Source of the DNA: Hydrurus foetidus
Lineage: Eukaryota
Direction: 5' to 3'
NCBI GenBank assembly: GCA_900617105.1
Contig: UYFQ01000260.1
Span: forward strand, 248,001 to 312,000
Length of the DNA: 64,000 nt
Shown here: positions 1 to 64,000 of the stretch, piece after piece
Position numbering within the stretch: position 1 is the first letter of the stretch
Layout of the letters: every line of letters begins with the position of its first letter
The notes under the pieces: generated by a model
Seen by the model: only the letters and a program-made list of their open reading frames with translations
What the model was told of the DNA's origin: nothing
Database searches by the model: none
Position numbers and translations under genes: made by a program

Positions 1-51
1 GCCGAAAGTCCGCAGGACGGGTCGGCTCGAAGAGGATGGTGTCAAGGTCAT
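1..51 (-). CDS. 5' end of a gene divergent from the LysR regulator, truncated by the window edge; product unknown
   Basis: Minus strand GGAGA RBS then ATG at 51, open to position 1 (MTLTPSSSSRPVLRTFG). Confidence 0.55.
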   Translation of the reverse strand, partial: MTLTPSSSSRPVLRTFG

Positions 52-120
52 GATGTCTCCTATGGACGAGGAGACTAGCGGGCCAACCGCGGCCTGGACG
101 CTTGAGTTTCCGCCCATATA

Positions 121-137
121 GGTGAATGAATTTCACC
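121..137. promoter_or_regulatory. Inverted repeat, probable LysR-type operator
   Basis: GGTGAA-N5-TTCACC directly before the LysR ATG, between divergent genes. Confidence 0.5.
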
Positions 138-138
138 C

Positions 139-1059
139 ATGAAGCGCGACGCCCCCAGCTTTGCCGCCCTTAGGATCTTCGCCGTGGCGGCGCAGCGGCA
201 GAGTTTTCGCGATGCGGGTCTGGAGCTGGGCCTGACGCCCTCGGCGGTCAGTCACCAGGTGCGGGCCGTGGAAGCCTGGGTCGGCGCGCCGCTGTTTCTG
301 CGCCAGGTCCGGCAGGTTCGCCTGACGCCGCTCGGCGAAACCCTGAGCGCGCGGTTGTCGCAAGCCTTCTTCGATATCGACACCGCGCTTGGCCAGGCCA
401 AGCGGCAGTCCGTCTCGACAGGGCTGCGCATCGCGGCGCTGCCGCTGTTCACCAATGTCTGGCTGGTGCCCCGGCTGGCGCGGTTCGAAGCGCTGCATCC
501 AGACCTTTCCCTGTCGATCGACACCGAGGCGCGGGTGGTGGATCTCGAGAAGGGCGAAGCCGATGTCGCCATCCGCAATGTTGCGGCCGTAACCCCCGGC
601 CTGTTCGGCCACAAGCTGCTGGACCTGCGCGCCACGCCCCTTTGCACGCCCGAGATGGCGCAGACCGTGCGCGCGCCACAGGACCTGGCCCGGGCCACCT
701 TGATCGACCTGAGCGTCGGCCGCGCGGGCTGGCCGGAATGGTTTGCGGGGGTCGGTTGCCCGGGGCTTAAGCCGACCCGCACCCTGACCTTCGACAATGT
801 TCCCTCTGCGATCGACGCCGCAGCGCAGGGGCGCGGCGTGCTTCTGGGCCTGTTGCCGCTGGTGCTCGATGCGCCGAACGCCAGCCAGCTGGTCGCGCCC
901 CTGAAGCATCCCCCGGTGGATGCGGGGGCCTATTTTGTCGTTTGCCGCAAGGCCGATCGCGCCAGCGCCACCGTCCAGGCCTTCATGCACTGGCTGATCG
1001 AGGAGATGCAGGCGGATGTCGCCCGGCTGCGACGACTGGAGCGCGAGAGGCTGCAGTGA
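139..1059 (+). CDS. LysR-family transcriptional regulator (GcvA-like)
   Basis: N-terminal HTH SFRDAGLELGLTPSAVSHQVRAVE and substrate-binding domain WLVPRLARFEALHPD. Confidence 0.95.
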   Translation: MKRDAPSFAALRIFAVAAQRQSFRDAGLELGLTPSAVSHQVRAVEAWVGAPLFLRQVRQVRLTPLGETLSARLSQAFFDIDTALGQAKRQSVSTGLRIAALPLFTNVWLVPRLARFEALHPDLSLSIDTEARVVDLEKGEADVAIRNVAAVTPGLFGHKLLDLRATPLCTPEMAQTVRAPQDLARATLIDLSVGRAGWPEWFAGVGCPGLKPTRTLTFDNVPSAIDAAAQGRGVLLGLLPLVLDAPNASQLVAPLKHPPVDAGAYFVVCRKADRASATVQAFMHWLIEEMQADVARLRRLERERLQ

Positions 1060-1161
1060 TGGGGGGGCTCAGCAGGTGCGCCTTGGTCCGGCTTTGCCCC
1101 CTCGGCCCTGGAAAACGCATGAAAAGTTGACCTGCGTCCCATCCGCCGTCAAACACCGTCC

Positions 1162-1560
1162 CGGACCAGACGGTCGGGCGGTCGCGGTCCTCGCAAGAGG
1201 GCCGAGGAAAGTCCGGGCTCCACGGTGACAAGGCGGCGGGTAACGCCCGCCGGGAGCGATCCCAGGGATAGCGCCACAGAAAGCAAACCTCCTCCCTTTC
1301 GAGGGCGGGAAGGGTGAAAGGGTGGGGTAAGAGCCCACCGCGGACCTGGCGACAGGGACGGCATGGCAAGCCCCGCCTGGAGCAAGACCGAATAGGGACC
1401 CCGCGTCGACCTCGCGTCGACTAGGCCGTCACTGGCTGAGTAGGGTTCGGGTAGGTCGCGAGAACCGTCCAGCAATGGGCGGTCCAGAGGAATGATCGTC
1501 GCATTCTCGCCTCTCGGGGCAAGGGTGGCACAGAACCCGGCTTACAGACCGTCTGGTCCG
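1162..1560 (+). ncRNA. rnpB: RNase P RNA, class A
   Basis: GAGGAAAGTCCGGGC near the 5' end, ACAGAACCCGGCTTA near the 3' end, terminal stem CGGACCAGACGGTC/GACCGTCTGGTCCG. Confidence 0.97.
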
Positions 1561-1671
1561 TCTCTCCCCGTCTTGATTGTGGCGGGGAGGGGGCAGACGC
1601 CCCCCATCCCTCGTCATCGGACGATTTGACCCCTTGCGGGGCAAGCCTTTGGGCGCCCCTAACACTTAACA

Positions 1672-1686
1672 GTTCCGTGTATGTTC
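1672..1686 (+). promoter_or_regulatory. Candidate alphaproteobacterial LexA (SOS) box
   Basis: Exact GTTC-N7-GTTC (GTTCcgtgtatGTTC) in the rnpB-mraZ intergenic region. Confidence 0.45.
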
Positions 1687-1768
1687 TGTTGATGGCTTGT
1701 GATCACAAGTCACGGGCCCGTGCGACATCTTTGTTTTCGCGGCAAAATGCCCGCCGGTGTCATTGTTT

Positions 1769-1792
1769 CCCAGTTCATCCCATGTTAACCCA
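1769..1792 (-). promoter_or_regulatory. MraZ-type autoregulatory direct repeats
   Basis: Three CCCA (TGGG on the minus strand) at 1769, 1779 and 1789, exact 10-bp period, upstream of mraZ. Confidence 0.65.
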
Positions 1793-1850
1793 GTTGGGTC
1801 GGCAGCGATCGGGTTTCGCCGTGCGGCGGGGTCTCAAGGGGTAGGGCGAG

Positions 1851-2312
1851 GTGTTCCTCTCGACGTTCGAGAAGCAGGTGGACGGCAAGCGGCGCATCGT
1901 TGTGCCGCAGGACTTCCGCGCGGCGATCTCGGGCCCCGACGGCGTGGTCTGCTTCCCCTCCATCGAGGCCGATTGCCTGGAAGGTGGCGGAAAAGCCTTG
2001 TTTGACCGCTACTTGAGCGTGATCGAGGAGCTGGAATTCGGCGATCCGGTCCGCACGGCGCTGGAGACCAGCGTGCTGGGCGGCATGGCCAGGCTGTCGT
2101 TTGATACAGCTGGTCGCATTACGCTTCCCGATCACCTGTGCGAGATGTTCGGTCTGAGTGATTGGGTGACTGTCGTCGGTATGGGTGAGCGTTTTCAGAT
2201 CTGGTCGCGCGAGGCCTTCCAGGCCCACCGCGCCGCGCAACGCGAGCTGGCCCGCGAGGGTCTTGCGGCCATGCGGGTTCAGCGGCGCACCGCACGAATG
2301 GGCGGCGCATGA
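1851..2312 (+). CDS. mraZ: Transcriptional regulator MraZ
   Basis: Two DxxxR-type repeats ([20 protein letters not shown]); first gene of the dcw cluster. Confidence 0.95.
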
Positions 2313-3245
2313 CCGAGGCCGCTCCCCACATCTCCGTCCTGCTCAACGAGATCGTTGACGCCCTGGCTCCCAAGCCGGGCGAGACGATCATCGACGGCAC
2401 CTTCGGCGCGGGCGGCTATACCCGCGCCATCCTGGCCACCGGCGCCAGCGTCGTGGGCTTTGACCGCGACCCGACCGTTCAGCGCTTTGCCGAAGGGCTG
2501 CCGGCTGACCGCTTCCGTCTGGTGCAGGACCGCTTCTCGCAGATGGCCGAACATTTCGAGCCGCAGTCGGTGGACGGCGTGGTGCTGGATATCGGCGTTT
2601 CGTCCATGCAGCTGGACGAGGCCGAGCGCGGCTTCTCGTTCATGCGCGACGGCCCGCTGGACATGCGGATGAGCGACACCGGTCCGACGGCCGCCGACCT
2701 CGTCAACGAGCTGGACCACACCGAGCTGGCCCGCATCCTCTATGTCTATGGCGAGGAGCACGCCTCGCGCCGCATCGCCAGCTTCCTGGTGCGCCGCCGC
2801 GAAGAGCGCAAGTTCGAGCGCACCCTGGATCTGGCCCATGTGATCGAGCGCGCCCTGGGCGGCCGCAAGGGCGCCAAGGTGCATCCGGCCACCCGCTCGT
2901 TCCAGGGCCTGCGCATCGCGGTCAATGAAGAACTGGCCGAGCTGGAGGCCGCTCTGGCCGCCGCCGAAGTCATCCTCAAGCCGGGCGGCCGGCTGGCGGT
3001 GGTCAGCTTCCATTCGCTGGAAGACCGCATCGTCAAAACTTCCTGGCCGAGCGGGCCGGGCGCACGCCAGGCGGTTCGCGCCACCTGCCGCGAAGCCGGC
3101 CGGTGCGCCGGCCAGCTTCCAGCTGATCGCCAACAAGGCCATCGCGCCGGGCGAGGCCGAACTGGCCGTCAATCCGCGCGCCCGCTCGTCCAAGCTGCGC
3201 GCCGCCATCCGCACGACCGCTCCGATCTGGGTGGATCTGTCGTGA
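2309..3245 (+). CDS. rsmH: 16S rRNA m4C1402 methyltransferase, frameshifts near 3040-3090
   Basis: [50 protein letters not shown] in a second frame. Confidence 0.95.
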
Positions 3246-3686
3246 GCGTCTCGGGTCTGTTCAATCGTCGGGTTCGCGGCTTTCCGCTGGTCGAGAGTCG
3301 TGGGTCTGGGCGTTTTGCTGACCCTGGTCACCGGCGTCTATCTGGCCAAGACGGTCGCCGGCCGCGAGCGCCGAGATCGCCCGCATCGAGCGCGAGATCG
3401 AGGACGAGCAGGCTCGCAAGCGCCTGCTTGAGGCCGAGGTCGCCCATCTGGAGCAGCCCCGCCGCATCGAGGCCCTGGCCCTGGCCATGGGTCTGCAGTC
3501 CGTTGCGGCCGCCCACGAGACGACCGAGGACGCCCTGATCGACGTGGCCCGCAACCGCGCGCCGCCCGCGCCCGTCGAGCTTCACGCCGCGACGGTGGCG
3601 CCCGACGCCCTGGCCGCCGATGCGCCCGAGCCGGGGCCGGACGACGCGCCGACTTCGTCCGTTCCGCAAGGGGAGGGGCGCGATGA
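3242..3686 (+). CDS. ftsL: Cell division protein FtsL-like, frameshifted
   Basis: Lies between rsmH and ftsI; TM segment then coiled coil, [20 protein letters not shown] readable at about 3421-3480. Confidence 0.75.
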
Positions 3687-5430
3687 GCCTCTCCAACCTG
3701 GGTCCGTCCGGCTTTCAGCCCGGCCTGGCGCTGGTTGGTCGAGCGCGTCTGGCGCCTGGAACACGCCTTCGAGCGCTCGCGCGCCGCCGCCAAGCCCGAA
3801 GACGACACCCGCATCCGCATCTTCTTCGTGATGGCCTTTTTCGGCCTGTGCTTCGTGGGCCTGGCCCTGGGGGCAAGCGGCTCGGCCCTGTTCTCCAACG
3901 CCGGCAAGGGCGCGGGCTATCTGGCCTCGACCGAGGGCGCACGGGGCGATCTGGTGGACCGTGATGGCCGCCTGCTGGCCGTCGACCTGACCCACTACGC
4001 CCTGTACGTCGATCCCAAGGAAGTCTGGGACAAGGCCGAAGCGCGTCGCGCGCTCGGCAGGGCCCTGCCCGAAGTGCCCGCCAAGCGCCTGGACAAGGTC
4101 GTGTTCGGCGACCGTCGCACCTTTCTGCTGGGCGGCCTGACGCCTGAGCAGAAGGACGCCATCTTCAACCTGGGTCTGCCGGGCATCTCGTTCGAGGAGC
4201 AGGGCCGCCGCATCTATCCGCTGGGCGCCACCGCCGCTCATCTGGTCGGTTTCGTCGACAGCGGCGGCAAGGGGCTGGCCGGGGCCGAGCGGGCTCTGGA
4301 CAAGCCGATCCGGCAGGCGGCCGGCGGCGGTGGTCCCACCGTTCTGTCGATCGACATCCGCGTGCAGGCGGCCCTGGAAGACGAGTTGCGCAAGGCTGCG
4401 CAGGAGTTCCAGCCGCGCGGCGCGGTGGGCCTGGTGACCAATGTCCACACCGGCGAAATCCTGGGCATGGCCAGCTATCCCGACTTCGATCCCAACAAGG
4501 CCGGGACCGCCACCGACGACCAGAAGCTGAACCGGGCGGCCGGCGCGGTGTATGAAATGGGCTCGACCTTCAAGGCCTTTACCGTGGCCATCGGCCTGGA
4601 CACCGGCGTCGCCACCCCGACCTCGACCTTCGACGCCCGCGAGCCTTACAAGCTGGGCTATCGCACGATCCACGACTACCACGCCGCCAAGGCGATCCTG
4701 ACCCTGGTCGAGGTGTTCAAGCACTCGTCCAACATCGGCACCGCCAAGCTGGCGGTCGGCGTCGGGGCCCAGCGGCTGAGCCAGTACTTCAGCAATCTGG
4801 GCCTGACCAAGCCGGCCAAGGTCGAGCTGCTGGAATCGGCCCGCCCCCTGACCCCGCGCAAGTGGGACGAGGACGCTGTGGCCTCCACCTCGTTCGGCCA
4901 CGGCATGAACATCACGCCCCTGGCCCTGGCCGAGGCCATGGGCCCGCTGCTGAACGGCGGCGCCCGTCCGCCCCTGACCATCCGCAAACTGGCCCAGGGC
5001 GTGCGGCCCGAAGGTCCGCGCGTGCTGACCGAGGAAACCTCGCAACAGATGCTGCGGATCATGCGGGCCAATGTCATTCCCGGCGAAGGCGGCAGCGGCG
5101 GCAAGGCCGACGTGGCCGGCCTGTCGGTGGGCGGCAAGACCGGCACCGGCGAGAAGTACGACCCCGCCCTCAAGGCCTATAACCACCAGCGTCAGGTCTC
5201 GTCCTTCGCGGCGGTGTTCCCGACGGACGGCCCGCTGGAGGCCGACCGCTATTTCGTGCTGATCCTGCTGGACGAACCCAAGGGCAACGCCCGCACCTTT
5301 GGCTTCTCGACCGGCGGCTGGGTGGCCGCGCCGGCCGCCGGCAAGGTGATCGAGCGCATCGCCCCGTTCCTGGGCGTGCATCGCAAGCCGCAGATCATGC
5401 CGTCTCCATCGCAAAACACCAGGGACCGGC
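3683..5430 (+). CDS. ftsI: Penicillin-binding protein 3 (division transpeptidase); ends affected by indels
   Basis: RGDLVDRDG, GSTFK, SSN and KTG motifs. Confidence 0.95.
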
Positions 5431-5432
5431 CT

Positions 5433-6861
5433 GTGACGCTGTCCGACCTTCTCGCCGCGACCTGCCCGATAGTCCGGTGATCACCGGGGTGACGGCCGAC
5501 AGCCGCAAGGTCGGGCCCTCGCCCTCCCGCCGGGCACGAAAGTCGATGGCCAGCTTCGCCCCCAGGGCCATCGCCGCAGGCGCGGCCGCCGTGCTGGGTC
5601 CGGTCGGCATGGAGACCTTCTCGGTCCCGACCGTGAAGGTCGAGGATCCGCGCCGCGCCTATGCCCTGGCCTCGGCCGCCTTCTGGGGCGCCCAGCCGGC
5701 GATCTGCATCGCCATCACCGGCACCAACGGCAAGACCTCGGTGGCCGGCTTCTGTCGCCAGATCTTCGCGCGACTCGGCCACAAGGCCGCCAGCATGGGA
5801 ACCCTGGGCGTCGTGGTCAGTGGGCCCGGCGCTGCGGACCAGCAACTGACCCCTCCCGGCCTCACCACCCCTGACGCGGCCGATGTGGCCGAGATGATGG
5901 CGCGTCTGGCGCGCGAGGGTGTCACCCACCTGGCGGTCGAGGCCTCGTCGCACGGCGTGGATCAACGCCGCCTGGACGGGGTGAGCCTGAAGGCCGCCGG
6001 CTTTACCAACTTCACCCAGGATCACCTCGACTATCACGGCTCGATGGAGAGCTATCGCGACGCCAAGCTGCGCCTGTTCGACGCCCTGCTGCCCATTGGC
6101 GCGACGGCGGTGCTGAACAGCGACAGCGACGCGTTTCCGGTCTTCGCCGCCGCAGCGTGATGTCGGGCCAGGCGTGTTCTCGGTGGGCGACGGGGCCGGG
6201 ACTCAAGCTGGTCTCGCGCGCCCTGCCCGAGGGCCAGCCCTGACGGTCGAGGCGGCCGGCCAGACTCACACCGTCGAGCTGCCGCTGGCCGGGCCTTCCA
6301 GGCCAGCAACGTGCTGGTCGCGGCCGGGCTGTGCATCGCCACCGGCGAGGACACGGCCGCCGTGCTCAAGGCGCTGGAAAGCCTGGAAGGCGCGGCCGGT
6401 CGTCTGCAGCGCGTGGGTCGCGGCGCCCGGGGCGGCGAGGCCTATGTCGACTACGCCCACACCCCGGACGGACTGGAGACCGTCCTGGAAGCCCTGCGCC
6501 CGCACACGGCCGGCAAGCTGATCGTGGTGTTCGGCGCGGGCGGTGATCGCGATCGCGGTAAAAGGCCCTGATGGGCGAGATCGCCGCGCGGCTGGCCGAC
6601 ATCGCCATCGTCACCGACGACAATCCGCGCTCGGAAGAGCCCGCCTCGATCCGCGCCGCCATCCTGGCCGCTGCGCCGGGCGCGACCGAGATCGGCGACC
6701 GCCGCGCCGCCATCCGCGCCGCCGCCGCCCAGATGGTCGAGGGCGACGTGCTGGTCGTGGCCGGCAAGGGTCACGAGCAGGGGCAGCTGGTGGCCGGCGT
6801 CAATCACCCGTTCGACGATGTGACCGAAACCCTCGCCGCGCTGGAGATGGCTGATGTCTGA
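5433..6861 (+). CDS. murE: UDP-MurNAc-tripeptide synthetase, several frameshifts
   Basis: [41 protein letters not shown] across ORF pieces. Confidence 0.93.
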
Positions 6862-8236
6862 GCCCCTCTGGACCGCCCAAGAGATTGCCGCCGCCACCGG
6901 CGGCAAGGTCACGCAGGACTTCTCCGCCACTGGCGTCTCGATCGACAGCCGCAGCATCGAGCCTGGCGACCTGTTCGTGGCCCTGACCGGCGCGCGGGAC
7001 GGCCATGAGTTCGTCGTTCAGACCAATGACAAGGGCGCGGCCGGCGCGCTCGTCTCCAAGCCCGTGCCCGTGCCGGCGGTGCTGGTCGAGGACACCTTCC
7101 GGGGTCTAGAGCGTCTGGGCGGCTCGCCTGCGCGCCCCTCAGGCCCGTCGCGGGGCGATCACCGGCTCGGTCGGCAAGACCAGCGTCACCCGCGCCGTCG
7201 AGGCCGGCCTGCGTCTGGCCGGCAAGGCCCATGCCTCGGTCAAGTCGTACAACAACCATATCGGCGTTCCCCTGACCCTGGCCCGCATGCCGCGCGACAC
7301 CGAGCGCGCCGTGTTCGAAGTGGGCATGAACCACGCCGACGAGATCGTGCCGCTGTCGCGGATGATCCGTCCGCACGCCGTGGCCATCACCACCGTCGGC
7401 CCCGTGCACCTGGAAAACTTCGCCGACGGCGAGGCGGGCGTCGCCCGCGCCAAGGCCGAGATCTTCGCCGGCCTGGAGCCCGAGGGCGTGGCGGTGCTGA
7501 ACGCCGACAATCCCTGGTTTGAGTTGCTGAGCGAAGAGGCCAGGAAGGCCGGCGCCACCATCTGGAGCTTCGGCTCGGGCGAGGGCGTCACCGCCCGGCT
7601 GCTCGCATTCGAGGTCATTGAGGACGGCGCCCTGGTCACCGTCGATCTGCGCGGCGAGCTGATCAAGTTCCCGCTGCTGCAGACCGGCGTCCACTGGGGC
7701 CCCAACAGCCTGTGCGTGCTGCTGATGCTGGAAGCCCTGGGCGTGGATCGCGACACCGGCCTGCAGGCCCTGGCGACCTTCGAGCCGATCGAGGGGCGCG
7801 GCGCCGAGACGATCGTCAAGATCGACGGCGGCGCCTTCACCTTGGTCGACGAGAGCTACAACGCCAATCCGGTCTCGATGCAGGCGGCCCTGACGACGCT
7901 GGGCGCGCGCCGGTTGCAGGCCGGCGGATCACCGTTTTGACCGACATGCTCGAACTGGGCGAGGGCAGCGCCCGGTTTCACGCCGAGCTTGCAGGCCCGC
8001 TGGAGGCCGCCAACGTCGATCTTGTCTTTCTGGCAGGCGTCCACATGAAATCACTGTGGGAGGCGCTTCCGCCGACTCGGCGGGGCGGCTACGCGGAGAT
8101 TACCGAAAAGTTAACGACGAAGCTGACGGCCGCGATCCGGCCGGGCGACGTGGTGATGGTTAAGGGGTCGAATGGCTCCAGGGCTGGCGTTCTCGCCAAG
8201 GCTCTGGCGGCGCTTGATCTTGGGGAACGGGGCTGA
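6854..8236 (+). CDS. murF: UDP-MurNAc-pentapeptide synthetase, frameshifted
   Basis: [35 protein letters not shown]. Confidence 0.93.
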
Positions 8237-9345
8237 TGCTGTATTTTCTGTATGAATGGCTGGCGCGCGGCCAAGAGCACGTGCCGCTGCTGAACCTGCT
8301 GAAGTACCTGACCTTCAGGACCGGCATGGCCATGCTGACGGCCTATATCGTCGCCGTCGCCATGGGCTCGCGCTTCATCCGCTGGATGAAGGCCCGCCAG
8401 GGCAAGGGTCAGCCGATCCGCACCGACGGCATCGCCCGCCACATCACCGAAAGGCCGGCACGCCCACCATGGGCGGCTTCATGATCCTGGCCGGCCTGTT
8501 CGTCGGCGCCATCCTGTGGGCCGACCTGCGCAACATCCATATCTGGGTGGTGCTGCTGATCACCGGCAGCTACGGCGTGCTGGGCTTCATGGACGACTAC
8601 GCCAAGGTCACCAAGCAGACCACGGCCGGCCTCTCCAGCGGCCAGAAGCTGGTCGCCCAGTTCATCGTGGCCATCGCCGCCACCGTGCTGCTGATCCTGT
8701 TTGCGCCCAAGCAGGACATGGCGCCGGGCATGGAGACCAGCCTGGTCTTCCCGTTCTTCAAGACGCTGGTGATCAACCTCGGCTGGTTCTATGTGGCCTT
8801 TGCCGCCGTCACCATCGCCGGCTTCTCCAACGCCGTGAACCTGACCGACGGGCTGGACGGCCTGGCCATCGTGCCGGTGATGATCGCCGCGGCGACCTTC
8901 GGCCTGATCACCTATCTGGTCGGCAACTACAAGTTCGCCGACTATCTGAACCTGCACTTCGCGCCCGGCGTCGGCGAGCTGGCGGTGCTGTGCGGCGCGA
9001 TCATCGGCGGAGGCATGGGCTTCCTCTGGTACAACGCCCCGCCAGCCAAGATCTTCATGGGCGACACCGGCTCGCTGGCGCTCGGCGGCGCCTGGGCGCC
9101 ATCGCCGTGTGCTCCAAGCACGAACTGGTGCTGGGCATTGTCGGGGACTGTTCGTGGCCGAGGCGCTCAGTGTCATCATCCAGGTCGGCTACTTCAAGAA
9201 GACCGGCAAGCGGGTCTTCCTGATGGCCCCGATCCACCACCATTTCGAAAAGCTGGGCTGGGCTGAATCCACCGTCGTGATCCGCTTCTGGATCGTGGCG
9301 ATGATGCTGTCCTTCGTCGGCCTCGCCACTCTGAAGCTGAGATAG
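8236..9345 (+). CDS. mraY: Phospho-MurNAc-pentapeptide transferase, frameshifted
   Basis: [39 protein letters not shown]. Confidence 0.95.
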
Positions 9346-9356
9346 GGAGCCAGATC

Positions 9357-10808
9357 ATGATCCCCGTCCGTGGTTTCGAGGGCAAGACCGTCGCGGTGTT
9401 CGGCCTGGGCCGCACCGGCCTGACGGCCGCGCGCGCCTCGTGGCCGGCGGGGCCAATGTGGCGGTGTGGGACGAAACCCCGCCAGCCAGGACGCCGCCAT
9501 GGCCGAGGGCTTCAAGGTCGTCGACCTGCGCTCGGCCGACTGGAGCCTGTTCTCGGCCCTGATGCTGTCGCCCGGCGTGCCGCTGACCCATCCCCAGCCG
9601 CACTGGACGGTGAAGATGGCCCGCGACGCCGGGGTCGAGATCCTGGGCGACATCGAGCTCTTCGCCCGCACGGTCAACGCCGCCCCGCCGCACAAGCGCC
9701 CCAAGATCATCGCCATCACCGGCACCAACGGCAAGTCGACGACCACGGCCCTGATCGGCCACCTGTGCGCCTCGGCCGGCCGCGACACCCGCGTCGGCGG
9801 CAATATCGGCGCCGGCGTGCTGGGCCTGGAAGACATGCACGGCGGCGCCGTCTATGTGCTGGAACTCTCCTCGTACCAGCTGGACCTGACCAGCAGCCTC
9901 AAGGCCGACGCCACGGTGCTGCTCAACATCTCGCCCGACCACCTGGACCGTCACGGCGGCATGGACGGCTATATCGCCGCCAAGCGCCGGATCTTCCTCA
10001 ACCAGGGCAAGGGCGACACCGCCATCATCGGCGTCGACGATCCGTGGTGCCAGCAGATCTGCACCGAGATCACCGCCGCCAACCGCCGCACCATCTGGCC
10101 GATCAGCGCCGGCAAGACCATGGGCCAGGGGTCTATGCCCTGCAGGGCGTGCTGTACGACGCCACCGGCGACCGGGTCACCGAGATGGCCGACCTGCTGC
10201 GCGCCCGCAGCCTGCCGGGCCGCCACAACTGGCAGAACGCCTGCGCCGCCTACGCCGCCGCCACCGCCATCGGCATCCCGGCCCACGACGTGGTCGAGGG
10301 CCTGATGACCTTCCCGGGCCTGGCCCACCGGATGGAGACCGTCGGCAAGATCGGCCGCGTGCGCTTCGTCAACGACAGCAAGGCCACCAACGCCGACGCC
10401 GCCCGCCAGGCGATGAGCAGCTATCCCAAGTTCTACTGGATCGCCGGCGGCGTGCCCAAGGCCGGCGGCATCAGCGACCTGCACGACCTCTTCCCGCGCG
10501 TGGCCAAGGCCTATCTGATCGGCGAGGCCGCCGAAGACTTCGCCGCCACGCTGGAGGGCAAGGCCCCGGTGCGGCTGTGCGGCTCGATCGAGGTGGCCAC
10601 GGCGGCGGCGTTCTCCGACGCCATGGACAGCGGCGAGGACGCCATCGTGCTGCTGTCACCGGCCTGCGCGTCGTTCGACCAGTTCGCGGACTTCGAAGCG
10701 CGGGGCGAGGCGTTCAGGGCGGCGGTTGAAGGGTTGGGGAAGATCGGGGCTAAGGCGGCGCGGGGTAGGGGGCGGGGCTATGGTGCGAATGACAATCGAT
10801 TTGTTTGA
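9357..10808 (+). CDS. murD: UDP-MurNAc-L-Ala:D-Glu ligase, frameshifted
   Basis: GLGRTG, ITGTNGKSTT, ELSSYQL, NDSKATN, LLSPACASFDQF. Confidence 0.95.
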   Translation: MIPVRGFEGKTVAVFGLGRTGLTAARASWPAGPMWRCGTKPRQPGRRHGRGLQGRRPALGRLEPVLGPDAVARRAADPSPAALDGEDGPRRRGRDPGRHRALRPHGQRRPAAQAPQDHRHHRHQRQVDDHGPDRPPVRLGRPRHPRRRQYRRRRAGPGRHARRRRLCAGTLLVPAGPDQQPQGRRHGAAQHLARPPGPSRRHGRLYRRQAPDLPQPGQGRHRHHRRRRSVVPADLHRDHRRQPPHHLADQRRQDHGPGVYALQGVLYDATGDRVTEMADLLRARSLPGRHNWQNACAAYAAATAIGIPAHDVVEGLMTFPGLAHRMETVGKIGRVRFVNDSKATNADAARQAMSSYPKFYWIAGGVPKAGGISDLHDLFPRVAKAYLIGEAAEDFAATLEGKAPVRLCGSIEVATAAAFSDAMDSGEDAIVLLSPACASFDQFADFEARGEAFRAAVEGLGKIGAKAARGRGRGYGANDNRFV

Positions 10809-11765
10809 GCACCGTACTAATCAAACAACGTACCTGGGACTTGCCGTGTGGGGCCATTCCTGTCGAAGATCGTACTTCCCCTGTTTATCGTGCCGGCGAC
10901 CGGTTACTTCCCGCAGGTATACCGCGTTTTGGGTCGGGCCTAGCGTAAATTTTATTATCACCGCAACGCATACTGTCGCCGACGCGATGAAGCATGATGG
11001 CCGATTCGCCGAGCCTTATCTTCCGGAGCTTCCGGCGAAGGCTAGCTAACCAACGTGTGCTTATACGTTCTTCATCCGAGCGAGCCTCAAGGCAGCTTTA
11101 CCCTTATTCGCTTGAGAATCTTAACGGCGGTTGGCCGTTAGATGTCATCTTCGGCTATCCGGTTTTGAGCACGGTCGAGTTACAGGATCTTGCCTTTAAG
11201 TTTCGATCCTCCTCGGATTGGGAAACCGTCTGGAGTGTCGGCTATCATGCCATCACACGGTTCCGGCACTTGAGTTCGAAATAATACCTGCGACTGGCTT
11301 GGCAATTTCAAGCATAGATTTTGGTTGTTGAAGAGCCAAGGTTAGAGGATTTTTGTCAGAACGATTTGCTCGCGGCTTTGTTGGAAGGGCCTTGCTTTAG
11401 CACGTGAATTCCATCGATCATGGCTGAGTGGAGGTCCAGTCATTTCTGCGATGGCAGGATCGTTGAATCAATTCCGCCGGTGCAGAACTCTATTTTGATC
11501 GCCCTGCCGCACTGGCGTCGATATCGCAGTATCCATTGTTGGTTTGCAATTTACAGTATGGGGCTCAGATTGGTCCTGCCAGGATAAACGATCTCGACCC
11601 TTGTTTGACTTGGTTGGTCGAGGCCAAATTCGTAGTGATGGAAGCGAGGTCAACGTCGCCTTCCGCCGAGATGAAGCAACCAATCAAGTCGGCGTAAGCC
11701 CGCGATCGAAGGTCGATCATGGATTTGTCCATAATGACTTTTCTGGATTTCTAGGGGCTCTGTGA
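10789..11765 (+). CDS. Lower-GC fragmented gene, probable trypsin-like serine protease
   Basis: TAFWVG..FIITATH (His at 10969), ELQDLAF, and HG(x)SGGPV at 11419-11441 with one base missing; several indels. Confidence 0.55.
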
Positions 11766-11862
11766 GCCAGCCCGTTGGCGGACCCTTCACGCGGTTGGTG
11801 CGGAAACCACCGATCCAGACAGGTGGCTTTCCGCCTCACCCGCCAACGCGGGTGCAGCCCGA

Positions 11863-12016
11863 CCTAAAACCCTTGGTGGAATTGGAGCTCTGGCTGACGG
11901 CCTCGTCAAGGACGACGCTCTCGCGTCGCCGCGAGGCGGCGGCCCCGCAGGGGCCGGCTGCCGGCGAGGGCGAGGAGGCCGACAGCCAGAGCAAGCTCGC
12001 CTCCAAGGGTTTTAGG
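11863..12016. repeat. 154-bp fold-back palindromic element (MITE/REP-like)
   Basis: CCTAAAACCCTTGG pairs with CCAAGGGTTTTAGG; inner GCTCTGGCTGACGGCCTC pairs with GAGGCCGACAGCCAGAGC. Confidence 0.8.
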
Positions 12017-12046
12017 GCGCGGCCTGGCCGCTGGGCGGCCGTTTTA

Positions 12047-12110
12047 GCAACCCTCTCTCTTTGAGAGAGGGAGGGGCCCGCCGCCGCAGGCGGTGGGAGG
12101 GTGAGAGGTT
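12047..12110 (+). repeat. Left arm of the inverted repeat flanking the DUF559 gene
   Basis: Reverse complement of 12516-12577 except one internal loop; internal hairpin CCCTCTCTC-TTT-GAGAGAGGG. Confidence 0.92.
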
Positions 12111-12447
12111 ACACCCTGTCCGAACGAAGCACCGCCAGGATGTCTTCCGACACGCCACCGGGATCGGCCAGCACCCGCGCGTTGGGAAATCGCAGAACGA
12201 TGTAACCGAACAATTCCAGCACCTGGTCCGTCGCTCGTCATGGTCCTCGGCCGTCATGGGCCGCGCCGTCCAGTTCCACGATCACCTTGGCTGCCTCGCA
12301 GACGAAGTCCGCGAAGTATCGATCAATCGCGACCTGCCGCAGAAACCTGAACCCGCCCAGCCGGCGATTGCGGACGAGGGTCCAAAGCGTCTTCTCGGCC
12401 AGGGTCTGGTTGCGGCGAAGACGACGGGCGTTGGCGGTCTTGTCCAT
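12109..12447 (-). CDS. DUF559 / Vsr-like PD-(D/E)xK endonuclease-domain protein, frameshifted
   Basis: ARRLRRNQTLAEKTLW, FRFLRQVAIDRYFADFVC, VELDGAAH, DERRT, GYIVLRFPN; TAA at 12109-12111. Confidence 0.88.
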
Positions 12448-12515
12448 GGCGAAACCATGGTCCGACCGCATGGGACTTTCAACGACAGGAATCGGGATTT
12501 TCCGGCCAGCGGTGA

Positions 12516-12577
12516 AACCTCTCACCCTCCCACCGCTTCGCGGCGGGCCCCTCCCTCTCTCAAAGAGAGAGGGTTGC
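12516..12577 (-). repeat. Right arm of the inverted repeat flanking the DUF559 gene
   Basis: Near-perfect inverted copy of 12047-12110. Confidence 0.92.
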
Positions 12578-12586
12578 AGGCAGGGC

Positions 12587-13195
12587 CTAAACCCGCCGCA
12601 CTCCCCACGATCGCCACCGGCGGGTTGATCATCTGGCCCTTCATGCTGGGGTTCTGCGGCACGCCGTCGGTCTTCGAGGCCAGGATCTTGCGCACCACGT
12701 CCATGCCCTTGACCACCGTGCCGAAGGCCGCGAAGCCCTGGTTGTCGCCGGGGGCGCCGGGCTTGGCGTCGAGATAGGCCATCGGGCTGGCGCAGATGAA
12801 GAAGTCGGCCGTGGCGCTGCCCGGCTCGTTGCGGGCCATCGAGATCGTGCCGGCCTTGTGCCGGATCCCCGTCGCGTGCTCTCGTGGGCGATGGGCGCGA
12901 AGCGGCGGGTGCGGATCGAGGGGCCGGCCTGGATCGAGCCGTTGGCCGGCGCGCCCCGGGCCCGCGAGGCGCGATAGAAGCTGCCGCCGTCGAACTTCTT
13001 CTTGTCGACATAGCGCAGGAAGTTGGCCGAGGTAATCGGCGCCTTCTTGTCTTCCAGTTCCACCACGATCACGCCCAGCGCGGTCTCGATCGCCACCCGG
13101 GGCTTGGCGCTCTGGGCTTGCGCCGACAGCGGGCTGACCAGCAACAGTCCGGCCCCGACCAGCAGGCTTCGGCGGGCGATCCAGGCGTCTTTCAT
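12587..13195 (-). CDS. Secreted cyclophilin-type peptidyl-prolyl isomerase, frameshifted
   Basis: RR signal peptide, KAPITSANFLRYV, GTISMAR, ADFFI, FAAFGTVVKGMDVV. Confidence 0.88.
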
Positions 13196-13346
13196 CGTCG
13201 TCCTCGGGCGGCAAACAGCGGTCTCACCCTTAGCGCGCCGCCGCCGGCCCATCCACTGGCGAAAAGTCCGCCGCCTTTCGCCGCATATCCCCCGCCGACA
13301 AGCGCTGCAGCAATGTTCGATTAACCTTGCGCGCCGACCTCCGGAC

Positions 13347-14518
13347 ATGTCGACCCAGACCACCCACGCCTTCGCCAGAACCGACCGCACGGCGATCGGC
13401 ATCTGGTGGTGGACGACCGATCGCTGGCTCCTTGGAGCCACGGCGATTTTGGTCACCCTGGGCGTGCTGCTGTCGTTCGCCTCCAGCCCGGCGGCGGCCC
13501 AGCGGATCGGCATCGACGACCAGTTCCATTTCGCCCTGCGGATGTGCGTCTTCGCCAGCCTCTCGGCGGTGATCCTGCTGACCACCTCGATGCTGTCGCC
13601 CAAGGGCGTGCGGCGCACGGCCTTCTTCATCTATGTGGCGGCCATCGCGGTGATGATCGCCCTGCCGTTCATCGGCCACAACGCCAAGGGCGCCACCCGC
13701 TGGGTGCAGTTCGCCGGCTTCACCCTGCAGCCGTCGGAGTTCATGAAGCCGGCCCTGATCGTGCTGGTCTCGTGGATGTTCGCCGAGGGTCAGAAGGGCG
13801 AGGGGGTGCCGGGCGTCTCGATCGCCTTCCTGCTGTATTTCATCGCCGTGGGCCTGCTGCTGATCCAGCCCGATGTGGGCCAGACCGTGCTGATCACCGT
13901 GGCCTTCGGGGCGGCGTTCTGGATGGCCGGGGTGCCGATCAGCTGGATCATGGGCCTGGGCGCCGTGGCGGTGGGCGGACTGTTCTCGACCTATTTCCTG
14001 TTCGACCACGTGCATGCCCGGGTGCAGAAGTTCCTCAGCCCCGACCAGGCCGACACCCACCAGATCACCCGCGCCGCCGAGGCCATCCACGCCGGCGGCC
14101 TGTTCGGGCGCGGCCCGGGCGGGGGGTCATGAAGCGCCATGTGCCCGACCTGCACACCGACTTCATCTATTCGGTCGCCGCCGAGGAATATGGCCTGGTG
14201 TTCTCGCTGTCGCTGATCGGCCTGTTCGCCTTCGTGGTGGTGCGCGGCATGATGAAGGCCATGAAGCTGAACGACACCTTCGAGCAGGTCGCCGCCGCCG
14301 GTTTGTTCGTGCTGGTGGGCCAGCAGGCGATGATCAATATCGCGGTGAACTTGAACATGATCCCGACCAAGGGCATGACGCTTCCGTTCATCAGCTACGG
14401 GGGATCGTCGATGCTGGCTATGGGACTGACTTTGGGCCTGGCCCTGGCCCTGCTGCGCAAGCGCCCCGGCGCCTATGGCCCGTCTGGCGAGTTTACCCAG
14501 GGCGGCGCGTTCAACTGA
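13347..14518 (+). CDS. ftsW: SEDS glycosyltransferase FtsW, frameshift near 14125
   Basis: GATRW, QPSEFMK, QPDVG, PDLHTDFI, LPFISYGGSS. Confidence 0.95.
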
Positions 14519-14519
14519 C

Positions 14520-15624
14520 ATGAGCAAGCTTGTTGTCGTCGCCGCCGGGGGTACCGGCGGTCACATGTTCCCCGCCCAGGCCCTGGCCGAAACCCTCGGG
14601 GCCCGCGGCTGGCGCGTGGTGCTGGCCACCGATGATCGCGGCGCGATCTATGCCGACAAGTTCCCGGCCGAAGAGCGTCTGGCCCTGTCGGCCGCCACCG
14701 CCAAGGCCGGCGACCCGATCGGCATGCTCAAGGCCGGCTTCGTCGTCGCCCAGGGCGTGCTGCAGGCGAGCCGCCTTCAAGCGCCTGGACCCGGCCGTGG
14801 TGGTGGGTTTCGGCGGCTATCCCGCGCTTCCCGCCCTGCTCGGCGCCCTGTCCCAGGGCCGGCCCACGGTGATCCACGAGCAGAACGCGGTGCTGGGCCG
14901 GGTCAACCGCTTCCTGGCCCCCCGGGTCACCGAAGTGGCCTGCGCCTTCCCGATCCTGGAAAAGGCCGCGCCCGCCGTGAAGGCCCGCGCCCACGTCGTC
15001 GGCAACCCCGTGCGTCCGCCGGTGCGCGCCCTGTTCGACGTGCCCTATCTGCCGCCGGAAGTGCAGCTGCGCATCCTGGTCACCGGCGGCAGCCAGGGCG
15101 CCCGCCTGCTGTCGGAACTGATCCCCGAAGCCATCGCCAAGCTGCCCGAAGAGATGCGCGGCCGCCTGAAGGTCTTCCAGCAGGCCCGCGCCGAGAGCCT
15201 GGAACACGCCCGCAAGGTCTATCGCAACGCCATGGTCGACTGCGAGGTCGCGCCGTTCTTCCGCGACATGGCCGGCTATCTGCGCCAGTCGCACCTGGTG
15301 ATCGGCCGCTCGGGCGCCTCGACCTGCACCGAATTGGCTGTCGCCGGCCGGCCCTCGATCCTTGTCCCCCTGAAGATCGCCGCCGATGACCACCAGCGCT
15401 TCAACGCCCGCCTGCTGGAAGAAGCCGGCGGCGCCGCCGTGTGCTTCGAGGACGAGCTGACCGTCGACGCCATGGCCGGCGCCCTTAACGCCCTGCTCAA
15501 GAACCCCGAGCGCCTGGCGCGGATGTCGGACGGCGCGCGGTCAGTGGCCAAGCCCAACGCGGCCGAGGAACTGGCGGATCTGGTGGAGCGGACGGCGGGC
15601 CAGGTCCGAATCCCCTCGCGCTAG
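14520..15624 (+). CDS. murG: Lipid I N-acetylglucosaminyl transferase, frameshift near 14770
   Basis: GGTGGHMFP, GFGGY, HEQN, GNPVR, GGSQGA, RSGAST. Confidence 0.95.
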
Positions 15625-15887
15625 AGGGCGGACCCGATCCTGGCCGGGCGAGCGGGCTCCGGGACGCTTCCGGCCAGATCCTTTGACCTTTCATGCGACC
15701 CCGGCCCTTGCTGGTGTCAGGTTTTCCAGCATGGCGCGAGCGGTTGGGCGGAGATCGCGCGAACCGTCACGGCATGCCCGTCACCGCAGCTCCAAAATCA
15801 CGCCGGAATGCCCAGGCCCTGAAATCCCGCGTGCTTCCGATACGGTTCTGGGTCTAGTCTTCAAAAAAAATGCGCGGGGGAACAATC

Positions 15888-17783
15888 ATGAAGAAGGCCA
15901 TAGGCGCTCTTGTCGTCGTCGGAGCCTGTGTCGTCGGCTTGGCGGCCTGCGACAAGGTCGGTTCAAAAACGGGGGCGGGCGCCAAGACGGCGGTCGTCGA
16001 CACCGAATATCCCGAACGGGTCTATTGGGGCGACACCCACCTGCACACCAGCAATTCGGTCGACGCGTTCGGCTTTGGCGTGCGTCTGGGCTCGGAGGAG
16101 GCGCTGCGGTTCGCGCGCGGCGAAGAGGTGACCTCGACCGGCGGCCTGAAGGCCAAGCTGGCCCGGCCGCTGGACTTTCTGGTCATCGCCGACCATTCCG
16201 ATGGCCTGGGCTTCACCCGCAGGATCTATGAAACGCCGGCCTTCCTGCTGCGCAACCCGCTGTTTCGCCGCTGGCATGACCTGATGCATGAGGGCCCCGA
16301 GGGCTCGATGAAGGCGACGGGCGAGCTGATCGACGCCGCCGCCAGCGGCTCGCTGCCGCCGTCCATCACCGATCCGAAGCGCTCGGCCAAGGCGACCCGC
16401 TCGATCTGGAACGACCACGTATCGATCGTCGAGCGCTACAACGACCCGGGCAAGTTCAGCGCCTTCATGGGTTTCGAATACACCCTGATGCCCAAGGGCG
16501 ACAATCTGCACCGCGTGGTGATGTTCCGCGATGGCAAGGCCGAGGCCTCCAAGGTGGTGCCCTATTCGTCCCTGGTCGGCACCTCGGCCGAGATGCTGTG
16601 GGACTATATGGACGGCTACGAGAAGACCACCGGCGGCAAGGCCCTGGCCATTCCGCACAATTCCAATGTCTCCAACGGCCTGATGTTCGAGCTGACCGGT
16701 CCGGACGGCGGCCCGATGTCGGCTGACTATGCCCGCCGCCGCGCGTCGCGTGAGCCGCTGGTCGAGGCGACCCAGATCAAGGGCGACAGCGAGTCTCACC
16801 CCTTCCTGTCGCCGAACGACGAGTTCGCCAGCTTCGGCGACGCGGGCTGGGATCTGGGCAACCTGCCCATGTCGTCCAAGAAGACCCCCGACATGTTCGC
16901 CGGCGAATATGTCCGCGAGGCCCTCAAGCGCGGCCTGGCGATCCAGGACAAGACCGGGGTCAATCCCTACAAGATGGGCATGATCGGCTCGACCGACTCC
17001 CACACCGCCCTGGCGACGGCCGACGAGGACAACTTCTTCGGCAAGCACTCCGGGGTCGAGCCGCGCGCCGGCCGGGCGATGGAGCCGCAGAACCTGGGCA
17101 CGCGCGAGGGGCGCAGCGGCTATCACTATCTGGCCGGCGGCTATGCCGCCGTCTGGGCCAAGGCCAATACCCGCGCGGCGATCTTCGATGCGATGATGCG
17201 GCGCGAGGTCTATGCCTCGACCGGTCCGCGCATGCAGGTGCGGGTGTTCGGCGGCTGGGACTTCACCGCCAACGACCTGAAGACCAACTGGGTCAAGGCC
17301 GGCTATGCCCGCGGCGTGCCGATGGGCGGCGATCTCAAGGCCGGGGCCGGCAAGGCGCCGGTGTTCATCGTCTCGGCCCTCAAGGACCCGATCGGGGCCA
17401 ATCTGGATCGCGTCCAGATGATCAAGGGCTGGGTCGACAAGGCCGGCGTCACCCACGAGCAGATCTATGACGTGGTCTGGAGCGACCCGGCCCGCCGGGC
17501 GATGACGGGCGGCAAGGTCCCTCCGGTCGGCGACACTGTCGATCTGGCCACAGCCACCTATGCCAACACCATCGGCGCGCCGGAGCTGACCACGGTGTGG
17601 ACCGACCCCGATTTCGACCCGACCCTGAAGGCCTTCTACTATGTGCGGGTGATGGAGATCCCGACCCCGCGCTGGGTGGCCTATGACGCCGTGCGCTACA
17701 AGGTGAAGATGGGCCCGGAGGTGCGGATGAAGGACCAGGAGCGGGCCTATACCTCGCCGATCTGGTACACGCCCAAGGCCTGA
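15888..17783 (+). CDS. DUF3604 / PHP-like metallohydrolase lipoprotein
   Basis: Lipobox LAAC, YWGDTHLHTSNSVDA, LDFLVIADH, IPHNSN, GSTDSH, QERAYTSPIWY. Confidence 0.85.
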   Translation: MKKAIGALVVVGACVVGLAACDKVGSKTGAGAKTAVVDTEYPERVYWGDTHLHTSNSVDAFGFGVRLGSEEALRFARGEEVTSTGGLKAKLARPLDFLVIADHSDGLGFTRRIYETPAFLLRNPLFRRWHDLMHEGPEGSMKATGELIDAAASGSLPPSITDPKRSAKATRSIWNDHVSIVERYNDPGKFSAFMGFEYTLMPKGDNLHRVVMFRDGKAEASKVVPYSSLVGTSAEMLWDYMDGYEKTTGGKALAIPHNSNVSNGLMFELTGPDGGPMSADYARRRASREPLVEATQIKGDSESHPFLSPNDEFASFGDAGWDLGNLPMSSKKTPDMFAGEYVREALKRGLAIQDKTGVNPYKMGMIGSTDSHTALATADEDNFFGKHSGVEPRAGRAMEPQNLGTREGRSGYHYLAGGYAAVWAKANTRAAIFDAMMRREVYASTGPRMQVRVFGGWDFTANDLKTNWVKAGYARGVPMGGDLKAGAGKAPVFIVSALKDPIGANLDRVQMIKGWVDKAGVTHEQIYDVVWSDPARRAMTGGKVPPVGDTVDLATATYANTIGAPELTTVWTDPDFDPTLKAFYYVRVMEIPTPRWVAYDAVRYKVKMGPEVRMKDQERAYTSPIWYTPKA

Positions 17784-17786
17784 CGG

Positions 17787-18632
17787 ATGACGCTACGCGA
17801 ACGCCTGGTCCAGGGTCTGCGCGAGCCCCTGGTCCAGTTCCTGCTGGCCGGGGCCGTGATCTTCATCGTCTTCGCCCTGGCCGGCGGCGGTCCCGATCCG
17901 GGCGAGCGCCGCATCGCGGTCGACGAGGCGCGGGTCCAGCGCATCGTCACCCTGTGGATGCAGACCTGGCATCGCCCGCCGACCCCGGCCGAGCTGGACG
18001 GGCTGATCGGCGAGTATGTGCAGGAGGAGGTCTATTATCGCGAGGCCCTCCGCCTGGGTCTCGATCGCGATGACCCGGTGATCCGGCGACGGCTGCGCTC
18101 GAAGATGGAGTTCCTGGCCGCCGACCAGCTGGAAAGCGTCTCCCCGGGCGATGACGTCCTGAAGGCCTGGATGCAGGCCCATCCGGCGCTCTACGTCCCG
18201 GATGCCAAGCTCAGCTTCCAGCAGATCTATGTCGGCTCGGCCACCGACCGCGACGCCGCCGAGGCCCGGGCCGCGACGATCCTCAGCCGCCTGGCGGCCG
18301 GGGCGTCGCCGGCCCAGCTCAGGCAACCCCTGTCGCTGCCGACCGCCCTGTCCGGGGCCTCCCGTTCCGAGGTCGACAGACAGTTTGGCGAGGCCTTCTC
18401 CGAGGGGCTGTTGCGCGCGCCGACCGGCCGCTGGACGGGGCCGGTCGCGTCCGGCTTTGGCCTGCACGTGGTCAAGGTCACCGCCGTAAAGCTGGGGCCG
18501 CCGCCCGCGCTGGATCAGGTGCGACAGGCGGTCGAGAACGACTGGCGCGCCGCCACCCGCGCCGAGCGGGAGGCCAGGGCCTATCAGGACCTGCTCAAGG
18601 GCTATGACGTCGTCATTGCGCGGCCCGAATGA
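17787..18632 (+). CDS. Parvulin/PpiC-type (Rotamase_2) membrane-anchored protein
   Basis: REPLVQFLLAG, EEVYYREALRLGLDRDD, GPVASGFGLH. Confidence 0.82.
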   Translation: MTLRERLVQGLREPLVQFLLAGAVIFIVFALAGGGPDPGERRIAVDEARVQRIVTLWMQTWHRPPTPAELDGLIGEYVQEEVYYREALRLGLDRDDPVIRRRLRSKMEFLAADQLESVSPGDDVLKAWMQAHPALYVPDAKLSFQQIYVGSATDRDAAEARAATILSRLAAGASPAQLRQPLSLPTALSGASRSEVDRQFGEAFSEGLLRAPTGRWTGPVASGFGLHVVKVTAVKLGPPPALDQVRQAVENDWRAATRAEREARAYQDLLKGYDVVIARPE

Positions 18633-19615
18633 CCTTTCTGCGTCTGGTTGCCCTGGTTCTGGCCTGGCTGACGCTCGCCGGCGTCGCCCGGGCTGACGAT
18701 CTGCGGCCCGGCTATCTGGAGCTGACCCAGACCTCGCCTTCGGCCTGGAAAATGGTCTGGAAGGCGCCGATCCGCGGCGGTCTGGCGACCCACGCCGCGC
18801 CCAGCCTGCCGGCGCAATGCCGGTCGCAGCCGCCCTCGCGCGACCTGATCGCCGGGGCGCTGGTCGAGGTGGCAAGCTTCGACTGTCCCCGGGGGCTGGA
18901 AGGCCAGACCGTCGGCCTGACCGGGCTGGACGCGACCTTCACCGACGCCCTGGTGCGGATTGCGCCGCTGGGGCGTCCTGTTCAGGTCGGCCGCCTCACG
19001 GCCGACCGGCCGCTGATGGAGGTGCGCGCGGCGCCCGACCGCTTGCAGGTGGCCCGGACCTATCTGGTGCTCGGCGTCGAACACATCCTGGCCGGCTATG
19101 ATCACCTGCTGTTCGTCCTGAGCCTGGTGCTGCTGCTGCGCGGCGGCATGCGGATCGCCAAGACCGTGACAGCCTTCACGCTCGCCCATTCCCTGACCCT
19201 GGTCGCCACCTCCCTGAACCTGATCAGCCTGCCGCGCCAGCCGGTGGAGATCTGTATCGCCCTATCGATCGTGTTCCTGGCCGTCGAGATCGTGAAGTCA
19301 CGGCCCGAGGGGCCGCCGCGCCTGTCGGAACGGGCCCCCTGGCTGGTGGCCTTCGCCTTTGGGCTGCTGCACGGGTTCGGGTTCGCCGGGGCCCTGGCCG
19401 AGATCGGCATGCCCGAGCGCGAGGTCCCCACCGCCCTGCTGACCTTCAATATCGGCGTCGAGATCGGCCAGCTGATCATCGTCGGGGCCGGACTGCTGGT
19501 GCTGGAGCTGATCCGCCGCTTCGCCCCGCAACACCGCCGCCTGTTTCAGCGCTGCGCCGCCTACGGCATCGGCGTCACGGCCGCCTACTGGTGCATTGTC
19601 CGCATTCTGGGCTGA
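18629..19615 (+). CDS. HupE/UreJ-family membrane protein
   Basis: LGVEHILAGYDHLLF, FTLAHSLTL, FGLLHGFGFA. Confidence 0.88.
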   Translation: MTFLRLVALVLAWLTLAGVARADDLRPGYLELTQTSPSAWKMVWKAPIRGGLATHAAPSLPAQCRSQPPSRDLIAGALVEVASFDCPRGLEGQTVGLTGLDATFTDALVRIAPLGRPVQVGRLTADRPLMEVRAAPDRLQVARTYLVLGVEHILAGYDHLLFVLSLVLLLRGGMRIAKTVTAFTLAHSLTLVATSLNLISLPRQPVEICIALSIVFLAVEIVKSRPEGPPRLSERAPWLVAFAFGLLHGFGFAGALAEIGMPEREVPTALLTFNIGVEIGQLIIVGAGLLVLELIRRFAPQHRRLFQRCAAYGIGVTAAYWCIVRILG

Positions 19616-19620
19616 CACCG

Positions 19621-20247
19621 CTAGGGGGCGACGGGGATCATCACCTCGTTGCGGCGCATGAACCACGGGGTCCAGGGCGGATTGTACTGGGCCAGCGACG
19701 CGGGCCCGGTCGCCCGCAGCTGGCGGGCAGACAGGCGTTTCTGCAGGTCAGCGGTCTTGGCCTCGACCGTGTCCGCTCCGGCCAGGCCCGAGAAGCGCAG
19801 CACCGCCAGGCGGGAGGGCGGAACGAGGCGAAGCTTCACCTGGGGGTCGTTCGGCTCAGGCAGGGCTTCGAGGCTGTAGCGGCTGGGCATGGTGAACCTC
19901 ACGACCCATTGTCCAGCGCTTTGGGTCTGGATGACCGGCGCCGTCATGGCGATGGTCTGGCCGGCCGGCGCCTGGGCGACCGGCGCGGTCATGGCGATGC
20001 TCTGGCGCGTCCTGTTGCCGCCGAAGATATAGCCGGCCAGCAATCGAAAGCCGCGACTGGCCGCTTCTTTCTGATCGCCGCTGACGGTCACTTCGGCGAC
20101 CACCAGGGCCGGATAGTCGCGAACGTCAAAATCGCCCTCGTGGACGACGACCTTAAAGGCAGGTTCTTCAACGGCCATGGCCACGGTTCCCAGAAAGACT
20201 GCCGCAAGCACTGCGGTCATGGCCATGCGTTTCAGGATCTTGCTCAT
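19621..20247 (-). CDS. SOUL-family heme-binding protein
   Basis: GFRLLAGYIFGGN, IAMTAPV twice, YNPPWTPWFMRRNEV. Confidence 0.92.
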   Translation of the reverse strand: MSKILKRMAMTAVLAAVFLGTVAMAVEEPAFKVVVHEGDFDVRDYPALVVAEVTVSGDQKEAASRGFRLLAGYIFGGNRTRQSIAMTAPVAQAPAGQTIAMTAPVIQTQSAGQWVVRFTMPSRYSLEALPEPNDPQVKLRLVPPSRLAVLRFSGLAGADTVEAKTADLQKRLSARQLRATGPASLAQYNPPWTPWFMRRNEVMIPVAP

Positions 20248-20491
20248 GCCTTTTCCCCCGCCGGGCGCCCGGCGACCACACTAACACCGGACTGAACGGC
20301 CCGGGCCTGACTTCGTTGCGCGGGCAAGGTCGGCCTCGCCGGCTGATTGGCGTCAGCCGGGCGGCGCCTCTGAGAGGGGCGAGAACAGCACGGCCAACTG
20401 TATCGGTTTGGCGACCGTGGCGCTCGCGCACTCAAGAGTTGCCACTTCGTTCTCATCCCGCTAGGCTTGTGTTACGGGATGGGAGCAGGGC

Positions 20492-20815
20492 GATGCGGCC
20501 GCCGTTTACCTATGTGAGATGGCTGCACCGGCCCCGGGTGATCGGGCCCCGGTTCATCCCCTATCTGGACGCGGCTGGCGACCGCTGCGAGGCTTCCGTC
20601 CGCATCCGATGGGCGCGCGCGAGTTCTGGACCTTCGCGCATGTTGAAGGCTTCGAGCACGTCGAACCCGATGACGACCTGTTGGGCCGGTTCTGGGTCGA
20701 GATCGACGGCCACCGCTGGGCCAAGACGTTTCGGGGCAGCGACGACATCCACCTTCTGCGGCTCTGTATGTGGTTCGCCGGCGACTGGCTGATCCGCACC
20801 GCAGAGGAGGCCTGA
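20492..20815 (+). CDS. Small hypothetical protein, probably frameshifted
   Basis: Protein-like C-terminal frame (WTFAHVEGF..WLIRTAEEA) and an N-terminal piece MRPPFTYVRWL in another frame. Confidence 0.4.
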   Translation, partial: DAAAVYLCEMAAPAPGDRAPVHPLSGRGWRPLRGFRPHPMGAREFWTFAHVEGFEHVEPDDDLLGRFWVEIDGHRWAKTFRGSDDIHLLRLCMWFAGDWLIRTAEEA

Positions 20816-20876
20816 CCCTGCTGCCAGGCAGCGAGACGCCGGTGACCACATGGCCCCAGCTGTTCGCGGCGCGCCC

Positions 20877-21222
20877 ATGACGGCGGTGGCCCCGGATCTG
20901 GTGCTGGGACCGCGCGCGATCTCCTTTTGCCGGGTCGCGCGCGCCGGCGCCGCCGCCGCCAATGACGATGATTATGAAGCGGGCTCGGTCCTGATGACCC
21001 TGCGGTCTCTGGCGGCTGACCAGGTCATTGGCTGGCCGACTCGACCTCGACGGCCAGACCGCCCGCCTCGAAACGCGCGGCGCCGACGAGCTTCAGGTCA
21101 CCTATGAGCTGATCCAGCTGTCGGGCGCCTGGCTGATCGAGACCGCCAGGGTGCGGGGCCTGGTGCTGTTCGCGTGGGGGCAAACGCCGGTCGTGGCGCC
21201 GATGGATGTGTTTGTGCTGTGA
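20877..21222 (+). CDS. Small hypothetical protein, probably frameshifted
   Basis: MTAVAPDLVLG..DQVIGW continues plausibly into GRLDLDG..PMDVFVL after a shift near 21035. Confidence 0.4.
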
Positions 21223-21332
21223 GGTCGGGGCTTGCCGTGGTGGGAGAGCGGGCGAAGGGCCGTGTGATGGTGACCTGATGACGCCGGCGCCCACATCGTC
21301 GGAAGGTGGCCTCGCGTTCAGACCCGATGATC

Positions 21333-21450
21333 CCCGTCATCCCGGGACTTGTTCCCGGGACCCATTTGTCCCGCGGTACGGGCGATGAAGGGGTGTTCGA
21401 CGGCGGGCGGCTGAACCATGGGTCCCGGGAACAAGTCCCGGGATGACGGG
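21333..21450. repeat. CGTC-type REP inverted dimer
   Basis: Perfect 33-bp inverted repeat 21333-21365 / 21418-21450; each arm is itself a hairpin (TCCCGGGA-cttgt-TCCCGGGA) headed by CGTC. Confidence 0.9.
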
Positions 21451-21614
21451 CAGGGGGCTCTTCAGCAGTTCTCCATCGTTCTGCCGAGCTCTATCCCCGC
21501 GCTCCAACGGGGATAAGGGCCTTTCCGCCCCAACAACTTCAACGCCCTAACCCCGCGACCCAGCGTCACGATCCAAAATCGACGCAGCCCCCTCCAAAAC
21601 GCCCGCATACTTCT

Positions 21615-21956
21615 CCTCGCTTCATCGCAAGGGGAGGGCGTCCAGCTGGCGACCTGACGGGGGGTGGGGGCGGTTGTGCGGGTGCGAAGGCGGGTGTCGT
21701 AAACCCGCCTATCGGAGGAAGGCCAAGCCTCCGCCCGTCCGAAGGTTCGCTCCGGGTTCCTCCGGAATCGGCGTGGCTGCAGCCCAAGGCTGGGTCCGTC
21801 GCGAGGGGGATGAAATCCGGGTGGGGCATAAGGCTGAACAGGCCTGCGCGCCCCGGCCAGAGGGATAACGACCGCGCGGAGCGCTCCGGCCACGGCCGAA
21901 ACGGTACTCCACTAAACCCTCATCCGGGCCTGGCCCGGACGCTCCGCCGCCTCCCC
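21615..21956 (+). ncRNA. Candidate large structured ncRNA, copy 1 (family not recognised)
   Basis: Homologous to 49205-49611; closing stems, many hairpins, CATACT -10-like box at 21606-21611. Confidence 0.65.
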
Positions 21957-22002
21957 ACACTTGCCGCTCAAACCGGCGAGGCTGCGAACCTGTGTTCTGT
22001 AT

Positions 22003-22479
22003 CTAACCCGGAAACTTCAGCAGATTGGGCTTGGGGATCGCGGCCTTGAAGCTGCCGCGCGTCTTGGCGGTGTCGAGACCGAAATCGGCCCAGGCGGCCA
22101 GGAACCCGGCGGCCGGCGCGTTGGCGGGCAGGGGCGCGAGGTTCAGAACGGGGCGGGCGGCGACCGCTGCTCGGGCGGCCGCCCAGGCCTCGGGCTCGGC
22201 CGTGGCATAGGCGCCATCGGCGCTGACCAGTTCGCTCGCGAGGGCCGGGTCCTGGAAATACAGGGTCACGGCGGCATTGGCGGGCTGGTCCGTGAGGCTG
22301 GCCAGGGCCTCGGTCAGGGCGATCAGCGACATGCGGGCGCCGCTGGTCCGCCGCTCGCCGCCGGCCGCGCCCTTGATCGCTTCGGGGCCGCTCGCGCCCT
22401 CCATCCGCCGCACGAAGGACCAGCCGCCATAGCCGGGGTCCGAGCGGCACAGGCTGGCGGTCCACAGAATGACGGTCAT
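22003..22479 (-). CDS. Degenerate RNase HI-like protein
   Basis: VILWTASLCRSDPGYGGW..GGERRTSGARMSLIALTEAL mirrors the RNase HI N-terminal pattern without the acidic catalytic residues. Confidence 0.6.
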   Translation of the reverse strand: MTVILWTASLCRSDPGYGGWSFVRRMEGASGPEAIKGAAGGERRTSGARMSLIALTEALASLTDQPANAAVTLYFQDPALASELVSADGAYATAEPEAWAAARAAVAARPVLNLAPLPANAPAAGFLAAWADFGLDTAKTRGSFKAAIPKPNLLKFPG

Positions 22480-22782
22480 GGCGGGCTCCCTCGCGCTGGA
22501 GCCGGTTTTCTAGCGTGTTTCGCGGGGAAGGGGAGGGGCGGCTCAGTCGCGACAGGCCCGTGCCCGAGCCCGTCCCCGCCCGTTTCGGAACGAAAGGTAA
22601 ACGGGGCCTTAAGTTTGATGGTTAACGTCATTTTCACAATCGTGAACAACGTTCTAACAACCTGGGTTTACGGCGCGACCCCTCGCGCGGCGGTGAAAGC
22701 AAGAACTGTGCCAGAATGGGCCAAAACCCTTTGAATTTGCGGGCTTTGGCGTGTTTTCACGAGCGTCCCCGACTATTTATGG

Positions 22783-22818
22783 TTAACGCGCCGTAAACAC
22801 CTATTAACCACTTGTTAA
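22783..22818. promoter_or_regulatory. CtrA boxes
   Basis: Perfect TTAA-ccacttg-TTAA at 22804-22818 plus TTAA-N7-TAAA at 22783-22797. Confidence 0.75.
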
Positions 22819-22906
22819 GTCTCTTGGCTCCGGCTTTGCTCCTGATGCGTTGAACCCTTGCCGGACGTCCCGGTGTGGGACGGTCCGTGTGCGGAGATGC
22901 GCGTCG

Positions 22907-24281
22907 ATGTTCGAGTTCGGTCGTGATCTGAAACGTCTCTTCGGCGTCGATGCTGGAGCGGAGTCCAAGGCGGCGCCTCATCGCGAGGGCCTGACGGGCG
23001 GCGACACCTCGCTGCTCGAGCTTCTCGACATAAGACTGCTGACCAACGAGGCGCGCTCGCCGATGTGGCGGCGGGTCGCATTGGAACCAAGGATCGTGGC
23101 GCGCGCCTGTTTGAGGCCGCCGTGGTCTGGCGCGAGCTGGCCCGCCGATCCGGCGACGCCGCCGCCCTGCGAAAGGCCGCCTCGCACGCCGAGGCCGCCG
23201 GCAAGATCTTCGAAAGCGAACGCCGCCTGGAGGCCCTGGCCTCGACCCGCTGCGAGCAGGCCGTCCTGGCCATTCTCGGCGCCGATCTGTTCGGCGACGA
23301 GGGTCTGAACGCCGCCGCCGGCGCGGCCCTGACCCTGGCGCGCACCGCGCCGGGTCAGCGCTGCGGACTGGCCATGGCCCTGGTCGCGGGGCTGGATGGC
23401 CGCGCGGGCCTGGCCGAGAACAATATTGATCGCGCCCTGGCCGCTGTGCAGGGCTATGACGCCCCGCTGCGCGCCCTGGCCGCCGCCAAGCGCGTCAAGG
23501 GCGGCTCGGCCCGACTGCTGCTGGCCGAGCAGCGCGCCGCGCGCATCGAACTGATCCTGATCTGCGGCGCGCGCCTGAAGGATCGCGCCCTGACCCAGCT
23601 GGCGATCACCGAGGCCACGGCCGCGGCCGCCGCCCTGGATCCTGATTTCGAGCCCCTGACCTGGTCGCGGCTGGAGGGCCTGCGCGGCTCGGCCCTGGTG
23701 CAACTGGGCGAGCTGGACGGCGAACTGGGCCAGATCGCCGATGGCGTCGAGGCCCTGACCGCCGCGCTGGAGCCGCTGTCGATGGACCACAGCCCGATGG
23801 ACTGGGCCCGCGCCCAGGCCGCGCTGGGCGCTGGCCTGCAGTCGGTGGGCGAGGCCACCACCTCGGACCGCGCCTTCGAGCAGGCGGTGACCTGCTATGA
23901 CCGCGCCACCCAGGTGCTGAAGGCCCAGCCGGCCCTCGCCCTGCGCGCCGTGGTCGCCAACAATCGGGCCCTCAGCCTGGCGCGCTGCGCCGAACTGACC
24001 GCCGATCTGGCGGTGCTGGACGCCGCCGAGATGGCTTTCAAGACCGAGCTTTCGCCCAGCCCGGCGGGCGCGATCCGGCCTCCTGGGCCGTGGCCCAGAT
24101 GAACCTGGCCCGGCTCTACGAAGCCCGGGTCGAGATCACCGGACGCGACGACGGCCGGCTGGACCGGGCCGCCGTGGCCCTGGCCTGCGCCTTTGATGTG
24201 TTCTCCGAGCTTGGCCTGCGGTCGCTGACCGATCTGGCGGCACAGGGACTGCAACGGTTGAAGGCGGCTCACGCCCACTGA
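22907..24281 (+). CDS. Alpha-helical TPR-like protein, frameshifted
   Basis: Repeated P-x-x-W-A/S-R helical units (EPLTWSR, SPMDWARAQ); three ORF pieces join. Confidence 0.7.
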
Positions 24282-24383
24282 CCCGGATCGGGACAAAAGG
24301 GGGCGGCAGGGTCGCCCCGTCGAAACAAAGGTCGGCGCATCGCTCCGGCGACGCAGCGATCAAGACTTAACAGGGACGAAATC

Positions 24384-24681
24384 GTGATTGCTTCGCTTGT
24401 TCTCGCCGCCGCTCTTTCCAACAAGGCCGGCCAAGGCTGACACCGACCTCCTGATCCCGGCGTCGCAGCCGCGCGAAGCCGTCGCCATCCTCAACTGCCT
24501 GGTCAAGGACGACGGCCATCTGACCGCCTGCACCGTCGAGGGCGAAAGCTCGCCGGAACTGGGCGTCGGCGACGCCGCCCTGAAGATGGCCGCCCAGTTC
24601 CAGGTCGATCTGCTGGGCCCCGACGGCAAGAGCCGCGCCGGGTCTTACGTGCAGGTGCCGGTGAGGATCCGCATTCGCTGA
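24384..24681 (+). CDS. Small TonB C-terminal-domain protein
   Basis: AILNCLVKDDGHLTACTVEGESSPELGVGDAALK..VQVPVRI. Confidence 0.65.
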
Positions 24682-24750
24682 TCTGACCGATGTTCGGCGG
24701 CTTGCGGCGTTGCGTCGCGGTCGCCGTCCCGGCCTCCGCACCCCCAACTC

Positions 24751-24766
24751 CTAACGCCCTGTTAAC
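24751..24766 (+). promoter_or_regulatory. CtrA box of the class II fliQ promoter
   Basis: CTAA-cgccctg-TTAAC upstream of fliQ, with a GANTC site (GATTC 24792-24796) just downstream. Confidence 0.8.
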
Positions 24767-24833
24767 CATACTCGCCGCATGTTGAAGCCTCGATTCTGAG
24801 CCTCGTTCTGGCTCGCTTTCACGAGGCTTTTGG

Positions 24834-25097
24834 ATGACCGGCGCCGAAGTTCTTGATGTCGGTCGCGATGCGATCTGGCTGACCCTTCAGCTGTGCGCGC
24901 CCGTGCTGATCGTGGGCCTGGTGGTCGGCGTGGCCATCGGCCTGTTTCAGGCCCTGACCCAGATCCAGGAAGCCACCCTGGTCTATGCGCCCAAGATCGT
25001 GGCCATCTTCGTGTCCCTGCTGATCTTCCTGCCGCTGATGGGGGCCCTGATGGCTGGCTTCATGCGCCAGATCGCCGCCCGCATCGCTGGCATGTAG
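24834..25097 (+). CDS. fliQ: Flagellar export protein FliQ
   Basis: FQALTQIQEATLVYAPKI, 87 aa. Confidence 0.97.
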   Translation: MTGAEVLDVGRDAIWLTLQLCAPVLIVGLVVGVAIGLFQALTQIQEATLVYAPKIVAIFVSLLIFLPLMGALMAGFMRQIAARIAGM

Positions 25098-25113
25098 GGG
25101 AGGCGAGGGCCGC

Positions 25114-25869
25114 TTGGACTCCTACGCGACAGCCGCCCAGGTCTATGTCGCCGGCCTCGTCTTCGCGCGGGTCGGGGCCATGGTCATGCTGATGCCCGGC
25201 ATCGGCGACACGGCCGTGCCGCCACGCGTTCGTCTGGGTTTTGCCCTGCTGATGTCGATGCTGCTGACGCCGCTGGTCCAGAACACCGTCCCGGGCGTGC
25301 CGACTTCGGTCGGCGGCCTGTGGGGCCAGGTGATCCACGAGATCCTGATCGGCCTGATGATCGGCTCGGTGCTGAAGCTGTTCTTCACCGCCATGTCGAC
25401 GGCCGGTGAAGTGATCTCGATGCAGACCACCCTGTCGTTCGCCCAGACCACCAACCCGTCAATGGGGCAGTCCAGCACGGCGGTGGCGACGTTCCTGTCG
25501 ATGCTGGGCCTGACCCTGATCATGGCCACTGACCTGCATCACCTGTTCATCGGGGCGATCGTCAAGTCGTACGACCTCTTCCCGTTCAGCCGCGCCGTGC
25601 CGGTGCAGGACGCCGCCACCCTGGCGGTGCGCACCGTGGCCGAGAGCTTTTCCCTGGGCATTCAGCTGGCCGCCCCGGTGATCGTGTTCTCGCTGGTCTT
25701 CAATCTGGCCGTCGGTCTGGTGGGACGGGTCATGCCGTCGTTCCAGATCTTCTTTGTGGCCTCGCCGCTCAGCGTGATCCTGGGCCTGTCTCTGCTGGCC
25801 CTCAGCCTTGGCGGCATCGCCATGGTCTGGACCGACCGCTACCGCGACCTCCTGATGATCTTCAACTAG
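25114..25869 (+). CDS. fliR: Flagellar export protein FliR
   Basis: Multi-TM, VPPRVR, DLHHLFI, GRVMPSFQIF; between fliQ and flhB. Confidence 0.95.
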   Translation: MDSYATAAQVYVAGLVFARVGAMVMLMPGIGDTAVPPRVRLGFALLMSMLLTPLVQNTVPGVPTSVGGLWGQVIHEILIGLMIGSVLKLFFTAMSTAGEVISMQTTLSFAQTTNPSMGQSSTAVATFLSMLGLTLIMATDLHHLFIGAIVKSYDLFPFSRAVPVQDAATLAVRTVAESFSLGIQLAAPVIVFSLVFNLAVGLVGRVMPSFQIFFVASPLSVILGLSLLALSLGGIAMVWTDRYRDLLMIFN

Positions 25870-25878
25870 GGGCGGGCC

Positions 25879-26964
25879 GTGGCGGAAGACACAGACAACG
25901 ACTCGAAAACCGAAGAGCCATCAGCCAAGAAGCTGTCGGACGCCAAGGCCAAGGGCGACGTCGCCAAGAGCGCCGATGTTCCCCAGCTGGCCTCGCTGAT
26001 CGGCGCCGTCTCGGTGATCCTGATGGCCGGTGGCTGGCTGACGCGCGATCTGTCGGCGGCGCTGGTGCCGTTCCTGGCCTATGCCGGCCAGATGGATCTG
26101 AGCAGCGGCGGGGCGGTTATCATCGCTCGCCAGGCCATCATGGCGGCCCTGCCGCCGCTGGTCCTGGTCATGCTGACCACGGCGATCTTCGGCTTCATCG
26201 CCCATGTGGCCCAGACCGGCTTCATGATGACGCCGGAAAAGATCAAGCCAGACTTCAAGAAGCTGGATCTGATCAAGGGCATGGGGCGGCTGTTCGGCAT
26301 CGATGGCCTGGTGCAGTTCGCCAAGTCGGCGCTGAAGTTCATCGTCACCGGCATCATCGCCTATTTCGTGCTCAAGCCTCACGCCAGCGAGGTGGTCAAT
26401 ATGGTCGGGATGGATCCGTCCCATATGATCCCGGCGTCGATGAAGCTGGCGACCAAGCTGTTCTTGGCCGTGATCATACTGCTGATCCTGACCGCAGGCT
26501 TTGACTGGTTCTGGCAACGCCAGCGGTTCATGACGCGCATGCGCATGACCCTTCAGGAGGTCAAGGACGAGTACAAGCAGTCGGACGGCGACCCGCATAT
26601 CAAGGCCAAGCGCCGCCAGATCCAGATGCAGCGCTCACGCCAGCGGATGATGCAGGCGGTGCCCAAGGCCACGGTGGTGGTCATGAACCCGACCCACTAC
26701 GCCGTGGCGCTGAAGTACGAGCCGGGCGAGACGCCCGCGCCGCTGTGCGTGGCCAAGGGCATGGACGAACTGGCCCTGAAAATCCGCGCCGTCGCCGAGG
26801 AGCACGGCGTGCCCGTGCTGGAAGATGCGCCCCTGGCCCGCGCCCTGTATGCGACGGTCGAGATCGACGAAGAAATCCCGGCTGATCATTTCGAGGCTGT
26901 GGCCAAGGTCATCGGCTTTATCATGAACGGCAAGAAGCCAAAGGCGCGGGCCCGTCCGCTCTAA
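25879..26964 (+). CDS. flhB: Flagellar export protein FlhB
   Basis: KTEEPS N-terminus, DGDPHIK, NPTH autocleavage motif. Confidence 0.97.
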   Translation: MAEDTDNDSKTEEPSAKKLSDAKAKGDVAKSADVPQLASLIGAVSVILMAGGWLTRDLSAALVPFLAYAGQMDLSSGGAVIIARQAIMAALPPLVLVMLTTAIFGFIAHVAQTGFMMTPEKIKPDFKKLDLIKGMGRLFGIDGLVQFAKSALKFIVTGIIAYFVLKPHASEVVNMVGMDPSHMIPASMKLATKLFLAVIILLILTAGFDWFWQRQRFMTRMRMTLQEVKDEYKQSDGDPHIKAKRRQIQMQRSRQRMMQAVPKATVVVMNPTHYAVALKYEPGETPAPLCVAKGMDELALKIRAVAEEHGVPVLEDAPLARALYATVEIDEEIPADHFEAVAKVIGFIMNGKKPKARARPL

Positions 26965-27081
26965 TTGGCCGTTTTTAAAGCGCAATTCAGACGCCCTCTG
27001 ACCTTGCGTTCCATAAAGAGTATCCTCAGTTCGGCTCAAGCTGAGTCGCGACCGGGCTTTGAACAAGGATTGCAGTCGTCC

Positions 27082-29168
27082 ATGGCCGAAATGCCCGTCC
27101 AGGACATTGTTGATACCGGCGTCTCACGCCGCCGCTTCGACCCCTATATCTGGGGCGCGGCGATCTTTTTCGTGGCTGCGGCAGGCCTCGCGGCGGTTCC
27201 CGCCCTGCGCGCCGGACCGGCCACCCTGGCGGGGCTGCTGCTGCTGGGCGGCGTCGCCGGCGTCGCCATTCTGGGCCTCGTGGCCATTCGCGCCTCGGCC
27301 CATCATGAGAGCGACCTGGACGCCGCCGAAGGCTTCATCGACGCCTTGAATGAACCCACCGCCCTGGTCGCCGCCGACGGCCGTCTGCTGGCGGCGAATG
27401 CCGCCTGGCGGCTGGTCATGGGCGACGCGCGCCGGCTGCCCAAGGGCGTTGCGGGCTCGGGCCTGTTCGCGGCCCTGGTCCGGGCCCGCAAGGGCGAGAT
27501 GGCCGAGGGCCTTCTGCGCGTCGACGGCGCCGACCGCGTCGCCACCGTGTCTCGCCTGGCCGGCGGCCGTCTGCTGGTCCGCCTGGCGCCGCCCGCCGTC
27601 ATCCAGACCATCGCCGCCGAGGCCCCGCCCGTGTCCCTGGCCCCTGCCATGGCCCCGCCGCCCGGCTCGCTGGACGCCTTTTCCGGCGCCTCGCCGTTCG
27701 GCGCGGCCCTGCTGGAGGGGCTGGATCCCTTCAATTCGCGCATTCTAGAGGCCAATCCGGCGCTGACCGCCATGGCCGGCCCCGGCGCCAAGGCCGGGGT
27801 CCTGTTTGGCGAACTGATCGAACCGGTCACCCGCACCGAGGCCGAGACCCGCATGGCCGGGGGCAAGGCCGGACCGTTCGAGGTGCGCCTGTCGCGCGAC
27901 CCACCCGCATCGCCCACCTCTATCTCTATCGGGCCGAGGGGCGGCTGGTCGCCTACATGATCGACGTGTCCGAGCAGAAGCAGATCGAGCTTCAGCTGGC
28001 CCAGGCCCAGAAGATGCAGGCCATCGGCCAGCTGGCCGGCGGCGTCGCCCACGACTTCAACAACCTGCTGACCGCCATCCAGCTGCGCCTGGACGAGCTG
28101 CTGCATCGCCATCCGGTCGGCGACCCGTCGTATGAAGGCCTCAACGAGATCCGCCAGACGGGCGTCCGCGCCGCCGATCTGGTGCGCAAGCTGCTGGCCT
28201 TCTCGCGCAAGCAGACCGTGCAGCGCGAAGTGCTGGACCTGGGCGAGCTGATCTCGGAATTCGAGGTGCTGCTGCGCCGCCTGCTGCGCGAAGACGTCAA
28301 GCTGATCACCGACTATGGCCGCGACCTGCCGCAGGTGCGGGCCGACAAGAGCCAGCTGGAAACGGCGGTCATGAACCTGGCCGTCAACGCCCGCGACGCC
28401 GTCCGCGCCGCCAAGGGCGGCGGCATCGTGCGCATCCGCACCGCCCGCCTGACCCAGGAAGAGGCCATCGCCCTGGGCTTCCCCGGCGCCGACGGCGATA
28501 CGGCCTTTATCGAGGTGTCCGACGACGGTCCCGGCATCCCGCCCGATGTCATGGGCAAGATCTTCGACCCGTTCTTCACCACCAAGCCGGTGGGTGAGGG
28601 CACGGGCCTTGGCCTGGCCACCGTCTATGGCATCGTCAAGCAGAGCGACGGCTGGATCCACGTCCACAGCCGTCCCGATGAAGGCGCGGCCTTCCGCATT
28701 TTCCTGCCGGTCCACGTCCCGACCGCCGCCGCCATTGCCGAGGCCGCCGCCGTGGCCGCCGAGCCGCCCAAGGCCCGTCCGCCGCGCGACCTGTCGGGCG
28801 CCGGCCGTATCCTGTTCGTTGAGGACGAGGACGCCGTGCGCGGCGTCGCCGCCCGTCTGCTTCGGGCCCGCGGCTATGAGGTGCTGGAGGCCTGCGACGG
28901 CGAGGAGGCCCTGCTGATCGCCGAGGCCCATGCCGGCACCATCGACCTGCTGATCAGCGACGTGATCATGCCCGGCATTGATGGACCGACCCTGCTGAAA
29001 AAGGCGCGCGGCTATCTGGGCAATGCGCCGGTGATGTTCATCAGCGGCTATGCCGAGGCCGAGTTCAGCGACCTGCTGGAAGGCGAGACGGGCGTGACCT
29101 TCCTGCCCAAGCCGATCGACATCAAGACCCTGGCCGAGCGCGTCAAGCAGCAGATGCAGGCGGCCTAG
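27082..29168 (+). CDS. cckA: Cell-cycle hybrid histidine kinase, frameshift near 27900
   Basis: Two TM segments, PAS-like region, [31 protein letters not shown], receiver domain; follows flhB. Confidence 0.95.
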
Positions 29169-29229
29169 AGCGGTCGTCAACGGATCGGGATGGAAGAGCG
29201 GCGCTGGCTTGCGCCGCAAAAAGCCCGGC

Positions 29230-29727
29230 CTATTCCGGCGGGCAGCCCTTGAACTCGCCGACCGTGCTGACCGACAGTTGGTTCAGGTTCAGGCCCATCA
29301 AGGGGTTCATTGATGCGCGGCCAGAGCCGCTGAACAGATCAAGCTTCAGGCCCTTGATCGCGCCGCCGACATCGGAGGCGTACCAGTAACCATCGTGCGT
29401 GCCGCCATCGGGCATGGGCAGGCCGACGGTTTCCTTGATGAACAGCACGGTCCGGCGCGGGATGACGCTCTTGTCGACAGCGACGGTGCGCATGGCCACG
29501 ACCTTGCAGCCCAGCGAGTCCAGACCGCGGATGCCCTTGGCGCCGGCGTGATACAGCGTCGCCCGCATCTTGTATTCAAGCGTGCCGGGAATGGTGCCCG
29601 TCAGGGCGCCCGTGATCAGGTCACCAAGCGGGTCGGGCCGGGACTCGGAGTCCGAGTCGGCAGCGAAGGCGGGGAGAGCAGTGGACATGGCCATAACGGC
29701 CAAAATTCCGGCGAGCGTGCGACGCAT
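29230..29727 (-). CDS. Secreted 3D-domain (MltA-like) protein
   Basis: Signal peptide, VAVDKSVIP, ASDVGGAIKG..LDLF. Confidence 0.85.
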   Translation of the reverse strand: MRRTLAGILAVMAMSTALPAFAADSDSESRPDPLGDLITGALTGTIPGTLEYKMRATLYHAGAKGIRGLDSLGCKVVAMRTVAVDKSVIPRRTVLFIKETVGLPMPDGGTHDGYWYASDVGGAIKGLKLDLFSGSGRASMNPLMGLNLNQLSVSTVGEFKGCPPE

Positions 29728-29814
29728 CGAGGGAATCCTCTTATCGGCGTATCTGTCGGGCGGGCTCTGGATAGTCCGATCACGGCCGCGTGACAACCCT
29801 CGGGAGGAGAACTC

Positions 29815-30399
29815 ATGACCCTTCGCATCTACGGTGACACGAAATCGGGCAACTGCCTGAAGGTGAAGTGGACCGCCGAGCGACTGGCCCTGCCGTTCGC
29901 GTGGATCGAAGTCGACATCCTGCAGTCGCAGTCGCGGACGCCGGAATTCCTGGCCCTGAACCCCGCAGGGCAGGTGCCGGCGGTGATCCTCGACGACGGC
30001 CGGGCCCTGGCCCAGTCGAACGCCATCATGCTGCACCTGGCCGAGGGTTCAGCGCTGATCCCGACTGACGCCTTTGAGCGCGCCAAGATGTACGAATGGC
30101 TGTTCTGGGAGCAGTACAGCCACGAGCCCTATGTCGCCGTCGCGCGGTTCCAGGTGTCCTATCTGGGCAAGCCGGTCAGCGAACTGGACGCCAAACTGCT
30201 CGAGCGCGGCAACGGCGCCCTGGGTCGCCTGGAAACCCAGCTGAAACAGACGCCGTATCTCGTGGGCGAACGGCTCACTCTGGCGGATATCGCGCTGGTG
30301 GCCTACACCCGGGTCGCCCACGAAGGCGGGTTTGATCTGTCGCTGTATCCCGCCGTCCAGGCCTGGATCAGCCGGGTCGAGGCCGCCCTGGGTCTTTAA
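29815..30399 (+). CDS. Glutathione S-transferase
   Basis: SGNCLKV, NPAGQVP, LAQSNAI, TLADIAL. Confidence 0.92.
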   Translation: MTLRIYGDTKSGNCLKVKWTAERLALPFAWIEVDILQSQSRTPEFLALNPAGQVPAVILDDGRALAQSNAIMLHLAEGSALIPTDAFERAKMYEWLFWEQYSHEPYVAVARFQVSYLGKPVSELDAKLLERGNGALGRLETQLKQTPYLVGERLTLADIALVAYTRVAHEGGFDLSLYPAVQAWISRVEAALGL

Positions 30400-30417
30400 T
30401 CGTTTCGCGGAGCTTTC

Positions 30418-31440
30418 ATGTCGCGCCTGTCGTCCAGCCTCAGGGTTCTCGCTATCGGAGCGGCGCTTGCCGCGCCCGCCAATTCCGCTCTGCCTGGGCT
30501 CGTCGGGCCACCGTCTGGTCGGAGTGCTGGGCGCTCAGGGCCTGCCGTCAGACGTGCCGGCCTTCGCGCACGCCGACGGCGGTGGCGGCGATCGGCGAGC
30601 CCGCGAGCCGGACCGCTCGAGGGCTCGGGCAAGATCCACGACCATGACCGCGACGCCGCCCACTTCCTGGACGTCGACGACCAGGGGCGGATGTACGGCG
30701 GTCCGATGTTCACGGTCGAGGCGATGCCGGGAACCCGCGCCGACTACGAAACGGCCCTGCGCGCCGCCGGCGTCGACAGCTGGAAGGCCGGCTATCTGCC
30801 TTACGCGATCATCGACGGCTATCAGCAGCTGGTGAAAGACTTCACCTACTGGCGCATTCTGGTGGCCGCCGAAAAGTCGGCGACGGATCCGATGAAGAAG
30901 GCCTGGTATGCCGCTGATCTGAAGCGCCGCGAGGACCTGCTGATCCGCGACCTGGGCGTCTGGGCGCACTATGTGGGCGACGCCAGCCAGCCGATGCACC
31001 TGTCGGTCCACTACAATGGCTGGGGCGATTATCCCAACCCCAACGGCTACACCCAGTCGCGCTCGACCCATTTCAACTTCGAAGGCCCTCTGGCCAAGGC
31101 CGTCGGCGATCAGGCCCAGGTCAAGGCCCTGATGCCGGCCTACAAGGACTGCGCCTGCTCGATCGAGACCCGGGTCGTCGGCTATCTGACCACGACGTGG
31201 AAAGAGACAGAGCCACTTTACGCCCTGGAAAAGGCCGGCGCCCTGATCGACACCGATCCGCGCGGCAAGGCCTTCACCCAGGCTCGCCTGGCGGCCGGCG
31301 CGACCGCGCTGCGTGATCTGGTGACCGAAGCCTGGCGGGAAAGCGCCAACGGCAAGATCGGCTATCGCCCGGAGATCAGCGTGGCGGACGTCGAGAGCGG
31401 CAAGGCCGATCCGTGGCCTGATCTCTACGGCAAGGACTGA
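30418..31440 (+). CDS. S1/P1 nuclease-family secreted protein, N-terminus frameshifted
   Basis: HYVGDASQPMH and STHFNFE zinc-ligand motifs; AW(G)..GH readable near 30493. Confidence 0.78.
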   Translation: MSRLSSSLRVLAIGAALAAPANSALPGLVGPPSGRSAGRSGPAVRRAGLRARRRRWRRSASPRAGPLEGSGKIHDHDRDAAHFLDVDDQGRMYGGPMFTVEAMPGTRADYETALRAAGVDSWKAGYLPYAIIDGYQQLVKDFTYWRILVAAEKSATDPMKKAWYAADLKRREDLLIRDLGVWAHYVGDASQPMHLSVHYNGWGDYPNPNGYTQSRSTHFNFEGPLAKAVGDQAQVKALMPAYKDCACSIETRVVGYLTTTWKETEPLYALEKAGALIDTDPRGKAFTQARLAAGATALRDLVTEAWRESANGKIGYRPEISVADVESGKADPWPDLYGKD

Positions 31441-31444
31441 CCCC

Positions 31445-31891
31445 TTGCTCGCGTTCGGCCAGCCGGCGCCGGGGCTCAACTATCTGGACCGCCCTGCGGC
31501 CTTCGGCATCGTCGAGAACACCCTCGGCGAGATCGCGGTCGTGCGGGTGAACAAGCCCGGGAAGCCGCCCTATTTCGACCTGCCGGGGGGCGCGGTCGAT
31601 CCGGGTGAAACCGAACCCCAGGCCGTGGTCCGCGAATTTGGCGAAGAGACCGGCCTGGTGGTCGAGGTCGATGACCTGGTCGTCACGGTCTCGCAGGTCT
31701 TCCTGAAGTCCGACGGCCAGCCCGTGCGCAATTTCGGGGGCGTCCACACGGCGCGCATGCTCGAACTGAAGGCCGGGCTCAAGGTCGAGGACGATCATGA
31801 ACTGGCCTGGCTGGATCCTCGCGACGCCGTGGTCGCCTTGCGCCACGACGCCCATGCCTGGGCCGTCGCGGCGTGGATGCGTCGAGGCTAG
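31445..31891 (+). CDS. NUDIX hydrolase
   Basis: Nudix box GGAVDPGETEPQAVVREFGEETGL. Confidence 0.92.
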   Translation: MLAFGQPAPGLNYLDRPAAFGIVENTLGEIAVVRVNKPGKPPYFDLPGGAVDPGETEPQAVVREFGEETGLVVEVDDLVVTVSQVFLKSDGQPVRNFGGVHTARMLELKAGLKVEDDHELAWLDPRDAVVALRHDAHAWAVAAWMRRG

Positions 31892-31995
31892 AGCAAAGGT
31901 CGCCATGATTGCATCATGTCGTTTGCTCTAGATTCTTGTTTTGACGCGTTATTTCGGCGGCGAACCGGTATCCACTTCGCCGAATAACGCTCTAG
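31888..31995. repeat. CIR/RIME-like intergenic repeat with central GANTC
   Basis: CTAGAGC..GCTCTAG termini, two hairpins, GATTC at 31931-31935; the left end supplies the NUDIX stop codon. Confidence 0.75.
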
Positions 31996-32004
31996 AGGGC
32001 TGGC

Positions 32005-32373
32005 CTAGAACAGGCCGATCGAGCGCGTGGCGAAGGTCTCCGGCTGAGCGCGGCGCGCGGCGCGCAGATCGGACAGCTGGGTGCGGCTCAGTTCGCTCCG
32101 CAGATCGGCGCTGAAGTCCTGATAGCAGGCGCGGATCGACAGGCCGCGCAGCTTTTCCTTGGCGGTGCGTGCGGTGCAGACTTCGTCGGCGGCCTGCTCG
32201 GCGCGCTGCATGAACTGGGCGGCGTCGGAAGGACGCGACAGCTTCAGGTCGCCGACCTGGATCCGGGCGGGTTGAACGGGTTCGGCGGCGTGAGCGGCGG
32301 TCAGGCCGATGATCGGCGTAGCGGCCAGAGCCAGGGCAGCCACAGCGGCCAGACGGTTGATGAACTTGGACAT
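32005..32373 (-). CDS. UrcA-family secreted protein
   Basis: Signal peptide, VGDLKLS, AADEVC..ACY cysteine pair. Confidence 0.78.
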   Translation of the reverse strand: MSKFINRLAAVAALALAATPIIGLTAAHAAEPVQPARIQVGDLKLSRPSDAAQFMQRAEQAADEVCTARTAKEKLRGLSIRACYQDFSADLRSELSRTQLSDLRAARRAQPETFATRSIGLF

Positions 32374-32532
32374 TGGATAACTCCCTCGATGTGCGCCAGG
32401 CGCGTTTCCTGAGTGAGGCTTAGGATCCGACACAACGCAGATACCCGTTACGTCTGCTTCATGACGCGGGAATTAAGTCTATGAAAATAGTATAATTGGC
32501 TTCAGGCCCGGATGGGCCTGGGCCCGTCGTGA

Positions 32533-35081
32533 TCAGGCGGCGGCGTCGCGGCCGGAATGGACCTCGCTCTGGCGGATCGGCAGGATGAAGCTGACCGTCG
32601 CCTTCGCCCGGCGTGCTGGCCATTCAGCGCCCGTCATGCATCTCGTCAGCGACTTGGTCGGGCCAGGCCCAGGCCAGTGCCCTGGGTGGTCTTGGAGAGC
32701 TGGCTCTCGACCTGTTCGAACGGACGGGCCAGGCGCGCCAGGTCTTCCTTGGCGATGCCGATGCCGGTGTCCTGCACCGAGACTCGCACGCGCTCGCCCA
32801 GGGGATCGCGGCGCACCTCGGCGCGGATCGTGACACTGCCGGCGCGGGCGTGAACTTGATGGCGTTGGACAGCAGGTTGAGCAGCACCTGTTGACCGCCC
32901 GATAGTCGGCCTCGATCTCGGCAGCTGCGGGAAGTCGATCACCAGCTTCAGGCCGGCGGCCTCGGCGCGATTGCGCACCAGACGCACGGCGTCCTCGGTC
33001 ACGTCTTCCAGGTTCAGCGGCTCGAACTTCAGGTTCATCTTGCCGGCTTCGATCTTCGACATGTCGAGAATGTCGTTGATCAGGGCCAGCAGGTGCTGGC
33101 CGGAATTGTGGATGTCCTGACTGTAGCCCTTGTAGCGCTGGTCGCCGAGCTGACCGAACATCTCGTTCATCATGATCTCGGAGAAGCCGTTGATGGCGTT
33201 CAGCGGCGTGCGCAGCTCGTGGGACATGTTGGCCAGGAATTCGCTCTTGGCCTTGTTGGCGCCCTCGGCCTTGACCTTCTCCATCTCGTACTTGCGGGCC
33301 AGCTCGGCCAGTTGCTCCTGGCTGCGCTCCAGGCCGTTAACGGCGCTCTGCAGCTGTTCCTCGTTAAGGCGGCGGGCTTCTTCCTGGTTCTTGATGGCGG
33401 TGATGTCGGCGGCGGTCATCACAAGGCCGCCTTCGGCCGTGCGGCGCTCGCTGATCTGGATCCAGCGACCGTCCATCATTTCGGCCTCGCGCACGCCCTT
33501 GGCGCCGTCGGGCGCCGGATAGTCCTGTTTGATGGCCAGGGCCGCGAAGCGGTTGACCTCGGCGCGGGCCGCACCGGGCTTGAGCAGCTTGGGCTCCAGC
33601 GAGAAGACGCTGCGGTAGTTGCGGTTGCACATCAGCAGCCGGCCTTGGCGGTCCCACAGCACAAAGGCCTCAGAGACGCTCTCGATGGCGTCGCGCAGGC
33701 GGTTCTCGGCGGCCTGGGCGCGGGCCTGGGCCAGTCGTTCTTCGGTGACGTCCAGGGCCACCCCGATGATGCGCACGTAACCGTCCTGACCCGGCTTGCC
33801 GAAGCCCTGGCCGCGGGCGTCGACCCAGATCGAGCGTCCGCCCTGCTGGGTGGCGGGCACCCGGAACGAGACGTCGAAGGCGCCGTACATCGCGGCATTG
33901 GCCAGGGCCTGACGAACGCGCTCGCGGTGGTCGATCGAGATGCGGTCCAGCAACTCCTGACCCGAGACGATGCCGCCGCCGCCCCAGCCGAACATCGCGC
34001 CGGTGACATCGGACAGGAACACCTGGTCGGCGCGCAGGTCCCATTCCCAGATGCCGCAGCGCGCGGCCTCGACGGCGAGGCGGAAGCGCTGCTCGCTGTC
34101 GACGAATTCGCGGTGTGCGATCTCGGCCTTGCGGCTCTGTATCATCAGCAGCAGGGCCAGGGCGATGCCGACGCCAAGGGGCGCCAGCAGATTGAAGGCG
34201 CCTTCCATGACCTGGCGGTCCAGGTTGGCGAGATTGCGCGACGGCGCGCCGGCCACGGCCAGCAGAGCGCCTTCGGCCAGGGGCTGTATGGCCACATCCA
34301 GCAGGGCGCCATTGGCGGCCTGGCCGCGCAGGGCGGCGCTCTGGCCGCCGACGTCTTCCATCGACAGCGCGAAGGCGTCGCGGAAAGTCTGCATGCCCTG
34401 AACGATCCGCCCCTGGGTCGCGACCAGGCTGCCGTCGGGCAGGGCGATGGCGCGGGCGCCGCCCTTGCCGGGGTCGACGAGCAGTCGGCTGGGATCGCCA
34501 CTGGCGATGATGAAGTTGCGGCCGGTCGACGCCGGCGCGACGGCGGCGACATACAGGCGGCCGGTATCGCCTGCGGCGCCGATCCAGGTCGAGCGTCCCG
34601 ACGCGGCCGCTGCGCGGGCGGCGGCTTTCCAGTCCGCGCCCTCGTCGCGACCGGCCACGGCCTGAACGCCCGATGGCCCGGCGACCGCCACGGCCATCGC
34701 TTCGCCGCCGCTGGCGCGCAGGGCGATCTCGGCGGCGTCCATGGTGTCGGCGGGGTCGCGCTGGAGGATGTCTGAGGCCGCCGAAAGACCGGCGCGCTGG
34801 GCGGCCAGATTGGCTTCAATGCGGCTGGCCACCAGGCTGGCTTCTATGGCGAGGCTGGCGCCGCCGGGCGCCATGGCGGCCTCGTCCTGCAGGCGTTTGA
34901 CGCCGAAAGCAGTGTAAACGGCCAGCAGGAGCAGGGCGGCCAGGATGGCGACGCGGACATAGACCTGCGACGGCGAACGCGCGGTGATCGACCGCACGAC
35001 GCCCGCCGCGGAAAGTCCGGCTCCCGCCAGTCTTCCGGGTCTCGCATCCCCAACTCTCAAACGCTCAAGGCTCCCGAACAA
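32533..35081 (-). CDS. pleC: Polar histidine kinase/phosphatase PleC; C-terminus frameshifted, start uncertain
   Basis: Two TM with periplasmic domain, two PAS-like regions, FLANMSHELRTPLNA, NLLSNAIKF, GTGLGL; next to pepN. Confidence 0.9.
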
Positions 35082-35217
35082 TAGTTTGGCGAGTCACTTC
35101 GCCACACCGGCTGAATCTACCGCACGCCAAAGGTCCCCGTCACGGCCGAACGGCCGATTTGGCGGGGTATGGGCCTAATGGTCGCAATTGATCCGTCTGC
35201 GACCGGGCGTGGCTTTG

Positions 35218-37809
35218 TCAGTCGAGCGCCTTGGCAGCCAGTTCCAGCACGTTCTTGGACAGGCCGGGATGGGCGGCGACGCCCTTGAGGGCCTCGCGCA
35301 TCTGAGCGCCCAAGGCGTCCGGATAGCGCCGCCAGTTGCCCAGGGGCTCGACCAGTCTCGCTGCAGTCATCGGGTTATAGGCGTCCACGGCCAGGATCTT
35401 TTCGGCCAGGAAGCGATAGCCGGCGCCGCTGGGATCGTGGAACCGCGACGGGTTGAAGTTGGCGAAGGTCGAGACCAGCGCCCGGAAGCGGTTGGGGTTG
35501 GTCGCGTCGAAATCGGCGTGCTTCGTCAGGCGACGATACGCTCCAGAACGTCAGGCGACGGATCGCGGGCCTGGACGGCGAACCACTTGTCCAGCACCAG
35601 CGGTTCGTCCTTCCATTTGGCGTGGAAGGCAGCGAGCGCCCGGTCGCGGGCCTCGCCCCCGATCTGGACCAGGGCCGACAGGGCGCCCATGGCGTCGGTC
35701 ATGTTGGCGGCCGCCTCGAAGTGGCCGACGATACGCTCGACGTTCACCGCGTGTGGATCAGCCGCCAGCAGGTCGGCGCAGCCATTGCGCAGGGCCCGCT
35801 TGCCGGCGGACTGGGCGTCAGCCGAGAACTCGCCGGCCGTCTGCAGATCGCCATGCAGGCGCCGCAGCAGGTCGCCCAGATGCACGGCGATGCGGGCCCG
35901 CAGGGCGCCTCGCGCCGTGTGGATGGCCGCCGGGTCGGCCGGCTCGATGGCCAGCGACAGGTCCGGCTCGCTGGGCAGGGCCAGCAGCAGGGCCTTGAAG
36001 GCCGGCTCTGAATGCTCGTCCAGCAAGGCGCGGCCCAGAGCGTCGGCATAGCGCTCTTCGCCGACCTCATCGGGCGCGCCGCCGGCGTGGGCCAGGATCA
36101 GGTCGCGGGCCAGGGTCTGGCCGGCTTCCCAGCGGTTGAAGAGATCCGGGTCGGCGGCGAACAGGCCATAGCGATCGACCGACCGCGCGTCGGTGGTCAG
36201 GTTCACCGGGGCCGAGAAGCCGCGAAGGGCCGAGATCACGGGCGGGGAGGCGACACCCTCCCAGCGGACGGTCTTTGTCGCGCCATCCAGCACCACGACC
36301 TCGCTGTCGCGCAGCGGCGCACCGTCAGAATCGAGCAGGCCGATGGTCACCGGGATCGGCAGGGGCTTCTTGGTGGGTTGGCCGGGCGTCGGGGCGGTGA
36401 ACTGGGTGAGCGTGATCTCCAGCGCCCTGGAGTCTTCGTGATATGCGCTGACCAGCGACACGCTGGGCGTGCCGGCCTGTTCGTACCAGGCGAAGAAGTC
36501 GGTCAGGTCGCGTCCCGAGGCGTCGGCGAAACAGGCGATAAAGGCCTCGACCGTGGTCGCCTGTCCGTCATGGCGCTCGAAATAGAGGTCCGAGCCCTTC
36601 CGGAACGCCTCGGCGCCCAGCAGGGTCTTGAGCATGCGGATGATCTCCGCGCCCTTCTCATAGATCGTCGCCGTGTAGAAGTTGTCGATCTTCATATAGC
36701 TGGCCGGCCGCACCGGGTGGGCCAGGGGGCCGGCGTCCTCGGCGAACTGGCGGGCGCGAAGGGCTTTCACGTCCTTGATCCGCTGCACGGCCGCGCCGCG
36801 CTGGTCGGCGCTGAAGCTCTGGTCACGGAAGACCGTGAAGCCCTCCTTCAGGCACAGCTGGAACCAGTCGCGGCAGGTGATGCGGTTGCCGGTCCAGTTG
36901 TGGAAATATTCGTGGGCCACGACCGCCTCGATGCGCTCGTAGTCGGCGTCGGTGGCGGTTTCGGGATCGGCCAGCAGCAGGGAGCTGTTGAAGATGTTCA
37001 GCCCCTTGTTCTCCATCGCCCCGAAATTGAAGTCGCGCACGGCGACGATCATGAACAGGTCCAGGTCGTATTCACGGCCGAACGCGTCCTCGTCCCACTT
37101 CATCGCGCGCTTGAGGCTGTCCATCGCATAGGCGCCGCGCGCGGCCTGGCCCGGATCAACATAGACGCGCAGGGCGATGGTCCGACCGCTCATGGTGACG
37201 AAGCTGTCTTCCAGCACATCCAGCTCGCCGGCCACCAGGGCGAACAGATAGGCGGGCTTGGGGAAGGGGTCGTTCCAGACGGCGTAGTGGCGGCCGTCCT
37301 CCAGCTCGCCGCCTTCCCACAGATTGCCGTTGCTCAGCAGGTAGCCGAACGCCTCATCGGCCTCGATCCGCACCGTGTAGCGGGAGAGCACGTCCAGGCG
37401 ATCGGGGAAGTAGGTGATGGTGCGGAAGCCTTCGGCCTCGCACTGGGTGCAGAAACGACCGCCCTGACATATAGAGACCCATCAGCGCCTTGTTGGCGGC
37501 AGGATCGATCTCGACCTCGGTCGTCAGCACAAAGGCGTCGGGCACATCGGGCAGGGTCAGGAACTCGGCGTCCAGCCTGCAGTCCGACGCGCTCAGGGCG
37601 CGCCCATCGATCGCCGCCGAGACCAGTTTCAACCGCTCACCGTTGAGGACCAGCGGCTCACCCGCATCGCCCGTGCGCCGGATCTTCAGCGTGGCCAGGA
37701 CCCGCGTGGACGAGGGCTCAAGCTTGAAGACAAGCTCGGTCTCTTCGATCTCGAACGGAAAGGGGCGGTAGTCGGCGAGCCGGATGGCCTGGGGCGTTTC
37801 TGTGCGCAT
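35218..37809 (-). CDS. pepN: Aminopeptidase N, frameshifted
   Basis: [25 protein letters not shown]. Confidence 0.95.
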
Positions 37810-37988
37810 GCGGCCAATCTAGAGGTCCGAGGCGGCCGGCGCGAGAGCCCTTAAGTAATAAGGTCTAAGCGAAAGGCCACATTTTCCGTACGGACTTGTT
37901 CCGGATCAAAGAATGCGCGCTCAACTGGGCGCAATCCCCTTTTCGGGCGCCCCCAAAGCAGCGCCCGGTTCGAAATAAGGGGATAAAA

Positions 37989-38642
37989 ATGACTATCGCG
38001 ACCCGCCTGGCCCTGACCTGCGTCGCCAGCCTTCTGGCCGTTTCCGCCGCTCAGGCTCAAGAGGCCGTCAAGCCGAAGGCCAAGGGTGATCTGGTTCTGA
38101 ACGTCCGCGTCACCGATGTGGCGCCTGACGCTGGCAACTCGATCGTCACCGCTGCGAGAGCCGCCACGGGCCTGAAGGCAAACGTCAATGACGACATCAA
38201 GCCGACCATCGGCCTGTCCTATTTCCTGAGCGACAAGCTCGCGGTCGAGGTGATCGCCGGCACCACCCAGCACACGGTCAAGGCCGTGGGCGGCGCCACG
38301 AACGTCGAGGTTCACAAGACCTGGGTCCTGCCGCCCGTCGTCTCGCTGCAATACCACCCGTTCCCGGCCGCCAAGTTCAGCCCCTATGTCGGCGCGGGCC
38401 TGAACTACATGCTGTTCTACAGCAGCAAGGACAAGAACGGCTTCAAGGTGAAGCTGGACGACGGCTTCGGCTACGCCCTGCAGGTCGGCGCCGACGTGCC
38501 GCTGAACGCGCGCTACAACCTGAACATCGACGTCAAGAAGGTGTGGTTCGAGACCGACGCCTCGATCAATGGCGGCGCCCTGAAGTCCAAGGTCAAGCTG
38601 GACCCGATCGTGGCTTCGGTCGGTGTCGGCTACCGCTTCTGA
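37989..38642 (+). CDS. ompW: OmpW-family outer membrane protein
   Basis: Signal peptide, LPP..LQYH, PYVGAGLNY, C-terminal VGYRF. Confidence 0.9.
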   Translation: MTIATRLALTCVASLLAVSAAQAQEAVKPKAKGDLVLNVRVTDVAPDAGNSIVTAARAATGLKANVNDDIKPTIGLSYFLSDKLAVEVIAGTTQHTVKAVGGATNVEVHKTWVLPPVVSLQYHPFPAAKFSPYVGAGLNYMLFYSSKDKNGFKVKLDDGFGYALQVGADVPLNARYNLNIDVKKVWFETDASINGGALKSKVKLDPIVASVGVGYRF

Positions 38643-38706
38643 TCTGTCGCCTTGCATGTCTCCGCCCGACGACTAAACCCTGCGAGGGGTGCAGGCGTGG
38701 GCGGGG

Positions 38707-39207
38707 ATGAGCATGGCTGAGCGGGAATGCGGCGCGTGCGGCCAATGCTGCAAGCTGATCGGCGTGCGCGAGCTCGACAAGGCGCCGCATGTCTGGTGCC
38801 GCTACTACCGTCGCGGCAAGGGCTGTGAGGTCTATCAGGTCCGGCCGGCCGGCTGCGGTGAGTTTGCTTGTGACTGGCTGCTGGACATACGTCTGGGCGA
38901 TGACTGGCGACCAGACCGCAGCGGGTTCGTGCTGCATGCGGGCGAGGGCGGGCGGGTCGTCAATGTCGAGCTCGACCCGGCCCAGCCCAACGCCTGGCGG
39001 CGCGCGCCGTTCGAGGCCGTGCTGCGCGGCTGGGCCAGAGAAGGCGCGGCCGAGGGCATGGACGTGCTGATCTGGATCGGGCGGCGCTGCCTGCGTCTTT
39101 TGCCAGGCGGCGGCGAGATCGACCTGGGAGTCGTGCGTCCGGCCATCGAATTCACAGCCCACGATCGACTGCGGCGTCCCGGCTCCGGCCGGGACTGGCC
39201 GGCCTAG
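38707..39207 (+). CDS. Cys-rich putative Zn/Fe-S protein
   Basis: CGACGQCC, C..YQVRPAGC..FAC. Confidence 0.7.
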   Translation: MSMAERECGACGQCCKLIGVRELDKAPHVWCRYYRRGKGCEVYQVRPAGCGEFACDWLLDIRLGDDWRPDRSGFVLHAGEGGRVVNVELDPAQPNAWRRAPFEAVLRGWAREGAAEGMDVLIWIGRRCLRLLPGGGEIDLGVVRPAIEFTAHDRLRRPGSGRDWPA

Positions 39208-39766
39208 TTTTCGATATTGCTCACGGCCTCTGCGGCGGCCGGAACCTCGTGCAGGTAGCGCTCGATGGCCGAGGCCTGATGGGCCAGAGCGGCCAGGGCA
39301 GGCGGCGCATCCTCGGGATGGTCGGCGACCAGTTCCAGGATCTGACGGGCGATGGCGTGCAGGCGCGGGGCGCTGGCGATCAGCCGCGCCTGATATTCGA
39401 TCTTGCGCGGATCGCGGTCATACTCCGCGCCCGGCGTCCGCCACCCGCCCCAGTCATTGGGATCGGTGACCACCACCGGATAGGTGCCGGGATAGGGGTG
39501 GTGGGGGCAGTCGCTTTCCTGCTGCCACTTGTTGCGGGCCCGCAGCACCCGCCAATGGGCGACCATGCCGGCGCCCTCGGCGTCGATCTTTCCTCGGGCT
39601 TGAGCTCATGGGCGTGAAATTCGCGGCCCAGACCGACGTCATAGGTGACCCGCACGGGCTCGTCGAAGCCCTTGGCCCAGATCGGTACGATGCGCTCGAT
39701 CGTCGCCCAGGCGCCGACGCTGTCGACCCAAACCTTCTGGTTGCGCTGATAGACGGTCTTGGCCAT
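39204..39766 (-). CDS. Hypothetical protein, frameshift near 39580
   Basis: MAKTVYQRNQKVW.. and WRVLRARNKW..DWGGWR pieces with host-like codon usage. Confidence 0.7.
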
Positions 39767-39995
39767 GGCCCCTTGGACGCGACGTGAACTGGACGATCGC
39801 CATAAGAACCTGAAATCCTTGACGCCGGGTCAATCTTTCCCTGCGGCGCAAGGTCAGTCAGGGTGGATCTCGAGGCGCGCCAATCGAGAGCCGCGCCGCG
39901 AGCGTGACAGCCGAAGTGGATGCCGATTTCGGCGACGGTCACGCTCACAACTATAATCAGAGCCTGCCCTCAGGGCGAGCTCATGGAACCACCCG

Positions 39996-41111
39996 GTGGA
40001 TTTCGACTTTTCCGACGACCAGAAGTTCCTGAAGGACGAGGCGCGCAAGTTCCTCGACGGGCGCTGTGGCCCCGCTGTCGTGCGCGGCGTTCTGGATGAC
40101 GCCAGCCGCTCGTTCGACCAGGATCTATGGACCGCTGTCGCCGAGCAGGGCTGGCTGGGCGCCTGCATCCCCGAAGAGTTCAACGGCCTGGGCCTTGGCC
40201 GGGTCGAGCTGTGCGCCATCGCCGAGGAACTGGGCCGCGCTGTCGCGCCGATCCCGTTCGCCTCGACGGTCTATTTCCTGGCCGAGGGCGTGATGCTGGC
40301 CGGTAGCGACGCCCAGAAGGCCGCCGTCCTGCCGCGCATCGCCGCCGGCGAGCTGATCGGTTGCCTGGCGACCTCGGAAGGTCCGGGCGTGGTCAATGCT
40401 TCGAACCTGGCCTGCCGGGTCGAGGGTGGCAAGCTGACGGGCGTGAAGATCCCGGTCACCGACGGCGACGTGGCCGACATGGCTCTGGTCCTGGCCAGCG
40501 AGGGCGGCAAGCCGGGCCTGTTCCTGGTCGACCTCAAGGCCAAGGGCGTTGCGCGCGAAACCCTCAAGAGCCTCGACCCGACGCGCGGCGTGGCCAAGCT
40601 GACCTTTGACGGTGTGACGGCTGAGCGCGTGGGCGAGGCGGGCGCTGGTTTCGAACTGGTGCAGGCGATCATGGACCGCGCCGCCGTGCTGCTGGCTTTC
40701 GAACAGCTGGGCGGCGCTGACCGGTGCCTGGAGATGGCCAAGGAGTATGCGCTGGGCCGATACGCTTTTGGCCGCGTCATCGCCGGCTATCAGGCGATCA
40801 AGCACAAGCTGGCCGACATGTACGTCAAGAACGAGGTCGCCCGCTCCAACGCCTATTACGGGGCCTGGGCGCTGACCGTCGATGCGCCAGAGCTGCCGAT
40901 CGCGGCCTCTGCGGCCCGCATCGCGGCGTCTGACGCCTACTGGTTCGCCAGCAAGGAAAGCATCCAGGTGCACGGTGGCATGGGCTTCACCTGGGACGTC
41001 GACTGCCACCTCTATTATCGGCGCTCGCGCCAGCTCAGCCTCGTGGCCGGTGCGCCGCGGGTCTGGAAAGAGCGGCTGGTCAGCCAGCTCGAACAAAAGA
41101 ACGCGGCGTAA
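39996..41111 (+). CDS. Acyl-CoA dehydrogenase
   Basis: AEELGR, RYAFGRVIAGYQAIKHKLADM, QVHGGMGFTW. Confidence 0.93.
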   Translation: MDFDFSDDQKFLKDEARKFLDGRCGPAVVRGVLDDASRSFDQDLWTAVAEQGWLGACIPEEFNGLGLGRVELCAIAEELGRAVAPIPFASTVYFLAEGVMLAGSDAQKAAVLPRIAAGELIGCLATSEGPGVVNASNLACRVEGGKLTGVKIPVTDGDVADMALVLASEGGKPGLFLVDLKAKGVARETLKSLDPTRGVAKLTFDGVTAERVGEAGAGFELVQAIMDRAAVLLAFEQLGGADRCLEMAKEYALGRYAFGRVIAGYQAIKHKLADMYVKNEVARSNAYYGAWALTVDAPELPIAASAARIAASDAYWFASKESIQVHGGMGFTWDVDCHLYYRRSRQLSLVAGAPRVWKERLVSQLEQKNAA

Positions 41112-41124
41112 GGGAAAGACGATC

Positions 41125-42345
41125 ATGGATTTCAACGATTCACCCGAAGAAGCCGCCTATCGCGAGAAGGCCCGCGCCTGGCTGGTTGAGAACGCCGCCG
41201 CGCACCGCGCGCAGTTCGGCGAGCTGAAACCCAACACCGACCAGCACATGGTCGCCGCCAAGGCCTGGCAGGCCCGCAAGGCTTCCGGCGGCTATGCCTG
41301 CATCACCTGGCCGGCCGCCATCGGCGGGGGCGGCGGTACGCCGATCCAGTCGGTGATCTTTGGCCAGGAAGAGACCAAGGCTGGCCTCAGCTACGGCTAT
41401 TTCACCATCGGCCTGGGCATGTGCGTGCCCACGGTGATGGCCTTCTCAAACACCGAGACCAAGCAGCGCTTCGTCAGCCCCGCCGTGAAGGGCGAGGAGA
41501 TCTGGTGCCAGCTGTTCTCAGAACCGGCCGGCGGCTCCGACGTCGCGGCCTGCGGACCCGCGCCATCAAGGACGGCGACGAGTGGGTCATCAACGGCCAG
41601 AAGGTCTGGACCACGGGCCCACTATTGCGACTACGGCATCCTGCTGACCCGGACCGATCCCGATGTGCCCAAGCACAAGGGTCTGACCATGTTCTGGATC
41701 GACATGAAGGACGCCGCCGTCGAGTGCCGGCCGATCCACCAGATGTCGGGCGGGCGCGAGTTCAACGAGGTCTATTTCACCGACCTGCGGGTCAAGGACA
41801 GCCAGCGTCTGGGCGAGGTCGGCGAGGGCTGGAAGGTGGCCCTGGTCACCCTGATGAACGAGCGCCTGGCCGTCGGCGGCTCGTCTGGCCCCAACTATCG
41901 CGAGATCATGGGCCTGGCCCGGCAGCTGACCGGCGCCACCGGCCCGGCGATCAAGGACAACGCCTTCCGCGAAAAGCTGGCCGACTGGTACGTGCAGTCG
42001 GAAGGTCTGAAGTTCACCCGCTTCCGCACCATGACCGCCCTGTCGCGCGGCCAGACGCCGGGACCGGAAAGCTCGATCGGCAAGATCATCGCCGCCAACC
42101 AGATGCAGGACCTGGCCAATACCGCCGTCGAGATGGAAGACCAGTACGGCATCCTGATTGACCCGGATCAGGCTCCGGCCGAGGCGGCGTTCCAGCAGAG
42201 CCTGATGTGGGCCCCCGGCCTGCGGATCGCCGGCGGCACCGACGAGATCCTCAAGAACATTATCGCCGAGCGGGTGCTGGGCCTGCCGGGCGATGTTCGC
42301 GTCGACAAGGACGTGGCGTTCAAGGACATGCCGACGGGCCGCTAG
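41125..42345 (+). CDS. Acyl-CoA dehydrogenase, local frameshifts
   Basis: WCQLFSEPAGGSD, INGQKVWT, FNEVYF, IAGGTDEILKN. Confidence 0.93.
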   Translation: MDFNDSPEEAAYREKARAWLVENAAAHRAQFGELKPNTDQHMVAAKAWQARKASGGYACITWPAAIGGGGGTPIQSVIFGQEETKAGLSYGYFTIGLGMCVPTVMAFSNTETKQRFVSPAVKGEEIWCQLFSEPAGGSDVAACGPAPSRTATSGSSTARRSGPRAHYCDYGILLTRTDPDVPKHKGLTMFWIDMKDAAVECRPIHQMSGGREFNEVYFTDLRVKDSQRLGEVGEGWKVALVTLMNERLAVGGSSGPNYREIMGLARQLTGATGPAIKDNAFREKLADWYVQSEGLKFTRFRTMTALSRGQTPGPESSIGKIIAANQMQDLANTAVEMEDQYGILIDPDQAPAEAAFQQSLMWAPGLRIAGGTDEILKNIIAERVLGLPGDVRVDKDVAFKDMPTGR

Positions 42346-42676
42346 TCCTATTCAGGTCTGATCCGGGTCTGGCCGCGCTCGAAAACCGGGCGCGGCCAGC
42401 CTGATTCAGGGCATGATCAAATTCGCTTCGCGGTTGCGTCCGTCATGGTTTCGCAATCTTGCCCCGCGTCGAATCTCGCCCGTGTTTACTGAATTCCCCT
42501 GAGGCGCGAGTCCTTGCGCGGACGTGTCAACACGCCGCTAGGCGAACGCTGTTGCTTCACCTTGACAGCCTGCGACACCGGGCACATGAGTCCTTGATGG
42601 TTATGGTTAACGGCGTGCTGGAGGGGGAGTGATGCACGAAGCCAGCGATGCTGTTTCGCGCTATTCCGCGCTCCGA

Positions 42677-44142
42677 ATGACCCTGTTTGGGGCGGTTTCC
42701 CGGCGAGGCGCCCTGCTGCGCCGCGTTCCGATCGGGGCGCTGGTCGCCGCCGTAGTGATTCCCTTGGTGGGCTGCGACGTAGGCCCCAACCTCTGGCTCC
42801 AGAGAAAGGCCAGCGCCTGTCCGCGTCCGCAGGCCGCCCAGGGCGTCTCCGGGCAGTTCAACCAGCAGCAGCAAGAGATTCGGGCGCTTCGCCAGAGGTG
42901 GCTTTCGCGGCGACTTCTTCGCCCAGCTGGAACTGGCCCGCCGCTACGAAGCCAGCGCTCGGTCGACAAGAACCTCGAGGATCAGGTCGAGGCGGCGGTG
43001 TGGTACGCCATGGCCCTGTCCAATGCTGGCGGCTACGCGCCGATCGCGGCCTATGAGCGTCGCGGCAAGGGCGAGGGCCGGGCCCTGTCGCGCTTCGACG
43101 ACTGCCGTGCTTTCGAGCGCCAGAGCGCCTATGGCGCACTGGATCGGCTGCTGGCGCGCATGTCGACCGAAGAGCGCGAGAAGGTCCGCAACCGCGTGAT
43201 CTATGTGCTCTCCAGCCAGGGCGCCGACGGCTATCGCGTGCTGGCCCGCATCCATGACGGCTTCTTCGGCCCGTATGGCGAGCCGTCCGACAATCTTCAG
43301 GCCGTCGGGCCTACGGCACCCAGAAGCGCGCCGGCACGCCGGCCGCGCTGGACCTGTTCCGTCGCAACGACGTCGACGCCTATCTCTACAATTACCTGGC
43401 CGTGCAGACGGGCGACGTCTCGGCCTATGTCATGCTCAAGGACTTCGAGCGGTCCTCGCCGCAGCGGGCCTCGTATGGCGCCTTCGTCGAGACCAAGGCC
43501 AAGCGCTGGATTCCGCCCTACGAGTTCTACCCGCCCGAATCGCCGGAATCGGGCGTGCCCCATTCCGACGAGTCCGACCAGTCGGGCGAATCCAGGGAAG
43601 CCGCCCAGACGCGTCTGCATGAGCTTCCTTTCGTGCATATCGGCGAGGCCCTGGCCTATCTGCGGGTGATCCCGTCACCGGTGCTCGACGAGAAACTGCT
43701 AGCGTCAGGCGACGCCCAGACCTTCCAGGCGATGATCGGCCGTCCCATCACCGGCCGATTGAGCGCCATTGAGAAGGTGCGGGCGGTGCAGTACGCCGCC
43801 GTCAACGGATCATCCAAAGCCCAGCTCGTCCTGGCTGTGATGTATTCCGAGGGCGTGGGCGTGCCCCGCGACTATGCCCGCGCCTATCACTGGTATGAGG
43901 AAGCCGAACGCCAGGGCTCGGCCGAGGCCAAGTACGCCATGTCGACCTTCTTCTCGCTGGGACTGCAGGGCGTGGCCGACCAGGATCGCGCCAGGGCCGT
44001 GGTCTATCAGCTGGACGGCGCCCTGGCCGGCTTCAAGCCTTCGGTCTGGCGTCTGCAGCAACTTCTGGCCCAGGTCTCGCGTCCGCCCAGACCTGCCGCC
44101 GAGCGCGGTGGTCGGCCCTACATCGAAAGGGACTATCGATGA
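42677..44142 (+). CDS. Sel1/TPR-repeat putative lipoprotein, frameshifted
   Basis: PLVGC lipobox-like segment; Sel1 repeat AQLVLAVMYSEGVGVPRDYARAYHWYEEAERQG. Confidence 0.75.
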
Positions 44143-45545
44143 GCCGCCTGAGCCGCTTCCTGGCCCTCGTGGCCGTGCTGTCGCTGGGCCTCGCCGCCGC
44201 GCCCGCCGTGGCGCTGGCCTCGCCCGACGCCAAGGTCGACCAGCAGATCCGCCCGTGCTTTGGCCTGCTGCTGGAGCCAAACCTGTCGCGGGGCTGCAAG
44301 ACCAGCTATCGCCCCAAGGTCAAGCCGTGCCCGCGCGGCAGCTATCGCGTTCGCGGTCGCTGCGAGATCAGCAATGGCGGTCGTCCCGGCTATGTGCAGC
44401 GCGAGATCAACTGCGATTACGCCTATCCGGGCCAGGTCAATGACACGCTGGCGCGTCTCTATGACGGCGACTATCTGACCCTGACCTCGACCCAGGGCCG
44501 GGCCTGCGTCGAGTCGCTGAACATCACCCAGTCGGTCACCATCCTGGTGCGTGACTACACGCCGTCGCGCGACACGCCGATCCTGGTGGCCCCGTCCGGC
44601 CAGCCCTGCATCCGTATCGCACCGGGCGTGCAGTATGTGGTGCTGGAAGGTCTGGGCATCGAGGCCGTCCGCGCCGGTCAGGCCTCGTGCATCACCGGCC
44701 GCGCCACCGAACTGGCCCTGAAGGGCGTGACCATCCGCTACAGCGGCGAAGGTTCTGCGATGGACGTGCAGGACAGCCGTATCGAGCTGCAGAACACCGT
44801 CTTCATCGGCCGCACCCGCCAGCCGGTGGTCAAGGCCACGGGCGAGATCATGGCGTCCAATGTCGAGATCGCCGCCGCCGCTATCGGCGCAGCCTTCGAG
44901 ACCTCGGGCGACAGCCGCATGCGGGATATCCGCATCACCCGCCTTGGCGACTGGACCGGCTCGTCGCGAACCCGCAACTCGGCCGGCTTCGTGATCGCCG
45001 GCATGAACCGCCAGCAACTGGTGAAGATCGAAGGCCTGTACGTCGACGGCTTCTCGCGCGGCGTCTATGTGGGCGGCGGCGATGAGACCACGCTGCTCAA
45101 TCCCGTGGTTCGCGACAGCGACTGGGCGGTGGTGCTGGAGAACGCCAACCTGCAGATCCGCGGCGGCGACCTTGAGGCCACGGACGTGGGCATCTATGCC
45201 GCCTCCGGCATCGTGTTCGCCTCCAACAACCGCATTCACCGCGTCATGCGCTCGGGCATCTATGCCGACGCCGGCGGTCAGGTCCGGTCGGTCGACAACC
45301 GCGTCTTTGCCCGTCCCGGCGGCTGCGAGGCCCTGGTCAAGGGCCACTTCAACGGCGAACTGACCTGCCGTCCCTGGTTCGAGGCGCCGGAGGTCTTCCG
45401 CTCGCCGCGCGATCAGGCCCGTCTCGACTTCGACTCGTACTGGCCCGCCCCGAGCGTTCTGCCGGCCTCGGCGACCTCGGCTCCGCCACAGCTGTCTGAT
45501 GGCGCTCTGGCGGGCGGATCTCAATCAGGGGGAGCCCCCAAATGA
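44139..45545 (+). CDS. Secreted right-handed beta-helix protein with Cys-rich N-terminus
   Basis: Signal peptide; repeated short beta strands with GIYA/GVYV and NNRI/DNRV turns. Confidence 0.7.
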   Translation: MSRLSRFLALVAVLSLGLAAAPAVALASPDAKVDQQIRPCFGLLLEPNLSRGCKTSYRPKVKPCPRGSYRVRGRCEISNGGRPGYVQREINCDYAYPGQVNDTLARLYDGDYLTLTSTQGRACVESLNITQSVTILVRDYTPSRDTPILVAPSGQPCIRIAPGVQYVVLEGLGIEAVRAGQASCITGRATELALKGVTIRYSGEGSAMDVQDSRIELQNTVFIGRTRQPVVKATGEIMASNVEIAAAAIGAAFETSGDSRMRDIRITRLGDWTGSSRTRNSAGFVIAGMNRQQLVKIEGLYVDGFSRGVYVGGGDETTLLNPVVRDSDWAVVLENANLQIRGGDLEATDVGIYAASGIVFASNNRIHRVMRSGIYADAGGQVRSVDNRVFARPGGCEALVKGHFNGELTCRPWFEAPEVFRSPRDQARLDFDSYWPAPSVLPASATSAPPQLSDGALAGGSQSGGAPK

Positions 45546-46159
45546 GCAAGTTCGTCCACGTCTTCGCCGTCGCCCTGACGGTCGCCGCCTCGCTGGGCGC
45601 GGTCCAGGCCCAGGCCCAGAGCGGTCGCGGACCCGGCGGCGGTCGACCCGCTGCCTGCGGCGAGCCCCTGACCGGGCAGGCGCCGGATATCATGACCTAT
45701 GACAGCGCGACCGGCACCCAGGTGTTTGTCGGCGGCGGTCGCGGCGGCGATACCGAGGTTTCGGCCTATAATGCCCAGACCCGCTCGGCGGCGGCCCTGA
45801 ACGGCGATCTCAGCCGGCCCGGTCTGGTCTCATCCTGCGCGGTCGACGGCTTCACCCGCGAGTCGTACGGCGTCACGCCCGACGGCAAGGGCAAGATCTC
45901 GGTGAGCGGTCGCGACGAGCGCGGCGAGCGCTGGGCCTTCACCCGCGCCGATGGCCAGGTCGAGGTCTGGGATCCTCGCGGCGACAATCATTGCTTCAAG
46001 TCCGGCCTGGGCATCTTCACCCCCAACGGCAATCTGGGCCTGGCCGTGGCCAGCCCCCCTGGCGCGCTGGGTCTGGGCGTGGCGCTCGGCGATCGCTTTG
46101 GCGGTGTCGGCGTCGGCGGTAACCGCAACTTCGCCGGCGTGGGCCTGGTGGGATGCTGA
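45542..46159 (+). CDS. Secreted hypothetical protein with Gly/hydrophobic C-terminus
   Basis: Signal peptide ending AQAQ; ATGA-coupled to the upstream gene. Confidence 0.75.
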   Translation: MSKFVHVFAVALTVAASLGAVQAQAQSGRGPGGGRPAACGEPLTGQAPDIMTYDSATGTQVFVGGGRGGDTEVSAYNAQTRSAAALNGDLSRPGLVSSCAVDGFTRESYGVTPDGKGKISVSGRDERGERWAFTRADGQVEVWDPRGDNHCFKSGLGIFTPNGNLGLAVASPPGALGLGVALGDRFGGVGVGGNRNFAGVGLVGC

Positions 46160-46311
46160 AGTCAGGCCTGATCCTGGCCCTGACGGCGGCGGCCCTTTGC
46201 GGCTGCGCGCAGCCGCAAAAGCCGTTCGGACCGCCAGCCCCTCATTCGCCGTCGCCGGACCGGGTCACGCCGCCGCCGCCGCCGATCGACGTGATCCGGC
46301 CCCGGGTCTGA
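46153..46311 (+). CDS. 52-aa proline-rich lipoprotein (below the ORF-track cutoff)
   Basis: MLKSGLILALTAAALCGCAQPQKPFGPPAPHSPSPDRVTPPPPPIDVIRPRV*, overlapping the previous stop. Confidence 0.6.
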   Translation: MLKSGLILALTAAALCGCAQPQKPFGPPAPHSPSPDRVTPPPPPIDVIRPRV

Positions 46312-46315
46312 GGCC

Positions 46316-47809
46316 TTACGGCGCGATCGTCGGCAGGAAGGTCGGGGCCTTGCGCTTCATCGTGGCCTGCTCATAGGCGTAGCCCAGGTTCAGCAGCAGC
46401 TTTTCGCTCCAGGCCGGGCCGATGAACGACAGCCCCACCGGCAGGCCGGTGACCTGGCCCATCGGCACGGTCAGGTGCGGATAGCCGGCCACGGCGGGCA
46501 GGGTGGTCGACGAGCCGCCATAGTTGTCGCCGTTCAGCGGATCGATGGTCCAGGCCGGACCGGTGGTCGGGGCCACAATGGCGGCGGCGCCGGCCTCCTT
46601 GAGGATCTTGTCTATGCCCTCGGGACCGGCCAGCCGCTTGGAATCCGCCAGGGCCTTGATGTAGTCGGGATCGCTGTAGCCCTTGGTCTTTTCGGCCTTC
46701 TCGAAGCTCTCCTGGCCGAACCATTCGAACTCGTGGGGCGTCGCCTTGTTGAAGGCGATCAGGTCGGCCAGCGTGCGGCTGGGGACCTTCTTCGGATCGG
46801 TCGAGGCCAGATAGGCGGCCAGGTCGACCTTCAGTTCGGTATAGAGCACCACGCCCTCGGCCGCGCCGATCGGACCCTCGTCGAACGCTTTGACCTCGAC
46901 CAGGGTCGCGCCCTGGGCCTTCAGGTCGGCCAGGGCCTGCTCGAAGACCGCGTCGGTCTTGGGCGAATAGCCGGTGTAGAACCGCGCCACGGCCAGGGTG
47001 ACGCCCTTCAGCGCGTTCTTGTCGAGGCCCTTGGCGTAGTCGGTCTTGTGGCTGTCGGCGGCCTTGGTCGCGACGTCGGCGGGATCGGAGCCGGCGATGG
47101 CGGTCAGGATGTCGGCGGCGTCCTTGACCGTGGTGGTCATCGGGCCGGCGGTGTCCTGGCTGTGGCTGATCGGCACGATATGGGTGCGCGACACCAGGCC
47201 GACGGTGGGCTTGAGGCCCACCAGGCCGTTGATCGCGGCGGGGCAGGTGATCGAGCCGTCGGTCTCGGTGCCGATGGCCGCCCAGGCCAGACCGGCCGCG
47301 ACAGCCGCGCCCGAGCCGCTGGACGAGCCGCAGGCGCTGCGGTCCAGCACATAGGGGTTGCGCACCGTTCCGCCCACGGCGCTCCAGCCGCTGATCGAGT
47401 TGTTCGAGCGGATATTGGCCCATTCCGACAGATTGGCCTTGCCCAGGATCACCGCTCCGGAATCCCGCAGACCCTTGACCAGCGGCGCGTCGCGGCCAGT
47501 GACATTGTCCTTCAGGGCCAGGGAGCCGGCGGTGGTGGCCAGCGGCTCGGCGGATTCGATATTGTCCTTCAGCAGGATCGGCAGGCCGTGGATGGCGGAG
47601 CGAACCTGGCCGGCCTTGCGTTCGGCGTCGAGGGCCTTGGCGTCGGCCATGGCGGCGGGGTTCACGGCGATGACCGCGTGCAGGATGTCGTTCTTCGCCT
47701 TGATCTGGTCGAGATAGGCCCTGGTCGCCTCTTCCGAGGTTTGAGCGGCGGCGCTGGTGGCCAGCAGGGCGGCGACGGCCGCTCCGGCCAGGAAGGCGAT
47801 CTTGGTCAT
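46316..47809 (-). CDS. Secreted amidase-signature protein
   Basis: LKDNI, GSSSGSG, GTETDGSITCP. Confidence 0.93.
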   Translation of the reverse strand: MTKIAFLAGAAVAALLATSAAAQTSEEATRAYLDQIKAKNDILHAVIAVNPAAMADAKALDAERKAGQVRSAIHGLPILLKDNIESAEPLATTAGSLALKDNVTGRDAPLVKGLRDSGAVILGKANLSEWANIRSNNSISGWSAVGGTVRNPYVLDRSACGSSSGSGAAVAAGLAWAAIGTETDGSITCPAAINGLVGLKPTVGLVSRTHIVPISHSQDTAGPMTTTVKDAADILTAIAGSDPADVATKAADSHKTDYAKGLDKNALKGVTLAVARFYTGYSPKTDAVFEQALADLKAQGATLVEVKAFDEGPIGAAEGVVLYTELKVDLAAYLASTDPKKVPSRTLADLIAFNKATPHEFEWFGQESFEKAEKTKGYSDPDYIKALADSKRLAGPEGIDKILKEAGAAAIVAPTTGPAWTIDPLNGDNYGGSSTTLPAVAGYPHLTVPMGQVTGLPVGLSFIGPAWSEKLLLNLGYAYEQATMKRKAPTFLPTIAP

Positions 47810-47903
47810 GCGAGTATCCCCACGCGGGCCGACATTACAGCTCGGCCGAACGGGGCGGAGGATGAGGGTAAAACCCTGTCGCCGCCAAGCCTATCTCTCA
47901 CCC

Positions 47904-48685
47904 TCAGACGAAGACGGCCACGTTCTGCCGTGCGGCGATCAGCGGGCGACCGCTGCCGTCCCACAGCATCATGCCTTGCGTGGAATAGCCGTCGCCGATC
48001 GTTTCGGCCGTGCTGCGCAGCAGCCGCCAGCCGTCGTCGTCTTCGGCCGGCAGGCCCACGACGTCGAGCGACCAGGTCATGGTCGAGATCGGGCCAAACT
48101 TCGGGAACAGGGCCATGGCGGGCGGCGGCGGCGTATCGGCCAGGGCGACCAGCGCCGAGAGCGAGTGCGCGGCCGGATCGCGGTGGCGGATCCAGAGCAA
48201 GTATTCCGGCGGCTGGCCTGACAGGGGACGGGTCCCGCCGGCCAACTTGACCTCGAACTGGCCCGAAAAGCCCGGGCCCGAGCCCGGTGGAAAGAAGAAC
48301 TCGCAATCGGCAGGCGGGGCGACCACAGGGCAGGGCAGGTCACTATAGGCCACCAGCGACTCCCGCGCCGCGCCGAAGGTCAGGATGGCCCGCGTCGCCA
48401 GGCCCTGCTCGCCCACCAGATCGACGCCGACGAACAGGGTCGACTTGCCCTGGCGCAGCACTGTCGTCTCGATGGCCAGTTCTCCGGCCGCCGGGCCGAT
48501 GAAGGCGAACTGGCCCGAGCGCAGGGGCGGGGCGTCCGGCAGGGTCCGCAGGGCCGCTTCCAGACATAGGGCCGCCGACAGCCCGCCATAGGTGGTGCGG
48601 CCCTGTTTCCAGTCGTCGGTGACATGCGCCGCGTGGCCGAGGCCGTCTTGGTGATGCCGGCGATAAGGTCGGTATAGGTGGTCAC
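47904..48685 (-). CDS. TesB-like acyl-CoA thioesterase, frameshifted
   Basis: WKQGRTTYGG on the minus strand near 48583-48612, ALADTPPP, STMTWS. Confidence 0.82.
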
Positions 48686-48750
48686 GCGAAGATTCCCTGG
48701 AGCTTTGCCCAAGGTTCGTTTTCTTTCGCTACGGAAGTCAAGGGCAGGCC

Positions 48751-49078
48751 TCAGCCGCCGGTCGAATCCACGATGATGGCCACGGTCTTGCTGCGCGACA
48801 GCGGGTCCCATCCGCCACGATGGCCGAGGCGATGGCCCCTGGCCACCAGTTCCAGGGCGACCTGAGAGGGCTTCAGCAGCGGCGCGCCATAGCGGGGCCG
48901 CGGGCCGGGCGGAAACTCGATCACGGCTTCGCGCTGACCTTCCTGTGGCGCACGGCGATCGCCATGCCATGCCGCTCGGGGCGTCGCTGGACCAGCCGGG
49001 CTGGCGATGAAGCCGCCACATGTAGGGGTCCCCCGCGACCTCGATTTCAAACTCAGGGCTTAGTTTTGTTCGCGCCAT
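48751..49078 (-). CDS. Small hypothetical protein, frameshifted
   Basis: MARTKLSPEFEIEV.. and EGQREAVIEFP..GWDPLSRSK pieces. Confidence 0.6.
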
Positions 49079-49204
49079 GCAAGCGTGTTAGCCCGTCACG
49101 CGCCCTCAGACCACCCCGACCCGCTTCGCCAGCCGCTATCGGCCCCCTGTGGCCAAGGCCAGGGCGCAAGCTCGCGACCTCGCGCGGGAAACCGCCGAGT
49201 GGGT

Positions 49205-49611
49205 GGGAAGGGCTGCGGAGCGCCCGGGCCTCGCCCGGATGTGAGTTTGTAGAAGTACCGTTTCGACGAAGACAGACGCTCCGCGCAGCCGTTATCCGGT
49301 GAGCCCTCGGGGCGCGGGGTTTTAACCCGCTTCCGACGTTAGGCCCCCGACGGGTGGAGGGGATAGCGACCCCGTCCAGACCGCATGGGCGATTTCAGCC
49401 CATGCCTGTTGCGACATCGCCGCTCGCATCCTCGGGTCGATGTCGGCGGCGAACGGTCAGGGTGGGCCAGGCCACCTTGGCGACGAGGGTCACCCCTTAA
49501 GACCGTTGGCCAGCCCACACCCGCTGACGCTGGCGGCGAGCGCTTCCCGCTCGACCACACCCCAGGGCCCGTCAGGTCGCCGGCCGACGCCCTTCCCCTG
49601 CCTTCAGGTGA
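49205..49611 (-). ncRNA. Candidate large structured ncRNA, copy 2 (family not recognised)
   Basis: Shares ordered blocks and stems with 21615-21956; CATAAT -10-like box at 49617-49622 on the minus strand. Confidence 0.65.
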
Positions 49612-49756
49612 GACTGATTATGCAGGCGGTTTCAGCGCGTCTGACAGGCGCGATCAACTAATTTGCAAGCCCTTGATCAGGCTGGGGTTTGTTTCGAAAA
49701 GAACGGGGATTGGGCGCAGTTTGTCCCCTTGCCCGGCCGGTCAGCGTCCGGTCGTC

Positions 49757-49960
49757 TCAGTGCAGCGTGGCCGACGCGCTCATCCAGGCGCCCATCGTGC
49801 GGGCCTGGCGGGTGGACTGCTCATCTTCCAGCGAGAGTTCCTCGAGCGAGATAGCCGCCAGCAGCCAGTCCTCGAGATCGGACTCAGAGGCGCCACCGTG
49901 CTCCAGGGCGTCCTTGAGCGCGTGGATCAGCCATTCGACGGCGTCATCGGTCTTGGTCAT
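49757..49960 (-). CDS. Small acidic hypothetical protein
   Basis: 67-aa helical acidic ORF ending ATLH. Confidence 0.55.
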   Translation of the reverse strand: MTKTDDAVEWLIHALKDALEHGGASESDLEDWLLAAISLEELSLEDEQSTRQARTMGAWMSASATLH

Positions 49961-50060
49961 CAGGAGGCGTCCTCGATCAGTCCTGATGAGGATAGGCGCC
50001 GTCTGGTGATTTGAGGCTGTGACAAAAAGTCAGTCCGGGCGGGCGTTTTGACGCAGCTTC

Positions 50061-50085
50061 CGTTCGCGGCGCGGCGCCGCGAACG
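50061..50085. terminator. GC-rich hairpin downstream of the S9 peptidase
   Basis: CGTTCGCGGCG-cgg-CGCCGCGAACG. Confidence 0.5.
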
Positions 50086-50100
50086 GATCCGACAGAGGCC

Positions 50101-52309
50101 TTACTGCCCCTTAAGCTTGCGGCCGAAGAACTCCAGGTGCGTCTTGAGCACGCTGAGGCCCTTGGTCTTGCTGCCGGGGGCGCTGTGGCGCTCGCCGGGA
50201 TAGAGGGCCATTTCGAAGGGGATGGCCTTTTTCTGCAGGGCCGCGATCAGGCGGGTGCTGTTTTCGAAGATGACATTGTCATCGGCCATGCCGTGCAGCA
50301 GCAGCAGGCTGCCGGGCTTCATCCTGTCCAGACGGGTGAGGATATCGGACCGCGCATAGCCGTCCTTGTTCTCCTCAGGCTTGCCCATGTAGCGCTCGGT
50401 ATAGGCGGTGTCGTAGAGGCCCCACTCGGTGGGCGGCGCGCCGCCGGCCCCGGCCTTGAAGGGGCTGTCGTCGGCGGTCAGCATCATCAGGGTCATGAAG
50501 CCGCCATACGACCAGCCGACCACGCCCAGCTTCTCGGCGTCCACATAGGGCAGGGTTTTCAGATAGTTGGCGCCGACCAGCTGATCGTCGACCTCCACGG
50601 TGCCCATGCGCCGATCCAGGGCTCGCGCGAACTTCGCCGAGCGGTTGGCGGTGCCACGGTTGTCGAGCCGGAAGACGAGGTAGCCGGCTTCGAGATAGGT
50701 GCGTTCCGACGGGCTCTGCCAGATCTTCCGGACATTCTGGGCGTACGCCAGCAGACGGCGACGATGGCGAGATACTTTTCGACGGGTCGAAATCGGCCGG
50801 CTTCAGCAGGGCGTAGTACAGGGTCTCGCCGTCGGCGGCCTTCAGGGTTCCGTAGTCCGGCGTGGTCAGGGTCGAGGCATAGGGCCAGTAAGGATGCCCC
50901 TCGGCCAGCCGGTTTTCCTCGATCCAGCGCACGCGCTTGCCGTCGGGCGCATAGAGCGCGGTCTGGGGCGGGGTCTTGGGATCGGTGTAGGTGCCGGCAA
51001 AGGCGCCGTTGGGCGCCACCTTGGCCGTCCACCAGCCGCCGGCCGGGGTCAGGGCCTTGGGCTTGCCGGGTTTGACGTAGGAGACCTCATAGAGGCGGCG
51101 CTCGATCGGCGTGTCGATGGAGGCGCCGAAGATCACCACCTTGCGGGCCTCATCGACGCCCTCGACCCGGTTCATCGGCCAGTCGCCCTTGGTGATCTGG
51201 GCGATCAGCTTGCCGTCGGCGGCGTGGCGATAGAGGTGGTTGAAGCCCGACTTCTCCGATGACCACAGGAAGGTGCCATCGCTGAGAGGGCGGAAGTCTT
51301 CGTGCACCTCGATGAAGTGGCGGTCGGTCTCGGTCAGGACCGTCTTGCCCTGACCCGTGGCCGGGTCGAAGGCGATGATGTCCAGGGTCTTTTGGTCGCG
51401 CGACAGGCGCTGGACATAGACGGTCTTGCCATTGGCCGACCAGTCGACGCGGGCGACATAGATGTCCTTGTTCGCGCCCAGATCCAGCTGCACGTCCTGG
51501 CCGGTGGCCAGGTTGCGCACAAACAGGTCGACCACGGCGTTGGGGCGGCCGGCGCGGGGATAGCGCTGCAGCACGACGGTGGCGCCGCCGGGGCCGATAT
51601 CGGCGCGGGGCACGATGTCGACGCCGCTCTCATCGACGCGGGCATAGGCGATGTGGCCTTCGCTGGGCGACCACCAGTAGCCGCTGAAACGGTCCAGCTC
51701 TTCCTGGGCGATGAACTCGGCGACGCCGAACGACAGGGCGTCCTTGCCCTCGGTGGTCAGGGCCTTTTCGGCCCCGCCGTTGACCGGCTTCAGATAGAGG
51801 TTCTGGTCGCGAACATACGAGACATAGCCGCCCAGCGGCGAGACCTTGGCGTCGACCTCGTCGCCCGGGGTTTCGGTCAGGCGGGAAACCTTGCCGTCGG
51901 AAACGCTGTCCAGATAGAGGTCGCCGTCCAGCGGCACCAGGATGAAGCGCCCCTGGCTGTCCCAGCTGTATTCGACGATGCCGCGCGACGAGACGCGGGC
52001 CCTTTCGCGGCGGGCCTTCTCGGCCTCAGACAGCTCCTTGGCGCCCGACGACAGGGTGGCCGAGTCGATCAGACGATAGGGCTCGCCGCCGGCCACATCG
52101 GCCGCCCACAGGTCCTGGACATTGGCGGCCTCGGCCTTGGCTTTCAGATAGGTGACGCGCTTGCCGTCCGGCGACAGGGCCACGCCCTTGGCGGCGGGAC
52201 CCGACAGGCTGGGATCAGCGAAGATGCGTTCGGGGGGCAGCTTTTCCGCCAGCACGGGCGAAGTCAGGGCGAGGCACGCCGCGAGGGCGGTAAGCGAGGG
52301 TCTGATCAT
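50101..52309 (-). CDS. Dipeptidyl peptidase IV (S9B), frameshifted
   Basis: AQEELDR, GWSYGG nucleophile motif, ADDNV, ERH. Confidence 0.93.
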
Positions 52310-52374
52310 GGCGCGGGACGCTAGTGGGACGCCGTGAGGTTGTCAGCAGGGAAAAGTTTGAGGGGCGCGCTTCC

Positions 52375-52492
52375 AAGTCCTCCCCCTGAAGGGGGAGGCG
52401 GTCCGGAGGCCGGTGGGGGAAGACCGCATTGATCCAGCAGTCACTTCCCCCTCCGATCGGCTTCGCGATCGCCTCCCCCTGGGGGGGGACTT
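52375..52492. repeat. Inverted dimer of double-hairpin REP-like units, no ORF inside
   Basis: AAGTCCTCCCCCTGAAGGGGGAGGCG..GGGGGAAG faces CTTCCCCC..CGCCTCCCCCTGGGGGGGGACTT. Confidence 0.7.
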
Positions 52493-52506
52493 GTCTCAAC
52501 CGACCT

Positions 52507-53606
52507 TCAGCCCGCTGCATCCACCACCTGCGTGATCTTCACCGCGCCCTCTCGTCATGCACCCGCAGCGTCACGACCGGCGCGGGGCCGCTCCAGTCGA
52601 TCTCGATCATCCCGAAATTGCGCTCGCGCAGCACGGGCGAGACGCGCAGGGCGTTGGGCGGGGTGACGGGCCAGACCTCGGTCAGGCCCGAGGAGGTCAC
52701 GTCCCAGATCGGGTAGGGGACATTGACGTCCAGACGCGAGACCTCGGCATAGTGGGTGTCGCCGCTGATGCAGATCAGGCGCTCGGCCTTCTGGCGGCGG
52801 ATCGCTGCGAACAGGCGCTGGTGGTCGCGGGCATAGTTGATCCAGCTTTCCCAGCCGGCGAAATCGGCCAGCACCTGCAGGCTGGAGCCGAAGATCCGCA
52901 GGTCAGCGGGCTGGGCCAGTTGCTGCTCCAGCCAGGTCCATTGCGGCTCGCCGATCATGGTGGCGTCAAGGTCGGCGATGCGGTCATAGGGGCCGGGCGT
53001 CTCCTTGCCCGACAGGCCGCGCGCCACGGCCCAGGGCTTGTAGCCGCCCTTGAAGGTCTTCTCCGCCAGGGGCGTGCGGTTCCAGCGCAGGTCCGGCAGG
53101 ATGATCTGCACCCGCTGGCCGGCGGGGCCGAACACATAGGCCGCATAGACGCCGTCGCGGGTGCGGCGCGGCGAGTCGGCGGGCTCGCCCCAGAAGTCGC
53201 AGAACTGCCGGCGGCTCTCGGCCTTCATCGGATAGTCGGCCCCGGCGTCGTTTTCACCAAAGTCGTGGTCGTCCCAGATGGCGATGACGGGGGTGGTGTC
53301 GCGCAGCCGCTTGAAGTGCGGCTTGGCCGCCAGGGTCGCGTACTTGGCCGCCATCACCTTGGGATCGCGGGTGTCGGCATAGATGTTGTCGCCCAGGAAC
53401 ACGAACAGGTCGGGCTTCTGCTCGAAGATCGCCTCCCAGATCGGCTGGTCCTTGTCCTGGTTGGCGCAGGACCCGAAGGCGATGCGGGTCAGGGACTTGC
53501 CCAGGGCCGGATGCGGCGCGTCGAGGACGGCGGCGCGCGCGGCGGGGGCGACGGCCAGGGCGGCAGCTGACAGGCCCAGGGCCCCGCGACGGGAGAGTTC
53601 GGTCAC
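52507..53606 (-). CDS. phoD: PhoD-family alkaline phosphatase, Tat-exported
   Basis: SRRGAL Tat motif, IAFGSC, GDNIYAD, WDDHD, SGDTH. Confidence 0.9.
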
Positions 53607-53645
53607 GGACGTTTCCTCGTTTTGCGGTGCAGCTTGAACGACAAA

Positions 53646-53669
53646 GGGCCGGGAGTCGCCTCCCGGCCC
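53646..53669. terminator. Hairpin between the TonB receptor and phoD
   Basis: GGGCCGGGAG-tcgc-CTCCCGGCCC. Confidence 0.55.
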
Positions 53670-53692
53670 CAAGTTTCTAGATCAAGTGAGGC

Positions 53693-55979
53693 TTAGAACG
53701 CCTTCTTGATCGAGAGGAAGAACTGGCGCGGCGGGGCGGTCAGGACCGTCTGGCCCGTACCGGCTGCGTCATTGTTCAGGAACCCGCCCGAACCGATGGT
53801 CGAGATATAGTCCTCGTCGGTCAGGTTGGTGATGTTGGCCTGGATCTCCAGACCCTTGCCCCAGGTCTCGCCGTCGAAGCGATAGCCCAGCGTCAGGTCG
53901 GCGACGGTGGTGCTGTCCACCTGACCGCCGATGTTCTCGTAGGTGTAGTAGCGCTCGCCGGTATAGGCGACGCCCAGCTTCGAATAGAAGCCGGCCAGTT
54001 CGAACTTCACTTCGCCCTTGAGGATGTTCTTGGGCGTGTTGACCACTTCCTTGCCGGCGGTGCGGGCGGTGATGACGCCCGAGCCGTTGATGACGTTGTC
54101 CTGATATTCCGACTGGTTGTAGGTGTAGGCGCCGTAGAGCGACCAGTTGTCGGTCAGCTTGTATTCGCCGGCCAGTTCAAGACCGTTGGTCTCCACGCCG
54201 CCGACGTTCGAGAGAACGGCGGGCAGACCCAGGATCGGGGCCGCGGTGCTGGCGGCCAGCAGGCGGTTCTCGAAGGTCACGTGGTAGAGCGCCGCGACGC
54301 CCTGGAAGCGCTCGTTGCGATAGCGCGCGCCCAGTTCGAAGGTCTTGGAGGCCTCAGGCTCAAGCGTCTTGGTGATGTAGTCGACGGCCGCCTGGTTCTG
54401 CGAGGCAAACGGACCCGAGGTGGCGGCCGAAACGTAGGCGGCCATGTTCTCGGTGTAGCCGCCGAAGAACTCCAGGTCCGGCATCGCCTTATAGACGAAG
54501 CCGATCTGCGGCAGGAACGAGCTCTTCGACTCGATCTCGCCGGCCAGCGGGTTGCCGGCGATGCGCTGGACGCTGTTGGTCACTTCCATGGCCTTGAAGC
54601 CGAAATTGACCTTCAGGGCGTCGTTGACGGTCCAGGTGTCTTCGATGTGAGCGACCAGGGTGTCGGTCACGAAGCGGTACTGCCACTGGGTGAAGAAGGG
54701 GTTTTCCTGGAAGTCCAGCGGATTGCGCGTCGGGCGGCGGCGGTTTCGGCGTAGTAGCGGCGCGCCTGGTTGAAGGTGTTCTTTCACCCCAGAAGCCCAT
54801 GCCCACTTCGTGCGCGCCCAGATCGACGGTGATGCCGCCGGTCACGCCCTTGCGGTCGATGTCATATTCGGTGGTGCGGATTGACAGCGGGCGGCGGTCG
54901 AGCCGGCCGTGCCGAAGCCCGGGCTGGGGACGTAGGGCGTGTACCACAGGCCCTGGCCCTGGTTGGCGTGGCCATAGGCGCTGAGGTCGAGCTTGGCGTT
55001 TTCGCCGAGCGGCAGCTTCAGGGCCAGACCGTACAGCTCGTCGTCACGGACGCCGGCGCCGGAGTAGTAGGCGTCGTCCACGGTGGCGAACGGGGCGGGC
55101 AGGGCGGTTCCGGTCTGATAGGCGCGGGCGGCGGCCACGGCCAGACCCCAGTTGGGCTGGGTGTTGTCCCAGTTGCGGCCGAGACGCTTGATCATCTCGA
55201 ACGACAGGTCCTGATAGTCCTGCTCGCGACGCTGCGAGCCATTGTAGAAGGCGGTCAGGCTGCCGTTTTCGCCAGCGGCAGCACGGCCTTCAGGTCGTAC
55301 TGGAACTGCTTCTGGTCGCCGCCGCCCTTCCACTTCTCAGTGCTCTGGCTGGCGATCGAGGCGTAGCCGCGCAGGCCGCCCAGCTGCTCGATCGCGCCGC
55401 TGTCGACGCGGCCGAACACCCGGTACATGCCTTCCGAGCCGCCGGTCACGTTCAGCTGGCCGCCGAACACTTCCGAAGGATCACGCGAGAAGAACTGCAG
55501 CGTGCCGCCCAGATTGCTGGTCGAGGCGGTGCCGAGCGCGCCGGCGCCCTGGGCCAGTTCGATGCGGCCGATGTTTTCATTGGTGATGGCGCGGCTGATG
55601 TGCAGGCCGTTGTGGTTGCCGTAGGTCATGTCGCCCAGCGGCACGCCGTCCATCGTGAAGCCCAGCTGGTTCTGGTTGAAGCCGCGGATCGAGATGCGGG
55701 TCGACCACTGTAGGCGCCGAAGGCGTCGGCCGACTGGAAGGTCACGCCCGGCAGCTTGTCGATGGCCTTCAGCGGGCTGGTGCCGGCGGCTTCCAGCGAG
55801 ATGGCTTCGTCCTTCAGGGTCTGGACCTGGCGGCTCTGGCCCTGACCAATGACGATGACGGCGTCAACGGCGGTGGTGTCGGCGGCGTCGGTCGGCGCCA
55901 GATCGGCAGCCAGGGCCGGCGCGGCGGCTGGCAGCAGGAGGGCGGCCGAAGCAGCGCCCAGCATCAGATGATGTTTCAT
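53693..55979 (-). CDS. TonB-dependent receptor, several frameshifts
   Basis: Signal peptide, TonB box DAVIVIG, plug DGVPL..GG, NLTDEDY, C-terminal PRQFFLSIKKAF. Confidence 0.9.
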
Positions 55980-56044
55980 GATCTATCCCCTCGCCCGGTC
56001 GTGCGGGGAGCGCGCCGGTTCTCCGGCCCGGTTAACAGCGCTCC

Positions 56045-56104
56045 GCGACGCCTCCGCGACGGAAAAGCGTCGGGTTTCCGACAGTCTTGAGACGGAACGG
56101 TGAA
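56045..56104 (-). promoter_or_regulatory. Pho-box-like array upstream of the TonB receptor-phoD genes
   Basis: Six GTCAY-like pentamers at exact 11-bp period. Confidence 0.55.
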
Positions 56105-56209
56105 CCTTACTTTGGGGCGCCTCGGCGCGCCGACATTGCGTAAACCGCCCCCGACCGCTATTTCAGCGCCCGTCCTCCCCCGAACTTTGACAGCGAGACC
56201 GACGCCCCC

Positions 56210-57719
56210 ATGGCCCAGCAATATATTTTCCAGATGCAAGGCCTGACCAAGGCGTTCCCGGGCGGCAAGAAGATCTTCGAGAACATCTGGCTGTCGTTCT
56301 ATTCCGACGCCAAGATCGGCGTCGTCGGCGTCAACGGCTCGGGCAAGTCGACCCTGCTGAAGATCATGGCCGGCCTGGACGACCAGTTCTCGGGTGAGGC
56401 CAAGGCCGCCGAGGGCATCCGCCGGGGCTATCTGGCCCAGGAGCCGGTGCTGGACCCGACCAAGGACGTCTGGGGCAATGTCATCGCCGACTGCGAGGAC
56501 AAGCTGATCTTCGACCGCTACAACGAATGCGCCAACAAGCTCGGCGAGGACTATTCCGACGAGCTGATGGAGGAGATGACCAAGCTCCAGGAGATCATCG
56601 ACGCCCGCGACCTGTGGGACATCGATTCCAAGGTTGAAATGGCCATCGACGCCCTGCGTTGCCCGCCCAACGACTCCAGCATCGAGAACCTGTCGGGCGG
56701 TGAAAAGCGCCGTATCGCCCTGGCGCGCCTGCTGCTCAGCAAGCCCGACATCATGCTGCTGGACGAACCCACCAACCACCTGGACGCCGAGTCGGTGGCC
56801 TGGCTGCAGCACCACCTCGAAAACTTCCCGGGCTGCGTGATCCTGGTCACCCACGATCGCTACTTCCTGGATCAGGTCACCAAGTGGACGCTGGAGCTCG
56901 ATCGCGGCAAGGGCGTGCCCTATGAAGGCAACTATTCCGGCTGGCTGGAGCAGAAGACCAAGCGCGTCGTGCAGGAGCAGTCGGAGTCCGACAGCCGCCA
57001 GCGCGCCCTGACCCGCGAGCTTGAGTGGGTGCGGTCCAGCCCCAAGGCCCGTCAGTCCAAGTCCAAGGCCCGTCTGGCCAGCTACGAGGAAATGGTCTCG
57101 GCGCAGGAAAACGCCCGCGCCGCCCAGACCCAGGCCCACATCCAGATCCCGCCCGGCCCGCGCCTGGGCAACCTGGTGCTGGAAGTCGAAGGCCTGGAAA
57201 AGGAGTATGGCGACAAGGTGCTGTTCAAGGACCTGTCGTTCCGCCTGCCGCCCAACGGCATCGTCGGCGTCATCGGCCCCAACGGCGCCGGCAAGTCGAC
57301 CCTGTTCAAGCTGATCACCGGCAGAGCAGCCGGACGGGCACGTCAAGGTCGGCGAGACCGTCAAGCTCTCCTATGTCGACCAGAGCCGCGACGCGCTGGA
57401 TCCCAACAAGACCATCTGGGAAGAGATCTCGGCGGCACCGACGTGATCGTCGGCAAGCGCGAGATCAACAGCCGCGCCTATGTCGGCAGCTTCAACTTCA
57501 AGGGCGCCGACCAGCAGAAGAAGGTCGGCCTGCTGTCCGGCGGTGAGCGCAACCGCGTCCACCTGGCCAAGACCCTGGCCACCGGCGGCAACCTGCTGCT
57601 GCTCGACGAACCGACCAACGACCTGGACATCGAAACCCTGCAGGCCCTGGAAGAGGCGCTCGAAGAGTTCGCCGGCTGCGCCGTGGTCATCTCCCGATCG
57701 CTGGTTCCTGGACCGTCTG

Positions 57720-57754
<35 letters not shown>

Positions 57755-57866
57755 CGTCGAATGGTTCGAAGGCAACTTCGAAATGTACGAGGAAGACAAG
57801 AAGCGCCGCCTGGGCGCCGACAGCCTGATCCCCAAGCGCATCAAGTTCCAGAAGTTCGCGCGGTAG
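56210..57866 (+). CDS. ettA: ABC-F translational throttle protein, frameshifted
   Basis: Two ABC cassettes ([18 protein letters not shown]), [19 protein letters not shown] linker. Confidence 0.93.
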
Positions 57867-57891
57867 GGGCGCACTTCAACACTGAACGAAG

Positions 57892-57928
57892 AACGGGGCG
57901 GCCTTTGCGGGCCGCCCCGTTTTGTTTC
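57892..57928 (+). terminator. Intrinsic terminator after ettA
   Basis: AACGGGGCGGCC-tttgcg-GGCCGCCCCGTT followed by a T-rich tail. Confidence 0.8.
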
Positions 57929-57987
57929 TGGTCAGCCCGGAGACGGTCCGGCGGCCCCGTCAGCGATGGGATCACAGCTGCGGAGGG

Positions 57988-58705
57988 TTAGCCGCCTGGT
58001 ATTTCGCCAGCCCTTCAAGCATGCGCGAACGCCCGCCTCATAGACCGCATATTCGAGTGCGAAGGCCTTCTGATGGGGTTCTCGCCACTCAGGAAAGTCG
58101 GCCGTGGGGTCGCCGCTGCGGTGCGGGTCGTCCGCGCGGTTGATGTGCATCGAGCCCACCGGCGGCGTGAAGCCCAGGGCGGTGGCCAGGGCCCGGACCG
58201 AATTGTCATAGTCCTCCATGATCCCCACCGCGACATAGTCGGTGTCGAAGGCGCTGGCCGGATTATCGGCTGGAACCGCCCGGGGCAGCTGGGCCAGGAA
58301 CGAGAACGGATCCTCTCCCTTGGCCATGGCCTCGGCCCGGCGGGCGAACCAGTCGGCGAAGGTGGGGTTGTCGTCGAGGGCAGGCACCGCCACGGCCATG
58401 CGCTGCTGGAAATGCAGGTAGCGCCATTGCGAGACGAACCGCGCGAAGGGCTCGCCAGGAAGGTCACCGGCGAGTGTCCGGATAGTAGTCGAGGGCGCCG
58501 ATGCCGCGCACGCGGTTGAAATGGCCATGCACGCAAACGCCCGGGCCAAGGTCGAAGCGCTCGGGCGCCTCGCCTTGATGTCCGCGATAATGCAGGAGCG
58601 GCGATCGTTTCCGAACCAGTCGACGAGGGTGGATCTCAGGCTGGTGCCCGCCGTCTTGGGGATGTGCAGGGAGACGAGCGGAAGGGATGGATCATAGGAG
58701 CGCAT
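57988..58705 (-). CDS. Sulfotransferase-like protein, frameshifted
   Basis: HIPKTAGTS 5'-PSB motif, EPFARFVSQW 3'-PB-like motif. Confidence 0.75.
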
Positions 58706-58852
58706 GGGCGCCTATGGACCAGCCGCGCGGTTTACGGTCAAGATCGCAAGACCATGGCCGTATCGGGGAACCGGGCCTAACTAGATCTGCTGGACGTCTA
58801 TCGCTCAGGCGCTGTCCAGCCACTCGTATGCCAGCCCGTGTGGAGTCCGTAG

Positions 58853-59875
58853 ATGCCGAAAACCCCCGCCGAAAAGCCCGATGTGCTGATCTCGCACGAG
58901 ATGCTGCTGCCGCTGCAGCCGTTGCTGGAGGGCGCCTATACGGTGCATCGGCTGTGGGACTTCCCCGATCCACTGGCCTTTCTGCAGGGGCCCGGTCAGT
59001 CGGTGCGGGCCATCGTCCACGCCGGCGAGATGGCGCTGGGCAAGGACATGCTGTCGGAGATGCCGCAGTTGGGCCTGATCGCCTGTGTCAGCGTCGGTTA
59101 TGACGGCGTCGATGTGCCCTGGTGCAAGGGGCGCGGCATTTCGGTGACCCACTCCACGGGCCTGAACGCCGGCGACGTGGCCGATCACGCCGTGGGGCTG
59201 ATGCTGGCGGCCTGGCGCGGCATCGTCGAGGGCGATCATCGCCTGCGGGCCGGGCGCTGGACGCACGCCGAGCGCATGGCGCCCCGCCACGGCCTGCGCG
59301 GCCGCAAGGTGGGCGTTGTCGGTCTGGGCCATATCGGCGAGGCGGTGGCCCGTCGCTGCGAGGCCTTCGAGATGAAGGTCTCCTGGTGGGCGCCGCGTCC
59401 CAAGGAAACCGACCGGCCGCGCGCCGAGAGCCTGATGGCCCTGGCCCGCGACAGCGACGTGCTGATGGTCTGCGCCCGGCCCGACGACACCAACCGGCAC
59501 ATGATCAATCAGGCGGTGATCGAGGCCCTGGGACCGCAGGGCCTGCTGGTCAATGTGGCGCGCGGCTCACTGGTCGACGAGGACGCCCTGATCGCCGCCC
59601 TCAGGGACGGCCGCCTGGGCATGGCGGCGCTGGACGTCTTCGACCAGGAGCCGACCCCGCCGGCGCGCTGGGAAGGCGTGCCGCGCACGGTGCTGACGCC
59701 GCACCTGGCCGGCGCGACCCTGGACAGCATTCCGGCCATGGTCGGGCTGACGCTGGAGAACCTGCGCTGCTATTTCAACGGTGAGCCGTTGGCGTCGCCG
59801 GTGGGGGTTAGGGTCCCGGAAACGGCGCCGCGAACGGTTCGGGTTCGAGGCGCAGGCCGTTCACCAGCAGGCTGA
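58853..59875 (+). CDS. D-2-hydroxyacid dehydrogenase (true stop probably near 59811)
   Basis: GLGHIG, NVARG, LDVF..EP, TPHLA. Confidence 0.92.
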   Translation: MPKTPAEKPDVLISHEMLLPLQPLLEGAYTVHRLWDFPDPLAFLQGPGQSVRAIVHAGEMALGKDMLSEMPQLGLIACVSVGYDGVDVPWCKGRGISVTHSTGLNAGDVADHAVGLMLAAWRGIVEGDHRLRAGRWTHAERMAPRHGLRGRKVGVVGLGHIGEAVARRCEAFEMKVSWWAPRPKETDRPRAESLMALARDSDVLMVCARPDDTNRHMINQAVIEALGPQGLLVNVARGSLVDEDALIAALRDGRLGMAALDVFDQEPTPPARWEGVPRTVLTPHLAGATLDSIPAMVGLTLENLRCYFNGEPLASPVGVRVPETAPRTVRVRGAGRSPAG

Positions 59876-60353
59876 CCGTGCGGTAGAAGCCGGCCAGCAT
59901 CATCAGTTCGATCCGCGCCGCCTCGTCGAAGGCTTCGGACAGGCGCGCCCACAGGTCATCGTCGATATCGGCCCGGGCGTTGACCGCGTCGCAGAAGCCG
60001 ATCAGCAGCGCCTCGTGCGGCGACCAGCAGTCGGCGATCCCCGGCGCGGCGGTGGCCGCTAGGCGCGTCGCATCCAGACCGGCGGCGCGCGCGAAAATCG
60101 CCGCGTGCACGCCCCACTCATAGGCCGCGCCATTGAGGGCGCAGATGCGGTGGATGACGATCTCGCGGTCGCTCAGGCTCAGATGGCCGGGATCCAGCAG
60201 GCCACCGCCGGTGAAGCGCGAGAACAGGCGCTCGTCACGGGCCAGGGTTCGAAACAGCGACAGGGGTTGATCACCGGGCGTCTGCAGGCGGTCGAGCGCT
60301 TTCTGGACGGTCGCGGGGTAGGGCGGCCGGGCGGGCGCGATGCGGTCGGACAT
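59808..60353 (-). CDS. Carboxymuconolactone decarboxylase/AhpD-like protein
   Basis: REIVIHRI..YEWGVH, ELMMLAGFY. Confidence 0.82.
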   Translation of the reverse strand: MSDRIAPARPPYPATVQKALDRLQTPGDQPLSLFRTLARDERLFSRFTGGGLLDPGHLSLSDREIVIHRICALNGAAYEWGVHAAIFARAAGLDATRLAATAAPGIADCWSPHEALLIGFCDAVNARADIDDDLWARLSEAFDEAARIELMMLAGFYRTVSLLVNGLRLEPEPFAAPFPGP

Positions 60354-60366
60354 GGCGGTCTCCTTC

Positions 60367-60420
60367 TGCTACAAAATCTGTATCATGACCAAGTCGCCGA
60401 TTGCTACAAAAATTGAAGCA
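60367..60420. promoter_or_regulatory. Two copies of an imperfect palindrome, probable HxlR-type operator
   Basis: TGCTACAAAATCTGTATCA (60367-60385) and TGCTACAAAAATTGAAGCA (60402-60420). Confidence 0.55.
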
Positions 60421-60744
60421 CCCTTGCCGGGCAAGCCGGTGCGCGGCTCGACCACGGGGCGTCCGGTCATGGCCGCCCTCGATCTGGTGGGGCGGCGCGG
60501 CGCCTTGCGGATCGTCTGGGAGCTGCGGGACGGCGCGGTCCTGACCTTTCGCGCCCTGCAGGCGGCCGCGGAACTGCCGCCGGGTACGCTGAACGCCCGT
60601 CTGGCCGAGTTGCGGGCCGCCGATGTGGTGGCGGCCGAGGCCGGCTATCGTCTGACGCCGCGCGGAGCGGCCCTGATCGAGGCGCTTGCGCCGCTGATGA
60701 CTTGGTCGCAGGCTTGGGCCGACGATCTGGCGACGGGGGACTGA
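60385..60744 (+). CDS. HxlR-family winged-helix regulator
   Basis: AALDLVGRRGALRIVWEL, LNARLAEL, YRLTPRG. Confidence 0.85.
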   Translation: MTKSPIATKIEAPLPGKPVRGSTTGRPVMAALDLVGRRGALRIVWELRDGAVLTFRALQAAAELPPGTLNARLAELRAADVVAAEAGYRLTPRGAALIEALAPLMTWSQAWADDLATGD

Positions 60745-60746
60745 TC

Positions 60747-61120
60747 ATGGCCAGGTGCTGGGGCTGGGCGGGATATTCTTCAAGGCGGCCGATCCGGTCT
60801 CCGTGCGCGACTGGTATGCGCGGGTGCTGGGCTTCGAGGTCCATGACTGGGGCGGGGCGGTGTTCGATCATCCGAAGGTCGGCCAGACCAACTGGTCGCC
60901 GTTCGCGGCCGACACCCGGTATTTCGAACCGTCGCAGGCGGCCTTCATGATCAATTTCATCGTCGATGACCTGGATGGCCTGCTGGCCAGGGCCGCGGCC
61001 GAGGGCGTTGAGCCCACCGGCCGGCAGGACGAGGAGATGGGTCGTTTTGCCTGGATTCTGGACCCGGCCGGGGTCAAGATCGAGCTCTGGGAGCCCGCCA
61101 GGGCCGTTCCTGAGGCATAA
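60747..61120 (+). CDS. VOC/glyoxalase-family protein (indel just after the start)
   Basis: GGIFFK, WYARVLG, MINFIVDDL, DPAGVKIELW. Confidence 0.88.
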
Positions 61121-61137
61121 AATCAGCTTGCCAAATC

Positions 61138-61161
61138 GGACATAAAGATATCTTTATGTCC
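61138..61161. promoter_or_regulatory. Perfect 24-bp palindrome, probable SahR operator
   Basis: GGACATAAAGAT-ATCTTTATGTCC ending 2 bp before the regulator ATG. Confidence 0.8.
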
Positions 61162-61163
61162 CC

Positions 61164-62139
61164 ATGAAGCTGTCGGCTGAACAGGTTGTCGAAGTGCTGC
61201 GCGCGGCGGGGGAATCCACCCGTCTGCGGCTGCTCGCCCTGCTGGCTGGCGAGGAGCTTTCAGTGCTGGAGCTGTGCCAGATCCTGGATCAGAGCCAGCC
61301 CCGCGTCTCGCGCCACCTCAAGCTGCTGGCCGAGGCGGGGCTGGTGGAGCGCTTTCCCGACGGGGCCTGGGTGTTTTATCGCCTGGCCAGCAAGTCGCCG
61401 GGCCGCCACCTGGTCAGCCAGGCGCTGGACCTGATCGACCCCGCCGATCCGGCCGTCCATGCTGACGCCGAGAAGCTGGCCACGGTGCGGGCCGAGCGCT
61501 CGACCGGCGCACAGGCCTATTTCGCCCGCAACGCGGCGCGCTGGAACGAGATCCGCTCGCTGTATGTCGACGAGGCCGAGGTCGAGGCGGCGATCCTGCG
61601 CGCCGCAGGCGAGGGGCCCTTCGACGAGATGGTCGACCTGGGCGCGGGCGCCGGTCGCATGCTGACCCTGCTGGGCCAGCGGGCCGGCTCGGCCCTGGGC
61701 CTGGACCTGTCGCAGCAGATGCTCAACATCGCCCGCGACGAGGTGGCCAAGGCGGGGCTGGGGCAATGAGCTGCGCCACGGCGACATCTTCGCCACCGGC
61801 CTGCCGGGCGGCTGCGCCGATCTGGTGACGGTGCATCAGGTGCTGCACTATCTGGGCGATCCCGCCGCCGCCGTGATCGAGGCCGCGCGACTGGTGGCGC
61901 AAGGCGGCCTGCTGCTGATCGCCGACTTCGCGCCGCACGACCACGAGTTCCTGCGCGAGGCCCACCAGCACCGCCGCCTGGGCTTTGAAGACGCCGAGAT
62001 CATCCCCTGGCTGGAGGCCGCCGGCCTGAGCCTGGAAAACAATATCGCCCTGCCGCCGTCCTCGGCTCAGGGACTGACCGTCAAGATCTGGACGGCTCGC
62101 CGTCCGGCCCAGCGGGCCGCGCAAAGGAGCGCCGCATGA
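61164..62139 (+). CDS. sahR: ArsR-HTH plus SAM-methyltransferase-fold regulator (SahR type), frameshift near 61765
   Basis: SQPRVSRHLKLL, DLGAGAG, HQVLHY; directly upstream of metF. Confidence 0.82.
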
Positions 62140-63094
62140 CCCTTCCACCCACACGCCGCGTGATCGGTCCGGTGGCCCGCGCCGGCGAGCGCGGCCAGAG
62201 CCAGGCCGGAGGGCGCCCCCGCGTCTCGTTCGAGTTCTTCCCGCCCAAGACCCCGGCGATGGAAGAGAGCCTGTGGCAGGCCATCACCCGCCTGGCTCCG
62301 CTGGATCCGGCCTTCGTCTCGGTGACCTATGGAGCCGGCGGCTCGACCCGCGAGCGCACCCACCGCACGGTCAAGCGCATCCTGGACGAGACCAGCCTCA
62401 AGCCCGCCGCCCACCTGACCTGCGTCGGAGCCAGCCGCGACGAGGTCGATGAGGTGATCCGCGAATACTGGGAGACTGGCGTTCGCCACATCGTCTCGCT
62501 GCGGGGCGATCCTCCGCCCACAGAAGGCGGCATTGGCGGGGTCTATGTGCCGCGCGAGGATGGCTACGCCAACGCCACCGAACTGACCAAGGCCCTGCGC
62601 GGCATCGCGCCGTTCGAGGTGCTGGTCGGTGTCTATCCCGAAAAGCATCCGGAAAGCCCGTCGCTGGAGCACGACATCGACGTGCTGAAGGCCAAGGTCG
62701 ACGCCGGGGCGACCCTGGGCATCAGCCAGTTCTTCTTCGATATCGACGCCTTCCTGCGCTTCAACGACAGGGTGCGCGCCGCCGGCATCACCATTCCGAT
62801 CGTGCCCGGGATCATGCCGGTGACCAATTTCAACGGCCTGAAAAAGATGTCCCAGGCTCGTCAGACGGCGGTGCCGAGCTGGCTGGCCAACCTGTTCGAA
62901 GGGCTCGACAATGACGCCGAGACGCGTCGCCTGATCGCCTGCTCGGTGGCTGCCGAGATGTGCGCCAAGCTGCAGGAGCAGGGGTTCGAGGACTTCCACT
63001 TCTACACCTCAACCGCGCCGATCTGGTCTATGCGATCTGCCGGGTGCTGGGCGTGCGCGAGCGGGAAACCGCCCATTCGGAGGTTGCGGCATGA
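62136..63094 (+). CDS. metF: 5,10-methylenetetrahydrofolate reductase, C-terminal frameshift
   Basis: SFEFFPPK, SVTYGAGG, LRGD, YPEKH, SQFFF, HFYT. Confidence 0.95.
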
Positions 63095-63960
63095 AGGTTC
63101 TGGCCCTGATCCTTTGCGGCGTGCTTTCGCTGGCCAGCGTCAGCGCCGCCCGCGCCGACGACTGGCCGCCGGCCGCCTGGATCAAGCCGACCAAGCCATA
63201 CCGCGTGGTCGGCAACACCTATTATGTCGGCTCAGAGGGGTTGTCTTCGTACCTGATCACCTCGTCGGCCGGACATGTGCTGCTGGATGCCGGCATGTCG
63301 GCGGACGGCGCCAAGCTGGTCGAGCGCAACATCGTCTCGCTGGGCTTCAAGCTGGCCGACGTGAAGATCCTGATCAACACCCACGCCCACTATGACCATG
63401 CCGGCGGCCTGGCCCAGGTGAAGGCCGACACCGGCGCCAGGCTCTATGCCTCGTCGCAGGACAAGCCGGCCCTGGAGCAGGGCCGTCACTTTGGCGACAA
63501 CGAAAACGGCCTGACGCCCTTTCCGGCCGTGAAGGTCGACCGCACCGTACGCGACGGCGAGAAGGTCACGCTGGGCGAGACCACGCTGATCGCCCACCTG
63601 ACGCCGGGCCATACCAGCGGCGGCACCACCTGGACCCTGGCGGTGACCGAGCGCGGCCGTCCCCTGAACGTGGTGTTCTTCAACTCGATCTCGGTGGCCG
63701 GCAACGCCCTGGTGGGCAACAGGACCTATCCGAGGATCGTGTCTGACTATCGCGCCACCTTCGCCAAGCTGAAGGTCATGCCGGCCGACGTCTTCCTGCC
63801 CGCCCATGAGGAGCAGGGCGACCTTCTGGCCAAGCGCCAGCGCGTGCTGCGCGGCGACAACAACGCCTTCATCGATCCGACCGAGCTGGGCCGCTTCGTC
63901 GCGGCTTCGGAAGCCGCGTTCAACAAGGAGCTGGCGCGCCAGCAGGGAGCGGCCAAATGA
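63091..63960 (+). CDS. bla: Subclass B3 metallo-beta-lactamase (CAU-1-like)
   Basis: Signal peptide, NTHAHYDH, TPGHT, LPAH. Confidence 0.9.
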   Translation: MKVLALILCGVLSLASVSAARADDWPPAAWIKPTKPYRVVGNTYYVGSEGLSSYLITSSAGHVLLDAGMSADGAKLVERNIVSLGFKLADVKILINTHAHYDHAGGLAQVKADTGARLYASSQDKPALEQGRHFGDNENGLTPFPAVKVDRTVRDGEKVTLGETTLIAHLTPGHTSGGTTWTLAVTERGRPLNVVFFNSISVAGNALVGNRTYPRIVSDYRATFAKLKVMPADVFLPAHEEQGDLLAKRQRVLRGDNNAFIDPTELGRFVAASEAAFNKELARQQGAAK

Positions 63961-64000
63961 CCGACCTTACGACCCGGGCCAATCTTTCTACGAGAGCGGG
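63958..64000 (+). CDS. Start of the next operon gene, likely methionine synthase N-terminal part, truncated
   Basis: ATGA overlap with the bla stop; identity inferred only from the Caulobacter metF-bla-metH gene order. Confidence 0.4.

Follow-up and report, generated by a model that had tools for sequence, protein, structure and literature searches.

The locus described here raises the question of whether a small nuclease gene enclosed by inverted structured repeats spreads those repeats or is merely carried along with them. The unit is 531 bp long and lies in the dcw cluster of the stretch of DNA analysed, which is 64,000 nucleotides in length and is referred to below as the window (Table 1). 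The genus is taken to be Caulobacter from the gene content and from named Caulobacter records with related cassettes, and all genome-level counts come from the genomes of relatives. As stated in the initial annotation, the two arms are exact reverse complements except for the loop of the inner hairpin (blastn within the window, E 3e-21), the TAA of the gene at 12111-12109 shares bases with the inner end of the left arm, and the packaged gene encodes a DUF559 protein (PF04480, E 3e-37; 127 bits against a cut-off of 20.6, profile positions 2-108 of 109). The stop codon likewise abuts the arm in 40 of 44 members of the window's clade, and the first ~25 nt of the leader are retained in gene-less derivatives too. 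The folding of the whole unit has a z of -9.7 against 100 shuffles. No other blastn match to the arm longer than 14 nt was found within the window; the gene-less inverted pair located elsewhere in it is of the same type as the arms of a DUF559 locus (L039) in G001, the nearest genome.

Table 1 Positions of the 531-bp unit, its parts and a gene-less repeat pair in the window
Feature	Position	Strand	Basis or remark
Left arm, gene-end side, BoxC/TM-type	12047..12110 (64 nt)	+	sequence, TMECO consensus, covariation
Left arm, pyrimidine tract	12051-12059	+	sequence; followed by loop TTT
Left arm, purine tract	12063-12071	+	sequence
Left arm, loop 2, hairpin	12077-12097	+	sequence
Left arm, predicted third strand	12099-12107	+	sequence
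DUF559 nuclease gene (predicted Vsr/EDxHD fold)	12109..12447	-	112 codons, in-frame TGA at codon 70
Leader between ATG and right arm	12448..12515	-	~68 nt
Right arm, leader side, inverted triplex motif	12516..12577 (62 nt)	-	
Right arm, hairpin	12553-12573	-	
Right arm, third-strand complement	12519-12527	-	
Gene-less inverted pair, second arm subtype	52377..52492	.	CCTCCCCC stem, GGTGGGGG third strand; elsewhere in window

The window's gene is 86% identical to the copy L004 of G001, and compared with the intact relative L002 it lacks 1 nt after 12224 and 2 nt after 12247, which accounts for the in-frame TGA. This stop is probably, if not provably, an assembly error, since all 22 gaps relative to G001 in 4076-10778 are losses in the window and essential dcw reading frames are frameshifted. 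A further 4 losses and 1 gain fall in 12587-15600, and 15790-20343 has zero gaps. The region 4076-15600 shows a dense, one-sided loss of bases relative to G001, with mraY, murD, ftsW and murG frameshifted, and is probably poorly polished. By read mapping, contigs of relatives, none of them from the window's strain, span the cassette, and many skip its interior. The placement of the unit between murD and ftsW holds loosely, as accessory ORFs, a palindrome and a cyclophilin gene also intervene. The cyclophilin gene (PF00160) lies between the unit and the ftsW side, with its stop ~9 bp from the right arm. The palindromic repeat of ~190 bp (11840-12032) adjoins the cassette; G001, G198 and G160 carry it at the orthologous site, and in G001 it is dispersed as well. 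From murD to the cyclophilin gene, 10780-11830 forms a hypervariable slot with different accessory DNA at each of five orthologous loci; the ORF at 10994-11281 within it has no Pfam match.

Judged from their sequence, the arms are BoxC/PIT/TM intrastrand-triplex motifs with a predicted triplex fold and not plain REP hairpins. Such repeats have been known since the 1990s and are tied to genome instability, and we know of no partner or mode of spread for them. Holder et al. 2015 name no partner protein and found no link to mobile elements or to the function of flanking genes (PMC4666352). Each arm follows the plan of a pyrimidine tract, a loop, a complementary purine tract, a loop bearing a hairpin, and a reverse-Hoogsteen third strand that mirrors the purine tract (G for G, A or T for A); in the left arm these elements are found at 12051-12107. 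The hairpin and second stem earlier described in each arm are both present, the second stem being the one inside loop 2 of the triplex motif, whereas the reading of the arms as REPs did not hold, no GTAG- or CGTC-tagged hairpin occurring in the arm sequence or its outer flanks. Rfam returned nothing beyond sub-threshold miRNA-like hairpin matches. While the exact TMECO consensus has a second loop of 3 nt (PMC4666352), loop 2 is here 27 nt long and holds a 21-nt hairpin, the stem is CCCTCTCTC, and its position 8 is a T; measured against that consensus, the window arm is a TM variant and not TMECO itself. A perfect third strand accompanies 251 of 291 distinct hairpins (214 on the 3′ side) versus 21 ± 4 with swapped stems, the either-side count being one that neighbouring arms can inflate. 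At one anchored position the third strand covaries with the stem, with G in 34/34 C:G stems and A or T in 47/48 T:A stems, counted as sequences and not as independent events. TMECO oligonucleotides form triplexes in vitro, as seen by CD/NMR, while no triplex was seen for double-stranded TMECO and no protection was observed in vivo (PMC4666352). Since purine-motif triplexes do not form in RNA (PMC4666352), selection would appear to act at the DNA level.

The predicted structure of the intact L002 protein (pLDDT 88.8) points to a hydrolytic Vsr/EDxHD-type fold and not to an HUH fold. The nearest structure found by Foldseek is NGO0050 (3hrl, E 3e-8); the catalytic domain of I-Bth0305I also matches (E 8e-5, TMq 0.68), and Vsr does so weakly (E 0.04). 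All Pfam and Foldseek matches are Vsr/EDxHD-like, with neither an HUH/Y1 transposase fold nor a GIY-YIG (cd10448) domain among them. Conserved E, D, H and D catalytic residues sit on the Vsr-like fold as in EDxHD enzymes: across 118 rows E18, W22, R37, Q38, H64 and R87 are invariant, and H64, D47 and D71 are found in 118, 117 and 114 rows, respectively, E58, D60 and G61 having been imposed by the row filter and the GTDB rows chosen by an FRRQ..Y pattern. W22 is present in 89/89 flanked versus 23/52 unflanked homologues; both distance and the search patterns confound this difference. The gene is under purifying selection, with a median dN/dS of 0.14 (105 pairs, 15 genes).

The initial annotation had proposed a RAYT-analogous system, and of that proposal the pairing of gene and repeat stands, while the repeats are not REPs and the predicted fold is not HUH. 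A transposase of the RAYT kind, able to cut the repeats and to rejoin them, would suit the position of the gene between inverted structured repeats, the distinct left and right ends, and the lack of a target-site duplication of constant length and position, which is seen in at most 3 of 69 cases at any fixed offset (a loose duplication test gave 14/52 versus 5.1 ± 2.0 expected). It would also suit the chromosomal distribution, as 0 of 72,556 plasmid records cover the cassette, the arms alone occurring in 12 Azospirillum records. However, neither an HUH motif nor a conserved pattern of catalytic tyrosines was seen in the protein, its predicted fold is PD-(D/E)xK-like, and the arms are not GTAG/CGTC REPs. 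A fold of this type is hydrolytic, so that strand transfer would lack a covalent intermediate, and we regard a rejoining transposase as very unlikely.

The pairing of gene and repeat extends well beyond the window. Arms were scored by comparing 250 nt upstream of a gene with the reverse complement of its downstream flank, and a locus was called flanked at a score of at least 30, which was reached at 79 of 84 loci, including 13 chosen by DNA likeness to the window. Among Pfam-picked loci of the Caulobacter genus (70 from the best 150 of 361 matches and 2 from G001, one being dropped for a short flank), inverted arms flank 66/71, leaving 5 without arms, versus 0/30 control glyoxalase genes, a control weakened by flanks that are often coding. 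In GTDB (best 80 of at least 592 matches, 5 dropped for short flanks) they occur at 61/75 DUF559 loci and are missing at 14, versus 1/75 pseudo-genes; the flanked loci span Pseudomonadota, Chloroflexota, Planctomycetota and others. Flanking repeats are thus far commoner at DUF559 genes than at the controls, contrary to the outcome by which the initial annotation would have been refuted. On viral contigs arms are present at 29/73 DUF559 loci, with 29/43 among closer matches and 0/30 among distant ones.

The same association is seen at the level of genomes. Among 251 Alphaproteobacteria, at least 10 matches to the hairpin pattern were counted in 42/61 genomes with DUF559 versus 9/190 without (9/189 with the unpublished genome G258 left out), the median being 20 versus 0 matches per genome; for genomes of at least 3 Mb the counts are 33/43 versus 5/59. 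Ten of the 11 gene-positive, pattern-negative genomes were examined, and variant arms lie at the gene in 8 and none in 2. Among genomes of the genus, three or more unlinked hairpins of the CCCTCTCTC type are found in 32/35 genomes with the cognate clade versus 8/46 without it, these 8 and the 9 above being the genomes that have repeats without a detected gene. The significance of such co-occurrence is overstated because the genomes are related to one another and matches to the pattern may overlap. The proposed co-phylogeny of protein and repeat was also found: arm type tracks clade, and unlinked repeats of a given subtype tend to be found in the genomes that have the clade matching it. On the protein tree, arm type changes 15 times compared with 60 ± 3 with shuffled labels, which serves as description only, since linkage alone predicts gene-arm co-phylogeny. 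To our knowledge no substrate of DUF559/YcjD is known; the DUF559 nuclease is likely the missing partner of the BoxC/PIT/TM family, because the pairing recurs across many bacteria, including at E. coli ycjD and Caulobacter vsrA.

VsrA and YcjD are DUF559 proteins like that of the window, and a TM arm forms the end of either gene. The two published primers for cloning vsrA match L098, whose 177-aa product has E73, D102, D115, H119 and D124 as published for VsrA (PMC12907096), and these five proposed catalytic residues map on E18, D47, D60, H64 and D71. VsrA (CCNA_02930) belongs to a separate clade with CCTTCTCCC arms: the last codons of L098 traverse a CCTTCTCCC-type arm that is followed by its inverted partner, and upstream there is no clear arm (score 20), leaving a clear pair only downstream. 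In Caulobacter crescentus, scmA mutants depend on VsrA for their SOS response, VsrA is needed for DNA damage in vivo, and it has been proposed as a VSP repair enzyme, a candidate for T:G mismatch repair, its link to a cytosine methyltransferase being genetic (PMC12907096). CCNA_02876, the second Vsr-like gene in that work, may be the DUF559 copy of a prophage-like cluster. The ScmA motif YGCCGGCR occurs in 6/16 short G001 elements, three of which share one sequence, versus 46/710 background windows, and can be taken as a lead only. The arm at the end of the ycjD gene (L458:2408-2761) is degenerate in MG1655, where it lies 168 bp from TMECO 9, and nearly intact in HR12-1; the ycjD region is found in 3377/5426 E. 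coli genomes, and the fabI-sapF slot that the gene occupies holds eefRABCD in other lineages (PMC12817139). In the literature covered, neither protein is connected with the repeat.

The 531-bp unit represents a widespread cassette, which is multi-copy and varies in its sites. DUF559 is present in 77/81 genomes of the genus, with 0-12 genes per genome, and the window's clade has 45 loci in 29 different neighbourhoods, that of the window being unique. Three other loci of G001 carry cassette copies (97.4-99.3% identical), and its orthologous site lacks one; the remaining two DUF559 genes of this genome lie between inverted arms that belong to different subtypes. At G001's three sites the cassette is found in 0/5, 0/5 and 1/5 relatives. 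Five of 30 cyclophilin loci are true ftsW-adjacent orthologues, and the comparison of filled and empty murD-ftsW sites suggested earlier finds the gene absent from all five, but each has a different insert, and one of them (L102) retains the right arm together with the leader (94% identity). Among the orthologous loci of the relatives compared there was no clean filled/empty pair. Two non-orthologous cyclophilin loci (L105, L113) too have arms just after the stop. At one intergenic site, three relatives carry TM pairs of different subtypes (L442, L443, L444), which suggests a spot that is targeted repeatedly.

One site, which holds the full cassette in G001 and G177 but a short arm pair in G096, brings up the possibility of homing, in which a DUF559 dimer would cut gene-less arm pairs in double-stranded DNA and the cassette would be copied in by recombination between the arms. 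The nearest characterised fold, I-Bth0305I, is indeed a dimer that cuts a pseudopalindrome (PMC3239194), and the lack of a fixed target duplication is also in keeping with this. However, the short pair in G096 belongs to another subtype, and the 113-aa single-domain protein has no separate DNA-binding domain and is encoded in intergenic DNA, with no intron, intein or split-gene host. Moreover, selection on the triplex points to single-stranded recognition, and homing cannot generate new repeat sites, which together make it very unlikely.

The gene-less elements keep the polarity of the cassette. In those of the window's subtype, one inner flank is of the leader type and the other of the gene-end type in 22/22 cases, several with weak scores, and two different ends are kept in 24/26 of all gene-less elements, one element being unparsed; this leader/gene-end polarity echoes the A+B pairing of the E. 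coli repeats (PMC4666352). Their interiors are 79-480 nt long and mostly unique, with just 1 still resembling the cassette interior, and in its sequences the set is unlike a recent MITE burst. Seven of these TM elements (L483-L485, L488, L492, L494, L498) contain nested CGTC-type/SRM-like palindromes. At four G001 loci (L016, L022, L024, L027), identical insertion-sequence-like ends, which we take to be IS481-like, abut or interrupt the arm hairpin, suggesting an insertion sequence that targets TM repeats. In small prophage-like clusters (L389:5100-8065, L039, L370-L409), DUF559 cassettes lie oppositely oriented between portal and terminase genes, and these clusters may be gene transfer agents. 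An inovirus identity of the small viral contigs was discarded, as L389, the one checked, has terminase, portal and capsid genes; the remaining ones resemble it by ORF size and end sequence only.

Part of this record would also fit a Vsr-like nuclease with a repair or accessory role that is a passive passenger between recombinogenic repeats, the repeats themselves spreading through replication slippage, recombination or a different repeat system. The arms bracket unrelated DNA too (L009, 480 bp), and the three young copies of G001 share a ~25-bp flank that belongs to a second repeat family (GTCCGC with CGACCC/CCACCC; flanks of L002, L003 and L004, and L440, L441, L450 and L457), which bounds different cargo in relatives. 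The spread of these copies therefore need not involve DUF559, and a part of the recent copies has the look of cargo carried by a different repeat family. That family lies within 60 nt of 11/51 cassettes versus 12/1065 background windows, but it is absent from the other 40 and from the window's copy. The VSP repair role proposed for VsrA, the instability of TM loci in E. coli (PMC4666352) and copies that look long-resident, such as the ycjD region, are likewise compatible with a passive nuclease. However, such a nuclease leaves unexplained the scarcity of repeats in genomes that lack DUF559, the matching of subtypes and the fixed overlap of stop codon and arm, and the ORF list shows no identifiable methyltransferase gene next to the copy in the window. 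We consider a passive role unlikely, though a more serious contender than homing or a rejoining transposase.

It appears on balance probable that DUF559 nicks its own folded single-stranded arm and that host repair spreads the unit, with binding, the cut site and causation being what we infer. The encoded protein would recognise the arm folded as a single-stranded intrastrand triplex and nick at it, after which repair by the host would place copies of the cassette, and of its derivatives without the gene, at new sites. Only tentatively can this be widened to a model in which DUF559 proteins are dedicated triplex readers and cutters, and the gene with its arms a self-spreading source of BoxC/TM repeats across bacteria. 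If such triplex cutting occurs, the toxicity of VsrA in scmA mutants would result from the cutting of TM elements, some of which carry the ScmA motif in their spacer, and not from mismatch repair. The DUF559-repeat pairing opens a direct experiment in two models, E. coli K-12 with ycjD and C. crescentus with vsrA, where deletion strains are available; if true, it would provide a third enzyme class among nuclease-plus-repeat systems, evidence that a DNA triplex is under selection in cells, and a possible source of a 113-aa structure-specific ssDNA nuclease. In the literature covered, which takes in neither subscription journals nor supplements on bioRxiv, we found no paper that connects DUF559 with these repeats.

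Compared with known systems, the cassette differs from classical DDE insertion sequences and MITEs in having no constant target-site duplication. It shares with RAYT (TnpA-REP) and its REP/REPIN sequences the enzyme gene between inverted repeats and the gene-less dispersed pairs, but it has neither the HUH/Y1 chemistry nor the GTAG/CGTC-tagged hairpins. RAYTs are mostly single-copy, in contrast to the range of DUF559 gene numbers per genome given above. With the EDxHD homing endonucleases (PMC3239194; PMC2677866) it shares the catalytic fold, as predicted, and a motif of the E-x-D-x-x-x-H-D type, whereas it has no N-terminal DNA-binding domain and no intron or intein host, and is not phage-borne, with 3 weak matches in 50,697 phage records. 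In the Ssn/SRM system, too, the gene of a small single-domain nuclease has its own structured repeat at its flanks; this repeat is dispersed genome-wide, gene and repeat co-occur across phyla (PMC11893778), and the same arrangement of a gene with a cognate dispersed repeat and genome-level co-occurrence is found here. DUF559 is absent from the main text of Chenal et al. 2025, where SsnA cuts ssDNA beside its flanking hairpin (PMC11893778). Ssn proteins pair a GIY-YIG domain with a simple hairpin and their activity has been shown in vitro (PMC11893778), while the DUF559 cassette pairs a Vsr/EDxHD fold with a predicted triplex and its nuclease activity is predicted. In its proposed way of working, the cassette would resemble Ssn/SRM, the closer precedent, and more loosely RAYT/REP, and it is a member of neither.

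Follow-up and report, generated by a model that had tools for sequence, protein, structure and literature searches.

Two spacers in the window (the whole 64 000-nucleotide stretch of DNA analysed here) are copies of a dispersed multicopy non-coding unit of Caulobacterales, about 500–570 bases long. We are close to certain that this unit represents a real family of structured nucleic acids, and it is very probable that the family works as RNA, with a predicted length of 275–450 nt. The whole account that we favour combines a scaffold-like RNA that assembles with itself and a cassette that recombination, aided by REP nucleases, amplifies and remixes; we give it an even chance of being right.

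The pairing of the two spacers in the preliminary description was homologous beyond chance (nhmmer E 6e-13 and 4.6e-10), and nhmmer found no third copy in the window. The 14-bp identical block (21648–21661/49568–49581), the common blocks 21863–21870/49290–49297 and 21897–21908/49254–49265 with their order, and the copy 1 stems 21876–21883/21940–21947 and 21631–21640/21948–21956 had all been placed correctly, and the −10-like boxes were located in both copies (Table 1). The bounds had to be moved outwards, as the true common unit extends from about 21492 to 21994 and from about 49730 to 49165. It has three parts: a left module of ~125 bp, a core that measures 275–410 nt up to the closing strand, and a pair of 3′ hairpins that lack a U run. 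The 'closing stem' described before does pair with the 3′ end over about 6–7 nt of its 5′ strand, whereas the remainder belongs, by eye, to a hairpin.

Table 1. Features of the two copies and of associated repeats, in window coordinates
Feature	Position	Strand	Remarks
DUF559 gene (about 12127–12444, apparently frameshifted) between two REP hairpins	12050–12600	−	tblastn 82% to the DUF559 of G001
REP doublet (GTCAT/Ssn-type hairpin repeat)	21335–21448	.	Just left of copy 1; accessory, outside the conserved unit
Copy 1 left module	21492–21617	+	Common to paralogues; left-module HMM
Copy 1 left module, terminal hairpin	21492–21515	+	
Copy 1 degenerate IHF-like site	about 21537–21549	+	
Copy 1 promoter-like region, −10-like box	21605–21611	+	
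Copy 1 predicted RNA	21618–21994	+	About 377 nt (about 339 to the closing strand); start predicted
P1 helix	21622–21667	+	21622–21628 with about 21661–21667; encloses closing strand and kissing hairpin
Closing pseudoknot, 5′ strand	21631–21637	+	Partner 21950–21956
7-nt hairpin loop	21642–21648	+	Last six bases (21643–21648) self-complementary; predicted intermolecular kissing loop
P3a	21670–21875	+	21670–21676 with 21869–21875; two variable swappable domains and a conserved hairpin inside
3′ core	21876–21947	+	P7 21876–21883/21940–21947; P9 21924–21928/21934–21938
Copy 1 near-invariant motif	21897–21906	+	
Copy 1 G-poor linker	21907–21923	+	Composition
Second pseudoknot	about 21890–21895	+	Pairs with P9 loop
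3′ hairpins	21960–21994	+	No U run; up to the right boundary of the unit
Copy 2 left module	49617–49730	−	Begins about 25 nt past the upstream stop codon
Copy 2 terminal hairpin	49728–49705	−	
Copy 2 IHF-like site	49678–49666	−	
Copy 2 −10-like box	49623–49617	−	
Copy 2 predicted RNA	49165–49610	−	About 445 nt
Copy 2 self-complementary loop	49586–49581	−	
Copy 2 core motif	49265–49256	−	
Copy 2 closing strand	49212–49205	−	

Searching the window against Rfam 15 at the gathering threshold returned a sole match, a real RNase P at 1166–1560 (+ strand); this is the genome's own class A RNase P RNA (295 bits). As proposed earlier, the unit belongs to no named RNA family: neither copy, nor any of 26 further loci (homologues or candidate matches), matched a family in Rfam 15 beyond sub-threshold, miRNA-like noise. 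A likeness to group II domain V, hammerhead or lariat-capping RNA was not borne out by the pairings. The shared blocks are not explained by a conserved ORF, as core lengths spread 59/60/50 over the three frames and the three overlapping ORFs tested had no match in Pfam. The unit has in common with the large ornate ncRNAs that it is long, multi-junction, supported by covariation and free of an ORF.

Both copies folded somewhat more stably than shuffled sequences, with z values of −2.8 for copy 1 and −2.9 for copy 2 (stretch ending before the closing strand). We assessed the helices on 154 distinct rows with slid registers as controls. P1 was 91% paired with both-side changes at 7 of 7 pairs (slid controls 33–49%), and P3a was 90% paired, again with both-side changes at all 7 pairs (slid controls 20–44%). 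P7 was almost always paired (99%) and had both-side changes at 2 of 8 pairs. The second pseudoknot, between the P9 loop and the junction, was 87% paired (both-side changes 5/5). Because it is situated within another helix's loop, the closing pairing is a pseudoknot; it was also 87% paired (both-side changes 6/6), and its register is ambiguous because a slide of −1 gives the same 87%. Across 49 diverse 3′ cores, pairing was 92.3%, 10 of 18 pairs had both-side changes, and none of 500 shuffles equalled the pairing. With a sterner, tree-based null, three pairs reached E ≤0.03 and one P3a pair 0.23; P3a pairs were among the top covarying. The compensatory changes support several of the predicted helices and the 3′ pseudoknot, with the proviso that mosaic ancestry can inflate covariation. 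G–U pairs were frequent, so one strand is favoured. The multicopy, multi-junction and structure-conserving character that had been proposed agrees with these both-side changes and with the copy counts given below.

Inside P3a, the conserved hairpin carries an A-rich 7-nt loop. The linker between the near-invariant motif and P9 is 12–20 nt long, contains 3% G and occurs in 166 distinct forms among 198. We considered it as a guide and rejected this, since it matched its own flanks no better than permuted ones (6.25 versus 6.23, n=133, 400 nt on each side); it reads as an unstructured spacer. Among 148 left modules, 56 had the terminal hairpin and 49 had an IHF-like site no more than one mismatch away from the IHF consensus (0–5 in shuffles).

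The hairpin inside P1 has a 7-nt loop whose end is self-complementary. Of 169 copies, 158 have this property in the inner four bases and 115 in all six. Eight distinct perfect hexamers occurred, and 20 000 column shuffles of the 22 distinct hexamers never matched the observed self-complementarity. The 11 copies that missed the inner four were mostly parsing shifts and a few were real; the palindrome is absent in L178 and in L370 and L572, the latter two from a second family, in which further hexamers were seen by eye. Several loop classes can coexist within one genome. The stem under the loop was seen by eye, the column test being mis-registered at this place (35% paired). A six-base palindrome cannot pair inside its own loop; the simplest reading is therefore pairing between two molecules. 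On this model, the RNA probably pairs with itself through the loop, giving dimers or larger assemblies. Kissing loops and palindromic pairing drive the assembly of large ornate RNAs (PMC12990946 and 10.1101/2024.12.08.627333).

The third iterated model counted 58 copies in G001, the genome nearest to that of the window, and 45, 18, 13 and 8 copies in four other genomes. A metagenome-assembled genome (MAG) titled Alsobacter soli (G450) had 55; the one copy read there (L191) was of the G001 type, and the title may be wrong. Of 151 Caulobacteraceae genomes, the first model found the element in 36, which belong to 9 of 27 genera. Iterated models extended its range to a second Caulobacterales family (15 of 151 genomes), where the loci read kept the architecture at little sequence identity. 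Weak matches in two more Caulobacterales families lay in coding DNA. A pattern scan of named genomes gave at least 120 loci, among the titles listed mostly Caulobacter and Brevundimonas, and C. vibrioides DSM 9893 was among the element-bearing records listed. The HMM was passed by 101 of 127 scored loci; titles from distant taxa failed, except the Alsobacter-titled MAG and three loosely classified MAGs. Within the same genus, 8 of 11 complete genomes had no match.

Outside Caulobacterales, a thin sample of 149 genomes from other alphaproteobacterial families, with the best 21–27 candidates per genome scored, contained no real match; one weak match among them lay in coding DNA. The order of the Sphingopyxis record gave 0 of 151 in a similarly thin sample (best 21–27 candidates per genome, no positive control in the set). 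The plasmid and phage collections searched contained no match. Pattern scans of viral contigs gave 23 and at least 122 loci, and the HMM confirmed none of these.

The copies lie between unrelated genes of either orientation, the downstream gene facing one way in 76 cases and the other way in 72 (crude gene caller). Most of the 22 copies in a related genome, G136, have a counterpart at the same site in G001 or the window. In 16 of 22 orthologous comparisons, the identity of the middle did not exceed 77%, and in eight the loop differed; the downstream flank was at least 92% identical in 16. At the site of copy 2, the window, G001, G136 and G003 each have a copy, of three subtypes altogether, and the site in G011 (L084) is empty without a duplication scar. 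Fixed sites combined with turned-over modules point to gene conversion among resident copies, with occasional gain and loss.

The longest inverted match between the two ends was 5.8 nt versus 5.5 nt with permuted partners (n=135), i.e. no terminal inverted repeats; a target-site duplication was likewise not detected (5.5 versus 5.3), nor at the empty site. BLASTP clustering at about 235 loci revealed no recurring neighbour gene that could be an IscB, TnpB or IS110 partner, or any other. Reverse transcriptase occurred in 10 of 36 RNA-positive and 21 of 115 other genomes. The preliminary description had allowed for a mobile RNA; its retro-mobile form is disfavoured because the promoter region moves with the unit and the 58-copy genome has no match to a reverse transcriptase (RVT_1). 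The one reverse transcriptase near a copy is a 515-aa RVT_1 protein in G172 (L326, 1831–3375, + strand), encoded about 1 kb from the copy with another gene between them; it is likely an unrelated defence reverse transcriptase.

In G010 (L077, about 1381–1503, − strand), a left module without the RNA directly precedes an ORF that has no Pfam match and carries a motif like those of polymorphic toxins. In G001, this ORF stands downstream of a complete copy (L015, 1630–2370, + strand). The promoter module can apparently be used without the RNA.

REP hairpins crowd the unit. Among 44 copies in G001, 35 have one no more than about 270 nt away, as do 93 of 146 copies overall (81 on the left, 36 on the right). 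Three copies fall within a 360 kb sample of G001 that was drawn at round coordinates, and five of the seven REP clusters in this sample are next to them. The left end of the copy 2 site holds a REP doublet in G136 and a whole inserted DUF559 unit in G001, and neither in the window, where copy 2 has no REP. Two G136 copies have a REP doublet inside the left module. Nuclease genes within 2 kb of a copy were also more frequent than arithmetic estimates of the expectation: 6 of 24 DUF559 genes (about 0.8 expected) and 2 of 13 short GIY-YIG genes (about 0.5 expected), all on the promoter side; some of these sites in G001 and G136 may be orthologous and hence non-independent. In the second family, two further DUF559 genes lie near copies.

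The link is not exclusive. Many genomes have REPs (141 of 151) or DUF559 (124 of 151) independently of the RNA, the REP pattern is absent from two single-copy genomes, and outside one genus the correlation between copy number and REP count is weak (rho 0.27, p 0.16, n=28). The DUF559 gene of the window adjoins neither copy; together with its REPs it is a candidate trans-acting nuclease unit. A stand-alone DUF559-type REP doublet without an RNA copy lies at 52378–52500. Hairpins of this kind are where Ssn GIY-YIG nucleases cleave single-stranded DNA, and these enzymes modulate recombination (PMC11893778). By analogy, DUF559 proteins may act likewise on REPs; a literature search found no published activity of this kind. 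The REPs could just as well be guests, inserted upstream of a promoter that is active.

Three further observations concern this neighbourhood. By eye, the 3′ end of the RNA (21920–21957 in the window) resembles the left half of DUF559-type REPs, possibly through shared ancestry or mimicry. A MITE-like intergenic repeat of ~200 bp with terminal inverted repeats occurs often in the clusters left of the RNA (L329, about 6370–6560; L305; L076). To the left of three G001 copies (L010, L011 and L033), a transposase, presumably IS481-like, is inserted in the REP.

Judged from the anatomy, it is quite likely that the unit is transcribed from a promoter of its own. This putative promoter is recognized by position and conservation: the −10-like box noted earlier lies just before the first helix, P1, and keeps this place in both families, whereas a scan with the E. 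coli consensus called no site at copy 1. Contigs from RNA libraries of three studies (X5, X7 and X14) covered copy 1 only within 21631–21954, except for two pieces nearby, of which one lay on the adjoining REP and the other on the next gene; a run that is probably DNA covered the left module as well. At copy 2, X7 also covered the left module and the flanking genes, and X5 had nothing. In C. crescentus NA1000, the murI–ftsK gap probably contains a copy, because its length is 1082 nt compared with 1085 nt in L232. At this site, the ncRNA sheet of Schrader 2014 (PMC4117421) lists no ncRNA, and the parts of the Zhou 2015 supplements (PMC4287350) that were covered list no transcription start near the predicted start; repeated reads may have been discarded in the NA1000 maps. 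CCNA_R0193 was considered as a copy since its distance to proA fits, and was rejected since its promoter motif differs.

We propose that the promoter would give rise to a pseudoknotted RNA of 275–450 nt that dimerises via its self-complementary kissing loop, each loop sequence defining a class that would assemble with its own kind. The assembled RNA would be a multivalent scaffold, as proposed for ROOL, GOLLD and OLE. The copies would stay intact because selection acts on the scaffold fold. The DNA cassette would be copied and remixed by recombination, with nucleases cutting the neighbouring REP hairpins; for this REP-nuclease-initiated gene conversion and duplication, arguments for and against seem to us evenly balanced. 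The scaffold function, which we suggest by analogy, is the weakest part of the proposal.

The unit might instead be selfish, its RNA promoting the spread of its own DNA without benefit to the host. Nascent transcripts of two copies could kiss and tether their loci, or the RNA could recruit the REP nuclease, and conversion and duplication would follow. The patchy presence would suit such an element, with 0 to 58 copies and most complete congeneric genomes (8/11) without a match, as would the sharp ends, the intact look of the copies examined, the lack of a common neighbour gene, nuclease units on one side and a loop among the first 35 nt transcribed. Sites that stay stable across strains and species are harder to reconcile with it, and so are swaps between different loop classes, single-copy genomes with a plain promoter (L137, L140), a linker unmatched to its own flanks and the lack of terminal repeats and target duplications; we regard this reading as rather unlikely. 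A specific version, a protein-free selfish element whose RNA would pair two chromosomal copies through its kissing loops and, with REP-cutting single-strand nucleases, drive recombination of its own DNA, the different palindromes serving as mating types, appears unlikely to us. The leader or riboswitch that would act in cis on the next gene is scarcely credible: some copies do stand upstream of a co-directional gene, but the gene right of copy 1 is convergent (its end is at 22003) and the downstream genes are unrelated and face either way.

The fold also invites comparison with ribozymes. A self-cleaving or ligating RNA with the near-invariant motif in the 3′ pseudoknot as its catalytic core would account for invariant unpaired bases beside this pseudoknot, kept across the two families, and nested pseudoknots such as those predicted here are typical of ribozymes. 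No Rfam ribozyme matched, however, the anatomy of hammerhead, HDV or group II domain V is absent by eye, and L065, L066, L571 and L585 have lost the motif yet kept the helices, so that we consider catalysis, as modelled, quite improbable. Very improbable, in our estimate, is a fold of single-stranded DNA, a large REP- or MITE-like passenger for hairpin-binding nucleases to which the RNA would be incidental. The tight REP link, the weak signs of expression and the resemblance of the 3′ part to REPs speak for it; it is opposed by the −10-like box holding its place before P1 in both families and by the missing terminal inverted repeats and target duplications, and RNA is the better fit for pseudoknots that span long distances, for A-rich loops resembling T-loops and for a palindrome whose length does not let it fold on itself. 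Among these readings, the scaffold-like RNA in a recombining cassette is the one we prefer.

Literature and supplement motif look-ups, which took in PMC4287350 in part, found no description of the family. Caulobacter is unmentioned in the outline and searched words of bioRxiv 10.64898/2026.10.21.760802, whose database may hold the family. ROOL, GOLLD, OLE and ARRPOF resemble it in their large size, multiple junctions, pseudoknots, lack of an ORF and unknown function. The present element differs from them in that it has no Rfam match, belongs to another lineage and was not in the phage and plasmid collections searched, and also in its up to 58 dispersed copies, its own promoter-like module, several loop classes per genome and swappable modules. 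It is a unit that works, as modelled, like the ornate self-assembling RNAs and belongs to none of them, set apart by copy number, loop classes and the REP link.

The dimerization site (DIS) of HIV-1 is a self-complementary hairpin-loop hexamer that differs between lineages. The likeness lies in this hexamer; here it is part of a chromosomal bacterial unit, and no packaging or reverse-transcription partner was found. HEARO/omega RNA and the IS110 bridge RNA are structured multicopy ncRNAs tied to mobile DNA and have a variable single-stranded segment. In contrast to these, the copies have no recurring nuclease or recombinase neighbour, and the linker is unmatched to the flanks.

Hairpin-repeat clusters around small nuclease genes, the SRM/NTS-Ssn units, have been proposed to be domesticated mobile units (PMC11893778); REP/BIME/NIME mosaics are comparable. 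Such units crowd the left end of the element; their repeats are DNA hairpins of 20–50 nt, whereas the element is a 500–570 bp unit with a conserved RNA-like tertiary fold. The Caulobacter repeats CIR1–CIR4 are intergenic, multicopy and predicted to have RNA structure (PMC2229807), with a length of about 110 bp (PMC2229807 and PMC3184786). Compared by the descriptions in later papers, CIRs have two inverted-repeat arms and a conserved CcrM site, and our unit is five times longer and of other anatomy; a CIR could overlap the flanking REP doublet or part of the unit. By eye, in the two window copies, a CcrM site lies in the middle of copy 1 and not in copy 2.

Large structured bacterial RNAs are rare, and earlier ones gave ribozymes, guide RNAs and RNA cages. 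This element occurs in the genus of a major model organism. Its intact copies can number dozens in one genome, and their orthogonal self-complementary loops and swappable domains make up a natural library. The element would permit a direct test of the role of RNA self-assembly in a cell. It also links a structured RNA with REP hairpins and their DUF559 and Ssn nucleases, the spread of which is unexplained.

Two observations concern the window itself. Three of its genes are apparently frameshifted or split, namely the DUF559 gene at 12127–12444, the gene left of copy 1 (20416–21222) and a DPP IV gene (50101–52309), which suggests indel errors in the assembly. To the right of copy 2, a small segment (48744–49095) is placed elsewhere in five relatives, and this site is a rearrangement junction.

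Follow-up and report, generated by a model that had tools for sequence, protein, structure and literature searches.

OLE, GOLLD, ROOL, raiA and HEARO are large structured non-coding RNAs of bacteria whose functions are unknown or have been found only recently, and HEARO also occurs in multiple copies per genome. Some cis-regulatory RNAs are multicopy as well: T-box leaders and c-di-GMP riboswitches are examples, the latter with tens of copies in a genome. Mosaic families of intergenic repeats are represented by BIME/REP in enterobacteria and RIME in rhizobia. Repeated studies have mapped the transcriptome of Caulobacter, a leading model in bacterial cell biology. Passages of a review on such repeats name CIR and ERIC; citing Chen and Shapiro 2003, the review states that CIR is found in C. 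crescentus and is strictly intergenic.

The locus considered here lies in a 64,000-nucleotide stretch of DNA (the window), in which a preliminary description had proposed two copies of a candidate non-coding RNA, with copy 2 at 49170-49645. Both copies are present, but they belong to a family with about 47 copies in the nearest complete genome, and a conserved hairpin and a promoter-like region that belong to copy 2 lie outside that interval. Like OLE, GOLLD, ROOL, raiA and HEARO, the predicted RNA is non-coding and hundreds of nucleotides long, with many covarying helices and conserved motifs in junctions and loops. Unlike them, it has no match in Rfam and no associated nuclease or transposase gene that we could find (TnpB in 0 of 5 genomes), and its approximately 47 putatively promoter-bearing copies are scattered among housekeeping genes, with none on plasmids or phages. 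It resembles T-box leaders and c-di-GMP riboswitches in that its fold is conserved, an alternative pairing is possible, and a genome may contain tens of copies, but those RNAs are known always to precede a co-oriented gene from a coherent set, whereas 19 of 42 copies here face a convergent gene and the neighbors are unrelated. With BIME/REP, RIME, ERIC and CIR it shares a location that is strictly or mostly intergenic, high copy number, restriction to a lineage, a modular mosaic structure, proximity to short REP-like palindromes, and gain or loss between close relatives. It differs from these repeats in being four to five times longer, in carrying a conserved −10-like hexamer (68 of 68 copies), in its predicted fold, in which many helices include a pseudoknot and a long-range helix and which is backed by compensatory changes and an excess of G-U over A-C, and in the conservation of its unpaired motifs across genera.

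A multicopy family in Caulobacteraceae

In a blastn search of the window with positions 49100-49700 as query, the only matches were to copy 1, at 21863-21958 in its 3' part (79.6% of 98 nt, E = 6e-13) and at 21630-21682 in its 5' part (80% of 55 nt, E = 1.3e-4). Family profiles found exactly two sites in the 64 kb (E = 1e-26 to 1e-33, with both copies in the training sets), and the same two sites alone were found by R1, a covariance model built on the 5' domain (E = 4e-14 and 4e-13, again with both in the training set). As judged from these alignments, the resemblance of copies 1 and 2 exceeds chance. The calculated fold of copy 2 (−224.1 kcal/mol) is more stable than those of shuffled sequences (−196.9 ± 7.1 kcal/mol; z = −3.84, with 0 of 100 as good), and that of copy 1 is weakly so (z = −2.01, with 4 of 100 as good).

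The nearest complete genome (G001, a single contig of 4,052,756 bases) contains at least 40 matches to the 3' part and at least 35 to the 5' part, and the ortholog of copy 1 in it is locus L055. The 5' and 3' modules are present in order at all 40 G001 loci examined, spanning 379-447 nt from end to end, and none of these copies is truncated or decayed, though the subfamilies diverge by 25-30%. A genome-wide count of copies, as the preliminary description had suggested, was obtained with a pattern of 3'-domain motifs: it gives 47 places in G001 and 35, 16, 6 and 21 in four congeners, compared to 0-1 for a reversed-pattern control. Loci in relatives have both modules in 28 of 30 cases, and the remaining two are cut by contig ends.

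BLAST searches gave matches in 21 of 25 genomes of the genus (four had none) and in 0 of 16 genomes from other families. The R1 model found matches in 27 of 121 genomes, and in 9 of the 27 sampled genera of the family Caulobacteraceae. Across the order it matched 18 of 29 genomes in one family (f1), 2 of 28 in another (f3; a single genus), and 0 of 84 in the other four families. Named records among the matches listed from the pattern scan are mostly Caulobacter and Brevundimonas species, the Caulobacter including C. vibrioides DSM 9893, C. henricii and C. endophyticus; because the pattern specifies 18 bases, scattered unrelated single matches are to be expected among these records. Copies from other genera have the same architecture, with the conserved blocks in identical order. 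On sequence grounds, copies 1 and 2 are therefore members of a large family that is found in several genera.

Organization of the unit

We set the edges of the unit by alignment with the flanks of 42 copies, and made a further alignment (A2) of 68 copies from 20 genomes of the genus. Among unrelated copies, conservation extends from the hairpin at 49728-49705 to about position 49164, so that the copy-2 unit is a non-coding element of about 560 bases (window positions 49164-49728) on the minus strand. It consists, from 5' to 3', of an upstream hairpin, a conserved promoter-like region and then a putative RNA of about 450 nt (Table 1). The upstream hairpin and the U-rich run that follows it may possibly be a terminator for transcription coming in from upstream. 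At the other end, alignments show that the copies diverge past the 3' hairpin and its tail, and the terminator scan of 48900-49900 found no U-tract terminator after the tail of copy 2. Modules of the middle domain occur in differing combinations among copies.

Table 1. Features of copy 2 and copy 1, in window coordinates.
Feature	Position	Strand	Remarks
Upstream hairpin GGGGA...UCCCC	49705-49728	−	aligned in 42 copies; left edge against unrelated flanks
U-rich run after upstream hairpin	49695-49704	−	
Promoter-like region CTTGCAAATTAGTTGATCGCGCC..TCAGACGCGC.GAAACCGCC	49613-49694	−	3' end is CATAAT, 49617-49622
5' leader CACCUGAAGGC, predicted 5' strand of pseudoknot helix	49600-49610	−	partner 49556-49568
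Closing stem, 5' strand GGGAAGGG	49590-49597	−	partner 49205-49212
Hairpin CGUC / GGCCGGCGACCU / GACG, conserved loop motif GCGACC	49570-49589	−	94.3% of cells paired
Pseudoknot helix, 3' strand GCCCUGGGGUGUG	49556-49568	−	last three bases common to long-range helix
Long-range helix, 5' strand GUGGUCG, then invariant AGCGGG	49552-49558	−	partner 49285-49291
Variable mosaic middle domain, enclosed by long-range helix	49292-49551	−	CAUGGGC hairpin and three more helices near 3' side
Hairpin G-CAUGGGC/UGAAAUC/GCCCAUG-C	49383-49405 (core 49384-49404)	−	covarying
Long-range helix, 3' strand CGGCUGC	49285-49291	−	conserved GGAUAA just before
3' domain: outer stem GCGGAGCG/CGCUCCGC, unpaired CGAAACGGUA, inner hairpin	49215-49284	−	
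3'-domain outer stem GCGGAGCG/CGCUCCGC	49277-49284 with 49215-49222	−	
3'-domain inner hairpin UCCGGGC/GCCCGGG	49233-49239 with 49223-49229	−	
Closing stem, 3' strand CCCUUCCC	49205-49212	−	
3' hairpin CUCGGCGG/uuuc/CCGC-G-CGAG and conserved tail	49164-49199 (hairpin 49179-49199)	−	right edge of family conservation
Copy 1, other subfamily, shorter middle	21492-21995	+	blastn, profiles, covariance model R1
Copy 1, upstream hairpin	21492-21516	+	
Copy 1, −10-like hexamer CATACT	21606-21611	+	
Copy 1, closing stem	21631-21637 with 21950-21956	+	

The individual features reported in the preliminary description are all there on the minus strand: the CATAAT box (49622-49617), a 9-bp closing stem in which GGGGAAGGGC (49597-49589) is complementary to GCCCUUCCC (49213-49205), an 8-bp inner stem formed by GCGGAGCG (49284-49277) and CGCUCCGC (49222-49215), and the CAUGGGC/UGAAAUC/GCCCAUG hairpin (49404-49384). 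The distances between the closing-stem ends are also as it gave them: copy 1 measures 326 nt (21631-21956) and copy 2 measures 393 nt (49597-49205). On either strand, at most 19 of the 68 copies have an ORF start in a common column: the element is non-coding and has no conserved small ORF.

Predicted fold of the RNA and its covariation

Helices were identified by an unbiased scan of column pairs in the 68-copy alignment, followed by counts of pairing on the named structures. Over all 50 pairs, 85.6-85.8% of 3350 cells can pair, compared to 39-52% when the partners are slid by 1-3 columns; this comparison favors the proposed structure, because the structure was read from these same sequences. 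The covariation score is 0.27-0.28, against 0.07-0.13 in the slid controls, and was reached by 0 of 500 shuffles, counts that are not probabilities because the copies are related, so that the slid controls are the fairer comparison. The 5' domain as a whole is 83.6% paired (38-56% in controls). The helices are kept by compensatory changes beyond the level of the controls, which is the mark of a structured non-coding RNA gene.

The long-range helix GUGGUCG/CGGCUGC, which came from the unbiased scan, pairs in 96.0% of cells with changes on both sides in 4 of its 7 pairs. The corresponding values are 89.5% and 5 of 8 pairs for the closing stem, and 94.3% and 3 of 4 pairs for the hairpin with the GCGACC loop. 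Pairing in the 3' domain reaches 99.6% of cells in the outer stem, with swaps from GC to AU and from AU to GC, and 96.6% in the inner hairpin; the 3' hairpin pairs in 73-77% of cells and has compensatory changes. For the 33 copies that share the 3' middle module of copy 2, RNAalifold predicted 29 pairs, 8 of them compensatory, in four helices that include the CAUGGGC hairpin.

The preliminary description had also suggested that the 5' leader of copy 2 can partly pair with the segment that follows the GCGACC block, crossing the closing stem as a pseudoknot. This helix covaries in the family (87.9% of cells paired, with changes on both sides in 7 of 11 pairs), and in copy 2 itself 8 of its 11 positions pair (49610-49600 with 49568-49556), leaving three mismatches. 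In DNA runs from close strains the leader base encoded at 49605 is C rather than G, which restores one of these pairs, and there is one additional base at 49589. The long-range helix begins with the three bases that end the pseudoknot strand, and the two pairings both track a U-to-C change there. At the shared column the long-range helix is paired in 67 of 68 copies and the pseudoknot in 61 of 68, so that of the two predicted pairings the long-range helix has the better support there.

Wobble pairs in the helices are unevenly distributed, with 250 G-U or U-G cells against 85 A-C or C-A cells, which suggests selection on an RNA of the minus strand rather than on a palindrome in DNA. The unpaired motifs GCGACC, AGCGGG, GGAUAA and CGAAACGGUA are kept across genera.

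Two other structural ideas were dropped. One was that the 3' tail pairs with the inside of the 3' domain, for which no covariation is seen at fixed columns. The other, a mimic of Shine-Dalgarno and anti-Shine-Dalgarno sequences in the GGGGUGAUC segment and a CACCUC leader, was set aside because the second subfamily (that of copy 1) has GGCGGUUG at this place. Identities were calculated for two orthologous pairs, both in a mosaic region: they are 94.8-94.9% for the RNA part, 96.5-97.2% for intergenic DNA on its flanks and 77-94% for third codon positions, and give no indication of extra constraint on the RNA part.

Promoter-like region and transcription data

A −10-like hexamer is found 5-6 nt before the leader helix. 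Among the 68 copies it is CATAAT in 31, TATTCT in 13, CATACT in 12, TATCCT in 5 and other variants in 7. All 68 have A at position 2 and T at position 6, and 65 of them have T at position 3, while positions 1, 4 and 5 vary; retention of A2, T3 and T6 is the pattern expected of a working −10 element. The sequence CAGACGC, located 13 nt before GCATAATC, may resemble the Caulobacter housekeeping consensus. Scans for E. coli-type two-hexamer promoters and for intrinsic terminators gave 0 and 0 hits in 48900-49900, the promoter scan being empty because the −35 region is not TTGACA-like. The element likely carries its own promoter, with a transcription start predicted about 5-8 nt after the hexamer, near 49610-49612.

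Public reads showed no transcript. Two raw RNA runs carrying the species label do not constitute a test of it, since 0 of 10.5 million reads in each matched anything. Metatranscriptome contigs (X1 and X3) match only 49217-49413, which contains conserved modules, at a word depth of 22-82 against 0-3 in the flanks, but this depth is uninformative because a DNA repeat with 40 copies would look alike. Four runs that hold the locus (X18-X21) have even depth across the genes and the element, and so behave as DNA.

Known RNA families and intergenic repeats

At gathering scores, Rfam 15 identified only RNase P (1166-1560) in the whole window. With E-values up to 10, the interval 48900-49900 gave a single chance match to a miRNA, and with E-values up to 5, six other copies from three genera gave none inside the element. 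The predicted RNA therefore matches no catalogued Rfam family. A first suspicion that it was a two-piece tmRNA was abandoned when no tRNA or tmRNA was found. Nor does it appear to belong with the omega-RNA/HEARO group of IscB-TnpB systems: the TnpB domain PF07282, the one nuclease model applied, is found in 0 of 5 genomes, and there is no match to the Rfam HEARO model.

The main text of four papers on the Caulobacter transcriptome and sRNAs (PMC4117421, PMC4287350, PMC11724286 and PMC8144410) does not, by word search, mention repeats of this kind, and the family's motif strings are absent from the part of their supplements that was covered, which includes 12 of the 20 files of PMC4287350. A literature search at the level of listings found no description of such an RNA.

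It is very unlikely that the family is the already described CIR (CcrM-associated intergenic repeats) of Caulobacter crescentus, which would make it a DNA-level, methylation-linked repeat. In favor of that identification are the strictly intergenic location given for CIR in the review mentioned above and a conserved GAATC in one middle module, which is present in copy 1 and 7 other copies. Conserved GANTC is confined to one alignment column, however, in 8 of 42 copies, and 26 of 42 copies have no GANTC at all. The abstract of the CIR paper reportedly speaks of up to 21 copies, against 47 here. The family as a whole does not seem to fit the definition of CIR as reported, a comparison of descriptions rather than of sequences.

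Genes beside the copies

Copy 2 and the genes around it are all on the minus strand: a DPP-IV/S9 peptidase gene and a 67-residue ORF come before the element, and a small ORF, an acyl-CoA thioesterase gene and an amidase gene come after it. Among 42 copies, classified by crude gene calls with a GC3 filter, 21 are in tandem regions and co-directional with the genes, 8 are antisense in tandem regions, 7 lie between convergent genes, 1 lies between divergent genes and 5 could not be classed. The next gene is co-oriented in 23 of the 42 and convergent in 19, by the same crude calls. Read from their N-termini, the neighbors encode histidinol dehydrogenase-like, PurD-like and RecF-like proteins, kinases, lipoproteins and others, and there is no conserved partner gene beside the copies, even in genomes with few of them.

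The preliminary description had held that the element is trans-acting or mobile rather than a gene-specific riboswitch. The second half of this holds: because the neighbors are unrelated housekeeping genes, a gene-specific leader is ruled out, and the copies are neither consistently co-oriented with the next gene nor placed before one functional class, as a riboswitch or cis leader would be. It had named beforehand two findings that would count against it, a single class of genes downstream and an insignificant alignment between the two copies, and neither was obtained.

A cis role independent of gene function is a different matter. The unit might be an intergenic cassette in which the hairpin stops transcription of the upstream gene, the promoter restarts it, and the RNA serves as a stabilizing or regulatory leader or as a barrier. 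The orientation bias in tandem regions (21 loci in the same direction as the neighbors, 8 opposite, by crude calls) points this way, as do the U-rich run after the upstream hairpin in the main subfamily and the two possible partners of the last three pseudoknot-strand bases, as in a switch. Moreover, without a terminator after the RNA, read-through into the downstream gene is possible, including into the small ORF that starts at 49078. We nevertheless consider the cassette improbable. A convergent gene faces 19 of the 42 copies, the 8 antisense copies are antisense to both neighbors, and the downstream genes share no theme. Relatives that lack the element at a locus retain the downstream gene together with its own upstream sequence, and a 450-nt fold with conserved unpaired motifs far exceeds what a barrier or terminator needs.

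Gain and loss of copies

Comparison of orthologous loci, another check that the preliminary description had proposed, revealed differences in presence and absence but not the target duplications it had envisaged. The window genome and G001, G164, G003, G014 and G004 carry the element at the copy-2 locus. G011, G172 and others do not, and in G011 the small ORF that follows it is missing as well. At two further loci of G001, neither of the two closest genomes (G136 and G164, with flanks 94-96% identical) has the element, and three genomes that are more distant have it, with position and orientation unchanged. One of these loci has a block (REP unit, element and hairpin) between direct repeats of a REP-like unit, and at the other the element is missing along with a gene for a 139-residue protein. 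The empty sites are complex indels that also lack the neighboring small gene, with no clean excision and target duplication, and no transposase-style footprint was seen at the loci compared. This pattern indicates that copies are gained or lost by recombination in repeat-rich intergenic DNA, often together with a small neighboring gene. In one case, a patch of the 3' domain differs between the orthologs W2 and L031, and another G001 copy (L047) has a near-match to the W2 version, which would fit conversion between copies.

The claim of mobility, if taken to mean transposition, found no support: there are no general terminal inverted repeats or target-site duplications, no TnpB, and no copies on plasmids or phages (0 in 72,556 plasmid and 50,697 phage records). 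The TnpB domain PF07282 is absent from five genomes with 13 to 47 copies each, and control genomes were positive. The reverse transcriptase domain PF00078 is absent from G001, despite its 47 copies, and from G161, and the repeated unit includes an upstream hairpin and a promoter region that are presumably untranscribed; neither observation is what would be expected of a retroelement RNA. A REP-like unit is found at fixed offsets upstream of 6 of 42 copies and, inverted, downstream of 8 of 42; only 1 of 42 has it on both sides, so that the idea of terminal inverted repeats made from this unit was given up as not general. The elements are short, non-coding, multicopy and intergenic, as MITEs are, but do not have terminal inverted repeats and a target-site duplication at every copy.

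These observations bear on whether the family is simply a selfish, non-autonomous dispersed repeat of the mosaic intergenic or MITE-like kind, moved by recombination at REP-like sequences or by an unidentified host enzyme, in which promoter and fold are retained because only intact copies multiply or because the RNA aids the spread. We regard this as possible, though rather unlikely. Within one genus, genomes have anywhere from 0 to 47 copies, many R1 matches are at contig ends, and copies within a genome are near-identical in parts and mosaic in their modules, as the W2/L031 patch illustrates. The patchy distribution at the two G001 loci, the block flanked by direct REP-like repeats, the REP-like units abutting some copies and the avoidance of divergent promoter regions (1 of 37 classed loci) would all be natural for such a repeat. 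They must be weighed against the scarcity of terminal inverted repeats, empty sites that are not clean excisions, the lack of TnpB and reverse transcriptase in the genomes searched, the lack of plasmid and phage copies, the intactness of all 40 loci, and the persistence of unpaired motifs across genera.

A candidate family of free-standing RNAs

The explanation that we favor, tentatively, is that copy 2 is a member of a family of multicopy self-contained units, each encoding a predicted pseudoknotted multi-helix RNA that would be free-standing and trans-acting rather than a leader. At a junction of the closing stem, the leader pseudoknot and the long-range helix, the unpaired motifs GCGACC, AGCGGG, GGAUAA and CGAAACGGUA would be displayed and would bind a partner, most likely a protein. 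The middle domain would vary by module. Copies would probably arise, vanish or swap through DNA recombination, either between copies or between flanking REP-like repeats, not through a transposase. Autonomous RNA genes fit better than a decaying repeat with the conservation of key hexamer positions, the covarying and strand-specific fold, the motifs shared across genera and the lack of truncated copies.

Several observations run against this explanation. The reads revealed no transcript of the element, and the two orthologous pairs gave no indication of added constraint on the RNA part. The family is dispensable, since its copy number falls to 0 in the genus and R1 finds nothing in three complete genomes of the genus. 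Covariation between subfamilies could also result if multiplication were limited to intact 'master' copies. The genes beside the copies encode no partner protein, and the scans for sigma-70 promoters and terminators were empty. Because copy number swings widely, the family is dispensable and copies come and go at repeat-rich sites, a selfish repeat stays in contention; it and the favored explanation do not exclude each other.

Going further, and more doubtfully, the family could be a new class of large pseudoknotted RNA, with about 35-47 promoter-bearing genes per Caulobacter genome (including C. vibrioides) and fewer in Brevundimonas. Its members might be the trans-acting core of a ribonucleoprotein or of a higher-order RNA assembly, with the swappable middle domain conferring copy-specific specificities. 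The copies might also serve as sites of recombination at which small accessory genes are gained and lost, and the class might have been overlooked because multi-mapping reads are usually discarded. If this were true, dozens of structured RNAs of about 450 nt that are absent from Rfam, and not mentioned in the Caulobacter transcriptome papers covered, would constitute a sizeable blind spot, probably attributable to the handling of multi-mapping reads. The predicted arrangement of stem, pseudoknot, long-range helix and unpaired motifs would offer a concrete target for probing, pull-downs and structural work. Since copies come and go together with small neighboring genes, the family might serve as a marker for genome variation on the micro scale in Caulobacteraceae, or might even drive it.

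Genes and an insertion around copy 2

Two coding regions near copy 2, the minus-strand copy of the element, are interrupted in the window (coordinates in the table). The DPP-IV/S9 peptidase is broken into overlapping frames of 644 and 168 amino acids, and in relatives it is a single open frame of 737-779 amino acids. In DNA runs of close strains, insertions of 1-2 bases lie at window positions 50746-50775. The split of the peptidase gene reflects either a frameshift or an error in the assembly of the window. Downstream of copy 2, the small ORF is likewise frameshifted, matching its 109-aa counterpart in two pieces by tblastn, with indels in close strains at window positions 48811, 48836, 48943 and 48977. 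The 109-aa protein, as encoded in the nearest complete genome (G001) and in the related genome G164, belongs to no Pfam family. Another relative, G011, lacks both the entire small ORF and the element at this locus.

An insert of approximately 900 nt is present in G001 (locus L031) and G164 (locus L109), between the element and a neighboring 67-aa ORF. Its ends are 15-bp perfect inverted repeats (CGCCAGACATCTGGT), and the interiors of the G001 and G164 inserts differ. The window genome has no such insert at the corresponding site, near position 49745.

Feature coordinates in the window and, for the second repeat, in G001
Feature	Position	Strand	Remarks
Bacterial RNase P RNA, class A	1166-1560	+	295 bits (gathering score 100), full length
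Palindromic REP-like pair	21335-21448		Immediately upstream of copy 1
Small ORF after copy 2	48751-49078	-	Counterpart of 109-aa protein
DPP-IV/S9 peptidase	50101-52309	-	Two overlapping frames
Second repeat	200-500 nt upstream of element		G001 element loci L032-L035, L037, L043, L045-L049, L053, L060, L070

Repeats and a putative transposase beside other copies

The REP-like pair at copy 1 has the form CGTCATCCCGGGAC...GTCCCGGGATGACG, with inner arms GTTCCCGGGAC. Similar short palindromes are dense in the flanks of many G001 copies–for example, CCCGCCACAAGGGCGGGAATGAC, GGCTGCG.AGCAGCCCGTAGGGGGCAAGT, and TCTTCCCCC...GGGGGAAGA. A second repeat, approximately 200-300 nt long and unrelated to the element, also precedes about 14 of the 40 copies in G001. 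It contains a long inverted repeat (CATCCTTAAATCTC...GAGATTTAAGGATG) and, after that, a GC hairpin; we did not find this repeat in the 64-kb window.

At three G001 loci (L038, L041 and L057) the same 398-aa protein is encoded adjoining the element. Judged by its sequence, this protein looks like an insertion-sequence transposase of the integrase (DDE) type.
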